Shown here one piece after another: positions 1-64,000 of a stretch of 64,000 bases of DNA (position 1 is its first letter; each line of letters begins with the position of its first letter). A program made the position numbers and the translations under genes. Below the pieces are notes generated by a model. That model was not told the DNA's origin. It did no database searches and worked only from the letters and a program-made list of their open reading frames with translations. The DNA is from Cirrosporium novae-zelandiae (taxonomy: Eukaryota), in the NCBI GenBank assembly GCA_026023565.1, contig JAPETS010000002.1:1302001-1366000 (forward strand), read 5' to 3'.

Positions 1-865
1 CGCGGGCGCGCATTGAACTACCAAGATTTTAATAGCTATTTTTCATTGCATCTAGGAGGTCTTTGAGCGAAATTAAATTCGTAATCAATATTGTGGTATG
101 AGTTCGTGCAGATTGCTTAAAAATTCAACTCAAAGTACTTTAACTCTACACAAGATCAAGATCTCGCATAGACTTAATCTTGCCGAGGAATGCACAAACT
201 TTGGGAATGAGGTATATTTGGTCGCAGACGGATGCATTGAGCCCTGAGTATGATGCCTAGGCATGTTTTAGCTGTCGTTGAGATTGTCTGATAGAATTAA
301 GAAGAGCTATTATCAGAACCAATTGCAGGTTGCCCTTGCATTATGCGCCCAAGCGGTTAGGGTATCTTAAACGATTGGCGACTTCATGGACGATTTCAAT
401 AATCGCAATTCCCTGTCACGGGATATTAATACGGCTTGCAAATATAATAGAAGAGATTAATGGATTTGTGGGGAGCTATCGCGTACGAAGCTGAAACAGA
501 CGCTTTGAAGTTCGTGGTTAGAGAGCGAGCGCTTATCTCCCCTCAAGTTGTTCGAAGCTAAACAAGTCACAACGGATGAGGTGTTTGAGATTCGAGGTAC
601 AAGGAACATTACCAAGATTGGAGGAATACGGGCGCATCGCTGAATCGACGGATCGGTAGACTTGTGAGAGGTAGAAAATAATATTCATAGGACATAGGAG
701 AATTCCAAGTCTCCGTGTTAGAGTAGGACAGCGCAGCCATGCAGGGCAATAAGGAAGGCACCCATTAAGCTGGTAGTTAATTGCAAGCTTGAACGTGGAT
801 AAGTTGCAGGCATTCATTCTTTTTTTTTTCATTTCATTTTCCACTGTCCGTGTCTCGGAAGCGGT

Positions 866-2081
866 GTGGCTGGCTGCTTTGTTGGCGAGTGGAGCTTTGA
901 CTCAGTTACTGTGCCACAAGACAACGATTATCCCAGATTAAAGGTTGAATATTGAGAAAGAATTGCAAAAGCGGAAGAATACCACCATATCTTTGTAAGG
1001 GAAAATGATAGAGAGCATTATTCGGTCTGTTGGAATGATAGATGGCGTTGTTCCAGCCTGATGTTTGACTTGGTTACATGAAGAAACTCGGGAGGCATCC
1101 ATTCACTGTGGACCGATTCTCTCTTTCTATCTCTCTTTACTCTCTCGTTGATCACCGTTTCCAAATAGAGTCACTCTCCGACCAATAAATACCTGGGTGG
1201 CCACTGAACTATTGCTTGATAACCTTGGAGCTGATTAACTAATGAATTGCGAATATTTGGGCTGTAACTTAACTTATGAGCTTGCTAAGGTGAAGAGTGG
1301 ATTGATTTAATGAAGGTTGATAGCTGATTCTTCGTCATTTACATGGGTTCTTTGATTCTATTTGGTACTACCATAGTACCGTTATATAAGATAGGCTGGG
1401 TTGTGGCTGGGGATGGAGCACAAGTAACCAGGTAACCAAATAATTGATCAAAGTACGTACCTCAACAAAAACCAATGAAGCTGTCAAATCGTCATGTGGC
1501 TGAACTGTGGCTGGGGAAATCATTGGTAATGGCTGAGAACACCCCCGCCACTCCCCCCCACCCTTCTTCTATCAAAGTTTGGCTGCTCAATCTAAGGGTG
1601 TGTTCTAGACAGTTAATGCCATCATTCACATCAGTTCATGTCTGAAAAAGAAAAAAGATCGGAATGTTTTACTTTGGTAGAATCTCCAGAATCTTCCCTG
1701 CAGGTCTATCAGAAGCTTCTTCAAAAAATTTGTCAACCTTTTTTCTCCAAAAAAACACTTTAATCCTTAGGCCATGCACCTACTGGACCCTGTCGGTGAA
1801 GGAATAATTAATTACTTCCAACGGGTAGGCTATCACTTACTGAACTGGTAATTAATCGGATAATATAGCGGTCTAGAAAGGGAAAAAGGGAAAACAGGAA
1901 TGTTGAATAGTTTCTTTTAACCAGGGTTTACCCGAACACATTGGGTATCGTACTCAGTAGATATTCGTAGGACTGACGAACCGATGAGGCTGATGGCGAT
2001 CACCTTGACCGTTTGACTTTTTGATAATTGCTATCGAATCTTCGCATTCTGTTATCGTCCTCCAACACCAACACCAGCCAC
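866..2081. promoter_or_regulatory. Cluster of GTGGCTG/CAGCCAC motifs (Crz1/CrzA-like calcineurin response elements)
   Basis: GTGGCTG at 866-872, 1403-1409, 1496-1502 and 1507-1513; CAGCCAC at 2075-2081; GAGGCTG at 1986-1992. A further CACAGCCAC lies at 5007-5015. These resemble the Crz1 CDRE core; function is inferred. Confidence 0.3.
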
Positions 2082-5081
2082 AGCGTCGCCATGGAGTAAG
2101 AATTACTTGTGGATTACTTGTGGGTCATGATGCTCTGAAACATTCAATAAGCAATGGTGACCCATGATCAGTAGAATGATAGAAGGATAGAAGGAGCTTT
2201 TAACTTTGAATATCTTCTTTACATCTTCACACTCTGTACATAGTCTTCTTGTAAAGTACATTTACTCAGTACCGAGGATCTATTGAAGATCATATTTCCT
2301 ATTGTAGATAGGAGAACCACCAGTTATTTATCACCACCAACAACCACGAGATTTTCATCATCATCACCAGACCCTCCCATTTGATATATACCCACCTGCC
2401 CTCATGATCAGCTTTTAGACTGGACGTTTAAACCTTGAATCGCCATTCAACCACCACGACAGGGTGCCCGAATCCGGCTATTATTTAAATTTTGAACTCT
2501 TAACGAAAAAGTCACGGTTGAACATTTGGACCAGTCATCTGCATTTCCTGTGTCCTCTTGTCCTTCACTCCTCGCATCACCTCGGACCGCTGTATCTCTG
2601 GAACATCAAACGTGGGGCTGAAAAAAACGCCTCCCCGAACCACTGATCGGGACACACATCAACAATTCTGGGCAAGGGGAATTCTACCAGTGGATTAAGA
2701 TCAACTAAACATTTTTAAAATTGAACCCTTGCTGCAAACGGCCAAAGAGAGAGATCCGAATTAACAAGAAGTCGTCATCCATCAAGAATTAGATTTTACC
2801 AACACATCAGGTAACCGAAAAATCCGTAATTGCGGGAGTACAAAGGCCACCCGCCATCGAATCAAGAGATTTACGGAAGAATATCGGAGGAGGGATCTCG
2901 TGTACAGGGTGAAACAAGAGCTGAAAAAAGATTTGGAAAGGTTCGTGTAGTTGAGAGTTTGGGAGGGATAATTTTCCATCTGAAGGAATCTCAAGTTCTC
3001 AACGAATCTGGGGTGGAGAAACAGTTGTGTCCGCAACTTTGGACGAATTCTGTTACAAGGAGGCCGGGGTAGCAATTCTCAAACAACCAATCAGACATCC
3101 CACAAGGCTTTTCTGCAACCCAACTGCTCGCCAAGGAAAAAAAGCCTATCAGCACCAAACAAGTACCCCGCGCGGCAGATCAGACAGTAGCCTACTGTGG
3201 TAGGGGGAAGGGCAAGAAGACAGAAAGAAAGAAAGGAGACCTGAGGCAGACAGGGGAAAGAGACTGGTGTGTGGCCATCTGGGTGGACATTATTCAAGTT
3301 ATTGGACAGCAGACGCTGGAAAGCAATTGAGGCTGGGTACTGTTTGATACCCTACAGAGAGGACCCTTTCTTCCCATACGATTCCATCTCTGCGGCGCAA
3401 GGGGAAACAAGGTCAACAACAGCCAATATCTTGTCGTCGTCTGACAAGTCAACCCGTTCATCTGCAATACTTAACTGACTTGAACGGCTCAGCTGTCAAG
3501 GCCCTACTCGAACCATTACACCCCACTACTCAATAACTTCCTTTTCCCCTTTCTACTATATCCTTTGTCCGCCTGGAGTCCAAGTGACACGCGCATTGGA
3601 ATTTACTGCATTTTAGGGTTTGAAGCTCACGAGATCGAACCATCTGCGCCTATCAGTCAACCATCCATTCCCTACCATTTCTCCTTTGCCTTGCATTGCC
3701 TTGCCTATTGCAAAATAATAAATTAATTCAGACTTTTCCCACTCATCGGGGTTTTTGTCTTCTGGTTTTTTTCTTTTTCTTTCCCTTTTCGATTTTCCAA
3801 GGCTTTTCGACAACAGCCATATTACCTCATCATCATCATCATCATCATATCGCTCACCTTAATTAATCAAGTCGAACATCGATCCGAAAAGAAGACAAGA
3901 CGAGACAAGGACGAGACGAGGACGAGACAAGAGATAAGAGGTCAAGATACAAGATACAAAGATTCAAAGAGAATCCTCAAACCTCTTCAGTCTCAAAGTT
4001 AATTCGATATTTCGTCTCCCTGCATTGTTGCATTGTCTTGAGACAGTTAGGCATTACTTTGAAAGGTGGGACACCCGGGAGTAAGCGACGCCTATTATGG
4101 CCCTTGACTTGGCTTTTCTTTCTTTCTTTGCCTTGAAAAGCAGCCTAGCTAACCCAACCAACCCCCCCTGCAGATAGGCTCCAATAGGCCCCAGTAGCTC
4201 CAAGTAGCTTCAAGTGGCTCTAGTGGCTCCCTCGATAGACCCAGGCTTCTACCGCTCCCAAGCCCCCACACACACGCCTACACGCCTAGCCTACTTTACC
4301 TTCCCTGGCACTCCGGGCCTTACCTTGGGCCTTTACCCAGATAGCCTAGCCAGCCTTTTCCCGAAAACCCCCTGTGTCTTGCGTTAGGCCTTACGAGACC
4401 TGCCGAGACTTTAACGGAGTTTGCTTGCATTGATTGCGCTCCGACCGCCAGAACGCCCAAGCCAGTTGTTGCCAAAAAACCCAAACGATCCACTTGCCTC
4501 CACCACGTCGATCCTAATCGACTACTTCATACATAAAACTAAGAAGCCTGGTCGTGTCCCAAGGCTAAATATCCAATCGACCCTCCCTGGCTTGGACTAC
4601 TTTTTGACAGTTATTCATCGACAATCAAGACAGCACAGAACAAGGACCCTTTTTCGACACCTTGAACCTTTCTGCCTTGCTCTACCACGTTCATTCATCT
4701 TCTGTTGTCTCAGCTCGAAACATCTTTCCGCAGGTCGGAAAGCTGCAGAACCCACACCTAATCGACCACGCTTTGAGAGGACCTGTCGCTTGCTTGTTCG
4801 ATAATTCTTCCCGACCACTCCAGTCTGGACCCAATAGATTTTACTTGCTTGCTTGCTTATCTGCTAAAAAGGCCTTGTTGGTCCTCAACCTCACTGTCGA
4901 TACTTTTTGTGTCAAATTTCCACCTCATCTCCATCCCCGAAAGCTACGCCGCATTTTACGACACGACCATCAATTAAGGTTATTGGAAGGCTGGTTACGC
5001 AGTCAACACAGCCACAGCGGATATCACGAAACATAAATTCTACCTCACTTCTCGGAGATTTCTTACCTCGTTACCGTCATC

Positions 5082-6611
5082 ATGGACTCTACTCCAAGCT
5101 TAGCTGTCCATAGGTCTGCTCTTGAAAGATTTGTCATGATGCCAGTCAACAGACAAATGGTTTCACATCTTGCAAAACAGGCCGCTGCAGTTATTCGATG
5201 TGATATTCCAGAACAACCCCCATCAGTTGGTCAGACAGAACCTTTGACACCACCAAGAACACCACCCACCGAAGATGCTGGCCCCAAATCGGCTCCTCAA
5301 GCTCCATTGCCATCTCTTGAGACCTTTATTACCTCTCTCGTCAAAAAGTCTCATGTACAGGTACCAACGCTTATGACCTCTCTTGTCTATCTTGCAAGAT
5401 TAAAGTCACGTCTTCCATCAGTTGCCAAGGGAATGCGATGCACAGTACATCGCATCTTCCTGGCCTCACTGATTCTCGCGGCCAAGTATCTTAATGACTC
5501 TAGTCCAAAGAACAAGCATTGGGCCCGCTACACCGCCATCAAAGGTTATGAAGGCTTCGGCTTTTCCGTTACCGAAGTCAACCTTATGGAGAAGCAACTT
5601 CTCTTCCTTCTAGATTGGGACCTCCGAGTTACCGAAGATGATCTCTTCCGCCACTTTGATCTATTCCTCCAGCCCATTTACATTCGCCTCCAATTGATCG
5701 AAGAGAAGGAGGAAGAGGAAAGACTTACACAACTTTGGGCTCGCGAGATGCATGCTGAGCAGCAGAGGGAAACAGACGAGTGCTCCGAATACCACCTCAG
5801 CAACTATTCGCGTCCAACCACTCCACTATCATTATCGTCATCCAGGGGACCTAGCTCACGCATGGGTGCCTACCCTTCTCCAGCCTATAGTGCAGCATCA
5901 TCAATTGATTACACAAACTCGTCACCTTCCTCCCTTATTCAACATTCGCAATCCCGACATCAGCGCCGCCCATCTCCTCTCTCATTTCCACATGGACACC
6001 ACACAACCTCGAGCTCTCCTGTTCCATCACCGACTTCGGTCCCCGCACTTTCTCGAAGTGCCACTATGGGTACCCTTCATCGCCTACCTCGTTCAAAGTC
6101 TGGTTCCTCAGAATCAACAATGGACTCACTCTCGCGTTCTTCGTCCCTTCTCGCCCCAAGCTCCTCGAGACCTAGTACACCTTCCTCACAGACATCGATC
6201 TCCACCACATCCACCACATCTTCCCGTCTCACAGATTCTTACGCTCCTGCTATCATGGTGCCTGAAGTTTGCGTGGAACAATGTTACGCCTCTCGTACAT
6301 CTTTCGCGATGCCCGAGGACTCGTTTATCAGCACCGTATCACAATTACAACGCGAGCAGGGTAAATATCCATTAGAAAACTCTGTATATGGCTATCGAGG
6401 TGGTCTGAAACCGAGTTTAAAGATGGCTATGGGTCAGAGCTTAGGAGCTGCAACGATGAGTTCCAGAGATGACGGCATGCACGGGAAGCCAGCAAAAAAG
6501 GCAAAAATGAGTGCTGGTGGTGCCGGAGGATTTCTAGCTCGATGGTGGGGAAATACAATAAGCGGGGTTGGATACGAAAAGATAAGAGGAGGAGGTGTAA
6601 CAATGGTCTAG
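5082..6611 (+). CDS. PCL1: Pho85-type G1/S cyclin (Pcl1/Pcl2 family), 509 aa, single exon
   Basis: Cyclin box '[33 protein letters not shown]...[30 protein letters not shown]...[17 protein letters not shown]', followed by a long Ser/Thr/Pro-rich tail. Confidence 0.9.
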
Positions 6612-8719
6612 GAAACAAATACGGTTATGGGCCCGATTAAATCGAATTCACCTTTTCCCTCTGGGCTGGTTCCGGAAAACTATTCATGTTTTTTTTTATC
6701 AAAGTCCTCCATAAAAGCGGAGGCGATTTATGCATTAGCCGTGGCGTTGGAAATTGTTTTTTTTCCTAGGGTTTGCTTTTATTGTTTGTTAATTCCCCAC
6801 ATGGTTACCAATGTGTGTTGAACGATGATGGATGGCATGGTATGATGGCATAAATGGAATGGATGGATTCCCGGAATGGACAGCATGTTAGAAGGTGATG
6901 GGATGGGATGCATTGTTTGATATCGATATCGATATGGCGGTATGAATGGACGGAAGAATGAATGAAATCATTGGCATTGAAATACTGATATCGAGCAAAT
7001 GCAAATGGCATGAAAGACTGCTTTGCTAACTACACAAATAGAAGTGAGTGCTGCAGAGCAGAAGCTGAAAGAAATGAATATGAAATGAAATATTTATATT
7101 TATGTTATGTGTATTCGTATCTATTCTGTATCAACTATCAAATACTTTTCAATTTTTATCATACTCTGTAGTCTGTAGTATATAATTGTTTTTTAGCGTC
7201 CAACACCAATTTCATTTTATATAACTAGCTGGCTGGATGGCACACATACACCACACCCTCTTCTTGGCTCATAACTCAGGGGGAGAACCTCGGCTCTCCT
7301 GCCTGACCCTGTCTTGCTCGTGCGAACGAATGGCTGGTTGCCCATGTAAGTGGCTGACTGGGCTGGCTGAAAATACGAAACTTTAACTCCGATGGCATCA
7401 ACACTTTTTTTTTTAATTATGGTTATGGGTAAGTTAGGGGATCTAGACTTTGGGGGTTTTCAAGGCGGAGTGGGAGGGAACTTATTTTTTAGGGGGGGGC
7501 TGTGGTTACTTGGGGATGGGATGTAAGAGGGGGTGTAAGAGGGTGGATGGGTGGGTGAGAGATATATATTATATTATACCATACGATATAATATGGTATG
7601 ATAATGGCAACACCTATTTTATTTAGTCCGTTATAAGAGAGGGGGCGTTTGTCTTAACAGTCAGATGTCAACACATTCAATAATTATCTACTGCGTAGTC
7701 AGACATCATTCAATAGTTAGTTGATCAGCACTTGACACCCCTACATAATTACATACCTAGTGTCAATAAGTCAAACATCCCAACTCTTACCTCATAGCAT
7801 TCCGAACTCGGAAGGAAAACTTCACTTTTTTCCAGTAACTAATTAATGTGTATCGGAGTCTCCTAAATAGACGACGCTTGGTATTTTATTTTCCTGCTAT
7901 TATGCATTGTGTATGTAATATGTCCCTGAACCCGAAACCGGACCTGAGCTCGGGATTAATTAGGCAATAAAATAAACACCATACCGAATATAGTTAGATG
8001 ATACATCTTATCGATAAAGCTCAACCTTCAACAAGAAACACCAAATCCAATCTCTAATCTATAACTAACAACAACAGCAACAACAACAATAACCACATTT
8101 CCTCCCCGTTCTAGGAATCCCCTCCTGCCCCATATCGAATCATTCGGATAAGACTTAAACAATACACTACCTACCAACGTACCTTGCTCCAATATTATTG
8201 CTTCAACACCAAGGACTATCTTATAGCCAGCTAGCCCCAAGCAAAAAAGCTATCACGCATCATAAAACCAGTCATTTCCAAAAAGACGGATAGACGGACT
8301 TGTATACAAGTAATACAGAAGGAGAGGGAAGATATACTATAAGAATCTTTTCTAGAAGAGTCAAGAGCTTAGGGGAACAAACCAATTGGGATCTTTCTTG
8401 AAGAAGTATGGATACGTAGTGAAGAAGTTACGGTACAAGACGAAAAATTTGCAAGAAGAAAGAAAGAAAAAGGATGCTAAAGCTACTGTATATTGAGACC
8501 CTGTCTGCAAGAAGAATACAATACAGTACCGACGGGAATAATTAAGGGTTTTTTAAGGATACAGGAAAAGATAGCTAGCTAGCTAGTTCCTTCATTCCAT
8601 CCAATCCACCTACCCATCCATTTCAAACTCGAGATACCTACTGCCTCTCACCAAACAACACCACCATCCATCCATAATACAACAACCCACCACCCTCATC
8701 AAACCCAAACTCCAACAAA

Positions 8720-9271
8720 ATGTCAACCCCCCACCACCACCAACACCAACACACCAACTCCTCTCGCCCCTCCCGCCCCTCTTCAACCCTCCTCCCCAAA
8801 CCCCCCATAAAAGCCGACCCCACCGCCTCCCTCTCAACCCAAACCACCCTCAGCGGCACCCACCCAATAACCCTCTACGCCAGCAGCAGCATCTCCCCCC
8901 GCACACGCCTCACAACCCTATACGCTCCCATAACCATCGGCTCCCGCTCCACCATTTTCGAGCACTCCTCCATCGGCGCCCTGAGTCTCGGAAAAGTGGA
9001 CGGGAAAGGCGATGACGCGCTGGCAGAGGGCGTTGTCATTGCGGAGGATGTGGAGGTTAGAACCGCGGCGGTGGTGGAGGCGAGGAGTTTGGGCAAGGGG
9101 TGTTTGGTTTGTGAGGGGGCGAGGTTGGGGAAGGGGGTTAGGATTTCGGAGGATGCGGTTGTGGGACCGGCGGTGAGGTTGAAGGCGGGGGAGGATTTGG
9201 AGAAGGGAGAGGTTGTTTGTTGGATTGGCGGGAGGAGGGTTAGGAGGTGGAAGGGGGGGTTCGGTGAGTGA
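8720..9271 (+). CDS. Left-handed beta-helix (hexapeptide repeat) protein, dynactin p27/subunit 6-like, 183 aa
   Basis: 'KPPIKADPTASLSTQTTLSGTHPITLYASSSISPRTRL...PITIGSRSTIFEHSSIG...GVVIAEDVEV...AVVEARSLGKGCLV' has the LbH periodicity of fungal dynactin p27 homologues. The C-terminus may be incomplete (GTGAGT donor-like site at 9264). Confidence 0.7.
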   Translation: MSTPHHHQHQHTNSSRPSRPSSTLLPKPPIKADPTASLSTQTTLSGTHPITLYASSSISPRTRLTTLYAPITIGSRSTIFEHSSIGALSLGKVDGKGDDALAEGVVIAEDVEVRTAAVVEARSLGKGCLVCEGARLGKGVRISEDAVVGPAVRLKAGEDLEKGEVVCWIGGRRVRRWKGGFGE

Positions 9272-10014
9272 GTGGGTGGGTGAGTGGGTGAATAAAGTGC
9301 TAGGTGGTTACGATGGATGGGATAGGGAGTTATCTATGGGGTTTATGCGAGATAGATAGCCCCTACTTTGCATGCCATTCTATACTACCCACCACCCACA
9401 ACACCGCCCATTACACTTAAATACCCTATATCTATACCCACAAACAACGTCTACATACTTACCCATCATCCAACCTCCCTCCTCAATTCCCTACTCTACA
9501 ATACCATACCATACCATACCATACCATACCACCAACGAATACAAAATCCCCAATACAAAATCCACAATCCTTATTCGCAAAAAAACGCAATAAAATAGCA
9601 TTTTTTGTCAAATTCATGCTAGTTCTGGTTCTGGTTCTGGTTCTGGTCTCTGGTCTCTGGTCTCTGGTTCTATTCAACAACAAGTAAAAAAGCACATCTC
9701 TCTCTCTCAAAGAACGAAACCTTCTTTGCAATGCCAAGCAAAACTTTCCATGCCATGTCCATGTCCATGCCTGAGACAGACGTAAAATGAAACTACTGTA
9801 CAAGAGATATTCGCCCCCCGCTTCGCCTTCCTTTTCGATAGGAAAAGAAAAAAAAAACAATCGAGTAATTAAGAAACAATAAAAAAGAAAGAAAAAAAAG
9901 AAAGTTTTTTTTATACGTTCGGTGTACACTCTTCGTTTGCTATTGTTCCTTTCCCTAATCCATGACAAGTTAAAGTCATTTCCATCTTCATTTTGACCAC
10001 ATATGGTCTCATTA

Positions 10015-13000
10015 TCAGTTTCCATTGGAAGCTGCTCTCATCCTCTTCTCCTGATTGCCTAATTGTCCTATATCACCCTCATCCCTTCCACGCTTAGCAC
10101 CAGGAATAAATTGCTTAGCGCTCGCATTCAAGGGACCTCCCCGAGCACTCTGTGGGCTCTGTTGATGAATCTGTCCTCCCTGCTGCATCACTCCTGTTTG
10201 TATATGTTGAGCGCCTCCTCGGCCGTTGGGGCCGCCCCTCCCTCCTCTGCCACGTGGGAGGCCAGAGCCTCGCTGCTGTTGGTTCTGGTTCTGGTTATGC
10301 GGGGCAGATGGGATTTGTGATTGTTGTCCAAACTGTCCCCCACGCCCACCTCGGGCACCACCCCGGACTTGAGGTAGCCCCGAGTTCTGGAGAAGACCTC
10401 GAAGGGCACCTGGTCCAGTTCCCGCATTTGAATGATGGTTTATGGTTTGCTGGACTGGGCTTGGCTTACTTGGTAATGGTTGGAAGGGATTAGGTTGCGT
10501 AGTGGGTTGTGTGCTAGAATGTGATTGAACGACAGGTTGTTGAATCGCTGATGAGGTTTGATGAATTGGCGTGGCCGGTAGCGTGGAAACTGGAGCAGGT
10601 GCGCTGATAGAAACAACGCGAGCCCCAGATCCAACGGGACTTGAGGTTGACGCCGGTGTTAGCTGGCCGGGCATTCCTTGAGAAGGAGCTTGTTGTTTTG
10701 GCTGTTGCTGGCTCGTCGAGTTAGGCTGGGCAGGGCTGGCTGCTTGTTGAGGTATATGAGGAATACTAGTTTGCGGCTTCGGCTGCGGTATAACAGGAGG
10801 AGCTTTGGCGTCTTTAGCGACACTCCAGACCTCTCCAACGGGCTTCTCTGGAGTTTCTTGGGCAGCCTTTTGGATAACTTCAAGTTTCGCGTTGGCATTC
10901 CTAGATCTTGTTTCAGTCATGCTGAGTTTAACAGCTGTTCTCTTCTCGGATAGCTGAACGGCTTGAGCTTTATCACTATTGGCTTTTCTCTCTGCTTCGA
11001 CCAGTCTTTCAGTCATTATTTTCTCTTGCTCCTCCTTCACTTGGGATATGAGATTATCTTTCCGGAGGTTGAAGTGCTTCTGTACATTGCGTGAAAATAT
11101 CTCTTTAGCCGATGGGTTGGCTTCTAGGAGACGCTGAATATCCTCTCGGGATAGGGTAGAGACGTCTGGTTTGGTTGAGGCAGGGGCCTGGGTCTCTCCT
11201 TTCACCGGCGTAACATTTGTACCATTACTTGGCTGCGTTTCGGCCGCGTGGATTCGCTTGAACTGCTCGAAACGTACTTCTTCGTTTCGTCGCAGTTCAT
11301 CCATCTCTTCCTTATGGCGGGTTTTGAGATCCTCCATCTCCTTCTGATATTGGCTCTCAAGTTGTTTCATTGCTTGCTGATGCTCAGTGGCGAGCTGTTG
11401 GCGAATTGAGGCTTTACCATCAGTAAGCTTCTGCGACAACTGTGTCCTCATTCTATCAGCACGTCCGTCGAATCGCTCCTCCGCTTGTTTTACGCGTTCA
11501 TCATGGCGTTTCTCAAGTTCGGCTCGGATAGCATCAACTTGCTCAGTAATCTGGTCTGCCATAGACTTTTGACCATCCTCAGGGGCCCCAGCAACGGCGG
11601 CATTTATAGAAGCGGTTGTTCTTAGGCTTTCGACTTCTTGTCGAGCTTCTGCTAGTTCTTTCCGTACTCTGTCAAGTTCTTCATGAGATTCTGCGTTTTG
11701 CGACTGATTAACGGCTGCTTGTTGTTTTTCAGCAGACAGTTGGGAGATACGACCGTTGAGATTGTGGATGTTTTGTTGTAGGACATTCTAATGGAAAGGT
11801 TAGTCACCATAGGAAAAAATAAGATACAAAACAACTCAAGAGGACTCACCAATTGGCCTTCTAGTTCTGTGATTCGTCCATTTCGAATGGTCAATTCATT
11901 TGTTAGGCTTTCAGTCTTTACCGCTTCATCATTCGCTCGCTGTTCCGCATCGGCAAGTTTCTTTTCCAAAGTCTCTAGCTCTGCGGCCGGGACGGTATTT
12001 TGGGATGTCTCTTCTATTTGTCCTTCTTCTGTGCCAGGAGTAGGATTGGTGGTCTCTTGAGTGGACTGTGCATTAGCGATCGCTGCATCCCGCTCGGCTA
12101 TAGCAGTATCAAGTTGTTGCTTGATCTCATTTAATTGGGATGCAATGGTATCTCGTTCTTGGACGACTTGTTGCAATTCGGCCTCCTTAGCTTTAATCCT
12201 TTCTGTTTGCGATCTTGAACGAGCTTTAAACTGGTCCGTTAACCTGCTTCTCAGTTCCGCTCTAGCAGTTTCCTCGGCCTGTTTAATACGCTCTTCGACT
12301 TCATTAGCCTGCGCTTGTAACGCTTCCTTCTCTGAAAGGAGCTGGTCTCGTTCGGCCTCTAATGTAGTTATCTTTTCTTTCAGAGCCTCCATTTCGGCCG
12401 GGTCGATGCGGTCGTATTTCTGCAAAATAGTCTGGATTCTTTGCTGATAGCGGTCCCGGTCCTCCTTGACAAGTTTAATTTCTTCCTGTTTTGCCTCCTT
12501 GTCGCTCTCAAGTTCTCGAATATATGCTTCCTTGGGATCAATCTGGGCGCGTAATTCATCATACTCTTTAGACTTCTCTGCAAGAGCAGTCTGGGCTTGA
12601 CGAGCTTCGTTTCGCAAGGTAACACTGCTTTCTCGGAAAAGATTCAATTCGTTGATCGTTTCCATAAGTTTATTGTGATTCAGAGCACTTCGTTCCGCAT
12701 CTAGCTCCGAGCGTCGTTGTTGATCAAGTTTTACTCGAGCCTCGTCTAGTTGAGATTGAGTATATTCTAATTTTTGACGAACACGGGTACCTTCCTGGGT
12801 TGCAAGCTCCAACTGCACATCTACTATTTCCTTTTCTCTCCGAAGGTATTTTATGACCTCCTGAAGGTTGTCAAGACCTTGCACTGGTGACCCGGCCGAT
12901 TCCTGATCCTCAGAAGGTAGAATGCGACTTTGCCGTAATTCATCGAGCTGCTTCTGGCTAGACTCTTCGATTTGTTGATATAATCTCTTATTTTGTTCCT

Positions 13001-16000
13001 CTATCTCGGATTTTCTTGTACTCAGATCCATAATTGTTCTGTCCTTGGCTGCATTTGTTTCCCGGAAACTTTCTTCTTGTTGGGCTAGTGTGGTTTCAAC
13101 AGACTCAGCCTTCGCCTTCCATTCAGCCTTTTCCGTGCGAAGTTGCGTGTTTTCGGTACGTGTCTTTTGTAGGGCTTTCGCAGCTTCGGCATGTTTGAGG
13201 AGTTCGTTTTCATAGTTTTGTTGAGCTTGTTGCGCAATCTCAGCTTGGGCGCGAAGGTCCTCTTGGTGGTACTGGGCAGCTGTGGCATGGCGGTCGTCCT
13301 CATCTTTCAGCCTTGCAATCTCAGCTTCGTATGTCGACTTTTGCTCCTCCAACTTGCGAGTATGCTCTGCCTGTTCGTCTCGAAGGGCAGTTAACTGAGA
13401 ATTAGTTGTAGACAATTCTGTCGTGATCTCCTCCACACGCTGCTCTAGTTCACGGATTCTATTATCCCTATTCTCAATTTGTTGATCCATTTCTGCCCTA
13501 TATTGATCGGAAGCTTCATTTAAGCTTTGGAGTTCTTCCTCCGAGGATTGGCTGATTGACTTGTACTGTTCGATCTGTTCCTTGGCATTTTCGAGTTCTA
13601 CCTTCGCAAGGTCGAGATCCCGTTTTAGCTCAGAAACCTCAACTGCGAGTTCTTGCTCCCTGGTGATGGAGGACTCCTCCGTATTGGTTGCATCTGTAGT
13701 TGCTGTGGAGGCTTGAGCAGCTGGCCGTGGTGTCGGTTTAGGTTGTAAGACTTGCGCACGCTCCTCAGCGCTACGAAGCTCGACCGTGAGTTCATCAACT
13801 CTCGCTTGAAGATGGTCACGAGATGTCTTCGCAGCTATAAGCTCTTCTCGAGCTGTAGACAATCCACTGGTAAGATCATCAATACGCTTTTGACTTTGTT
13901 GATTGTCATATTCTCTGCGAAGAGCGGCCTTCTTCCCGTCTTCAATTTCATCGTTTAGCCTTCGCTTCGTAGTTTGGAGTTCGGATTCAAGAGCTTCGAT
14001 CTGGCTTTGGAATCTTCTTCTATTTTCTGACTCTGACAATTCTCGTTCATTAATAAGATTTTGAAGATTATTAGTCAGTGTATTCAGCCGGCTTCGTTCC
14101 GTCCTCAGACTCTCATTGTCATCAACCAACCTCTTCTCAATGCCCTTCCATACCTCCTTTTCTGCCTTTAGATTTGCAGTCTCATTGCGAACACTGTCAA
14201 GCAAAGATCGAATCTCAAATGTTTCTTCAACAAGTTGTTGAGCTCTGAGTTCTTGTTTTGCGGAATTCTCAGACAATGATTGAGAACGCTTTTGCAACTG
14301 CGAATTCTCTGCCTTGAGAAAGTTGTAATTCGTCTGTAGCATCTCGTGGCGCTCCTGGGCAAGTCTGAGTTGACCGTTGCTACGAGAAGCTTCACTTTGC
14401 AGCTCTCCATTCTTCTTCGACAAGTTGTTAACCTGTTCCTTGAGGGCGGAGTGATCTGTTGCAGCTTCTTGGCGATAAGCGTCAAAGTGTTGTTGCATCT
14501 CTTTGACAAGTTTCGCGTAGTCTGCGGGCGGGTTGGAGGGAGAACCATCTGCACCAAGAACGCTAACTGTTGGCGGGGTTCCAGGGATGTCGCCGCCATT
14601 AATAGACTGCCCGAACGAAGCAGAAAAGTCGGCTCCAGGCGGCAATTGCCCACGATGCGTCAACATCCGACGGAACATATCTCTTTCTTTAATGTAACTC
14701 TGGGACTGCGTGATCATTGACTTGAGCTCGTCCTTGTAACGCTCAATCTTGCCACGCAACTCAAGAAGTTCCTGGTGCTCTTGTTCCTGGACGTTCTTCT
14801 TGTCCTGCGCTTCCCGACCTTCCATCTGATCTCCTAATGATCTCGTGAGGGTCAAAAGCTTCATATTTTGTTCTTGGAGCTCCTGGATATCCTTGAATGT
14901 AGTAAGAGACTGGCTGATGAACCTTCCTGTATCAGTCAATCCATCAAGTGACTCAGGATCAATCTCCCCACGAGCTGCTTTTTCAAGCTCGAGCTTCTCG
15001 ATGTCACTGAGACCATCCAATCCCTGGTCGCGAGCATGAACTTCCACGAGAAGAATCTTAATCTGTGCACTTAAGTCCCGTAGTTGTTGTCGAAGGACCT
15101 CACTCTCTTTTACCAAGCCTTGGACCTGTGCTTCGGATTTCCTGGCTTCTTTCCTCGCCACGTCTGCCTCCTTGCCAGCCTCTTCCACCAGAGAGGACAT
15201 TTCGATCATTTCCGTCTGTAACCGTTCATGGTCTTCCTTAAGTTCTTCTAGTTCCGGACCGCGAGTTTCTAGATCGTGCATCATTTCATCGAGCGTGTTG
15301 CTGAGTTTTTCACTTCGTTTCTTTTCACTAAAGAGCTCGGCTTTCACATTGCTATACTCGCTGTAAAGTTGAGTCATGCTAAGGTTATTCTTTGGCCTTG
15401 ATGTGCTTCCCGGGGTTTGAACGCCTGCAGGTGATTGAGCTCTACGTGGTGTGGTGAATCCGGTGCCATTTATGGACCTCCGAAGCGGTGATGCAGGCAG
15501 TCCTTGTTCCTGTGCTGAGGCAAGTTCAGATTCGAGTCGGTCGACCGTTACCTCTAACTCTGATATCCGTCTCTCTGCAGCTTCCTTCTCCGCATTCTCG
15601 GTTGCAAGTTCGGCTCGGATTCTACCGTATTCTTCTGCCGTCTTTTCATGGGCTTTCTCGTAGGTGGATTGGCACTCCTGTAGTCTTTGTCGTGCAGTAT
15701 CCGCAGATTGTTTGTGCAAATCTGCTAATCTACTCAGGCTATCCAGCTCGGTTCTATAATTTTCCTCGTTCTTTGTCTTTTCCTCTTCGACTTGTTGGAT
15801 TGCGGCAAGTGACTCCTCATATTTGCCTTCAAGATCGGTTATGTGACTGCGTAATGAGTTTTCGGTTCTCTTTAGTGATTCTACATCAGAGACCGCATCG
15901 TCGTAATTTCGCTGCAACTCTGCAATCTGAGAACTTTTTTCTTTGCGGTATTTCAAGAATTCTGCTGATTTTGTTTTCAGTTCATTGTCCACCCATTCAC

Positions 16001-16675
16001 TGTTACGCTTCAACATGTCAATCTCCTGTTGTAGATTTCCTTCTCGAAATTTCGCCGTGGCATTTCTAGAGTTTGCATCTTGAAGTGACTGCTCAAGAGC
16101 AGAAACCTGTTTCCGTAGTTCAATAATCTTCTGGTGTTCATTTGAAAGGTCTTCGGCAAGTTTGTCGTAAGCGGTAGACTTCCCTTCAAGGAGAGACAAA
16201 GTCTCGCGATTAGAGTTTTCGAGTGACTCGATACGGGAACGAAGAGTTGATGCATCAGAAATCGAGGTCGATGATGTTGATTTGAGATTGTCCAATTCTG
16301 TTTGCAAGCTTGATCTAGCGTTCTCTATATATAAGTGTCAGTGGTATTTGGTGTGGCAATAGAATCCAGGAAAGATAACTGACCTTCTTCTTGAAGCTTT
16401 GCCCTAAGATCTGCAGTTTCTTTCAGTCCTTTCTCAACCGAACCTTTGAGGACTCGCGCTTTGGATTCGCCGCTTCGGACTGCATTTTCAAGTTCGACCT
16501 CAAGTCGCACATTTGTTGATTTAAGTTCTTCGTATTCTTGAGCTTTGGTGGCGATCTTTTCTAAGATAATGTTGACAAGTTCAACGGTTGGAGCTTCAAG
16601 TAGAGTAGTGAGAGTAGACTCAGGAACGGAGCAAAATGTCGCCACCTGAGGGATGTCGACAGCCGCAGCCGCCAT
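10015..16675 (-). CDS. MLP1: Nuclear basket protein Mlp1/Tpr, about 2179 aa, 3 exons
   Basis: Exons 16675-16384, 16324-11850, 11787-10015. Introns are GTCAGT..CTGAC..TAG (16383-16325) and GTGAGT..CTAAC..TAG (11849-11788), and frames join. Long coiled coil with Tpr-type segments 'AQQNYENELLKHAE', 'LQEVIKYLRREKEIVD' and 'LNLFRESSVTLRNE'; RGG-rich disordered C-terminus. Confidence 0.93.
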
Positions 16676-17108
16676 GGTGATGAAAACCTGAGGTTTGATG
16701 TGGGGGCAAGGCGTTGTAAATGGTTACTTGAAAGTTGAGTCGAGGCTGCTGAGGGAAGGGGAGCTTTGACAGCTTGAATGTGATTGTTTGAAAGAATTCT
16801 CAAAGGGCTTATACCCTTCGAGATAAGTCCAGCACCTACTCCATAAAGCAGAAAACCTCAACACCAAAGAAGTGTATACTCGTGTTCCGAGCTAAGATAT
16901 TCACAATTCTTAATGAGTGGCAGGTAGATCGCGAAGCGCGGTTGCATCTGTCACGGTAAAGTTGAATCGACTAGTCCATTTATGCGGTTATGACCGCAAA
17001 AGGGTTAGTGTGTGTTCAGCCCTAATTAGTCTAGCCTTTCTCGTTTATAATTATCTAGCTTATCCAAGCGATACACGCGATAAGCGGCGCCTATTCACTT
17101 ACTTACTG

Positions 17109-17267
17109 TACTTTTGATGGGTTGAAATGAAAGAGACCACATCTAGAGGTGGAACCAAAAAGTGACCTTAGAGGGGCCCTCAAAAAAACCGGCTTTCAAT
17201 AAAAAGTGATTTAAACTATATTCTAGCTTATTCAGAGCTCGTTTAGTCTTTCTACCCATCGAAAGTA
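17109..17267. mobile_element. MITE-like non-autonomous element (about 155 bp) with terminal inverted repeats and TA flanks
   Basis: Left end TA|CTTTTGATGGGTTGAAA (from 17109) and right end TTTCTACCCATCGAAAG|TA (to 17267) are near-perfect inverted repeats. Three subterminal AAAG(A/T)GA(C/T)(C/T) repeats. Homologous to 52092-52270. Confidence 0.75.
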
Positions 17268-17289
17268 CATTTGCTCTTAAATACCTTTC

Positions 17290-17356
17290 CTACTTCGCAA
17301 CGTCTCCTTCGCAACACCTTTCACAACACCTACTTCAAAACGCCTACTCGGCAACG
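17290..17356 (+). repeat. Degenerate 12-14 nt tandem repeat (consensus about CCTACTTCGCAAC) x5, upstream of TFA2
   Basis: ctacttcgcaacg / tctccttcgcaaca / cctttcacaaca / cctacttcaaaacg / cctactcggcaacg. Confidence 0.6.
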
Positions 17357-17477
17357 ATTGCTTCTCTCTGTTTGTGGAAGCGAAAAGAGCTTGATGCTAG
17401 CTATAAAAACACCATCCTTCCTTTCCACTCCCTGAGCCGCTCAGAAGATTTCTAGATCTTATGTGCCAAGATCTAAC

Positions 17478-18338
17478 ATGTCCTATCTTCAAAATCAACT
17501 GAATGCCTTCAAGGCCGATGTCACCTCTGTCTCTTCCAAAATCGCAAACAAACGCACTCTAGCAGCTCCAACCCGTTCAGTGCCTTCTCCTGCTCCGTCG
17601 GTCGCTTCGAATGCTAGTAGCCACGATGCCAAACGTCGGCGTCCTGAGAAAGCCAATACTGTCTACCAACCTCCTGAGACTGGCGTGGGTGAAAATGTCA
17701 TGACCCAAATTCACACTGCAACCGATTACATCAAAAGGAAAAATATACCTCTCAGCTTTGACGACATTATATCTTACCTATCTATACAGCACTGTGATGC
17801 TTCGTGGAGGGATAGTGTTCGACATATCCTAGAGGGTCATGGGAAAATCCAGTATGACCCGCAAGGAGCTGGAGGAGCAGGGTCTTTTTCATACAGGCCT
17901 ATGCTTCCTATTCGAAATGGCGACGAGCTGCTAGCATACCTCCAGTCGCAAAAGACGGCAGAAGGAGTGAAAGTAAATCCAGATCTTAAGGACGGATGGC
18001 CTGATTGCGAGCCGACGATCGATAAACTTGAAACACAAGGAAAGGTCCTCGTTAGCAGGTTCCACAAAGAGAACCGCGCCAAAAAGATCTGGCTCAATGA
18101 TGCCTCCCTCCGCAACACAATCGACGGAGAGTTTCAAACTCTTTGGCATAAAATCAGATTGCCTGCGTCGGAGAACTTAGCTGAGGAGCTTGAAAAGGTC
18201 AATATGGTACCCACGAGTAAGAAGAAGGAAGTATCACAGAAGCCTAAGACTCAGGAAAAGAAGAGAAAGAAGCCCAGAAGAGTTGGAAAGACTACGAACA
18301 AACACATGGAGAACATTCTTCGGGATTATTCGAAATGA
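17478..18338 (+). CDS. TFA2: Transcription initiation factor TFIIE beta subunit, 286 aa
   Basis: ATG at 17478 (MSYLQNQLNAFK). Winged-helix region 'TQIHTATDYIK...LSFDDIISYL', 'IRNGDELLAYLQ', 'DLKDGWPDCEPTIDKLE', 'FQTLWHKIRLP'; basic C-terminus 'KTTNKHMENILRDY'. Divergent from MLP1. Confidence 0.92.
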   Translation: MSYLQNQLNAFKADVTSVSSKIANKRTLAAPTRSVPSPAPSVASNASSHDAKRRRPEKANTVYQPPETGVGENVMTQIHTATDYIKRKNIPLSFDDIISYLSIQHCDASWRDSVRHILEGHGKIQYDPQGAGGAGSFSYRPMLPIRNGDELLAYLQSQKTAEGVKVNPDLKDGWPDCEPTIDKLETQGKVLVSRFHKENRAKKIWLNDASLRNTIDGEFQTLWHKIRLPASENLAEELEKVNMVPTSKKKEVSQKPKTQEKKRKKPRRVGKTTNKHMENILRDYSK

Positions 18339-18805
18339 GATGGAGGCTCTGGAATCTCAACATAGGGAATTGGTACCTTATATATGGGAGGCAGGATTCT
18401 GGGACATCTCAAGCAAATTCAGCATTGATTGGCGTTTACTGGCATGGTTGACCACACGGGTGTCTATCAAGGGCCTACATGAATAACGTGGAGTTAACGG
18501 TTTCGACATGGTATTGACTAATAGGTCACAATACCGGTAGTGGTCAATACACATTCTATTCATTGGGGACTGATATGGGGTTTAAAAAAAAACAGTCCTA
18601 ACACTAGGTGAAGTATGAATATTTTAATTACAAATTACATAGAAGCCAATTTATCAACGGCCAGAGCATATTCTGGGCTCGTGTCCGCTTCTGAAAATTC
18701 AATCCGCTCTGTAGCTAAGCAAGTAATCACGTTATGTGTTTGTGAGAGATATCCACTCGGGGCCTTGCTTCCAGGGCAGATGAGCTATTCTATCACACGC
18801 CAGCA

Positions 18806-19753
18806 TCACGACGGCGGCGGCGATATAGAATCCTTCCTAGCAGCAAAGAAATAATTCCCCCACCTTTCCCCCCCCTCAACCTCCCTCCACCCAAACCCCG
18901 GCACATAAATAACCCCCATCGCACGGAAACTCCCCCAAGCCCCCTCCTGCTTCTGCTTCTCAAAAAACTCCCTCAGCTCCTTCTCATTAATATACTTACT
19001 CCACTCATGCGTGCCCCTCGGCACAATCCTCAACACATCCTCCGCCATCACCTTTGTTGTAAACCAAGACGTCCACGTCCTGGCCATGGTGCTCATGACG
19101 ATCCACCCCCCGGGTTTCACAAAGGGCATACAGGATTTTAGGAAGGTGGCGGGTCTATCCACATGTTCGATAACCTCGAATAGACTCAGTATGTCATACT
19201 GCTCCTCGGGAGATTTCGGGACCTCAAGTTCCTCAATCGATTTATTCAAATATTCCAGCTTTTCCGGCTGTTGTAGTGTAAACAGCGGATCCTGCCTCGC
19301 ATGGGCTTTCGCCACCGCGAGAACCTCGCTGCTGGGGTCAATTGCTGTAACACTAATAACTTCGGGACGTCTAGCTGCGCTTTCAGCGAAGATTCCGCCT
19401 CCGCAGCCGATGTCTAGGAAGCGGAGGTTTTTTGAGGGGGAGGGCTGGGAGGAGAGGAGACAGGCGTTTATGAAGTCGTGGCGGAGGGGGTTCATGAGGT
19501 GGAGGAGGCGGGAGGACCCATAGGGGTTCCACCATTCGGAAGCTAGGGCATCGAAGTGGGAGATTTCGGAAGGGTTTACGGAGGATGAGGTTGTTCTTGT
19601 GGTGGTGGTGGTGAAGTTGAAGCGGTGCTGGATCGCCTGGCGGGGAAGGGCTCTGTGGTAGTAGGATCTGCTTAGAATGTTGAGAGGGGTGAGGGTGAGG
19701 AGAGTACGATTGTTGTTGGGTCTACCAGGAAGAGGAGGCCTAAAAGGTGGCAT
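18806..19753 (-). CDS. COQ3: Ubiquinone biosynthesis O-methyltransferase Coq3/UbiG, mitochondrial, about 315 aa
   Basis: Arg/Thr-rich presequence; 'SSVNPSEISHFDALASEWWNPYGSSRLLHLMNPLRHDFI'; SAM motif 'FLDIGCGGGIFAESAAR'; 'FEVIEHV'; 'VPRGTHEWSKYIN'. Confidence 0.93.
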   Translation of the reverse strand: MPPFRPPLPGRPNNNRTLLTLTPLNILSRSYYHRALPRQAIQHRFNFTTTTTRTTSSSVNPSEISHFDALASEWWNPYGSSRLLHLMNPLRHDFINACLLSSQPSPSKNLRFLDIGCGGGIFAESAARRPEVISVTAIDPSSEVLAVAKAHARQDPLFTLQQPEKLEYLNKSIEELEVPKSPEEQYDILSLFEVIEHVDRPATFLKSCMPFVKPGGWIVMSTMARTWTSWFTTKVMAEDVLRIVPRGTHEWSKYINEKELREFFEKQKQEGAWGSFRAMGVIYVPGFGWREVEGGERWGNYFFAARKDSISPPPS

Positions 19754-20139
19754 TTTCGTATGTAATGAGTGCGCCTTCAATTCAATCTATGAACATGATC
19801 TTTGTGAGGGAGGGTAGGTAGCCCAAATGATTTCGAAGCTATGTCATAGGGAATGTAGATTCGATCGGTAAAATCAATTAGAAAGACTGATCTAGTATCA
19901 GTCGATTTTACGCATTGCGGGGGGGGTTTTTTTTGTGTGCAATTATTTTTTATACCTTTGTTTGAACCTTGGATCTTCAGAATGACTGAAGATACAAAAT
20001 ACCTTGGTACCTAGAAGTACAGTAGCACGCAGGTCCCAGAACTTATAAACTCGTTCCCTCACTATCTACTTTGTATTTGCCCACTAAAAAAATATCCTAA
20101 TACATATCCATACCAATATAATATTAACGCAGCAATCAA

Positions 20140-21167
20140 TCAATCAACATCTTCCAGCCCAAGCTGCTCCGCTGAATTTCTGATCGCATCTTCAAACTCT
20201 TCCTCACTATCCAACTTTTCCGGTTTAGTGATATCTTGCTTCAACGTCCAGTTTATGAATCCCAAAGCAAATGCGACCCAATGTTTCGTGTCTTCTCTGT
20301 TTTCGGATTGGGGCGGGCACTGGAATTCAATTGTTTGTTTTATCAACCTAACATTGTTGAAGTTCCACGCCAAACACCTATCTGGTGCTATCATATTTAC
20401 TGATTGTTGTAATGTTGTACTCGAATCGATGTATTGGAAAAGTTCATTGTAATCATCCGTCATTTGAGCTTCTTTGTATAGGGCAATCATCTTTGCGGCG
20501 GCTGGTTTTTAAGATTCTTCCCATTCTGCTGACCCATTTAGCACCCAATGTGCTGAGTTTTGTCTAGGCGGTGGTAAACAGCTTCTCAATGCCCTTTCAA
20601 ACCAGAGAATTCCCTTTGCGACTTTCTTGGCTTCATTCAGATTCCATCCTCCTTTTTTCCCCACATGTACGTGGGTTAAGCAACTCTCGTCCAGCTTGAC
20701 CGAGAACATATCTCGTAGAGCTTCCCGAACGATATCGATATCGATATCGGACTAGGGGTTTTCGACGCTGAGAATGGATGATATGAGCTCCACTCTGTCT
20801 ATATATAATTAGCCTATTTCCATTTCTATTAGTGGCTATTAGCTAGTTAAGACTTACAGTATGGTAGGTATTTGCCATTTTTCTTATCCTGGATAGTTCT
20901 ATCCCTGTCTATGATCCATTTGCTGCGATTCCTCCTTGTTAAATGTGCTGCGATTCCTTGTTTTCCTAAATATTCTGCGAAAGTTTCCCGTAGTGTCTGG
21001 TTTTCCTTTGCTCTCATGGAACGGGTGGCTTCCGGATTGGTACTGAACTCCTTTTTATCAAATCTAGCTTTGGCTTCGCTATTACTGAGAAAGGGGGCAA
21101 CGAGCATTTCCATCTCAACTCCAAATGTGGACTCCATGATGGCTTGTGTTTCGAGACTACCTGACAT
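20140..21167 (-). pseudogene. Putative amidoligase (COOH-NH2 ligase type 2, glutamine-synthetase fold) pseudogene
   Basis: Exon 21167-20858 ('TFGVEMEM...WIIDRDRTI'); intron GTAAGT..CTAAT..TAG at 20857-20799; exon 20798-20140 ('VELISSIL', 'CLTHVHVG', 'AWNFNN', 'TIEFQCPP', 'HWVAFALGF'). All in one frame, but interrupted by TAG (20754-20752) and TAA (20511-20509). Confidence 0.75.
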
Positions 21168-21212
21168 GAAGCTCAATAGTACTCTGGCAGGTTAAACCTC
21201 TTTGCACTTTCC

Positions 21213-21898
21213 TCAACTAACCTCCCTCCAGAGCTCCCAACATACCTGCTCTTCCCTATACACGTAATTAGCCCCACGATTATTTCTATCACTGTCAACT
21301 CCATAACCATCAAATCCTTCTAAAAAAGTACATCTGGTCCCGGAATCTCGAAGGAATCGATTGACACGTACCTTAACATCATCAGTTTTCAGGCCTTTTT
21401 GGTGTTTAGATTTGTACAGCCTGCGTTTCATCTCCTCCTTCCGCTCTAGGTATTGAATCAATTGTACTTGATCGTCGATTAGATCTGGATCCATTGGAGT
21501 GAAAGTGGACACGGCACGTTCGCTGTCCCCATCTCGACGACGATGCCAGCGAGTACTGAACGATAAAGTTTCGATATCATATAGTCTTTGAGCACAAAAA
21601 ATTCTTCCATGAGTATCCGGCAAATATCCATAGTCTTCAAGCCCAGTGAGGATCCACCCGGTGCGACTTGTAGTTTTTCGATGATAGGTGCATGGGTCAT
21701 GCCAGCGTCAATTCGTATTTCTTCAACTGTTGCGAGAGGAGGGCTAAGACGAATTAACCAATGTTTATTGGGGTTGGCTTTATGACGTTCTACGGTAGCG
21801 CGAGCACTTGCTTCCCAGTCGCCTTCTTTCATGAAATCGTAGCCGTGTAGCTTATGGCCAGATTCATCGTATATTTCATTGTCGTCGTCGCTAGTCAT
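21213..21898 (-). pseudogene. Hypothetical gene, apparently frameshifted
   Basis: Protein-like ORF 21898-21479 (ATG start) overlaps a second-frame ORF running to 21213. I see no convincing intron between them, and no family is confidently recognised. Confidence 0.35.
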
Positions 21899-22269
21899 GG
21901 TGGGATATTAGTTAACTTTTTAATCTCTATTGAAACATTGAAGTGTGGGAAATTGAAGATAGAATTTATATTTTACTGTAAATTACGGTAATTTATTTAA
22001 GTATTTTTACTTAGTATATGATGATGAGATATCTATATGGAGAGTATGGGATAAATGCGTGAAGTAATAAGTAACTACGGATTCTAAAAATTTTGGCTAG
22101 CATCGATATCAATATACCCAACAACACATCAATGATATGGTCCGCAGTACATAAAATACAAGTCGTGATAAATTTCTATAAAAAACAGAATAGAAATAAC
22201 TAACGAGCCTCCCTTCCTTAAGGTATCATTCGCTCTACTCCCCTCAACCCGTCCATCAATGGTCTATCT

Positions 22270-25200
22270 TCATTGGTATTTCAAGAGCAGGTCAAACATG
22301 ACCTTGTTATCTTCACGATACGCATCGCCGTATTCTTTTGCAGTAGCCGCTCGACCAGAAGCAGTATCCCATTTTGAAGAAGATGAAAACGTAATCTCTT
22401 TATCGGTTCGTACCATTTGTTTCCTTGCGATGTCCAGGGCTGTTTGGCCGGAGCTATCCCCGGAATCTTTTATCCCCAACTCGAGGAGGACCGCTAGTTC
22501 GTCTACTGCTCGTCTGAGAGTCGTCAGGTGTAGTGGCGTATAACCATTCAGGTCTGAGGTTATGCTCGTTCCCTTCTTAAGCAGAAGCCGGATTATTCTT
22601 TTAACATCTTCTTTCCTGTACTTGCCGATAGAGCAGTGGAGGGCTGTTTGTTGTCTCCTATTTTTGGCGTTGGGGTTCGCGCCTCGCTCTAGGAGCAATT
22701 TTAAAATCCAGTAACTCCATCCTTTAGAGGCCGCTCGATGTAAAGCCGTATTTCCGTGCTTGTCGGTAGCATTGATATCTGCGCCATAATCTAATAATCC
22801 CTGTACTGTGCGTTCGGCATCAAGGGCGTCAGAAGATACTGCGGTTAGAAGTGGTGTTGATTCTATGCAATCTCTGGCTTCAATATCAGCCCCATGTAGC
22901 AGCAATAGCAACACAACTGTACTTTGGCCATGAGCTGCGGCTAGATGCAGAGCTGTTTCTCGGTGTCCATGAGTCCTAGACTCTAGAGGTGCTCCGGAGT
23001 TGATAAGTATTTTGACAGTCTCCTCATTCCCATGCTCTGACGCTCGATGCAATGCATTTGCACCACCTTCATCTAATTTTCCAATTATTGCATCTTGCTG
23101 GAACTGCTCCAAATATAGAGTTACTAACCCGTCTAACCCTAGGAATGCTGCTGCGGTAAATCCATCCCGTAGCCTTTGGCGAATAGTCTCTTTCGGGCTC
23201 ACCAGCAAACAAAGTCTATTGAATTCCCCGGATTGCGCTTTACATATCCGACGTACAGGATCGAGAAGTGTAGCTTTGTATTCAGACCCAGTCATTTGGT
23301 AATGAGTAGCCACATTCATGGCGGCATAGTCTAGAAATGCGTGCTTTAGCTTGCATTCTTTAATGAGACGAAGATTCATTTCTCCATATTTGAATTGATG
23401 TGTCTTGAAAGGGCCGGTCTGAAAGTCTGAGAATAACAGATAGGACACACAAGCCATTCCTAAGGTAAAGTGAGCTTTAGCAAGGCTGATCGACTTACAC
23501 CAAGATGTTGGGTTCGGAGAGGGATGTGCTATCATGATTGGCGATTGGGTGACTAGAAACTCTTTCGCAGTCTGGTGAATGAGATAAACCTTGGAATGAA
23601 TCACTCTTACAAAAAGATTGCAAAGAGCTTTCAGTGTACTGTCCATGTCTGGTTCAAGGTCCAGATCTTCGCTTGATAGATTCTCTGGCTGGATAGAGAA
23701 TGCAATATTTAGCTCCTCCACCGTCAATGGACGCGTTGCTGCTATAACAATATTTAAGATCCTCCTTGCATTCTTGATGTCTTTGCTTTGGCTCAGGATT
23801 TTGTCGTATACTTCCGCAAGGGTTGACGGGACCGTGGTGATTAAATTATTGAGAGTTTTTTCATTCGCTCTACCACTTTCTTCAATCAAACCAAGGACAA
23901 GATGCACCCAAAGAAAAGATCCATCAGAGGCCACATATAGGCTTCTTGCTAAGGATAACTGCCTTTCCCTAGGTAGCCGCTTAGAGCGGCCGATCCTTTT
24001 CACTTTATCTCTAATGAAAACGTCAACATCATGTTGTAGATGTGCAGTTTCATTTTCGGCTTGAAGCCTGATTATACCAAGACCAAGTTCTTCAAACTCT
24101 GTCTCGATTGATAGGTAAGGGCGACTAGTGATTAGGATCTTCAAGTGGTAAGACCTCGACGATTCTGGGGTTGAGAAAAGGAGAACCAATGCCTTGATAA
24201 GCTCCAGCCGGTCATCTTCTTTGCATTCATCCAGTCCATCAATCACAATGGTGAGATCATGGCTTCTAGAATCAGAAGCCACTGCTAGTAGGATATTCCA
24301 CAGACTGCTAAACTCAGTTGTAATTTTTTGCCCTTTCATTTGATATTCACCCATCACGTGTTTCAACAGTGTTATATCAAGGGTGAAAAGTTGGTGAAGC
24401 AAAGAACACAACGCCAGCGTTGCGCTATTCTGTTCGTCGTTGTCCTTAAAAAAGAAGTAGCAGACCTTCCTAGGACGGTGCGTTGTTTGAGCAGCTTTCA
24501 TTTCGTCGACAAGAAAAGAAGCTAAAACAGATTTCCCACATCCAGGATCAGCAGAAAACCAAAGAAGATTCGAATTTTCATCTTGTTGCCATTGTTGAAA
24601 GTTTTGATGGCTCAAGACCCACGTACAGGTGCCAGGCGTTGGTGTGGGATTCCTATTCTTTTGCGAATTATAATCACATCTGTACAATGTTCGCAGGCAA
24701 TCTTGCTCCAGTGGCGAGAGTTCGTGGGAATGAACAGTGTCTGATAATACAACTTTTCAGCCATGTTGACATAAGTGAGACTAAATTGGAAAATATGAAA
24801 CTGAGGAGGTTAATAACAACAGTAAAAGCAGACAATTGATATGAAGCACTAGATGCTATCTGCAGCCCCTTCCCCAAGTGACCGATAGACTGCTTGTAGT
24901 ATCACTAATAAAGCCGAGGTTGGGAAAAGAAAGTTGTGAATAGAGAAACTGTCGTTCCTGGTCGACTTTAAAGGGGAATCAGCGAAGTATAGATTTGCAT
25001 AATTTCTACCCGTCGAAAGTAGAGAAGAATAGTATTCGTACACAATATATGAAATCTTGCAGGTTATAGTTAAATGAAACATGTTTTGTTAGAAACATTT
25101 GCCGATAAGAATATGGAGCCGAAAGGGCTAGAAAGATAGATGGCATAGGATTGGAGTATAAAAACAACCGTACAAGTTTTGTTTCATACCTTTAGATGCT

Positions 25201-26480
25201 TTCCAGCGCCTTTGCACAACACTTTCAGCATGATGGGTAAGATCTCGTAGCTGATCCAAAACCGAGTAATACGTTTCTTCAAATTTCGCAAATTTCACCA
25301 GATCGGAATGAGTCTTGCGGATTGCTTGCGTATAATATGATCCGACCTCCCATGCCCGTCCATGGGTTGCTGAAACTCTGTCAACTAAAATTACGGGAGG
25401 CCCCGTCATATTCCATATACCATTAAAATGATGTGCCGATGGCGATTGTTCTGTCTCGTAGTAAGAGATGATTATAGAGTCTCGAGAATCAAATTCTTTA
25501 TTGAATTCTCGACTAAGACGTCTAAGTTCACCCGAACCTCTCCGTAAAGTCATCAACAGCGGCAGGTTTGGCTGCGACTCGGTCATCGGGATGAGGGAAT
25601 TTATGTCCATTCCTTGATTTGGAACGCCAAAGAAGAGGATCCCAAGTGTTGATGCAAAATTTGATCTATCAATGTCGTTTCCCTGCTTCATTTGGATTAA
25701 TGCTTCTTTGATGATCAATCCGCCAAGACTATGTCCAATGAATATGATGGGCTTTGGTAAGGCATCACCAATTTGCCTGCGTACAGCTCGTAGAGCTGTG
25801 CGAAATGAGGAAGCAATTGCTTCAATATCTTGAAACGAGTTGCTGTTTGGTAAATGTGCGTCGTATCCGTACAGAAGCACCCGAGCACATCCAAGATCAT
25901 TAATTAGGCTATCTCTTAACCATAAGTGATTTCCTTTACGTTCCTTGAATGATCCAAGAGCATGCCCACCCAATCCCGATATTGCAATACAGTCAACCCT
26001 GTGGTCACGTTCGTCATTGAAAGAGTTGAGTGGAGTGAAACCATAGAAGTCGCAATCGATAGAAACAGAAGTCGGGAGAATAGTATATTCATGATCATCA
26101 AGACACGGTCGCCTTGGTGGTTCCGGGACAGGAGGCTTGTACCATGAATGAATGTTTGTGGAAGGTGGTGTCTGATAGAAGCTGACAGTTGCAACCTGGA
26201 GGACTTGGTTTCTGGGATCAGAGGCGAGGGAATGAATAGTGAGATTAGAAAGCGAGAGGCCGTGTAATAGATACTTTTTGACAGCAATTTGATCGAAACC
26301 CAAAGGGATGCCTTGAACGCGGTATGTTTTTAAATAGCTTGAGTTGGCTGCTGGAGATCTTGAAGCTCTAAGAACTGGAGAGGTTCTAAAATTCTCTCGG
26401 CTTGCTCGCAACTCTAGCATTGGTGTTTTGGGACTGCTTGAAAGTCTATCAATGCAGCTAGAAGACGATAGTAGATTCAT
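22270..26480 (-). CDS. Fungal NLR: SesB-like alpha/beta hydrolase - NACHT - ankyrin repeats, about 1253 aa
   Basis: Exon 26480-25190 (alternative ATG at 26420): 'DCIAISGLGGHALGSF', 'RVLLYGYD', nucleophile 'IFIGHSLGGLIIK', 'THSDLVKF'. Phase-1 intron GTATGA..CAG at 25189-24741. Exon 24740-22270: 'PGTCTWVL', Walker A 'ADPGCGKS', Walker B 'IVIDGLDEC', 'ILITSRP', 'LIHQTAKEFL', then about 7 ankyrin repeats. The single-intron model is frame-compatible but unproven. Confidence 0.85.
25003..25021. mobile_element. Solo MITE terminal inverted repeat inside the NLR intron
   Basis: TTTCTACCCGTCGAAAG|TA matches the right end of the 17109-17267 element at 18 of 19 positions. I could not locate its partner end. 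Confidence 0.55.
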
Positions 26481-27083
26481 AGCTAACAAACAGCTGGGAT
26501 GGATACGAGTCAAACAAAAACAGTACAAAACAAACCATTATTGATACTATGTCATCATTAAATAAGTAACGGTGAACAACTTAGCTAAAGAAATGTTATT
26601 GGATCTAGATGTATGCTGGTAACTGTGAGAGGCTGAAACCCGTCAGGCTGAAATCGACGGTAAACATGATGAAGTGTAAGACAAAGTAGAGTCTAGACAC
26701 TTCTGAGGCTGAGCCATCTCAGAGTACAGGGGAAATGTTTGCAGGGCAGGTTTCCTCGGAACGAATCATGTGAAGCATTTACAACAGCACATGAGCTGTT
26801 TCCTATGCTCTGAAAGCCGACATAGTAAGGTGATGGAGTGCGTAGCAATCAAAAGCAAATAATAGCGGAGGAACATTGGCACGATTGGCCCGGGCCTACA
26901 ATTTTCCTACCTCATCACGTGGTCATCCACCAAATTTAAGACAAGGGATATGATATTTCCCAGATCATGCATTTCCAAGTACATCTGGATCTTCCTACTC
27001 CAAAGTCATATTTAAATCTATATTCATTACATATATCATCAACTGCACAATCTCTAACTTCAAGTGCTTGTATTATATATTCC

Positions 27084-29127
<2,044 letters not shown>

Positions 29128-31130
29128 GGCTGCTGTATATAGCTGATAGGTGGATATAGTAACGGATGCGTTTCTACGGATACGTGGAAGGTAATCAGAA
29201 TAGGAATGAATATCTAGAAGTGATTTTGAGCAGAGCTGGCAGCGTCTTTGAATAAGTGATACTGAAGCAATTAGATTTTGGTAATTTTGATAGCAATAGA
29301 TGAAAGGTCAGCTCGGAGGACGGCAAACCGGCTAAAAGAGAAAGAGTTTTCAATCATCTCATCTACTGACACAAGTTCCAGCAAATTCCACAACTGAATA
29401 ATATCTCCATATTAAAGCATTCAATACGATATGAGACCCGATATTATCTCAGGTGACGAGCTCTAGCCCCATCAAGGGAAAGTCTTGATCATTATAGATA
29501 TCTCGTTAATCTCATCTGAAGTTCGGCTTAGGACCAGGAACACCTTTCGGATGATGTAAAGACTGTTCATAATTATTTTACTCCTTCAGGATTGCCAAGG
29601 TTAGCCCAAGGCTTTCAAATTTTTCAAGGTAGGCGAAAGACGAGAGCATAGGCCTCCATCCCCAATAATTCCCCAGATCCTTCTCAGACCAATAAATGAT
29701 GGAGGGAAAACAGGGGGAATGTGGGTTACAGTGGAGGATTTCCTTAAACTGTGAGGTTAAAGATGGACCATTAGCCAAAGTTCATCAAACAATTAATTAA
29801 ATAATTAACGGGGGAGAGTAATTCCTCCAAGGGCAAGTTAGAAAACATTGGAAGCAAAAGATTGGTGGAATAGTTACATTACCACATGTTGTCTACTCGT
29901 ACCAAGAATATAAAAAAGGGCAAGATAGGATTAGTTCAATTGAAGTCATTTTGGCTAGACGTGCCAGAGTTATTTTTCCGTATCGTCACAAGCTTAAAAG
30001 AAACATTATCAACCAATCGGGGAACGGAGAAAGTTAAGCCGAGCTAGCCAGTAGCGGTAACAAGTAAACGATAGCGCTGTAACGTCTTGTCATCCTTTAC
30101 ATGTCGGTATCAAGCATATTTCCACCACTCCACCAGGCCAACCGCTTCACAGCTTCACAGCTTTACAGCCTCACAACCTCACAATCTCACAGCTTCTCTC
30201 GCATTCTCCCTAGCTTGTTATAAGTGGAATATTCACCTTGCTTTTGTCTGCACCAAGCCACTTCAAGCAATCTTCCTACTATCTACTACGTATGAACTAC
30301 GGCACATGCAGAGGCCATTATGTTTTTTTTGTACAAAGAATGCATTGTAAATCGTTTCGGTCTAGGAGCCGAACCACTCTCCTGGATAATATCCATCACT
30401 ACGATCTATTGAAGAAACCAGCATCAATATATCAACAATAAAAACGCTGTAATTTTTTGAGATTGTTTGGGGAACTTATGCTTATACCTCCCTCTCATTC
30501 TTCTCGGGGAAGGAGGAAAGATTGAAAATGATAACGGAGAGATTCTGGACATTCTACGTTGAATTATCCCCGGGATCTCTCATAATCTCTAACCAACAAT
30601 CATCCAGAGTTTCCATTTTAAGTCCCCCACCGGACCCCCAGTTTAACCCCGCTTCGGTACTGCATCCCTGGGTCTTTGATGAGCATCTTTGGGGTTGTGC
30701 AGCTAGTGCCCCGGCCAATACCCCGAATTTCTCTACTTCCCCGTCCCCATCTACAATGAGAACAACGGAGAGAGGAGAGATCCTGGATTCTAGTAATTAA
30801 GGCAAATGGTGACTTCCTACAACCAAGCTGACTTGTTAATATGTTAGCCTTCGGCTTGCAAGACATTGACGCGACTTGTGATCGCCATGTGCCAACAAGG
30901 ACATAGTTTGATAGGCACTACCATTTACTACTCCAATATCAGGAGACGGGATCAGATTCACTAGGTCCAGGCGTCTAGGTGAACCCTATCATCTTCCCTC
31001 ATAAACCCCTTCCCTTCCCCATGGGTTCAAGGATTTTTCTCTCCAGGCTCGTCTTCCCATATCTGCCTCCTGTTGATATAGGTTATCGATATTCCCAACC
31101 ATAAATTGTCCGCATAATATAATAGTCACC
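29128..31130. promoter_or_regulatory. Shared divergent promoter with XlnR/AraR-type GGCTA(A/G) sites and CreA-type SYGGRG sites
   Basis: CGGCTAAA at 29329-29336; TTAGCC at 29601, 29771 and 30844; CTAGCC/GGCTAG at 29463 and 29953. SYGGRG matches include 29671 (CCCCAG), 29731 (GTGGAG), 30647 (CCCCGC) and 31041 (CTCCAG). The motifs are short, so some will be chance. Confidence 0.45.
30144..30196 (+). repeat. Degenerate 8-nt tandem repeat (GCTTCACA) x about 6
   Basis: gcttcaca gcttcaca gctttaca gcctcaca acctcaca atctcaca gcttc. Confidence 0.65.
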
Positions 31131-32838
31131 ATGCCGTGGTTAACACCCAAGTGGTATCAGGTATACTCTTTTGCTCCGTCTCAATTTATCTGCCTGGTAT
31201 GTTAAATGGCTAAATTCTTCAATTAGTTCCTGATCAGCGTGTTCGCCTCGCTTGGATCGTTTATGTATGGATGTAAGCTTTAAAAGGTTTTCCAAGCACA
31301 AATCTGAAGTCGAAGTTCTGACCGAGCGCAGATGATCTGGGTGTCGTTGCTGAGGTTGTCGCCTCTGAATCGTTCATATCAAAATTCACCTTGGATAGTG
31401 TAGAGAGGTAATTGAAGACGCTGTCACTGCTAAATGGGATATTTTTCTGATTTTTACTAGCGGTCTTGTTGTGTCTATGTTCACCACTGGTGCTTTCTTC
31501 GGCGCTCTTGGTGCTGGGCCAACTAGTGAACATTTGGGACGTCGCTGGACCATTGTTATTGGTTGTATCGTTTTCCTTATGGGTGGTGGCCTTCAGACTG
31601 GTGCCCGAACCTTGGCTTATCTATACGCCGGACGCTTTTTTGCTGGATTTGGAGTCGGCTATTTGACCATGATTGTTCCCCTTTATCAATCGGAGCTTGC
31701 CCATCCAAGTATTCGTGGTCGTGTGACGGCTCTTCAGCAGTTTATGCTAGGTATAGGCTCTCTATGTGCCTCTTGGATTAGTTACGGCACTTATGTTGGG
31801 TTTGCTCCCACCAACAATGCGCAATGGAGAGTATCATTGGGACTTCAGATGGTTCCTGCCGTGTTCCTCGGCCTACTTATATTCTTATTCCCCGAATCCC
31901 CGCGCTGGTTGCTTGATCACAACAAACCAGAAGAAGGACTCAAGGTTCTTGCCAAACTACATGCGCATGGTGACGTGGATGATGTATTTGTTCGTGCACA
32001 GTACGACCAGATTCAAGATGAAATTACCCATGAACATGAATATGCTGCAAAAACTTGGTCGGAACTATTTACCAATAAGCCTTGCTTCCGTCGAATTATA
32101 CTCACAACCTCGATTCAAGCATCCATTCAAATGACCGGTGTTTCTGCTATCCAATACTATTCGGTTACCATTTACGGTCAAATGGGTATCAACGGTGCAG
32201 ATACCCTAAAATACCAGGCATTCAACAACATCATCGCTATTTTTGCTCAAATTTGCTGCATGCTTACCATCGACCACACTGGTCGACGCTGGACTTTTAT
32301 TGTCGGTAACCTTTGGAACTGCGTATTCTTCATCTCTGCCACCATTATACTTGCCAAGTTTCCCGCTGGTACCGACAACAGTAGTGCCCATTGGGGATTC
32401 ATTGCTTCAACTTGGCTCTACAACTTCTCCTTCTCCTGGTGCAATGGTCCTCTTTCATGGATTATTCCAGCCGAGGTATTTGATACTCGAACACGGGCCA
32501 AGGGTGTTGCCATCGCTACTGCAACCTGCTACGCCTTTAATACCATGATTGGTCAGGTCACCGATACGGCCATGACAACCATCCGTTGGAAGTTCTATTT
32601 CCTGTTTATCGTCTGCAACTTTACGAATGCCATTTGGTTCTGGATGGTCTTACCCGAGACGGCCCAGGTGCCTCTAGAGGAAATGAATTATCTGTTTGAA
32701 CATGCTCCATGGTTTATACCTGGCATCAATCGCGACGACTATCGGCCAAAGGAACTGCAAAAGAAGGTTGAAGATCAAGAAAGGAAGAGGAGTGTTGTAC
32801 AAACCGAATCCGTGGGACCTGAGAAGGAGACGGCTTAG
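31131..32838 (+). CDS. MFS sugar porter (Sugar_tr family), probably a pentose or arabino-oligosaccharide transporter, 509 aa, 4 exons
   Basis: Exons 31131-31160, 31227-31272, 31332-31407, 31461-32838. Motifs 'LGSFMYGYDLG', 'LGRR', 'PLYQSELAHPSIRG', 'PESPRWL', 'QMTGVSAIQYY', 'GPLSWIIPAEVF', 'LPET'. Substrate is inferred from the GH51 neighbour. Confidence 0.92.
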
Positions 32839-33463
32839 ATGTACTAAGCTCTATCTACGTCAGCTCATGCTTGTTAGCCCTCGGGCTACGTATACTGTTC
32901 TCTAATGACATTGCGGCTACCTTTGTGGTCACTAGATGGAGATAATGCTACTTATCATGATTCAATGCTATTACCAATGTCCTTTTCTTCTTCGCGAAGA
33001 GATGACATTTGGTCGATATTTTTCAGGTTTACCTATAGCTTCCAATTATATATACCCCATGATGTACGTAACCACGTAAGGAGAAGAGCAAGAAACATAT
33101 CCAAATAGATATTGAATTCTTGATTATTTAGTGTTGCTTAAGAAATTATTTTGTATGAGTTTTGGCCTATGTCCGCTATAACCTAAAGGGCGACATGCGG
33201 GCAATAAAATAAATAATCACCATGAGTTTGGCTAGTGGAGTCTTGAAATGAATTGTCGTGCTTTGATAGGGCCAATGGGTAGCCTATATTGCTTGGCACC
33301 CAACTTCAATGTTGTCGTGATTGTTTACAAAATTAAGTTTGCTTATTCCAATCTACGACTTTCGCAAACTTAATAACATCACAGCGACAACATTAAGAAT
33401 CCAGATTGGCAGGCGCAATCTGGTAATCCCAGACAAAACGATCGACTGCCCATAGAATCAGGA

Positions 33464-36182
33464 ATGACAAAATCCATTGCAGAGAGACCGCAGGAGGAGT
33501 TATCCTCAGAATGGTAAGGACCATTGCGATTACCCTGCAAGCCAACCAAATATCAACTAATATTTGTATGTATAGGAGTTTTGATGTTAAGGGTCTTGAT
33601 CTTTCAAAGCCAACCGTAAACCCAAAAATCCATCGAGCATGGGAGCGATTTCCAGCAGCATCCAATGTCCGGCGCCCATCCGGCCGCCTGGTTTGGAAAC
33701 GAGCCGGTTCTCATCTTCTACCTCCTCGAAGATCCAACAGGCGCCGTTCTCCACAATCAGGTGTTCAGGAAGGCGACAACGAGGGGCAAGTTATAAAACG
33801 GTTTCGCATTGACAGGGCGCAAAAGGGGCTAGGGTCGCGGAATGGAATGCTGCCATATGTTGGGACCATGGTCTCATTCCCCGAGCAATTGAAAGCTCGT
33901 AAGCGTCTTTTAGAACATTCCTCGAACATTAGAATATCGCAAACTAACCCTAATGCTGCGACATAGGCAAACGCCCTCATCGTGATATGGTACTGCAACC
34001 AAATTTCTCGCCACCTCCAAATGTTATATCAATGAACATTGAAGAGCCCGCGCCTGATGACGATGAAAGGGGCGAATTTGGAGCGACAAGTGCAAACCTG
34101 TCTGCATTTCAGCCCGAGGTTATAAACCTTGAAGAGACAATATTTCGTGATGAAAGTGGGCCGATTGTTAATACCATCCTCGAGCCTCTCAAAGAAAATT
34201 CCCCGCCATCAATTACATCCACAATAGCGCATAAAGAGGATGAACACCAGGGACAGAGGCCTGTTCCACCAACGCCCTTGGCGATAGCGCAAGAAGACCA
34301 AGATAGTGGCAAATATGAAGAAAATGTAAAGGTCAACTTTGCGATATCAGACCCTGTTATTCCAGGGAAGACAGAAAACGGATTTAGCAGACTTATTATC
34401 CAACCGCTAGCGGTTACTGAAAGAGATGGTGACGAAATGTTAAATGAAGAGCCGTCCAAAGAGCAATCTAACCCCGGCCATGCTTTATGTGATGCGAAGG
34501 TGGAAACCAATAAAGAGGAAGATCTATCTGCTTCCTTACCTGCCAATGATGAGTCTGCAAACAGTGAAATACACGAAACTGTTGACATACATCCACAAAC
34601 TCTGTCTAAGCCATCATCTATTATACAGGTCCCAAGTAGTCCTAGAAATAGGGTGAAGTCTCCTGATCTTGAAATGGCATCTGGATCACAGATTCTGTCG
34701 TCGGGTTCGGTGAAATCGGTCTTATTTACTGCGCCTGGAGAATCTACGGAGAGCTTGCAAGATCTAGAAACACCAGAAGCCGTGAACCAGAAAAAAACGA
34801 ATACTCGATCTGACAATGGCCGTGTCGAATCTAATGAAATTGCTTTACAAGGACCACAGCCATTCGTTTCTCACGATGATCAAGATGGAACGTGCACCGG
34901 CATCGTCAAACCTATTGCAGATCTCGACAATACTTTGGTGAACTTGCAATCTTCAGATTGCATACTAGGAGAAGAAAACTTATCAACGTTACATGATCCT
35001 TCATCTCCAGACCGGATTCCCCAGTCACCAGCTGCTGTTCTGCCTAAACTATCTACTATTTCATCTTCAATCATTTCAACAGTACCACGACCATTCGACA
35101 ACCTTACCAGTGAAGATGCGGACATGCTGAAGGATTTCCTACTGCAACACACAAAAGCACGAAAAACGGTGAATTTAGAATCTCCCATTAAAGTAGCAAA
35201 GCCTACATTGATTTCCACGCCTCCTCGTCGTATTCTTGGTCATATAGATCAAAATAGCCCTTCGCCTCGAAAGGAATTGCCCCTAATGCCCGATATTACG
35301 AAACCAGATATGAATGAAGTAGACAAGGAATCTCATATTCCCCATCCACCTGCTCCTGGACCTTTCCATGAGCAAGAAAATATCCCCACTCCGCACTCTC
35401 CTCGCCGTAGCACCCGAACACGCAAGCAAGTCCTTCCAAAATATTTCCCAGAACCCCCAACCCATATACCAATGCTTTGGAAGAGCCGTCACGAGAATAC
35501 CTCTGCAATAACGGATCAGACTGAAGCGCATCGATTAACCGTGCTTACCAAAGCAAATACCAGACACAACCGAGGAAAGTCGAAGCCACCACAACAGATG
35601 CTGAAGATATTGATCGCAGACACTTTACACGAGCAGCAGCTAGAGGAAAATGGAGAAGAAATTAAGGCAGCAGAGAAAGAAGGCTCCAAGAGTGTAACAT
35701 GGAAGGAGGAACTCGTGGAATTTGCAGAAGAACACGATCTAATATCACCATCAGAGTCCGAAACAGAAACAGAGGAGCCCGAGCCTGCAGCAGTGGAAAG
35801 GCCCAAAAGAAAAATGAAAAGACTCAAAGCTCAAGGATCGGTAAATGGGACACCTGCATCGAAGCAGAAGACCAAGACCAAGAAAAAAGGTCAAAGAAAG
35901 ATCAGTCCTGAATCTTCTACTGCCACTACATCTGCAACTAGTAGCACATCCTCTATAAAGAAAAGAAAGAAGTCAACGACAAAGAAACACAAAACTACCC
36001 CAGCCACGCTTACGCTCACGACGGCAGCGGCAGATGGTGATGGTGATGATGATGGCAATGAAGAGGGTGGAGAGGGCAGCACCGACTTGGTATCGGCATC
36101 TGGATCCGGGTCCGGATTGGGCAGTCCAATCAAGAAGAAAAGAAGGTCTCTGAGAAGCCATATTCCCGTGCATGTTTCATGA
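33464..36182 (+). CDS. Hypothetical, largely disordered acidic/Pro-rich protein with basic NLS-like C-terminus, about 862 aa, 3 exons
   Basis: Exons 33464-33513, 33576-33898, 33967-36182, joined by GTAAGG..CTAAT..TAG and GTAAGC..CTAAC..TAG introns with consistent frame. Conserved-looking patches 'IHRAWER..VWKR', 'DADMLKDFL', 'LTKANTRHNRG', 'KSVTW'. Confidence 0.75.
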
Positions 36183-36790
36183 TGTGGAATTTTTATTTAC
36201 ATGACATGACATGATTGTGGCATAGCATCGAGATGAGAAGTGATGAGATGAGATGAGATGTATATAGAAAGAATGTCATGATTTGATGAATAAGGGAGTT
36301 TTGGGACGTGGTGGGGGGGAGAGGGATGGGGTGCAGTGCGGATGGAAGTGAGGGTTAGAATTGATTGGGTTTTATTTTTTTGATACTGGATAACCCAATG
36401 CTCATAATAATACCCATGGGTGGATGGATGTATGGATTTTTCGATGGTATAATTAATATAATATTATTTTTACTACTTATACTCCTCCTATTGAGATAGT
36501 AAACCAGTTATGTAAACACCCACCCACCCACACAAAGAATCTAACAAGTTTGTCACAAATCTATCTGCTTCCAATCACTCCTCCCTCTTCCCTCTTCCTT
36601 TTTGTTTTCACTATTACCCCATTACTTCAAGCCAAAATCAAAATTTCTATATATTTTATATTTTATATATATACTCACTTGGCTTGCGAATAGATTTTGG
36701 GATTGCGGGGGATTGCGGGGGATATGCGAATTGGAAGTAGGAAGTAGGGAATGAATTGTTGATATCTTGAATATCTTGAATATCGTGGGC

Positions 36791-36862
36791 ATGTATGTAT
36801 GTATGTATGTATGTATGTATGTATGTATGTATGTATGTATGTATGTATGTATGTATGTATGT
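36791..36862 (+). repeat. (ATGT)18 microsatellite
   Basis: Perfect tetranucleotide run between two convergent genes. Confidence 0.95.
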
Positions 36863-37367
36863 ATATATTCATAAGTATATATATACCTATCCTATTTGGA
36901 CCCCATTATCATTCCCATTCCAATTGCAGTTGAAATAACGGACCCCATGACTCCATAACCACCCATCGCCATCATACATCCCATATGGGTTCCAAAAAAA
37001 AGAAAAAGATAACCAGAATCAAATAACACAAACACCAACCTATCCACCTATCCATCCGCCTAACCAGATTGAAGATTTTTTGCGTGTCTTTCGTGTTTTG
37101 GAGATCTCCCCTTTTTTGTAGTATTTTTTTCGTGCCATATGGTTACCCACCTGCCGGCCCGCTTCCATGGGGATATATATATATATAGGGTAGAGGTAGG
37201 AATTCCATACACCCATAGTCCCATACGCCTATGTGCCCCCATAATACCTATCAATGAATCGAGAGCCGCTCTGGTGAGCGAGCCAGTGAACAAGGTCACT
37301 CACCAGCCATCCTGGAATAGAAGCCATTGTCCAAATAGCTTCTGCCATACCTGGCGCAGCCTATCCC

Positions 37368-39431
37368 TCATTTCTTAAACATAAAATGCCCATAAACCCC
37401 CCCAACCTCCCCACGAGCCACATTCACCTTCCTCATGCCCCACCATCGGGCTCCCATTTTCCACTCCCTGCACGCATCATCGTCATCATTGTTATTATTA
37501 CCAACTCTCTTCATCCCAACCTTCCCATCCTGGCTGTCTTTAACACGAACATACCACCCCCGCCTCCCCAATTCCCTGACCGTCCATCCAACAAGCTTGT
37601 TGGTGCCGGTGCTTTGTTTTAGTTCTCGGATTAACGACTCCGAGAGCTCGATTACTTCGAGGGGGAAGACATTGTGCATGAAGAGGAGGGTTGAGAAGAG
37701 TGTTGTGCGTGTTAGCGTGGGGAGAAAGGTTAGGTCGAGGTAGTGTAGGGTGCTTGGTTCGGTGGTAGTGGTGGTGGGAATGGTTGTGGAGGGGTCTGTG
37801 TCATCATCGTCGTCGTCGAGTGAAGAGACTAGGGGGAAGAATGCGCAAATGTCGTTTATGCTGAGTGCAGTGTATCCGAGGCCGAGTTCCTCGAGGTGTT
37901 TTGTCAATGGGACGAGTGCAGGTAAATGCTCGCTTGTGACGTAAGCGCCCGTGAGGTTTAGGGACCGGAGTGTGCGTGGAAGATGTGGGAGGAGTACAGC
38001 CACGTCCGCGGAATGCAGGAGCCGGTAGCGCGAGATGTCGCACAGGAGGTTCAGATACACGAGCGAGTCTTTGACCGCGGGATGCTGGGTGAGAAATTGG
38101 GTGACCCCGCTGCCGTCGAGCCACATGCATCTGGCAAGGTTTAGATGGGTGAGACGCGCAGTTGCGGGAATTGAGAAAAGGGCTTTTTCTGAGATTTGCG
38201 TGTGCGCCACATCCAGGTGCGTGAGGTTGGGGAGGCGCGGGAGGAGGATTTCAAAGTCCGACGCCGGCAGGATGGTGCAGTCGTGCAGGCTAATTCTTTG
38301 GATCCCGAGAGTTAGGGGGAGACTGGGGTTTTCTAGCATAGTAGTGAAGGCGGTTTCGAAGGGGGGTGAGGAGCAGGAGCAAAGATCCACCGCGCGAAGC
38401 ATGGGGAGACCGTTGAAGAGGATCTGGAGGACATCTGCGTTCAGGTCGTCTTCTAGTTGCTCCTGGGCGAGAAACTCGCGCAGGTTTGGAGCTAGCTCTA
38501 GGAATTGGACGAGTGTTTTGGAGGTCAAGTTCTGAATTTCAGAGTTCATGTGTTTGGTGCGTCCTAAGCCCACAGAAGTAAAGTGGCAGAAATCCAGCCG
38601 CTTGACAAACGTGCCAAGAGTTGGGTAGTTTTTGATGTGTGATAGAGCCTTTGAAAAGATGTATGAATGCGGAATTGTCATGTGCGAGTATAGCACTGGT
38701 AGCACGGCGGAATGGAGATCGCGGCATGTCAAAAGACAGGCAACCAAGTCTACATTTCTGTAGCTATTGCCTTCGGCGGGAATGTCAGTGGAAAGGTACG
38801 ATGCGATTTGTTCGAGGACCTCCTGCGGAAGTTCATAGAATTTTGAGCGCTTGGGTGTTGGGATTACAGGGCTGAGTTCTTGTGGTGGAGTCATCTGATT
38901 GAGGTCCATGTTCGGTTTGACAGCGTAGTTTCCAAAGATCCTTAGATCATCTGTACTCTTACTCAACCTCTTCCCCCGGAGAAGAACATGTTTCCACTTG
39001 GACATCCGTCCACAGGTGCAAAGGACATTTGATTCATCATCGCATTGAGGTGCTCCCATCTCGTTTGAGTCCGTCTGAACACCGATCGACGTCGTACCAA
39101 GCTTAGAGGATTGTCGTCTCTCTCGAAAAGTCTGTGCCAGACTCCCTTTTTCTTCTTTGATAGAGGAAAATGATTCACGAGATTCGCGACGTTCGGCGGA
39201 AAAAGCTTTGGAAAGGACAGACCTGGAAAGAGTTGCGTCGAAACTGTGTTGAGGCAACATGTAAGAAAAGGGAGACGAGGATAATGTTGAACTAGGATCA
39301 ATGACAGGATTTTTCATGTTGTACTCAGACTCCTCGGAGATGTCTGATGTGGAGGGGCCATCTTTATTGGGATGGATTTCAGAGCAGGTGACAGACGGTG
39401 AGACGGTGTCCAGCAGATGCGGTGGTTCCAT
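37368..39431 (-). CDS. F-box-like / leucine-rich repeat (RNI-like) protein, 687 aa; resembles the yeast YLR352W-type family
   Basis: F-box-like 'FYELPQEVLEQIASYL...DLVACLLTCRDLH', followed by LRR units 'LPNLTHLDVAHTQI', 'LTHLNLARC', 'LRSLNLTGAYV', 'LEELGLGYT'. Confidence 0.8.
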   Translation of the reverse strand: MEPPHLLDTVSPSVTCSEIHPNKDGPSTSDISEESEYNMKNPVIDPSSTLSSSPFSYMLPQHSFDATLSRSVLSKAFSAERRESRESFSSIKEEKGSLAQTFRERRQSSKLGTTSIGVQTDSNEMGAPQCDDESNVLCTCGRMSKWKHVLLRGKRLSKSTDDLRIFGNYAVKPNMDLNQMTPPQELSPVIPTPKRSKFYELPQEVLEQIASYLSTDIPAEGNSYRNVDLVACLLTCRDLHSAVLPVLYSHMTIPHSYIFSKALSHIKNYPTLGTFVKRLDFCHFTSVGLGRTKHMNSEIQNLTSKTLVQFLELAPNLREFLAQEQLEDDLNADVLQILFNGLPMLRAVDLCSCSSPPFETAFTTMLENPSLPLTLGIQRISLHDCTILPASDFEILLPRLPNLTHLDVAHTQISEKALFSIPATARLTHLNLARCMWLDGSGVTQFLTQHPAVKDSLVYLNLLCDISRYRLLHSADVAVLLPHLPRTLRSLNLTGAYVTSEHLPALVPLTKHLEELGLGYTALSINDICAFFPLVSSLDDDDDDTDPSTTIPTTTTTEPSTLHYLDLTFLPTLTRTTLFSTLLFMHNVFPLEVIELSESLIRELKQSTGTNKLVGWTVRELGRRGWYVRVKDSQDGKVGMKRVGNNNNDDDDACREWKMGARWWGMRKVNVARGEVGGVYGHFMFKK

Positions 39432-40738
39432 GATCTAACAGAATGAAAGTGAATGGATAGCAAATGCGGAGAGATGAGGTGGTGGTATTTCGATTGCTAA
39501 TGTCTGAGAAGGATTAATGAACTGGGGTGTGCTTGGCGGTAAGGAAGACAAGGAGCTGTGAGTAATAGAAACAAAAGGAGAGGCTACCACTCGAAGAGGT
39601 GGGAGAGAATGAGGAGAGGGAGCTTTGAATGTTTTCCAACAATGGAACAATGGACTAAGAAGAATGCATGAAAGTGCCCAAAAACCCAAGTAGCAAAGAG
39701 TTGGGGTCGGGTAGCTTCATTCTTCTATATAAATGACAGCATCTACACCACCATCCGAATATGATGATTTGATGCACCTTTAGTCATAGAAGCAGTCACA
39801 CGGAAGAAAAAAAGAAAGAAAGAGTCATAGCTTCTTTTTTTTCCCATTGACTCCACCTTTCTAGTACCGAATTAATATTTTGCGGAGTGGCTTCAAAGGT
39901 GTCTATGGATCCCAAATATTCAACATTAAATCTGACCAGACATTGCAGAGATTGATGAACTAATGACCTAATGGAATTCTGGGGTAATCCACGTGTTACT
40001 CTGTCCATTCCGAACCGCTGCCTTTTGAGCCCTTGAAGTCGTCTCTTCATTTTGATCCATCGAGCAGACTAATTCAAATTCCAAAAGGTCAAAGATGAAA
40101 AGAATTTATCCAGGTCAATAATACTCAATGTAGAATGTGAACGTGTAGATCCATCCTTGATATCGAACCATTTTGGGTGCAGCAACCGCTCACTGGAATG
40201 TTAATCGGACCATGCAATCCTCTTTCACCGACACCGACACCTTCACCTCCGCCTCCTTCGCCTTCGCTTTCTTCAATATAGGTACCTACCTACACCACTA
40301 CTTACACCACCTACATTTAGACCTTTAGCACAACCAGCTTTATTCAACAAACAAGAATATTTTACTTAGTAGCCCCTCAGGACATTCCCTTCACCGCTTC
40401 CCCAATAAATCAATCAATACCCAAGTTTAATATCATAAACTCATCCATCATACTTCCCATCAAAAGGTCACTCACTAACAACTCACCGAGAGGGGTAAAC
40501 TCCACTTTCTAGAACCTGTTCGTTTGTCAGTGCGTCGTTCGTTGGCCACCATCGACTATCGTGAACAAGTAAATTTAGAGCAATTTCGCTTTCATTGACG
40601 AACTCAATAACTAACACATGATATATAGGTAATGACTTTGCCTAGCCTCTCCATCGTCAAAACACCAAACTCCATAATTAATGCCAGACACTATCCTCTA
40701 TGTCCGTAAGACGCCCAAACTTTTAGCCCATTGATCAC

Positions 40739-41721
40739 CTATACAGAAACTCCACCGGAGAAGTATTTCTGATAGCCGAGGTAGAGTGCATATGAAGTGG
40801 CGGCTAAGGTGGTGCCAATAAGTATACCTCGAAGACCCGATTGCAACATCTGCATCCGGTTCCTTGTCTTGGTCCTTTGGACGAAACCATGGGCATCATT
40901 TGATCGTGGGAAATCGACACCAAATGGAATAGGTTCTCCCAGGAATTTGCACAATGGCTCCCATCCGTCGCTAATGTTGTATTCAAGAAGGTTCTCGGGC
41001 TTGACCATCTTACGAACCTCGGCATAATGTTCTTGGAAGCACTCCTTGCCCTTGTTTGGGAAGTCGCCCTTGAAGAAGGTATCGAACATCTTCTTCAACA
41101 TTGGATAATACATGCCGGCTCCCCAGGAAAAGTGGTGAACAATTCGGAATTCAGGGTCCATCACTCGCCAGTAAACAGTCTTCATGACAGACTTGTGCCA
41201 TGAATCTACATCTCTGGTTGTAATGATAATCTTAGCTTCAGGGTATGCCTCAATTAATTCAGGAGCAAAGGCACAGGCTGGCCAATCACAAACAGCCTGT
41301 AGATATGGATTAGCAACGTGTTCAAGCATCAGAATATAGATCATCATACCTGACAATGACCAAGAAGCTGGTCCCACTGTTCTCGTCCCCATTCACCCTT
41401 TCCATCATACTTGGCAGCGAATGCATCGGACCACATTAAGCAATCTGGGGGATTTTCGACGCTAGCACACATCATGTGGTATGTGTCCTGGTATCCCAGA
41501 CGTTTCAAGGCAGCTCGTAATGCTTAAATAAGGTTAGTACAAATAGAAATATGCTAGAAGGCTGTATACGAACAAACAGTGCCAGTTCTTCCCATTCCCA
41601 GAGCCAACACCTTCATGGGTACTTCTCGTTTACATTGTCGTCGATCAATGCTGGTATCTTCGGTGAAGACATCAGTGATGGGTTTTGGGGTATAAGTGTC
41701 TCTGAAGTTGGTAGACGACAT
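40739..41721 (-). CDS. PAPS-dependent sulfotransferase-like P-loop protein (Sulfotransfer_4 / Cpz8-like family) with C-terminal membrane anchor, 292 aa, 3 exons
   Basis: Exons 41721-41574, 41522-41350, 41296-40739. Motifs 'MKVLALGMGRTGTVSLRAALKRLGYQDTYHM', 'AVCDWP', 'ELIEAYPEAKIIITTRDVDSWHKS', 'HYAEVR...NLLEYNISDGWEPLCKFLG..P..FPRSND'; hydrophobic tail. Confidence 0.85.
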
Positions 41722-43973
41722 GGTGACAGAGATTGAAATGAATGGATGATTTTTCCTATCGATTGTAGAATTTGACTTTTGATCAGAAAATGAAGGTCGA
41801 GCTGTCGATTTAAATAGACAGTATTATTCGAGCGAGTGGAATAACGAGGCAAAGCAGTTGTACAAGCTCTCAGAGATTGCAAACGACCACTTTTCCTACA
41901 GATAGCTGATGAGGAATAATTAAAGGGCGGGCACGGAGGATAGTAGACTTAAAACAATTAAAGGATTTGGAAATGGCAGGAAGCTGTTGGTCTCATATCT
42001 GATATAGGAAGGCGGGACGATCCCAGATAATAAAAGTGGATTAGGAAAAAGGGGGATCGGATATTTGACTTGTGGGGCCTGCATTAGAATCAGCATTGAA
42101 TAGGGAATAGGCGGTATGGGAACGCGCAACGATTAACCAACGCTCTACCACAGTACCAGTGACAGTTAGTGATAGTTACCAGTGACAGCCAGTGAGCAGT
42201 CAATGTCACCGGTGTGCTATCGAGAGTGCGAGTGTGCGACCGAGTTTCCTACCGGCCGATTCGCAGTTGCGTCCCTGTTTTGACTTTGGCTGTGCACAAG
42301 ATTGGCAAGCACCGTTGCTCTCCAAGGCCTTGAAAGTCTTGGCATTCGTCGTCGATCTCTCTAAATTTGTCTATTTTTTTTCATGTTTTACGCGTACATG
42401 GAACCATGAAAGATTACTTGAGTAGTTTTGGTTGCCATGGAGGGGGGCACTGGGGAGTTACTAGGCGCAACTAGGCCATTTAAGTCTACCTAGGGCGTAC
42501 CTCTCGAGAGGGGTAACGCAACGAACTTGAGATGTGTACCTGACCCGACCAAAGGTAAGTAGGTGCATTTGTTATGAACGATAACAAAAGAAATAAACAT
42601 TATTGACAAAAACAACAATCGAGGCGAATCAAGATAACGCCACTCAGAGTTCTTGATTCTTGGTTATTTATGATAGTAGCAGATTGAGAGGCATCTTACA
42701 CCATAGCCACCTGTAAAAATAAATAATAAACAGGATTTTGATATGAGAGGTTGAATGTCGGACAGTCTCCAAGAGCACCGCCCTCCCCCTCTCACCCCCC
42801 TCTCACCCCCCCCCTCTCCCGAACTCTCTTTCTCAAAAATCGAAACTTTCAAATTCTCGTGCTGCAATGCCAAGACCACTTTGACTTTACTTTATTTGTA
42901 GGAAAGGAAAAGATAGTCGCTGGCTTCTTCCGCTTCGGTGGATCCATGGCCTATGCGATAAACAACAAAGGAAAAAAGGAAAGAAAAGAAAAAGAACATC
43001 AGCCTTGTCAATAGACCCAGTAAGGTGGCTGACGCCACAAAAGTAGAAATCTAGAAGCCTGTATTTGAGAAGAATTTTCGTATTCGAAACATGGTAGAAA
43101 ACCTAACTGACTGCTCACAGTTACTTCTACTAATTAGGTATCTCTTGGAGCACAACTCATGTCAGGTGTAGAGTGGATGATAATCTTTCCAAGGCGGTAA
43201 ATTAGGCTGATACCTGTTGCTGATGAGTATTCGGCTTTCCAATCACCTCAACACATTGATTGTACTGTATGAAAAAGACCCTGAAACCAGAAATCGGTGG
43301 AACCTCTTCTCGGGTACCATAAGGAAAGGCTTTGGACTACTGTTTGGAATGCAAGTCTTGGCATTCACGGCATTCTTCCCCAAGGAGCCGACGGCGAGGA
43401 TGAACGAGAACTACTCCGGTTCTTCTCCGTCATTGGAAGCAATATGGAATACATGGAATACTTTGGTGTTCCCCAATGGAACACATTTGTACCAAGTAGT
43501 TAATCAGACCAAAGGTGAAATCCATCAAATCTTGACTTCCGCCTTGGCGTCTGGAGAAATTTGATTTATTCGGTGGAGGATTTGATCCTATAGGAAACGT
43601 CAAAATCTATTCTCGCCTTGGAAACTGAGCGGACTAACAGATCCTAAGGCTCTTGGCATTCAAGGGTTCTGGGCGTTGGTTGATGTTGGTTGTGGATAGT
43701 TGTGGATAGTTGCGGAATAGCTGTGGAACTCGTGTACTTGGTAATCCCCTCCTCCCTTCCTGCAAGGGTACCAAATAAGGCAGAAAAGGGAAAGGGCCAT
43801 TGCTTAATGTTACAAAAAATAAAAAAAAAACCATTGGAGAGAATGGCCAACTATAGCAATCCTGTGAAGAACTCACACTGTCCATCTATCGCCGACCTGT
43901 CCAACTGCCTTTCTATGCTTCCAACGCCTTCACCTTGTTCATTTCTACCTTTGGAGAACTTCATGATAACTTC

Positions 43974-45956
43974 ATGAGGACTCATCAACCGGCCTGGCTC
44001 TTTGGGGTCTTGGCCATTGTCGCTACTACTCTCAACCTTTTTGTCGTCAATGTCTGCGCCGATAACGTCACCAATCCCGTATCCATCTATTACTCGGTAG
44101 GCCTTCAGCTTTCCCACTTAAAAGGCTTGGCTGGTACTGATACTTATTTGCGCTTATTCTTTATAGAGACCAGATCTATTTGCTGCCCCGATCTTGACAG
44201 TCGTTCAGAAGGAGGAAGATGTCAGCCCCGGCTACTATTTCGTGACACCCTATCAAGCCGATAACCCTGGACCATATATATACGATAGTGACGGGGTATG
44301 GATTTAACTTGTCCTTACTGTGACAATTGGCGTGGAGCTTGTTTTGCTAATATCTTGGTCAATCTCTAGAATCTCGTATGGAGCGGATTTGGAAACTCAG
44401 GTCCTGCTGTTGCACATAATCTACAGGTGTGCGAATATGAAGGAACCGATCACCTCTGTTTCTTCCAGGGGAACCAGATGCTGGGCTATGGCAGAGGACA
44501 TGGTGTGATAATGGACAATCAATATCGCATTGTCAAATCCGTTCAACCTGGAGGAGGAATGGCTGGAAGTGATATGCACGAATTTCGCCTCATTGAGGGT
44601 GGCAAACGGGCTCTTTTAACCGTCTATCAACAACGCCCCTATGACCTAACGGCCTACAACATCAAAACCGGAACTGGTTGGATCTTTGATTGTGTATTTC
44701 AAGAAATCAACGTTAGTACCGGTGAGGTCGTATTCGAATGGCATTCCTTGGATCACATTCATCCGAAAGAAAGCTACGTCCTGCCTGCCACTACCGAAAC
44801 ATCTGGCAATGGTCTCATTCCCAACAGCCCATGGGATTACTTTCACATCAATTCTATTGATAAGAACGCAGACGAAGACTACATAATTTCTGCTCGCCAT
44901 GTTTCGGCAGTTTACAAGATCTCGGGGAAAGATGGATCCGTGCTTTGGCGGCTGAATGGGGCTAAAAGCTCCTTCAGGATGGTCAATTTCGAAAACGAGT
45001 ACAGCTTTTCTCATCAGCACGATGCCCGTTTTGTCAAAGAAACCGAAACTACGACCGTCATTTCCCTATTCAATAATGGAAGTAACGGGAAGAACGAAAC
45101 AGTACCAAACTCAACAGGTCAAATTATTGTCCTTGATCATGTGGCAAATACTGCAACTCTAGTCAAATCCTATGGCGCCCCCGACGGGGGGATGTTATCA
45201 GCTAGTCAGGGCAATATGCAGATTCTCGATGATGGCCATGTGGTGATTGGCTGGGGCGTCCATGCATTCCTCTCTGAACATCGCGAGGACGGAACCCCAG
45301 TTTTCTGGGCTTATCTCGCTACATTCGGAGTCATGCATTATCGTGCTTTTAAATTCCAATGGGATGCGAGTCCTGTTGATATACCAGCGATATTCTCTTA
45401 TGCGCAAAACTCGAACGGTAGAACCTTCTTTTACGCTTCCTGGAATGGAGCAACACGAGTCAAAGCCTGGCGCTTCTACACTTCAGCTGCTCATACGGGT
45501 CCCTTCAAGCTCCTCAAAGAGGTCCCTAAGAAGGGCTTTGAAACAGTGTACTCCAATCATGGTTTTCATGGGTGGGCATTTGTTGAAGCTGTGGCTGAGG
45601 ACGGTACAGGTATAGCCAACTCATCCATTGGCATAACATATGTACCGTCCCCTGAGCTGGAACCATACTGCACCAATGCGCATTGTCCACTGGCTCAGGG
45701 CTTTGGCTTCCCCGAAGACAATCCAGACGGGGACAAACAAGAAAATCCCGCTCCGGATGATCAGCAGGAGGAAGCAGAACCAGAAGAACAGGAACAGCAG
45801 ACTCAGGCCGAAGCCTTTGCTGCAGAGGAAGAATTCAGTGCATGGAAATGGGTATGGAAACTAACTTTCCTAATGGCCTTAATTGGAGGCGTTTACTATT
45901 TGGTCAGAAGATATCCTGAAAGGTTCGCATCACCATCACCATTACAATTTCCATGA
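43974..45956 (+). CDS. Arylsulfotransferase (ASST) family protein, signal peptide plus C-terminal TM helix, 612 aa, 3 exons
   Basis: Exons 43974-44096, 44167-44295, 44370-45956. 'SRPDL', 'GPYIYDSDGNLVWSG'; catalytic-type motifs 'DMHEF', 'WDYFHINSIDK', 'IISARH', 'FSHQHDARF', 'SQGNMQIL', 'YASWNGAT'. Confidence 0.9.
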
Positions 45957-48329
45957 TTTCGCGTATGCATGTCGCACAGATTGCTTATATTTTTTATGGA
46001 ATTAAAAGGAGCCGGGTTTTACGGTGGTATGTACATCGTATGCAACTCCCGCGGTGGAGATCATGAATCAAGTCCATTTTTTTGGAGTGAACTTGGGGTT
46101 AGGAGTTACCGGAAACACGGGACGATGTACGAGGGGAATACCCATAGAGGAGAGATACAGAGACGGCCTATTTATTGACCATGGTCGCTCAAATAGACAT
46201 TTCCTTTTGAAGTCGGGTCTGGCCTACCTTCAATAATGACTTGATAGTGGCAGAGGTTTGAAACGGAAGGTCATCGGAGGCCTGGTCAGCCAGGTGCAAG
46301 GGTGGTGGTTAGTTAGAAATGAAGCATAATGGACCGCAGCATCAGAGGCGTGACAGACGAGTACGGGCAAGCGAGTACGGACAGGACAAACTCGAAGAAG
46401 ATGATGGGAAGGCTTGAATGTGTTACAGTTTTAAACTAAATTGTAGATCCAGCCGTCAAACGGTCTCGGGTGGATGAGCTGGCGACAGAATGCGACCTGT
46501 GCCCGGTCAGGGATTTAACTGATGGATTTTGTTGTGGTGCTAATGGAATTGTTTGGGCATTACCAGATTGCGATACGGGTACGGGTACGGGTTCAGATAC
46601 GGGGGATACAGTATAGCGGACTGTAAATGTGAAGAGATTGTTGTGTATTATTACTCTGTGTAACTCATGGTTGAATAAAAGGAGGCTTTCTAGAAAAAAG
46701 ATGGTCGATTCAATTGTCGGACGGGAAATTAGGTGAAGCAGAAAAGGTGAGAAAAACCAAAAATACCATCCATCTCCTTTTTTTAAAGGAAAAAAAAGAA
46801 TAAGCAGCAGATAATCATGTTCTGATGCAGCTTGGTTTCTCCATGTAATCGTCGTCAGTAGGATTCGTAGGAGCTAGATTAGGGAGTCTTGGCAGAAGGC
46901 CGAAGAAGGCCCTTGGGTCTTGGCATTTTCACGGGATTGGCTCAATGGAGGAATTAGAGGCACACGAGACTGATCCCCGACTGTCCGAGGGGCCGTAATT
47001 GTTTTGGGTGGGGAGGGCGTCGCAATCAAAAGGAGAGAAAGAAGGCATTCGTCGGCATTTCGGCATTTTTCAATTACAGGATAACATTAATTAATTACAT
47101 ATTACATTCATTTTCTTTTGACTGTCGTCGTTTTGTGATGTAGTTCCTGGTATTCGAAGGTTTTTTTTTTTTTTTTTTTCTCTAACAAGCTCCTTGATGT
47201 TGTCGGTCAGTGGCGTTGTTTAAACTTTTATAAGTGAAAGGAAAAAAATCACAAGGCTTACAAGGCTTTTTCACCCATCTGTTGTATGCTTTTTATCTTT
47301 TCAATCTATTTAGACCAATTGAGTTCAGCATAGTTTCCGAAATAGGATATGATAGCGAAAATAGAGAAGGATAGATAGGTTGGTGAGGTTGGTGGTGGTG
47401 GCTTGAGAGGAGGAAGTCTGAGGTCTGCGGTCAATGTTGCATAACTACTAACTTATAACCTTCATAGTTTGATGTAAGCGAGAGACCAGAGACGACTTAA
47501 CCACTTAACTTAACAGGAGCAGTCACAAAAAATCCCACCCCCAAGTACGTACTTGGAGTCGGAAAAGGTAACTAACTGAACTGCTGGTAATTAATCAAAA
47601 TCGATGGAGCTGCTTCCTCCTCTATCTTTGCCAAGAGTTTGGCAACGTCAGACAAAATTGGGGAGATGCTCCCACGGCTCCCTAGAACATGGCTAGGACC
47701 ATGCCTTAGTCCTCCACTGCCCGTATTGTCCGTTTACCGTCGAATACGTCTCCCACCTTGAGCCTCGTTGATGAGTACTACTGTTGAGTGTTTATTCTAT
47801 TCCCCCCAGTTTGTTGCTATTCTCCTCGACATTTCCAATTTGATAAGGCCGGCTCTTGTCCATATCAAGCCTACCTACCATAGTACCTCTCTCCAGTGAA
47901 CCAAGCCTTTCCAAGACTTATAGAATACTTCTTCGGCATATTGATATCCGGTTGTTGTCTCCCTTTGCTTGGAAAAAAAAACACGGTGCTACCCCATTCA
48001 TTACACCAGACCAAGTGAAAATCCTACACAAGTACATACCCTTACTCTATCCATTCTTACTCCTAATACCAATTATTAATCCCTGTGACCTGACAGAAAC
48101 CTCCCACCTTGATCAATTCGGTCCATTCGGCTCCATCTGTACATCCTATCGCTGCGCACATTTCCCTTTACCATCTTCCGTCGCCGTACTACTTTCATGA
48201 GCATCCACCCTTCCGTCTGACTTTATCCGGCTTCATCTACTTTACGTCCACTCCTCCACCCAGGTCGCTCCGAATTATTCCACTATCATTCTTCCAATCG
48301 AATCCTTTCAGTCGTGGCCATAACTGGCC

Positions 48330-50411
48330 ATGAACCCCTCGGCGAATGAAGGCGGAACAAGCTCAGCCCCTCATCGAACACACGCACGCACCACATCAAT
48401 TGATATGAAAAACATCTTGAACGGTGAAAAGCCAAACGCCAGAAAAAGAGAATCAGTATCATCAATGAGAGCCTATCTGGATGATATATCATCTGATGGC
48501 GACCAGGAACGAAAGCAGGAAAGAGATCAGGATAGAGATAGAGAGGTGGCAGCCGCGTCGATTTCAATGCCGATCCCAAATATTCAAAAACCAGCTCCGG
48601 TAACATGGATGTCACTACCAAAAAAAGGACAGCTGATCTTACTGGGGCTGTCTCGCGTTTTCGATTTTTTGCAAGTTGCCTCGTTACAGGCGTTTATGTT
48701 CTACCAGCTCAAGTCTTTTGACCCGGGATTATCAGACTCGATGGTCTCTTCACAGGCGGGCCTTTTACAAGGAGCTTTTACAGCAGCGCAATTTGCGACT
48801 GCGATCCCATGGGGAAGAGTTGCAGATGCTAGTTGGGGAGGAAGAAAAAGGGTGCTGCTCATTGGGTTGGTTGGAACTTCTATATCGTGTATTGGACTTG
48901 GATTTTCGACCACCTTTGCTCAAGCGATATTCTGGCGGGTATTGGGAGGAGCAATTAATGGGACCGTTGGTATCATCAGAACGATGATTGCTGAAAATGT
49001 CAAAGAGAAGAAATTTCAATCTCGTGCCTTTTTGATATTGCCACTAAGCTTCAACATCGCCAATTTCTTCGGTCCAGGTATGATCTTGAACAATATACCA
49101 TACCTGATAAATACTGACGTTTAATCAAATATAGTGATGGGTGGATTGTTGGCAGATCCTGTTCAAACTTATCCCAAAATCTTTGGTGCCGGCGGAAGTT
49201 ATGGGGGGCAATCCGGTGTTCAGTGGATGATGGCCTTTCCATATGCGCTTCCAAGTCTCTTGAATACCCTTTTCTTGGGGTGTACCGCAGTTTGTGTTTT
49301 CCTTGGATTGGAAGAGGTATGTCAAGCTTTGCACTATTGGTCTGCACTGCTAACTAGTCATAGACTTTGGAAATCCGCAAGCACAAATTTGATGCCGGAC
49401 TTTACGTGAAATCTCGACTCAAGCGTTTCGTAATGAGTGTATGGATGTTTGTTACGCGGAAATCCTCCAGCTATAGGAAGCTTTCTCTCCAAGATGAAGA
49501 TGATTATAGCTACCCACCTAGCAATGCCTCAAACAGCGTTGAGAGCTTAGAGCTGCTCGAAAAGGAAAAGAAACCGCCGAAGCGTCATCACCACAGTGGC
49601 AAATTGTCATTCCGGCGCATCTGGATACCCAATGTTATTTTTACCCTGATCGCCGAGGCATTTTTTGATTTCCACATGGGGTAAGTCGAAATAGACGTTT
49701 GAGAAATGGCATCATTGAACTAACGCCTATGCTAGTGCCTTTCAAAACCTATGGCTTCTCTTTCTCTCTACTCCACGATATGACTCCACAAATCCCACCT
49801 TTGCTAATCTTACACGTCATCTTCCTTTCCTCTTCACAGGCGGTCTTGGCATGCCTCCCAAAAGCGTTGGTCTTGCGACTGCAGTTTTGGGGTTGATTGG
49901 CATGACCCTACAACTATCAGTCTACCCTGTCATTCAAGGACGACTTGGAACCGTAAAGAGTTATCAATGGTCCCTCATGATTTTCCCCTTTGCCTACTTT
50001 ATCGCGCCATATCTCGCCCTTGTGCATTCTAGTTCGCCTCCTCCCGCAGAAGCTACAGGCTTCTGGATCTGGTTCTTTATTGTGGTCGTTCTATTCCTAC
50101 ACGTGGCTGCTCGAACCTTTGCTTTACCCGCTTCCATCATTCTACTCAACAACTGCTCACCTCATCCTTCGGTCCTTGGTACCATACATGGCATCGGTCA
50201 ATCGGTTACTTCGCTTTTCCGTACATTAGGTCCTATCATCGGGGGTATCTGGTACGGGCAGGGGCTGGAAAATGGTGTCGTCGGCACTGCCTGGTGGGCT
50301 TGCAGTGCCGTTGCAACCGTTGGTTGCGGTACAGCCATGCTGGTTTATGAAGGCTCTGGCCATGAAATAATATTAGACGGGGAAGAGGAAGAGGAAGAGG
50401 AAGATATGTGA
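48330..50411 (+). CDS. MFS transporter (MFS_1; YCR023C/ZIFL-like), 640 aa, 4 exons
   Basis: Exons 48330-49077, 49135-49316, 49364-49680, 49736-50411. Motifs 'IPWGRVADASWGGRKRVLLIGL', 'GAINGTVGIIRTMIAE', 'QSRAFLILP', 'ILLNNCSPHPSVLGTIHGIGQSVTSLFRTLGP'. Confidence 0.92.
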
Positions 50412-51404
50412 TGAACGACAAAAAAAGTTTTAATGAGTGGTTTGAGCAAATTTTTGTTGGTTATTCGTCCGTTGTTGGAAGCGTATCTCTGGATTGTTGC
50501 ATATATACCAGGGGGACCGGTGCATTGCTTTGGCGTTTTATGGACTAGATGAGTGCATATGGGCATTTGTTGGGCGTGTAAGATGTGCCTCATTCAGGAG
50601 TTTGGGGTTTATGTATATCATTTCCCCCTAGGTTTCTGTATTTATCGGAAACCATGAATACTTTGTCTTCATTCAGGCGCCCATCTATTGTTTTTTTCTT
50701 GTGTTGAAACAGCCGATCTGAAACCAATGTGGGAAACCCTGGTGGTTGAGCTCGTGTGTGTACAACACGTTCTTTATCTATTTTACTATCTTTTAGTATC
50801 GATTCTTGATGTGAATATTTTCCTTGATGATTTTGGATCTCTAAAAGAGAGGAAAGACGGATACGGAGCTTAAAGGGAGCTTGAAGGTAGGGGATATTTG
50901 ATTAGGGGTTCACGTTAAGTGACTATTATAGGTCTCTAATTGGTATAATCAATCAATCACTTGTCTCTACCGAAGCAATCATTTTTAGTAAAATCAAGTT
51001 TTGTCAAGAAAGGGTTACAGGAAAGGTTTCACAAAATAGGATTTGCGGTTTTGGTTTCGGTCTGATAAGGCCTCGGCTCCTATGAAATGGCAAGGGATTT
51101 GGCTGATTCTTATCAACAGCTCCCCGCCTCGCTCGCCTCCGCGTCTTTGAACCTTTTGAAAGGAACAAATACACGTAATACTGTTAACAATTGCTATTGG
51201 AATCACCACAAATCCGGTCTTGCCGCTATCGTGAATCAACAAGGAACTTAATTGTTATATATTTTCTTCTACATTTTGCTAATCAATGTAGGATCTTCAC
51301 AACACAATCTGCAGCCACAAGCATCGCATCTCTACTCATTCCTAGTAGTTGTCTAAATTGACATCAGAGCAACAACAAAGAACTTTCTAGTCAACTAATA
51401 TACC

Positions 51405-52966
51405 ATGGCAGCCGCAGTAGCCACTCCTCTCTCTTCCGAGTCCATCGCCGCTCATGACTATCTCAAAGCTCGCCTAGCCTCCCACCCCGCCTCCAGTATC
51501 AACTCATCCTCTTTCCAAATCCCCGTCATCGACATATCCCCATCCTACTCCAACTCCATTGCCGATCGCCAAGCTGTAGCCTCTCAAATTCGCTCGGCCT
51601 GTCTCAACAGCGGCTTCTTTCAAATTGTAAACCATGGCATCGATCAGCAAGCCTGCGATGGGATTCTAGAGCAAGCAAGACGGTTCTTTCATGAACTACC
51701 TATAGAGAAGAGGGAAAAACTCCATATTAAATACTCGGGATTCTTTCGCGGATGGGAACCTGCCGATTCCACGAGTCTATATGCTGACGAGGGGGAGGAG
51801 GGAGCTGGGGGGGAGACCAAAGATGGGTTCAATTGGGGGTACGAAGAACGGCTAGATCCCACGGGTGGGGATGGAAAGTATGTTGAGGTGGATGGAAGTC
51901 AAGGAAACAAGAATGTTTGGCCAAAGGAGGAGGATCTTCCTGGATTCTTCGAGGGAATAAAGGAGTATTATAGTAAGGTAAGTAAATATTACTATTTTTA
52001 TTCTCTTTTATCCTGTCAATGGGCATGACCCACGATTTGGAAACTTGAACTCTCTTGCTTGACTACTGTTCATTATTTATTCTTATCAACCTACTTTGAT
52101 GGGTATAAATGAATACGATTAGACCTAAAGGTATAATTAGAAAAGTGATCTTGGGGAGGCCTTCAAATTGAATTTCTACTAAAAACTGGTTTTATTTGAA
52201 GATCTCCTAAGGTCACTTTTCTGGTTCTGCCTTTGGACCTGGTCACTTTCATTTCTACTTATCGAAAATACTATCCCATTCCATCCTTGTCCTTGGAATT
52301 ACCCAATCTCTAACAGCACCTCAGGCTCTTCAGCTAGCCCGCCACCTTTTCCGGGTTTTTGCTCTCGCTCTCAATCTTCCCGAATCCTACTTTGATTCTA
52401 AAATGACGCATCCCGGTGGAATCGCACGCCTAATTCACTATCCCCCACAAGTCCCTCAACAAGAAACCACCAAAGAAATTGGTCTTAACGCTCATAGCGA
52501 CTATGAGTGCTTCACCATCCTACTCTGCTCCTCTGCCCCTGGATTGGAAGTCTTATCTCCGACAAACGAATGGGTCAGCGTGGTGCCTGCAAAGGGAGCC
52601 CTTGTTGTCAATGTGGCGGACTTTTTGATGAGGTGGACAAATGGACAGTTCAAGAGTACGGTGCATAGGGTTGTAAGTAAGACGGAAAGGGAACGGTATT
52701 CTGTTCCATTATTTTTCAGTATCAATTATGACGAGAAGATTGAGGTAAGTTTGAAACCCCTTTTCTCCTTTTCCCCTCCCGTTTATAGGCGTTGTACTTT
52801 GATGCTGGGGTAACGAAATCGATATTACCTTGTGCATATGTTTTCTAATACTTGACTATTTCAGACACTTCCAAGTTGCACCTCAGATGACAACCCTTCG
52901 AAATACCCCCCCATCACTGCCGGCCAATACGTGTTGGATCGGCTAAGGGCTACGCTAAAGGAGTGA
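51405..52966 (+). CDS. 2-oxoglutarate/Fe(II)-dependent dioxygenase (IPNS/DIOX_N type), 364 aa, 3 exons
   Basis: Exons 51405-51977, 52325-52744, 52865-52966. 'IPVIDIS', 'ACLNSGFFQIVNHGI', HxD 'AHSDYE', distal His 'STVHRV', 2OG-binding 'RYS'. Confidence 0.92.
52092..52270. mobile_element. Foldback MITE (about 175 bp, TA-flanked) in intron 1 of the dioxygenase gene
   Basis: Left arm TA|CTTTGATGGGTATAAATGAA...AAAAGTGATCTTGGGGAGGCCTTCAAA and right arm TTTGAAGATCTCCTAAGGTCACTTTT...TTCATTTCTACTTATCGAAAA|TA are imperfect inverted repeats of about 75 bp. Both align to 17109-17185. Confidence 0.75.
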
Positions 52967-54199
52967 ACCGAAGATCCCAAGTAATTCGCATATACCAGTA
53001 AATTACATCATATACACAATGAACCGATTAGTTCCCTAGAAATCAGTTATACCCAATGCTCAACATCTATGTCTACATCCATGTTTGTTTTCAAATTAAA
53101 TTACCCAGGACTCTCTCTTCTCCATACAGTACGTGCAATATCATCATCAAATTGATAAGGCAGGTAGGCAGGTGGGTAGGTATATACCTATGCGAACATC
53201 CATGCCCATATTAAGTTGCCTCTTCCCATGACAAACCAATTAATCAAGCAGCTCTCTTTATCAAACCGGGACCCGACTACGAGCCAGCGCAATTGGTGTC
53301 TTCCTATTTCAACAGCCAAAGTACAGAATAGATAGAAAAATAATAATACAGCTATGCAGAATGCACCACGCATTTGGTATTCCTGAAGGAGAAAATGCCA
53401 GCACATAAACTAGGCTTTTAAGCCATCCATCATCATTCACCAATAGCCAGGGGAAAGACAGGCTTTGAAACCTACATCCGTTCATTCCCCACATCCGTCT
53501 ATCTATCCATTCATCTATTCGTTTACACAAAACCCCAGATTTCCCGACTCCTGTCTAACATATGCAAACAAACATACAAAAAAACTGAATCCGGGGAAAG
53601 CCACCACACAACATCGGTTCCATCTCATCCACCCCGAACCTAAACACAACAATGACGAATAAACGACACCTTTCCTAGATCCCAATCTTGGTTTTATGTT
53701 TTTTTTGTTTGCTACAAAGTACTTACCCCACACGCATATATACATCTAGATATCTCATGCCTTCCTGCATCCCGCATCCCGCATATTTGTATCCTATATC
53801 TAAAACCCATGCATACATTACATTATACGCATATGCATGTACATACGGGACCGGTCCGCTCTCGCCGACGGCTAATCGCAGTACTGTGGAATCCCTCGAA
53901 TATCACATTTCACTTTTTTTTACTTGACCAATCCCTTCCTTTTTTCCCTCCAGCCACCCAGTCAGCCAGCCAAAAATCACACAAACAAAAAAATGATAGG
54001 TAACCTTTCAAGATATTCCAATTTGAAATAAAATCTCCAAGAGAGAAGGGGTTGGGGGTGGAGGGGAGTGGTTATTAGCAAACCAACGAATCAAAATCCA
54101 AAAAAAAAAAATCTTGAATTTTTTTCATTTTCCAAGTTATACCTATCCACCTTTCCATTACAATGTGATATTCCCAAAACCAAAACATATCATCATATC

Positions 54200-55329
54200 A
54201 TACTATACCATACCACTTACATTACATTGCAGCCAAGTCTCATACTATCCTATCCCGATCCCGATCCCGTTTTAACTTTTTACCTTCTTCTTGATATGTT
54301 TGCTACAGTACAAAACACTTTTATTCATTCACTCATGTTTTAACCCCATATTTACGCCATGTTTATCTTGTGCCATGCCGTTCCGTGCTTATGTCATGCC
54401 ATCTCTTCCGAAACTATGCACGCATGTATTGCAAAGCAATTAGGGAACAGACCTGTTACCACTACCACTATCAACATCTCATCCATATCCCCATCCCTAT
54501 TCCAGCAAACTCATGACCTACCCGCGATCAGTACCCAGAGACAACTAATCAACCAAGTCCGAACCCGAACCCGAATCCGAATCCGAGCTCGAACCCGAAC
54601 TCGAGCTTACTACTTCATCTAATCAAACCCAAACCCAAATCGCTATATCTTGGAAGCTGTTCCTTTAAATTTATAGATGAAAGGGGAAGGGAAAGTGAAA
54701 GGGGAAAGAGGAAGGGGAGTGTGGGTTGAGTAGAGTATAGGATCTGGATCTGAGCCTTAGGCCTTAGGCACTACCACTATCACTCTAGCAACAAATATCT
54801 ACAACCTCCAAACTACAAGAAATAAAACAAAGCAAAGAAAACCCTACATCCATCCATCCATCCATCCATCAATACAACCATATATCTTTCCCACCCTCTA
54901 CCCTCTACCCTCTACCCTTTCACGCATCACCACCACCCCCCTTTTTTTTTCTCTCTCTCTTTCATTTCCCTTATCTATATAATTAAGGAATTGGAAAGGG
55001 AAGAGAGAAGAGTAGAAGAGCGGAAGAAGGAGAAGGAGAAGGAAAAGGGAAGATAGGACGTATATCATAGATTATGTATATATATATATATATATACTAA
55101 CACCATCTCTATATTTATCCTTATCCATATATCCCCCACATTTTTTTTTTTTTTTTTTTCTCCTCCTTCCTTTTCTTCTTTTTCTTCTTATACACCCCCC
55201 ACAAAACTAACCACCAATCTCCTCAATTCCCTCAATTTCCTAATTTCTGCTTTTCTCGCCTTATACTTTTCAGGGTGGTGGTGTAGAAGAATGTTGGGTA
55301 CTAAATCCTGAGGTTGGGAATGTTGTGGG

Positions 55330-55368
<39 letters not shown>

Positions 55369-56330
55369 CCTATTCTATGCCATTCTGTCTCCCCTCTTCC
55401 CCTCCTTTTCTCCCCCCTCTTCTTTCCCAATTCCCAATTCCCAACCATAGATAGGAAAGAATGAAATAAAGAGATGGAGAAAGGAGAATGGGGGGAGGAA
55501 AGGAGATTTAGAAGATCTTGTTATTTTTTGATGATGATGATGATGATGATGATGACGTTTGAGGAAAGTATGTATGTAAAGGAGGGAGGGAAGGGATAAG
55601 GGAATAAAGGAGTGGGGGAAGGGTATGAGGTATGGGGCATTGAGTATAGACCCGCGCCATGTATATATATATATATGTGTGTGTGTGTGTTTGTGTGCGT
55701 GCTAGGGCGTAGTCAGGCTATATATATATATATCCAAACACTTAACACCGAGTATCCCACGTCCCTTTTTGGCTTAGTTATCTAGGTAGGTAGGTAGGTA
55801 GGTAGGTAGGTAGGTAGGTAGGTAGGTAGGTATTGCAAGAGTGTTTTGTGTTCGCTTACCTTTTAACAATATAAGTTATTTCGTTTCGTTTCGTTTTGTT
55901 TGGGTGTTTTGATGAGTGGCTTGGTTGTTTCATGGTTACCGTCCCAAGGAGAGAGAGGGAAGGAAAGAAAAGGGAAGAAGGAAAGGTAAAAGTAGTTCGT
56001 TGGCTTGCCTTTTAAGAATATGGTTGTTTCCTTTGCTTGGTTACTGTCCTAAGAAGAGAGAGAGAGAGGAAGAAAAGAAAAGGGAAGAAGGAAAGGAGAG
56101 ATTTACTTATTCTTCGTTCCATTATACTGTATGTACGTATATAAATTCGTCTTGATTTAATGTAGTTAACTTCGTTGAATGTACTTATTTAGATAATATA
56201 AAAATAATAATACAAAGGTTTCTTCCTTAAAGCCTTGAATTTTAAACAATAATAAAAATAAATAAAAAAAAAATCCCCCTAAAAAATATATATAAAAAAA
56301 AGAATAAGAAAAATAAACAAAAAAAAACCT
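54200..56330. repeat. Simple-sequence-repeat-dense intergenic tract
   Basis: (CCGAAC/T)n near 54559, (CATC)n near 54846, (TA)n near 55077, poly-T 55141-55159, (TA)n(TG)n near 55330 and 55662, (GAT)n near 55530, (TAGG)12 at 55783-55830, and A-rich runs. Confidence 0.85.
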
Positions 56331-56772
56331 GGTCGGTGGTGGCATGGTTCTTTTCCCCTTTGCTTTAAGGGGGGGTCTTCGTTTTTTTAAAGAGGATTTC
56401 TTTCCAGTATTTATCATCTCTTCAGTTCTCTCTCTCCGTTGAGTTTTTGATAAGAGAAGATAAAAAAAAACAATACAAAAAAAATAACAAAGCAAAATTC
56501 CAACCCGGTTTCTCCTTCCGGTTTGTAAACCCTGGAAAAATTTCCAATATCTTCTTGAAGGGAATGCAATATGCCAGTTGGGTATAAAGTTTATGAAACA
56601 ATTGCGCACAGTGGTGTATCCGTCTACCCTCTCTCAATCAGAATCATCCAATCGCTTCCTAAAATTCCTGGACACGCCACCGCCCATTAACCCGGTCGAA
56701 AGTTATGTTTAATAATCCCAGAAGATCCAAAAGCCCCCCGAAACCCTTTCATACGCCTCGTTGCTTTCAACA

Positions 56773-59700
56773 TCATTCTTCTAATACACTCTCCACCTTG
56801 ACGCTTGGTGTACTCTTTTTCTTCCCAATGTTAAACATGCTTAGCCGCTTCTTCACTACCACTTTTTTTCCGCTGGAGAATGTATCTGAAGTTACGGGTC
56901 TTGCTTCATTAAAGCTGATTTTACTATCCACCTCACTCATCTGATCCTGCGAAGGTCGTTCAGGCATAAATCGATGATGATCTTCCGAACTTCTGAAATT
57001 CAATATACTTCGTTTTCGCTCGGAACGAGTGTTGCTCGAATGTGTCGTCGGCGCTTCGCTTGGGGCATAGCCCTCTTCCACCTGTGTTTCGGGGACGTCA
57101 ATGCCTTTGGTGTCGGAATGGTTGGTCTGGGTACGTTTAAGGAAGCTAAGGCTTAGGCGATGGCCATGGTTTGGGTGTTTGTTTTCCTGACGTGACGATT
57201 GGCGGGTGTGGGAAACAGGTTCAGGTGAGAAAGGCTGCGACGTAACGGTTTCTGCAGTTGCTGGTGGAGACCTGGTGGTTTCTACAGGGCTTGATGGAGC
57301 AAATACTCGTGGGGGCGTTGTTGGTGGCTGCACTGGTGAGAGAGCCTCAAGTTCTGGAGCAAATGTGATTTCAAAGTCTAGAGGAAAGTTAGAATGGATA
57401 CTTGTATGGGAATGCAATATGGACTTACCCCTCTTGAGATCTTGTTGGATAGCCTGATACGAAGATCTTGATAGTAGATTTAAACTTCTGCTCACTGTAG
57501 CTGCGTGGTCGACCAGTGCAACTTTCAATGACTCCTCTAGTGGGGCTGGCTTTATAGGCTCAGCGTACTCGTCCTCATTCTCGGCATCCTCAGGGGGTAA
57601 AAAGGCTCGATACCGAGATACAGAGGCAATTGAAGTTGACTCAACTGAGGATTTGATAGCATCAACCAATGCAGAATAGCTTTCGACATCAGCATCACCC
57701 TCTGTTGCATGTCGTTCTAATGCGGCAAGTTCTTGATTTTTCCGCCACACTCTTTCGACTGCCGTCTGCAGCGGCGTCAGCTGCATCTCTCCAATTTCGA
57801 CAACTTCGCTCTTTCGAAGAATGGTTGGGAATGCTTCCATTGTTTCATATACAGTTTTGGTGACCCAATGATCTCTCACGTCAGGGCTGTTGACCTGTCG
57901 GTGAGATGTAGTAGCAAACTTCCTTGGTTGGGACATTACCAAATACTCCCGGACCGAGTGTGGTACCCTTGCACGCCTATATATTATATGGTTCGTGTCT
58001 CGGAGAGGGCTGACATTGAATATCTGCAAGAATTGACCTTCAACATCGTCGATATCACCAGCTGGCACAATTTGCGCAGCAGGATATTGTTGTTGCATCC
58101 GGTCTGTGAATGTTCCCAATCGTTCCCCTGGAAGGCCTTCAAATATATATTGTTTATCTCGAAGGCCTGTAGGGAAGCCTAGACCTCTAAACACGACGCG
58201 GAAGTATTTAGGTATTCTTATATCCTCTTTGCTGATTCCCTCGTATATCTTGGCCATTGCTCTCTGGGTTCGGGCAAGTTTTCCAAAGTCAAAGACATGG
58301 TTTTCGTACTGCTTTGCAAGCTCCTTGTAGCTCATTAGGGCATTCTCCCAAGACTTTCCATCTTCGAACAGCTGGATCATCCGGAAATAGAGCCCTTCCT
58401 TGCGATCAAACGCCGATTGCTCAGGCATAAGAGAGTCGGGTAATGCTGGAAGTATCTGATTGACGTCCCATTCGTATAGCTCCGCATGCAACCGTAGTGC
58501 CAATCCAGCCTCTGTAGGATTTCTTGCCTGGATCTGAAGCTCTGCCAGTTGATGGACATAGCGAATAAATATATCCTCCTTTTGCATGTCTTTCAAGAAC
58601 TCCATAAGCCGTAGAGTATGCATAATTTGAAAGGCTTCAGACGACTCATTACCATGAACTGCCACCATAAGGTCAAGGAGCTCGTCTAGGGTATCGACCA
58701 TTTGAGTAAGAGCGGTCCACAAGGCATCGTCCTCGGTGGTTGATAGGGGTTCAAATAAATCAAGAAGCTCGGTAATGAACAACTTCTGGAGTACGCTTTC
58801 ACTCAGATGCTTGGTTTTGAAAATTTGATCTAAGCCATCGATTATAGCTGCTTCGATAACCGATAGATCTTCGCTCAATGTCCATTCGCTGACAACCATG
58901 CTCTGAAGAACCTCGACGGCAACATGACGGAGTCCTTCGTGGACACTCAGACAGAGCTCAAGAATCGGACAAACCAGCGAAGGGACATATTGTACCTGGA
59001 AACCCCCCATTTTCAGAAGACCAAAGTGTGCTCGGTCTTCAGGACTCGTTTCCCAGCCAATGGCTTCCCATGTCCGTTTCAGCAACTCTGCACCTTGCTC
59101 TCTAACATCACCACCGATTTTCCAGACAACACGCCGCTTTTGCTCTGGAAAGGTCTCTAGTGCAAGAGTGTCACTACTCACAAGCTGGAGAAGAGTAGTA
59201 AAAAAGTCTCTCCAGAGATCGGTATTGAAGTTCTCTGCGTCATCCGGGGCAGGAAGGAACGACTCTATCAGTATAGAAGCAATGCTCTCCAGGTTCTTGA
59301 GAGACGAGCGATGGTGATATATATACGCACTGAGCCACTTGCGTGGATATGCCTCGCAACTAATTATAGATCTATGAGCCCGAAGAGACTGGGAAAGGAA
59401 ATGTTCCAGATCAGGATGGGTCGACAGAACTTGAAACCCGGTAGAACGTTTTGAAAACGCTGCTAAAAGTGCTGATAGTTCAATCAAGGCCTCATCAAAC
59501 CTGGCTGAAGTGGCAAGCGGTTTCGTTGTGAAAGGAAAGGTCTTTGAAAAGAGCAACGAAAATGATTCTTTCTCGGTCATTCCGGCTTCATTAATAGTGC
59601 AGTAGGCATTCACGATGTATGGTAGATGTTTTGATATGTCGACATTATCGTCTTCAACTAGAACCGAGACAACCGCACAGCAAAGGCGGACCTGGGAGTG

Positions 59701-62700
59701 CCATTGTTGATTGACTTCGGTTGATTCCCAGTATGGTGCCAGCCACTGAACAGTCTTCTCTACGAGCTTAGTTCGAACAGGCTCTTGCAAGAAGACATCT
59801 AGCTGGAGTAGACTTTGAATCAGAACAAGCTTGTAAAGAATGAGTTTTCCGGTGACACCCTCGCAGGCATTGACAAAAGAGGTGGCAGTGCGGAAGATTT
59901 CTTCCGGTTCAAATGTACCAGATAGTGCCGGTAGCCAGTTATGAAAGTGCTGGACAATCAGAGTCTTGCTACCGACTAGAACTAATGCTGAATTCTTCAT
60001 CAAAGCTTGCAACCCTTCAAAGATCGTCCTTAGATCATGGTAGAAGGTTTTCTGGGTTTTTGTGACGCCGATATCAGCTTCCTTGACCTTTTGCTGCTCT
60101 CGGGACTTCATAATGAATTTGAGAACGTAATCCCCAACCTTAAAGGTGGCCCGAAGGGAACGAGATGTCTGGGAACCAGTAGCATTAGATAAAAGCCGAT
60201 GATAACTCCTCATAAGGCATGGATTCGCAAATGGAAAATCGAATCTGTGTTCAATATAGTCGTTAAGAAGAGGGCTTAGATTAAACCGTCGGTAATGAAC
60301 AAGGCTGAAAACCGTTATCAAACAACTAAAAACCAAGTCTTCAAATTCGTCCTCGCCAGCGTGGGCAACCAAAATGGAAAATAATGCATCAAGTACATCG
60401 TCGAGAAGCTTCACGATTTCGACCTCTGGAACAAACGCGACTCGGTTTAAGAGCTCAAGTACCTGCTCGGCAGACTTTTCTCGCCACTTAAGAAGGCCAA
60501 GTAAGACAGGTTCCTGGGAGAATTCGGTGCTGCATAGATATGTCTGTAGGCGAAGATGCGCCGAAGGAAAGGTCATGGATTGATCGAGGCTTTTCTGGCG
60601 CGAACTCCAAGGGAGGTTGAGATAGGCGCCTTTGCCGTTATCTGTACTGGATGTAGTCTTGTCATATTGGTACAGTAACAAAGAGTGTTCGCCATCTCGT
60701 ATAAATGCGTTCTGATCCCATAGAGGTATCCAGCCCAGGGCAAAGGGAAATCCAGGGGCATCGGCGATGCTCATAATCAAGTGGGATCCAGGAAGATCTT
60801 CTTTTGGTATTTGTAGTCGTATTGTTTGATTCCATAATTCTCCTTTCTCAACCGCTGTAGTCCGCCATGCTGTTTGTCCGGTGCTATTTGATGAAGGAAA
60901 GATGCAGCGGGGAAGGCGTTCCCCTGTTGATTTTCGAACTTCGAGGGTTAACTGGAGGTTCTGATAGCCTAAATTCAGAGGTAGCGGAACAGCACCTGTA
61001 GTAGGATGCGACAATACCGCATTCTGAGGAAGAAATGCCTCCGAGATCGTCAGATAGATGTCTGATCGTGGCTGCGTTGGTGCACCAGAAAATCCCATTT
61101 TTCTCGTCTGTGTAACGCCCTGAAGTAATGTAGGGGTTTTGCGTATTATATCCGCAACATCTGGACCGGTGAAAGGTTGTAGTCTCAGCTGTACCCGATC
61201 AGCTCGCTCAGATTTAGTATAACCTTTGCTTGGGCTAGCAAGAAGCTGGCCTATGATGGGATCAACATCCTCGGCAGGATCTTGCTCCTGGATAGAAGGA
61301 GACCAAATATTTACAATATGCTCTGTGTCCTTGTCTTGCCGCATGAGGGAACTAATCTCAAGTGCGCCAATTCCTACGGTTCGGCTTACTGATGCTGCAT
61401 CCTTTAGAGCCATTGGCGGCGTGTTGACCTGCTCATCCTTGGATTTACCAGAACCTCCGGTGACTGGTGGACTTGTTGTGGTCTGCTGATTGTTGGGCGG
61501 ACTGGCTTCGACTATTGCCGCCTTATGACCCCAAGGTAAACGTCTTCGACCATTTTTTGCGCTTCCAGGCGTATGCCCTTCTCTTTCTGATTTGGATCTG
61601 GATACAACGGTGCCTTCACGCGTGAGTGTAGGCTTTGAATTAGTCTGTAGTGAAAGTTTTGGTGGCTGGCTGATCTGTACTTTCACAATCAAATAAAGTC
61701 CCAATCCAGCCAAGGAGCCTTCATTGATATCTAGAGAGCTCAAATCCTTGAACATGGTCCTTGCTTTACTTGTCTTTGAAAGACTAGAGAGCGATCCCTG
61801 CGAAGGGCCATCCATGGTGTAGCATTCGGAAATCGGTTTGACCGAACCATCTGAGTCTTTCACACATAGGTATAGCGATAGTGTAGTAGGTCCGGGTTTA
61901 CTCCCAACAACACCCTTCACATCAACAAGAAGATGGTGCAAATTCACAGGATCGACATGAGGGGTCGGATTGTTTTCGAGAAGGCTCATCATAGCTTGTA
62001 GCTTCATCAACTCAACCGCAGAGTCATCTGCCGTGAGCAGTCGCCCGCGTTGTGCTGGATCCCGGACAACAACTTCTCCACCTAACATTTTGTTTCCTCG
62101 AACTAGGTTCCAGACGGATGATTCTCTCAGGATATTCCGCTCTCGGGCTGTAAGAACATTATGAAGAAGCTGCCTTCTTGAAAGGTCCAAAGTTTGAATG
62201 AGATCAGAAACTCGATTGATAACAGAATATTGTCGACTTAGGAGCAACTCGTGTAGGTGTTTGGAGTACCATTCTCGAAGGCATGATGCTATTTCGTCCA
62301 CCAGGGGTTCGGAGGTTGATGTTGGGGTCTCGTCCCCGATCTTTAACATAGGCACCGGCGCAGGAGGCTTAGGGGCATTTGGATCCCGAGGACTCATGGA
62401 CACTGGCGTCAACGGTAACGCGGTCAGCACCGTCTTCTGTGATATGGCGGAGCGGCGTGAGACATGGCTTTGTCGCTTTTCCTCTTCTGACCTGGTCAGG
62501 GATTCCCATCGACCGGATTTACTTTCAGATCTTGAACTAGAAGGCCTCTGCTGTTTGGAGGATGGCCTTCTTATCAGAGAGCATGTCCTACTGGTATTTG
62601 GTCGAACCTCCTGACTATCTCGAATACTGAGACTTCCCGAAGCGGGGGAGGCCAGTATCCCATTGATGAATCCATTTTCAAGACCACTGAAAAAATCTCC

Positions 62701-63015
62701 ACTCTGTTGTACACTTGTACGAGCTGGTGTTTGCGGCGCAGCTTCTCCGAGGATTTCTCGAACCTCCACGCAACATCTTGGAAAAATGCCGGAAAATACT
62801 CTTGCTTCAAGAGTCTGCCCCTTTGTGGTCGTCAATCCCGCCAACAATGACGGCTGAGCGACTAGATATCCACGATACCACGAACCATCAGCACCACCCT
62901 GCTCAATTATATAAAGTTCGTCGCCAAGCTCTAGGGGAAGGTCAGCAGGCGACGAAGGTTGAAAAGGGTAGATGGCAACAGCGAAGGCTATTCGCGGCAA
63001 TGGCCGCCAGGGCAT
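56773..63015 (-). CDS. DCK1: DOCK-family Rac/Cdc42 GEF (SH3 - DOCK_N - C2/DHR-1 - DHR-2), about 2063 aa, 2 exons
   Basis: ATG at 63015 (MPWRPLPRIAFAVAIYPF..LPLELGDELYIIE..WYRG, SH3). 'LVDEIASCLREW', 'LRLQTYLCSTEFSQ', 'FIRYVHQLAELQ..EAGLALRLHA', 'YFRVVFRGLGFP', 'FPTILRKSEV'. 51-nt intron at 57428-57378. Confidence 0.93.
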   Translation of the reverse strand: MPWRPLPRIAFAVAIYPFQPSSPADLPLELGDELYIIEQGGADGSWYRGYLVAQPSLLAGLTTTKGQTLEARVFSGIFPRCCVEVREILGEAAPQTPARTSVQQSGDFFSGLENGFINGILASPASGSLSIRDSQEVRPNTSRTCSLIRRPSSKQQRPSSSRSESKSGRWESLTRSEEEKRQSHVSRRSAISQKTVLTALPLTPVSMSPRDPNAPKPPAPVPMLKIGDETPTSTSEPLVDEIASCLREWYSKHLHELLLSRQYSVINRVSDLIQTLDLSRRQLLHNVLTARERNILRESSVWNLVRGNKMLGGEVVVRDPAQRGRLLTADDSAVELMKLQAMMSLLENNPTPHVDPVNLHHLLVDVKGVVGSKPGPTTLSLYLCVKDSDGSVKPISECYTMDGPSQGSLSSLSKTSKARTMFKDLSSLDINEGSLAGLGLYLIVKVQISQPPKLSLQTNSKPTLTREGTVVSRSKSEREGHTPGSAKNGRRRLPWGHKAAIVEASPPNNQQTTTSPPVTGGSGKSKDEQVNTPPMALKDAASVSRTVGIGALEISSLMRQDKDTEHIVNIWSPSIQEQDPAEDVDPIIGQLLASPSKGYTKSERADRVQLRLQPFTGPDVADIIRKTPTLLQGVTQTRKMGFSGAPTQPRSDIYLTISEAFLPQNAVLSHPTTGAVPLPLNLGYQNLQLTLEVRKSTGERLPRCIFPSSNSTGQTAWRTTAVEKGELWNQTIRLQIPKEDLPGSHLIMSIADAPGFPFALGWIPLWDQNAFIRDGEHSLLLYQYDKTTSSTDNGKGAYLNLPWSSRQKSLDQSMTFPSAHLRLQTYLCSTEFSQEPVLLGLLKWREKSAEQVLELLNRVAFVPEVEIVKLLDDVLDALFSILVAHAGEDEFEDLVFSCLITVFSLVHYRRFNLSPLLNDYIEHRFDFPFANPCLMRSYHRLLSNATGSQTSRSLRATFKVGDYVLKFIMKSREQQKVKEADIGVTKTQKTFYHDLRTIFEGLQALMKNSALVLVGSKTLIVQHFHNWLPALSGTFEPEEIFRTATSFVNACEGVTGKLILYKLVLIQSLLQLDVFLQEPVRTKLVEKTVQWLAPYWESTEVNQQWHSQVRLCCAVVSVLVEDDNVDISKHLPYIVNAYCTINEAGMTEKESFSLLFSKTFPFTTKPLATSARFDEALIELSALLAAFSKRSTGFQVLSTHPDLEHFLSQSLRAHRSIISCEAYPRKWLSAYIYHHRSSLKNLESIASILIESFLPAPDDAENFNTDLWRDFFTTLLQLVSSDTLALETFPEQKRRVVWKIGGDVREQGAELLKRTWEAIGWETSPEDRAHFGLLKMGGFQVQYVPSLVCPILELCLSVHEGLRHVAVEVLQSMVVSEWTLSEDLSVIEAAIIDGLDQIFKTKHLSESVLQKLFITELLDLFEPLSTTEDDALWTALTQMVDTLDELLDLMVAVHGNESSEAFQIMHTLRLMEFLKDMQKEDIFIRYVHQLAELQIQARNPTEAGLALRLHAELYEWDVNQILPALPDSLMPEQSAFDRKEGLYFRMIQLFEDGKSWENALMSYKELAKQYENHVFDFGKLARTQRAMAKIYEGISKEDIRIPKYFRVVFRGLGFPTGLRDKQYIFEGLPGERLGTFTDRMQQQYPAAQIVPAGDIDDVEGQFLQIFNVSPLRDTNHIIYRRARVPHSVREYLVMSQPRKFATTSHRQVNSPDVRDHWVTKTVYETMEAFPTILRKSEVVEIGEMQLTPLQTAVERVWRKNQELAALERHATEGDADVESYSALVDAIKSSVESTSIASVSRYRAFLPPEDAENEDEYAEPIKPAPLEESLKVALVDHAATVSRSLNLLSRSSYQAIQQDLKRGKSILHSHTSIHSNFPLDFEITFAPELEALSPVQPPTTPPRVFAPSSPVETTRSPPATAETVTSQPFSPEPVSHTRQSSRQENKHPNHGHRLSLSFLKRTQTNHSDTKGIDVPETQVEEGYAPSEAPTTHSSNTRSERKRSILNFRSSEDHHRFMPERPSQDQMSEVDSKISFNEARPVTSDTFSSGKKVVVKKRLSMFNIGKKKSTPSVKVESVLEE

Positions 63016-64000
63016 TATTGTAGGTCGGAACGAATAGATCCGGATGGATTGCAAGCGGTGTTTCGAATTATAATTCTGTCGTGAAGGGCGTAAGTCAGGG
63101 AAGGGTGTATGTGTGGTTGCAATAGGTACATGAACGAGAGAATGTTCTAAATTGATATTTTTTTTCAAAGTTAGCTGAGGTGTGTAGAAGATGTGGTGAA
63201 AAATAAGGTAGTATTTGCTAAAGTAAAGTAAATGCAAATGCGATAGTCATTCATTGGGGTTTGGATCTAGCCTTACAGCTGGTGAGACAATGGGAGGGAC
63301 TGTAATTCGGAGAGCGGATGGGGGGGGGGCTCGAGGGGGATGGCAAAAGACTGACCTAAGAGGTCATTGAGGGTATATGAAAGGGAGGATCGCAAGTAGA
63401 TGAATTAGGCAAAAAATAGAGAATAATACCAAGGATATACAGCGATGAAAAGCTGAAGATTCCGTGGAAACATGGTGGGCAGGAATAATCTCTCTATTCG
63501 AATCTTGAATTGATACGGGGTGGTGTCGCGATGCACCCGATGCTCCTGAAGCGGATCCATGACTGGGCCGCTGCCAAAAAACTTTTACCGGGCAATATTG
63601 AACCACTTCAGACCAATTGACGGTCCAAGCTCTCCAACAGCTCCAGCTGGACTTTGCTGGACTTTACTCACGGCTACCTGGAGTGTCAGCCTCAATCTCA
63701 AACTCAGGGGAAATCTTTAACCACTAAGGCAACTTTGGGCGATTTTAATCACTAAAACTTCCCCTTGGTTCAACTACACATCATTACTTTAAATATTGAA
63801 ATTGCTAGTTAATCATTTCTTCTTTTTCTTCTTTTGCCTTCTTCTGACTTGGGACGCATGGACTTTTGAACCCTTTGAGCCCGCCAACTTGCTCAGAGAT
63901 TCCTAATATATCATGGTCAAATATACCACGTCATTAATCCACTTGTCTAGAATATTTCAAACTCTGAACAATCTTCCGGAATGCAGAACGCAGGTCCATA

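What the first reader, a model, noticed from the sequence alone, without database searches (positions are those of the whole stretch)
40739..52966. Candidate fungal two-step sulfate-relay locus: PAPS-type sulfotransferase head-to-head with an arylsulfotransferase, followed by an MFS transporter and a 2OG dioxygenase
Seen: two unrelated sulfuryl-transfer families share a 2.25-kb divergent intergenic region. The sulfotransferase-like protein has no signal peptide and a C-terminal anchor, so it probably faces the cytosol. The ASST has a signal peptide, a C-terminal TM helix and intact His/Asn/Arg motifs, so it probably faces the lumen or cell exterior. Established: in Streptomyces caprazamycin biosynthesis, PAPS-dependent Cpz8 sulfates a small shuttle molecule that PAPS-independent ASST Cpz4 then uses as donor. 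Inference: this locus could be a compartmentalised eukaryotic version. The sulfotransferase would load a phenolic shuttle from PAPS, the MFS would export it, the ASST would pass sulfate to an external or secretory acceptor, and the dioxygenase might supply a hydroxyl. No backbone synthase is present in the window, intergenic gaps are long, and both families are common in fungi, so chance adjacency is possible.
Basis: partly seen in the sequence, partly recalled or inferred. Interest (0 to 1): 0.72.

Follow-up and report, generated by a model that had tools for sequence, protein, structure and literature searches.

The report
Conserved fungal sulfate-relay gene trio
Three neighbouring genes (a cytosol-facing sulfotransferase, a membrane exporter and an outward-facing sulfate-transfer enzyme) stay linked, as a trio or a pair, across several classes of filamentous fungi; the two enzymes closely resemble a bacterial two-step sulfation pair, so these moulds probably pass sulfate across a membrane on a small carrier molecule, though no activity has been measured.

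Summary
The four genes are real and intact. Three form a conserved module: a PF17784 sulfotransferase (SULT), a membrane-anchored PF14269 arylsulfotransferase (ASST) and an efflux-type MFS. The 2OG dioxygenase does not belong to it.

The predicted folds match the caprazamycin relay pair best: SULT to Cpz8 (Z 24.4), ASST to Cpz4 (Z 47.0), with catalytic motifs intact. Of 21 metagenome loci of the SULT orthologue with at least 7 kb downstream, 21 carry the MFS and 20 an ASST (one decayed). None of 73 carries the dioxygenase or other flanking genes. Accession adjacency and these loci place the linkage in six fungal classes. Gene order varies, and one lineage has put a different ASST paralogue in the slot (AU p 9e-7). 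Some actinobacteria show the same design with an unrelated MFS fused to ASST.

Best reading (0.55): SULT loads an aryl carrier from PAPS, the MFS moves it out of the cytosol, and ASST sulfates a lumenal or external acceptor. Against: many Sordariomycetes and some Onygenales keep SULT+MFS without an adjacent ASST; no carrier synthase was found; carrier and acceptor are unknown. Ten literature searches found no description.

The parts
40739..41721 (-). Cpz8-like PAPS-type sulfotransferase (PF17784), 292 aa; exons 41721-41574, 41522-41350, 41296-40739; 5'-phosphosulfate loop R45-T46-G47-T48, D111-W-P, R135/S143; long C-terminal helix 245-286
41722..43973 (.). 2252-bp divergent intergenic region; no CYS-3-type site; head-to-head layout is uncommon among related loci
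43974..45956 (+). Cpz4-like arylsulfate sulfotransferase (PF14269), 612 aa; exons 43974-44096, 44167-44295, 44370-45956; signal-like N-terminus, catalytic propeller (H154, H243, N245, R260, H301), acidic stalk, C-terminal membrane helix, 16-aa tail
48330..50411 (+). Efflux-type MFS transporter, 640 aa; exons 48330-49077, 49135-49316, 49364-49680, 49736-50411; nearest solved relatives MFSD10 and NorA (weak); antiporter-type GPxxGG motif
51405..52966 (+). 2OG-Fe(II) dioxygenase (DIOX_N + 2OG-FeII_Oxy), 364 aa, intact; a bystander, not part of the conserved module

Best explanation
A three-gene, two-step sulfation relay that spans a membrane. Step 1 (inferred from fold and motifs): the cytosol-facing, probably membrane-associated Cpz8-like SULT uses PAPS to sulfate a small phenol- or enol-type carrier made elsewhere in metabolism. 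Step 2 (inferred from transporter family): the MFS moves the charged carrier-sulfate out of the cytosol into a secretory or endosomal lumen, or out of the cell. Step 3 (inferred from fold, motifs and topology): the type-I membrane Cpz4-like ASST takes the sulfuryl group onto H301 and passes it to an acceptor on that side (a sugar hydroxyl, a phenol or a tyrosine), so PAPS never has to cross the membrane. Shown here: gene models, families, folds, motifs, conserved linkage, and transcription of the three orthologues in one relative. Not shown: any activity, the carrier, the acceptor, the compartment.
For: Folds: the SULT model's best match is Cpz8 (9KF2, Z 24.4, rmsd 2.3, 209 aligned, 31%), near-tied with 9KF1 and SgdX2; unrelated sulfotransferases score 8.5 or less. 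The ASST model's best match is Cpz4 (9KF6, Z 47.0, rmsd 2.1, 442 aligned, 32%) against E. coli ASST at 28.9. Cpz4's DLH, HINS, SGR and QHD motifs align with H154, H243/N245, R260 and H301. Linkage: 21 of 21 loci with at least 7 kb downstream hold the MFS and 20 of 21 an ASST; after merging near-identical loci, 13 of 15 groups hold an intact trio, 1 a decayed ASST and 1 none. Order and strand vary. A Cadophora-like locus holds an ASST of another clade in the slot (49% to an unlinked paralogue of the window's genome, 32% to the window's; AU p 9.4e-7). Topology: 75 of 80 full-length ASSTs have a C-terminal membrane segment, and 67 of those 75 tails carry YxxPhi against 25.8 in shuffles. MFS GPxxGG motif in 104 of 111. 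Separate spliced RNA contigs for all three genes in 3 of 4 runs laid on an Aureobasidium-like locus. Bacterial parallel: L107 holds MFS::ASST fusion, type III PKS, PF17784 and a second ASST; L162 holds PF17784 followed by MFS::ASST. The bacterial MFS shows no pairwise similarity to the fungal one.
Against: SULT and MFS are direct neighbours with no gene between them in Fusarium solani complex species, Neonectria, Geosmithia, Paramyrothecium, a Xylariomycetidae genome, Blastomyces silverae, Emergomyces and Helicocarpus; an ASST on the far side cannot be excluded from accession numbers. L044 has 10 kb on each side and no ASST, and L031's ASST is decayed. L013 (6.8 kb downstream) and L068 (4.4 kb) show neither partner, though both have under 0.7 kb upstream. 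No type III PKS was detected in the genome or in any fungal locus, so there is no Cpz6 counterpart. The window's own ASST tail lacks YxxPhi and its SULT anchor is weak. Only 48 of 80 ASST models pass my N-terminal hydrophobicity cut. RNA contigs show presence, not co-regulation. Only 5 of 80 bacterial ASST loci have a PF17784 gene within 8 kb.
Confidence: 0.55

Rival explanations
1. Conjugate-and-export or conjugate-and-store module. SULT sulfates a metabolite or xenobiotic and the MFS removes it to the vacuole or the medium; the sulfated compound is the end product. ASST is an optional partner that recycles or hydrolyses it.
For: SULT+MFS is the most constant pair (21 of 21 versus 20 of 21; direct adjacency). 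PMC7690957 (passages) notes fungi that sulfate zearalenone yet lack FgSULT1-like enzymes. The A. oryzae PAPS-independent enzyme also hydrolyses its donor (PMC13426309 passages). No PF00685 sulfotransferase was detected in this genome.
Against: A dispensable accessory would not be expected to be replaced by a different paralogue in the same slot. Bacterial MFS::ASST fusions couple export to external transfer. The SULT's conservation (59-68% identity to the window protein across 41 orthologues) suits a fixed endogenous substrate.
Confidence: 0.25
2. Membrane-lipid or lipid-droplet function. The SULT sulfates a lipophilic substrate at the ER or droplet surface, and the partners handle that sulfolipid.
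For: Two A. oryzae PF17784 proteins, LdrG and LdrH, are lipid-droplet associated; LdrG binds through predicted amphipathic helices, and a double deletion could not be obtained (bioRxiv 10.1101/2022.11.24.517872, passages and section 5). The SULT ends in a long, moderately hydrophobic helix.
Against: I could not tell whether LdrG or LdrH is this orthologue (no gene ids in the passages I read; supplements closed). The genome has three other PF17784 loci at about 32-34% identity in their longest matched segments. Published ASST donors are mostly aryl sulfates (PMC13426309 table), so an alkyl or sterol sulfate is a poor fit (inference).
Confidence: 0.08
3. Reverse relay for sulfur scavenging. External ASST moves sulfate from environmental aryl sulfates onto a carrier, the MFS imports it, and the SULT runs backwards to make PAPS from PAP.
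For: Some PAPS-dependent sulfotransferases regenerate PAPS from PAP and an aryl sulfate (PMC13426309 passages).
Against: The MFS resembles efflux antiporters. There is no enrichment of CYS-3-type sites: 4 in 137,708 bp over 15 loci against about 2.1 expected, and the window's only site lies inside the MFS gene. The N. crassa sulfur-starvation paper names no sulfotransferase in its text or in 4 held supplements (weak, as orthologues may be unnamed). The genome already has many sulfatase-family matches.
Confidence: 0.07
4. Chance or passive synteny, with no shared pathway.
For: Both enzyme families are multi-copy in the genome, and intergenic gaps are about 2.3 kb.
Against: The linkage persists across six classes, while no other window gene appears in 73 loci except a generic 31% sugar-transporter hit. 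No other neighbour recurs in more than about four closely related groups among the 45 largest ORF clusters printed. Inversions keep the genes together.
Confidence: 0.02

Closest known systems
Cpz6/Cpz8/Cpz4 two-step sulfation in caprazamycin biosynthesis (Streptomyces sp. MK730-62F2; PDB 9KF1/9KF2, 9KF4/9KF6)
   Same: Same two enzyme families and best fold matches. PAPS-dependent loading of a carrier followed by PAPS-independent transfer, as described in PMC6731281 (passages).
   Different: Eukaryotic, intron-containing genes. ASST is a type-I membrane protein and SULT has a C-terminal helix. A linked exporter is present. No type III PKS was detected nearby or in the genome. There is no antibiotic backbone cluster in the window or in the fungal loci as far as scanned; it behaves like a vertically inherited module.
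E. coli periplasmic arylsulfate sulfotransferase AssT (PDB 3ELQ)
   Same: Beta-propeller fold (Z 28.9), extracytoplasmic location, and a His/His/Asn/Arg/His site like that listed in PMC13426309 (passages).
   Different: Much more distant (20% identity). The residue-to-residue mapping to AssT numbering is my inference from motif order, not a printed alignment.
PF17784 sulfotransferases SgdX2 (8Y9P) and schistosome oxamniquine-activating SULT (4MUA)
   Same: Same family and fold (Z 22.8 and about 20-21; E 9e-35 and 2.5e-25).
   Different: No paired ASST is known to me for these (recalled). The fungal protein adds an N-terminal extension and a C-terminal helix.
Characterised fungal SULTs FgSULT1, HwSULT, AsSULT
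   Same: Fungal PAPS-dependent phenol sulfotransferases; one Hortaea homologue lies beside an MFS (PMC7690957 passages).
   Different: The PMC11677658 survey was built on PF00685, a different family not detected in this genome. FgSULT1 loci are reported as non-syntenic.
A. oryzae 'arylsulfatase II' phenol sulfotransferase activity (1975-77, as reviewed in PMC13426309)
   Same: A PAPS-independent aryl sulfotransferase activity in a fungus whose genus carries the trio.
   Different: No gene is named in the passages I read. Which ASST paralogue, if any, gives that activity is unknown.

Membership tests
PF17784 (Cpz8 / SgdX2 / schistosome-type) sulfotransferases | Profile match over the curated cut-off and same fold | tested here: met
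   162 bits against a cut-off of 22.8; Z 24.4 to Cpz8
PF17784 (Cpz8 / SgdX2 / schistosome-type) sulfotransferases | PAPS-binding motifs (GxxRTGT loop; R...S 3'-phosphate motif) | tested here: met
   G44-R45-T46-G47-T48, R135 and S143 invariant in 42 of 42; the loop aligns with Cpz8 and SgdX2. Motif roles are recalled and also described in PMC11677658.
PF17784 (Cpz8 / SgdX2 / schistosome-type) sulfotransferases | PAPS-dependent sulfation of a phenol or enol | not testable with these tools
   needs an enzyme assay
Cpz4-type arylsulfate sulfotransferases (PF14269) | Profile match and propeller fold | tested here: met
   195.9 bits against a cut-off of 27; Z 47.0 to Cpz4
Cpz4-type arylsulfate sulfotransferases (PF14269) | His/His/Asn/Arg/His active-site set | tested here: met
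   H154, H243, N245, R260, H301 invariant in 46 of 46 and aligned with Cpz4
Cpz4-type arylsulfate sulfotransferases (PF14269) | PAPS-independent transfer from an aryl sulfate | not testable with these tools
   needs an assay with p-nitrophenyl or methylumbelliferyl sulfate
Caprazamycin-type Cpz6/Cpz8/Cpz4 system | Linked Cpz8-like and Cpz4-like genes | tested here: met
Caprazamycin-type Cpz6/Cpz8/Cpz4 system | Linked type III PKS that makes the carrier | tested here: not met
   none in the window scan, none in the fungal loci, none detected genome-wide (exon-wise search, so genome-wide absence is not proven)
Caprazamycin-type Cpz6/Cpz8/Cpz4 system | ASST uses the SULT's product as donor | not testable with these tools
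   needs a coupled assay
Drug:H+ antiporter-like MFS (MFSD10 / NorA / TetA-like) | Nearest relatives and GPxxGG antiporter motif | tested here: inconclusive
   MFSD10 E 1e-4 and NorA E 2e-3; TetA-type models best but below their cut-offs; motif in 104 of 111 (motif meaning recalled). Direction of transport not measured.
CYS-3/MetR sulfur-starvation regulon | ATGRYRYCAT-type sites in promoters | tested here: not met
   4 sites in 137,708 bp against about 2.1 expected; none in the window's intergenic regions; motif as in PMC8550094

The most novel reading that the evidence does not exclude
Filamentous ascomycetes sulfate macromolecules in the secretory pathway (wall or secreted glycans, glycolipids, protein tyrosines) without importing PAPS. 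They use a recyclable small aryl-sulfate carrier made by the SULT, pumped across by the MFS, and discharged by Golgi- or endosome-resident ASSTs, with the several unlinked ASST paralogues drawing on the same carrier pool. This would be a second eukaryotic solution to lumenal sulfation, and it would explain why SULT+MFS stay linked while ASSTs are exchangeable.
Probability: 0.25. Interest if true: 0.92.

Novelty: new variant of a known kind. Interest (0 to 1): 0.76.

Why it matters
Fungi make sulfated metabolites and polysaccharides, but the enzymes are largely unassigned (PMC11677658 and PMC11625862, passages). A PAPS-independent sulfotransferase activity has been known in A. oryzae since the 1970s. 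This trio gives named, deletable genes in laboratory aspergilli and penicillia, and a concrete mechanism to test. It is easy to miss: public records label the SULT 'NAD dependent epimerase/dehydratase' or 'P-loop hydrolase', and often merge the ASST and MFS into one model. If the relay holds, it shows sulfation across a eukaryotic membrane without a PAPS transporter, and offers a native fungal system for biocatalytic sulfation.

Tried and rejected
- Dioxygenase as a member: no hit in 73 loci at E 1e-5 or 1e-2, although 10 of 14 locus groups extend at least 2 kb past the MFS and the window's gene starts 993 bp past it. Its nearest solved relatives are generic 2OG oxygenases.
- Head-to-head layout as the conserved feature: seen in only one other locus, L057, with a distant ASST.
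- True ASST-MFS fusion in Aspergillus: 23 merged models have variable junctions, one species has both merged and separate models, and RNA contigs are separate in an Aureobasidium-like locus. I treat them as annotation merges; Aspergillus RNA was not tested.
- Choline sulfotransferase identity: considered from recall; the search and one review gave nothing to test it.
- Absence of a Golgi PAPS transporter: four UAA-family loci cannot be told apart. PF03567 rang nowhere, controls included. PF13469 gave one sub-cut-off hit inside a PF17784 locus. Inconclusive.
- Gene-id literature searches: 0 papers. One listing matched A. fumigatus ids that I estimated from recall; it was not read. The YCR023C/MFSD10 search gave nothing relevant.
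- My MFS motif-A pattern was too strict (15 of 111) and is not used.
- Row P0520 in the MFS tree belongs to an ASST cluster despite its label and should be ignored.
- The ASST tree is the quick tree; the careful search did not finish.
- Run X8 behaved like DNA (no clean splice joints) and is not counted as expression.
- Earlier-findings look-ups by sequence and place were empty. The Atlas search added nothing beyond PF17784.
- No complex was predicted, so physical binding among the three proteins is untested and not claimed.

Full report
Observation. The window is fungal DNA with spliceosomal introns. Splicing at GT..AG sites gives four open frames: a 292-aa PF17784 sulfotransferase (SULT, 41721..40739, minus), a 612-aa PF14269 arylsulfotransferase (ASST, 43974..45956), a 640-aa MFS (48330..50411) and a 364-aa 2OG dioxygenase (51405..52966). 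Public proteins identical over the queried exons have the same three lengths and consecutive locus tags; their source label is Cirrosporium novae-zelandiae, class Xylobotryomycetes in NCBI taxonomy. The start codons of SULT and ASST are 2252 bp apart. The genome holds 4 PF17784 loci and 9 PF14269 loci (lower bounds), and only this pair is adjacent.

What the proteins are. The SULT model (pLDDT 90) matches Cpz8 best (9KF2, Z 24.4, rmsd 2.3, 209 residues, 31%), nearly tied with 9KF1 and SgdX2. Schistosome enzymes follow at about 20-21, and all other sulfotransferases score 8.5 or less. Its PAPS-binding residues are invariant in 42 of 42 aligned orthologues. None of 82 full-length orthologues has a hydrophobic N-terminus and 74 have a hydrophobic C-terminal segment; the window's own is weak, KD19 1.19. 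The ASST model (pLDDT 86) matches Cpz4 (9KF6, Z 47.0, rmsd 2.1, 442 residues, 32%), well above E. coli ASST at 28.9. H154, H243, N245, R260 and H301 are invariant in 46 of 46 and align with Cpz4. Of 120 hits, 80 look full length; 75 of those have a C-terminal membrane segment and 48 pass my N-terminal hydrophobicity cut. Of the 75 tails, 67 hold YxxPhi, against a mean of 25.8 and a maximum of 37 in 500 shuffles. These sequences are related, many Eurotiales, so they are not independent, and the window's own 16-residue tail lacks the motif. That YxxPhi is a sorting signal is recalled. The MFS is weakly nearest to MFSD10, NorA and TetA-type exporters and has the GPxxGG motif in 104 of 111 relatives.

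Linkage, unbiased test. A scan of metagenome contigs with the SULT alignment returned 73 loci; 32 show ASST and 24 the MFS, most of the rest being short. Of the 21 with at least 7 kb downstream, 21 hold the MFS and 20 an ASST. Merged into 15 groups of near-identical loci, 13 have an intact trio, L031 has a decayed ASST and L044 has none. At a 3.5-kb threshold, 18 of 20 groups hold at least one partner; L013 and L068 hold neither but have under 0.7 kb upstream. The groups are not all independent: several are close Dothideomycete or Penicillium relatives. No locus holds the dioxygenase, F-box, DOCK or other window genes, apart from a generic 31% sugar-transporter hit. The common layout is tandem SULT>ASST>MFS; the window inverts SULT, L020 inverts ASST, and L027 and L031 invert the MFS.

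Linkage, named genomes (accession or locus-tag adjacency; pairs were picked by matching species or contig length, so this shows range, not frequency). SULT and ASST lie within two numbers in Sarea resinae, Rasamsonia byssochlamydoides, Arachnomyces, Aspergillus affinis, A. melleus, A. terreus, Paecilomyces variotii and P. lecythidis. ASST and MFS are adjacent in A. nanangensis, A. fumigatus, A. mulundensis and three penicillia, and 23 Aspergillus models merge them. SULT and MFS are direct neighbours in Blastomyces silverae, Emergomyces, Helicocarpus, Neonectria, Fusarium solani complex species, Geosmithia, Paramyrothecium and a Xylariomycetidae genome; they lie two to five numbers apart in A. 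wentii, P. herquei, Cosmosporella, Lachnellula and Purpureocillium. Together this spans six NCBI classes: Xylobotryomycetes, Sareomycetes, Eurotiomycetes, Dothideomycetes (L009, near-identical to Aureobasidium pullulans), Leotiomycetes (L020, Cadophora-like) and Sordariomycetes.

History. Clustered ASSTs from the window, Sarea, Onygenales, Eurotiales, Chaetothyriales-like and Dothideomycete loci form one group (support 93, quick tree) apart from the genome's eight unlinked paralogues. The MFS proteins group by class. Both fit vertical descent. The exception is informative: the intact ASST between SULT and MFS in L020 is 49% identical to an unlinked paralogue of the window's genome and 32% to the window's ASST, and a tree forcing it into the clustered group is rejected (p-AU 9.4e-7). 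I named that group after seeing the tree, so the p-value is not from a blind test. A different ASST has filled the same slot, which points to selection for the function rather than passive synteny.

Expression. On the Aureobasidium-like locus, three of four runs (X5, X10, X12, three studies; X5 is only guessed to be RNA) gave spliced contigs for each of the three genes, with no listed contig joining ASST and MFS. This shows transcription in a relative, not co-regulation, and nothing was laid on the window itself. CYS-3-type sites are not enriched.

Bacterial parallel. Of 80 kept bacterial loci (of 264) with the nearest ASSTs, nearly all actinobacterial, 5 have a PF17784 gene within 8 kb. Fifteen have an ASST frame preceded by at least 8 predicted membrane segments; 5 of 5 checked are MFS::ASST fusions. 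I looked for these after earlier scan notes mentioned them. L107 carries the fusion, a type III PKS, PF17784 and a second ASST; L090 carries ASST, PF17784 and the PKS; L162 has PF17784 directly upstream of the fusion. The bacterial MFS shows no pairwise similarity to the fungal one, so the same design seems to have been assembled twice.

Mechanism. In the known system Cpz8 sulfates a triketide pyrone from PAPS and Cpz4 passes the sulfate to a sugar of caprazamycin (PMC6731281, passages; PMC13426309, passages; the primary paper was seen only as a reference). The fungal anatomy puts the Cpz8-like enzyme in the cytosol, where PAPS is made (established knowledge), the Cpz4-like enzyme on the far side of a membrane, and an exporter between them. 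I therefore favour a trans-membrane relay (0.55). The main rival is conjugation and export with ASST as an accessory (0.25), supported by the lineages that keep SULT+MFS without an adjacent ASST. Those lineages may instead use unlinked ASSTs, which I could not test. No type III PKS was detected, so the carrier must come from elsewhere. It works like Cpz8/Cpz4 but is not a member of that three-gene system.

Novelty. Ten full-text searches found no description of this cluster; the library lacks most subscription papers. Passages read: PMC7690957 and PMC11677658 treat other fungal SULTs; PMC12142624 only cites Cpz genes; PMC11625862 calls fungal sulfotransferase classification unresolved; PMC13426309 records the old A. 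oryzae activity; PMC8550094 (with 4 supplements), PMC4669086, PMC5857272 and PMC11576661 gave nothing on it. bioRxiv 10.1101/2022.11.24.517872 places two PF17784 proteins on lipid droplets; its closed supplements may say whether either is this orthologue. Verdict: a real, conserved, apparently undescribed fungal module and a new variant of a known bacterial chemistry, with the mechanism inferred and directly testable.

Noticed in passing
L107:1988-9368 (also L090:7866-11920, L162:2256-9362): Actinobacterial loci combining a Cpz8-like SULT with ASST genes; L107 adds an MFS::ASST fusion and a type III PKS, L090 a type III PKS, L162 an MFS::ASST fusion. No antibiotic backbone genes among the neighbours scanned.
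   Followed up: partly
P0252-P0303 (23 Aspergillus models): ASST+MFS merged models, probably annotation merges. A real fusion would be topologically possible, since the ASST tail and the MFS N-terminus should both be cytosolic; Aspergillus RNA was not checked.
   Followed up: partly
L020:11700-13400: Cadophora-like locus with an ASST of a different paralogue clade inserted, inverted, between SULT and MFS.
   Followed up: yes
L031:13473-14202: Short, decayed ASST remnant beside an intact SULT and MFS, lacking catalytic motifs.
   Followed up: partly
window 45923-46170: The ASST tail is unusually short and lacks YxxPhi; a possible splice donor before the stop could give a longer tail. No RNA for this genome was examined.
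   Followed up: partly
G000:C63:887471-889218 (L165): Close paralogue of the MFS (46-59% by segment) with no SULT or ASST hit in the 10 kb fetched.
   Followed up: partly
P0121-P0240: The SULT family is widely labelled 'NAD dependent epimerase/dehydratase' or 'P-loop hydrolase' in public records.
   Followed up: no
window 33954-36182: 742-aa stop-to-stop frame with no Pfam match.
   Followed up: no
window 22270-24756: NACHT/NPHP3_N plus ankyrin-repeat gene, the architecture of a fungal NLR-like protein (interpretation recalled).
   Followed up: no
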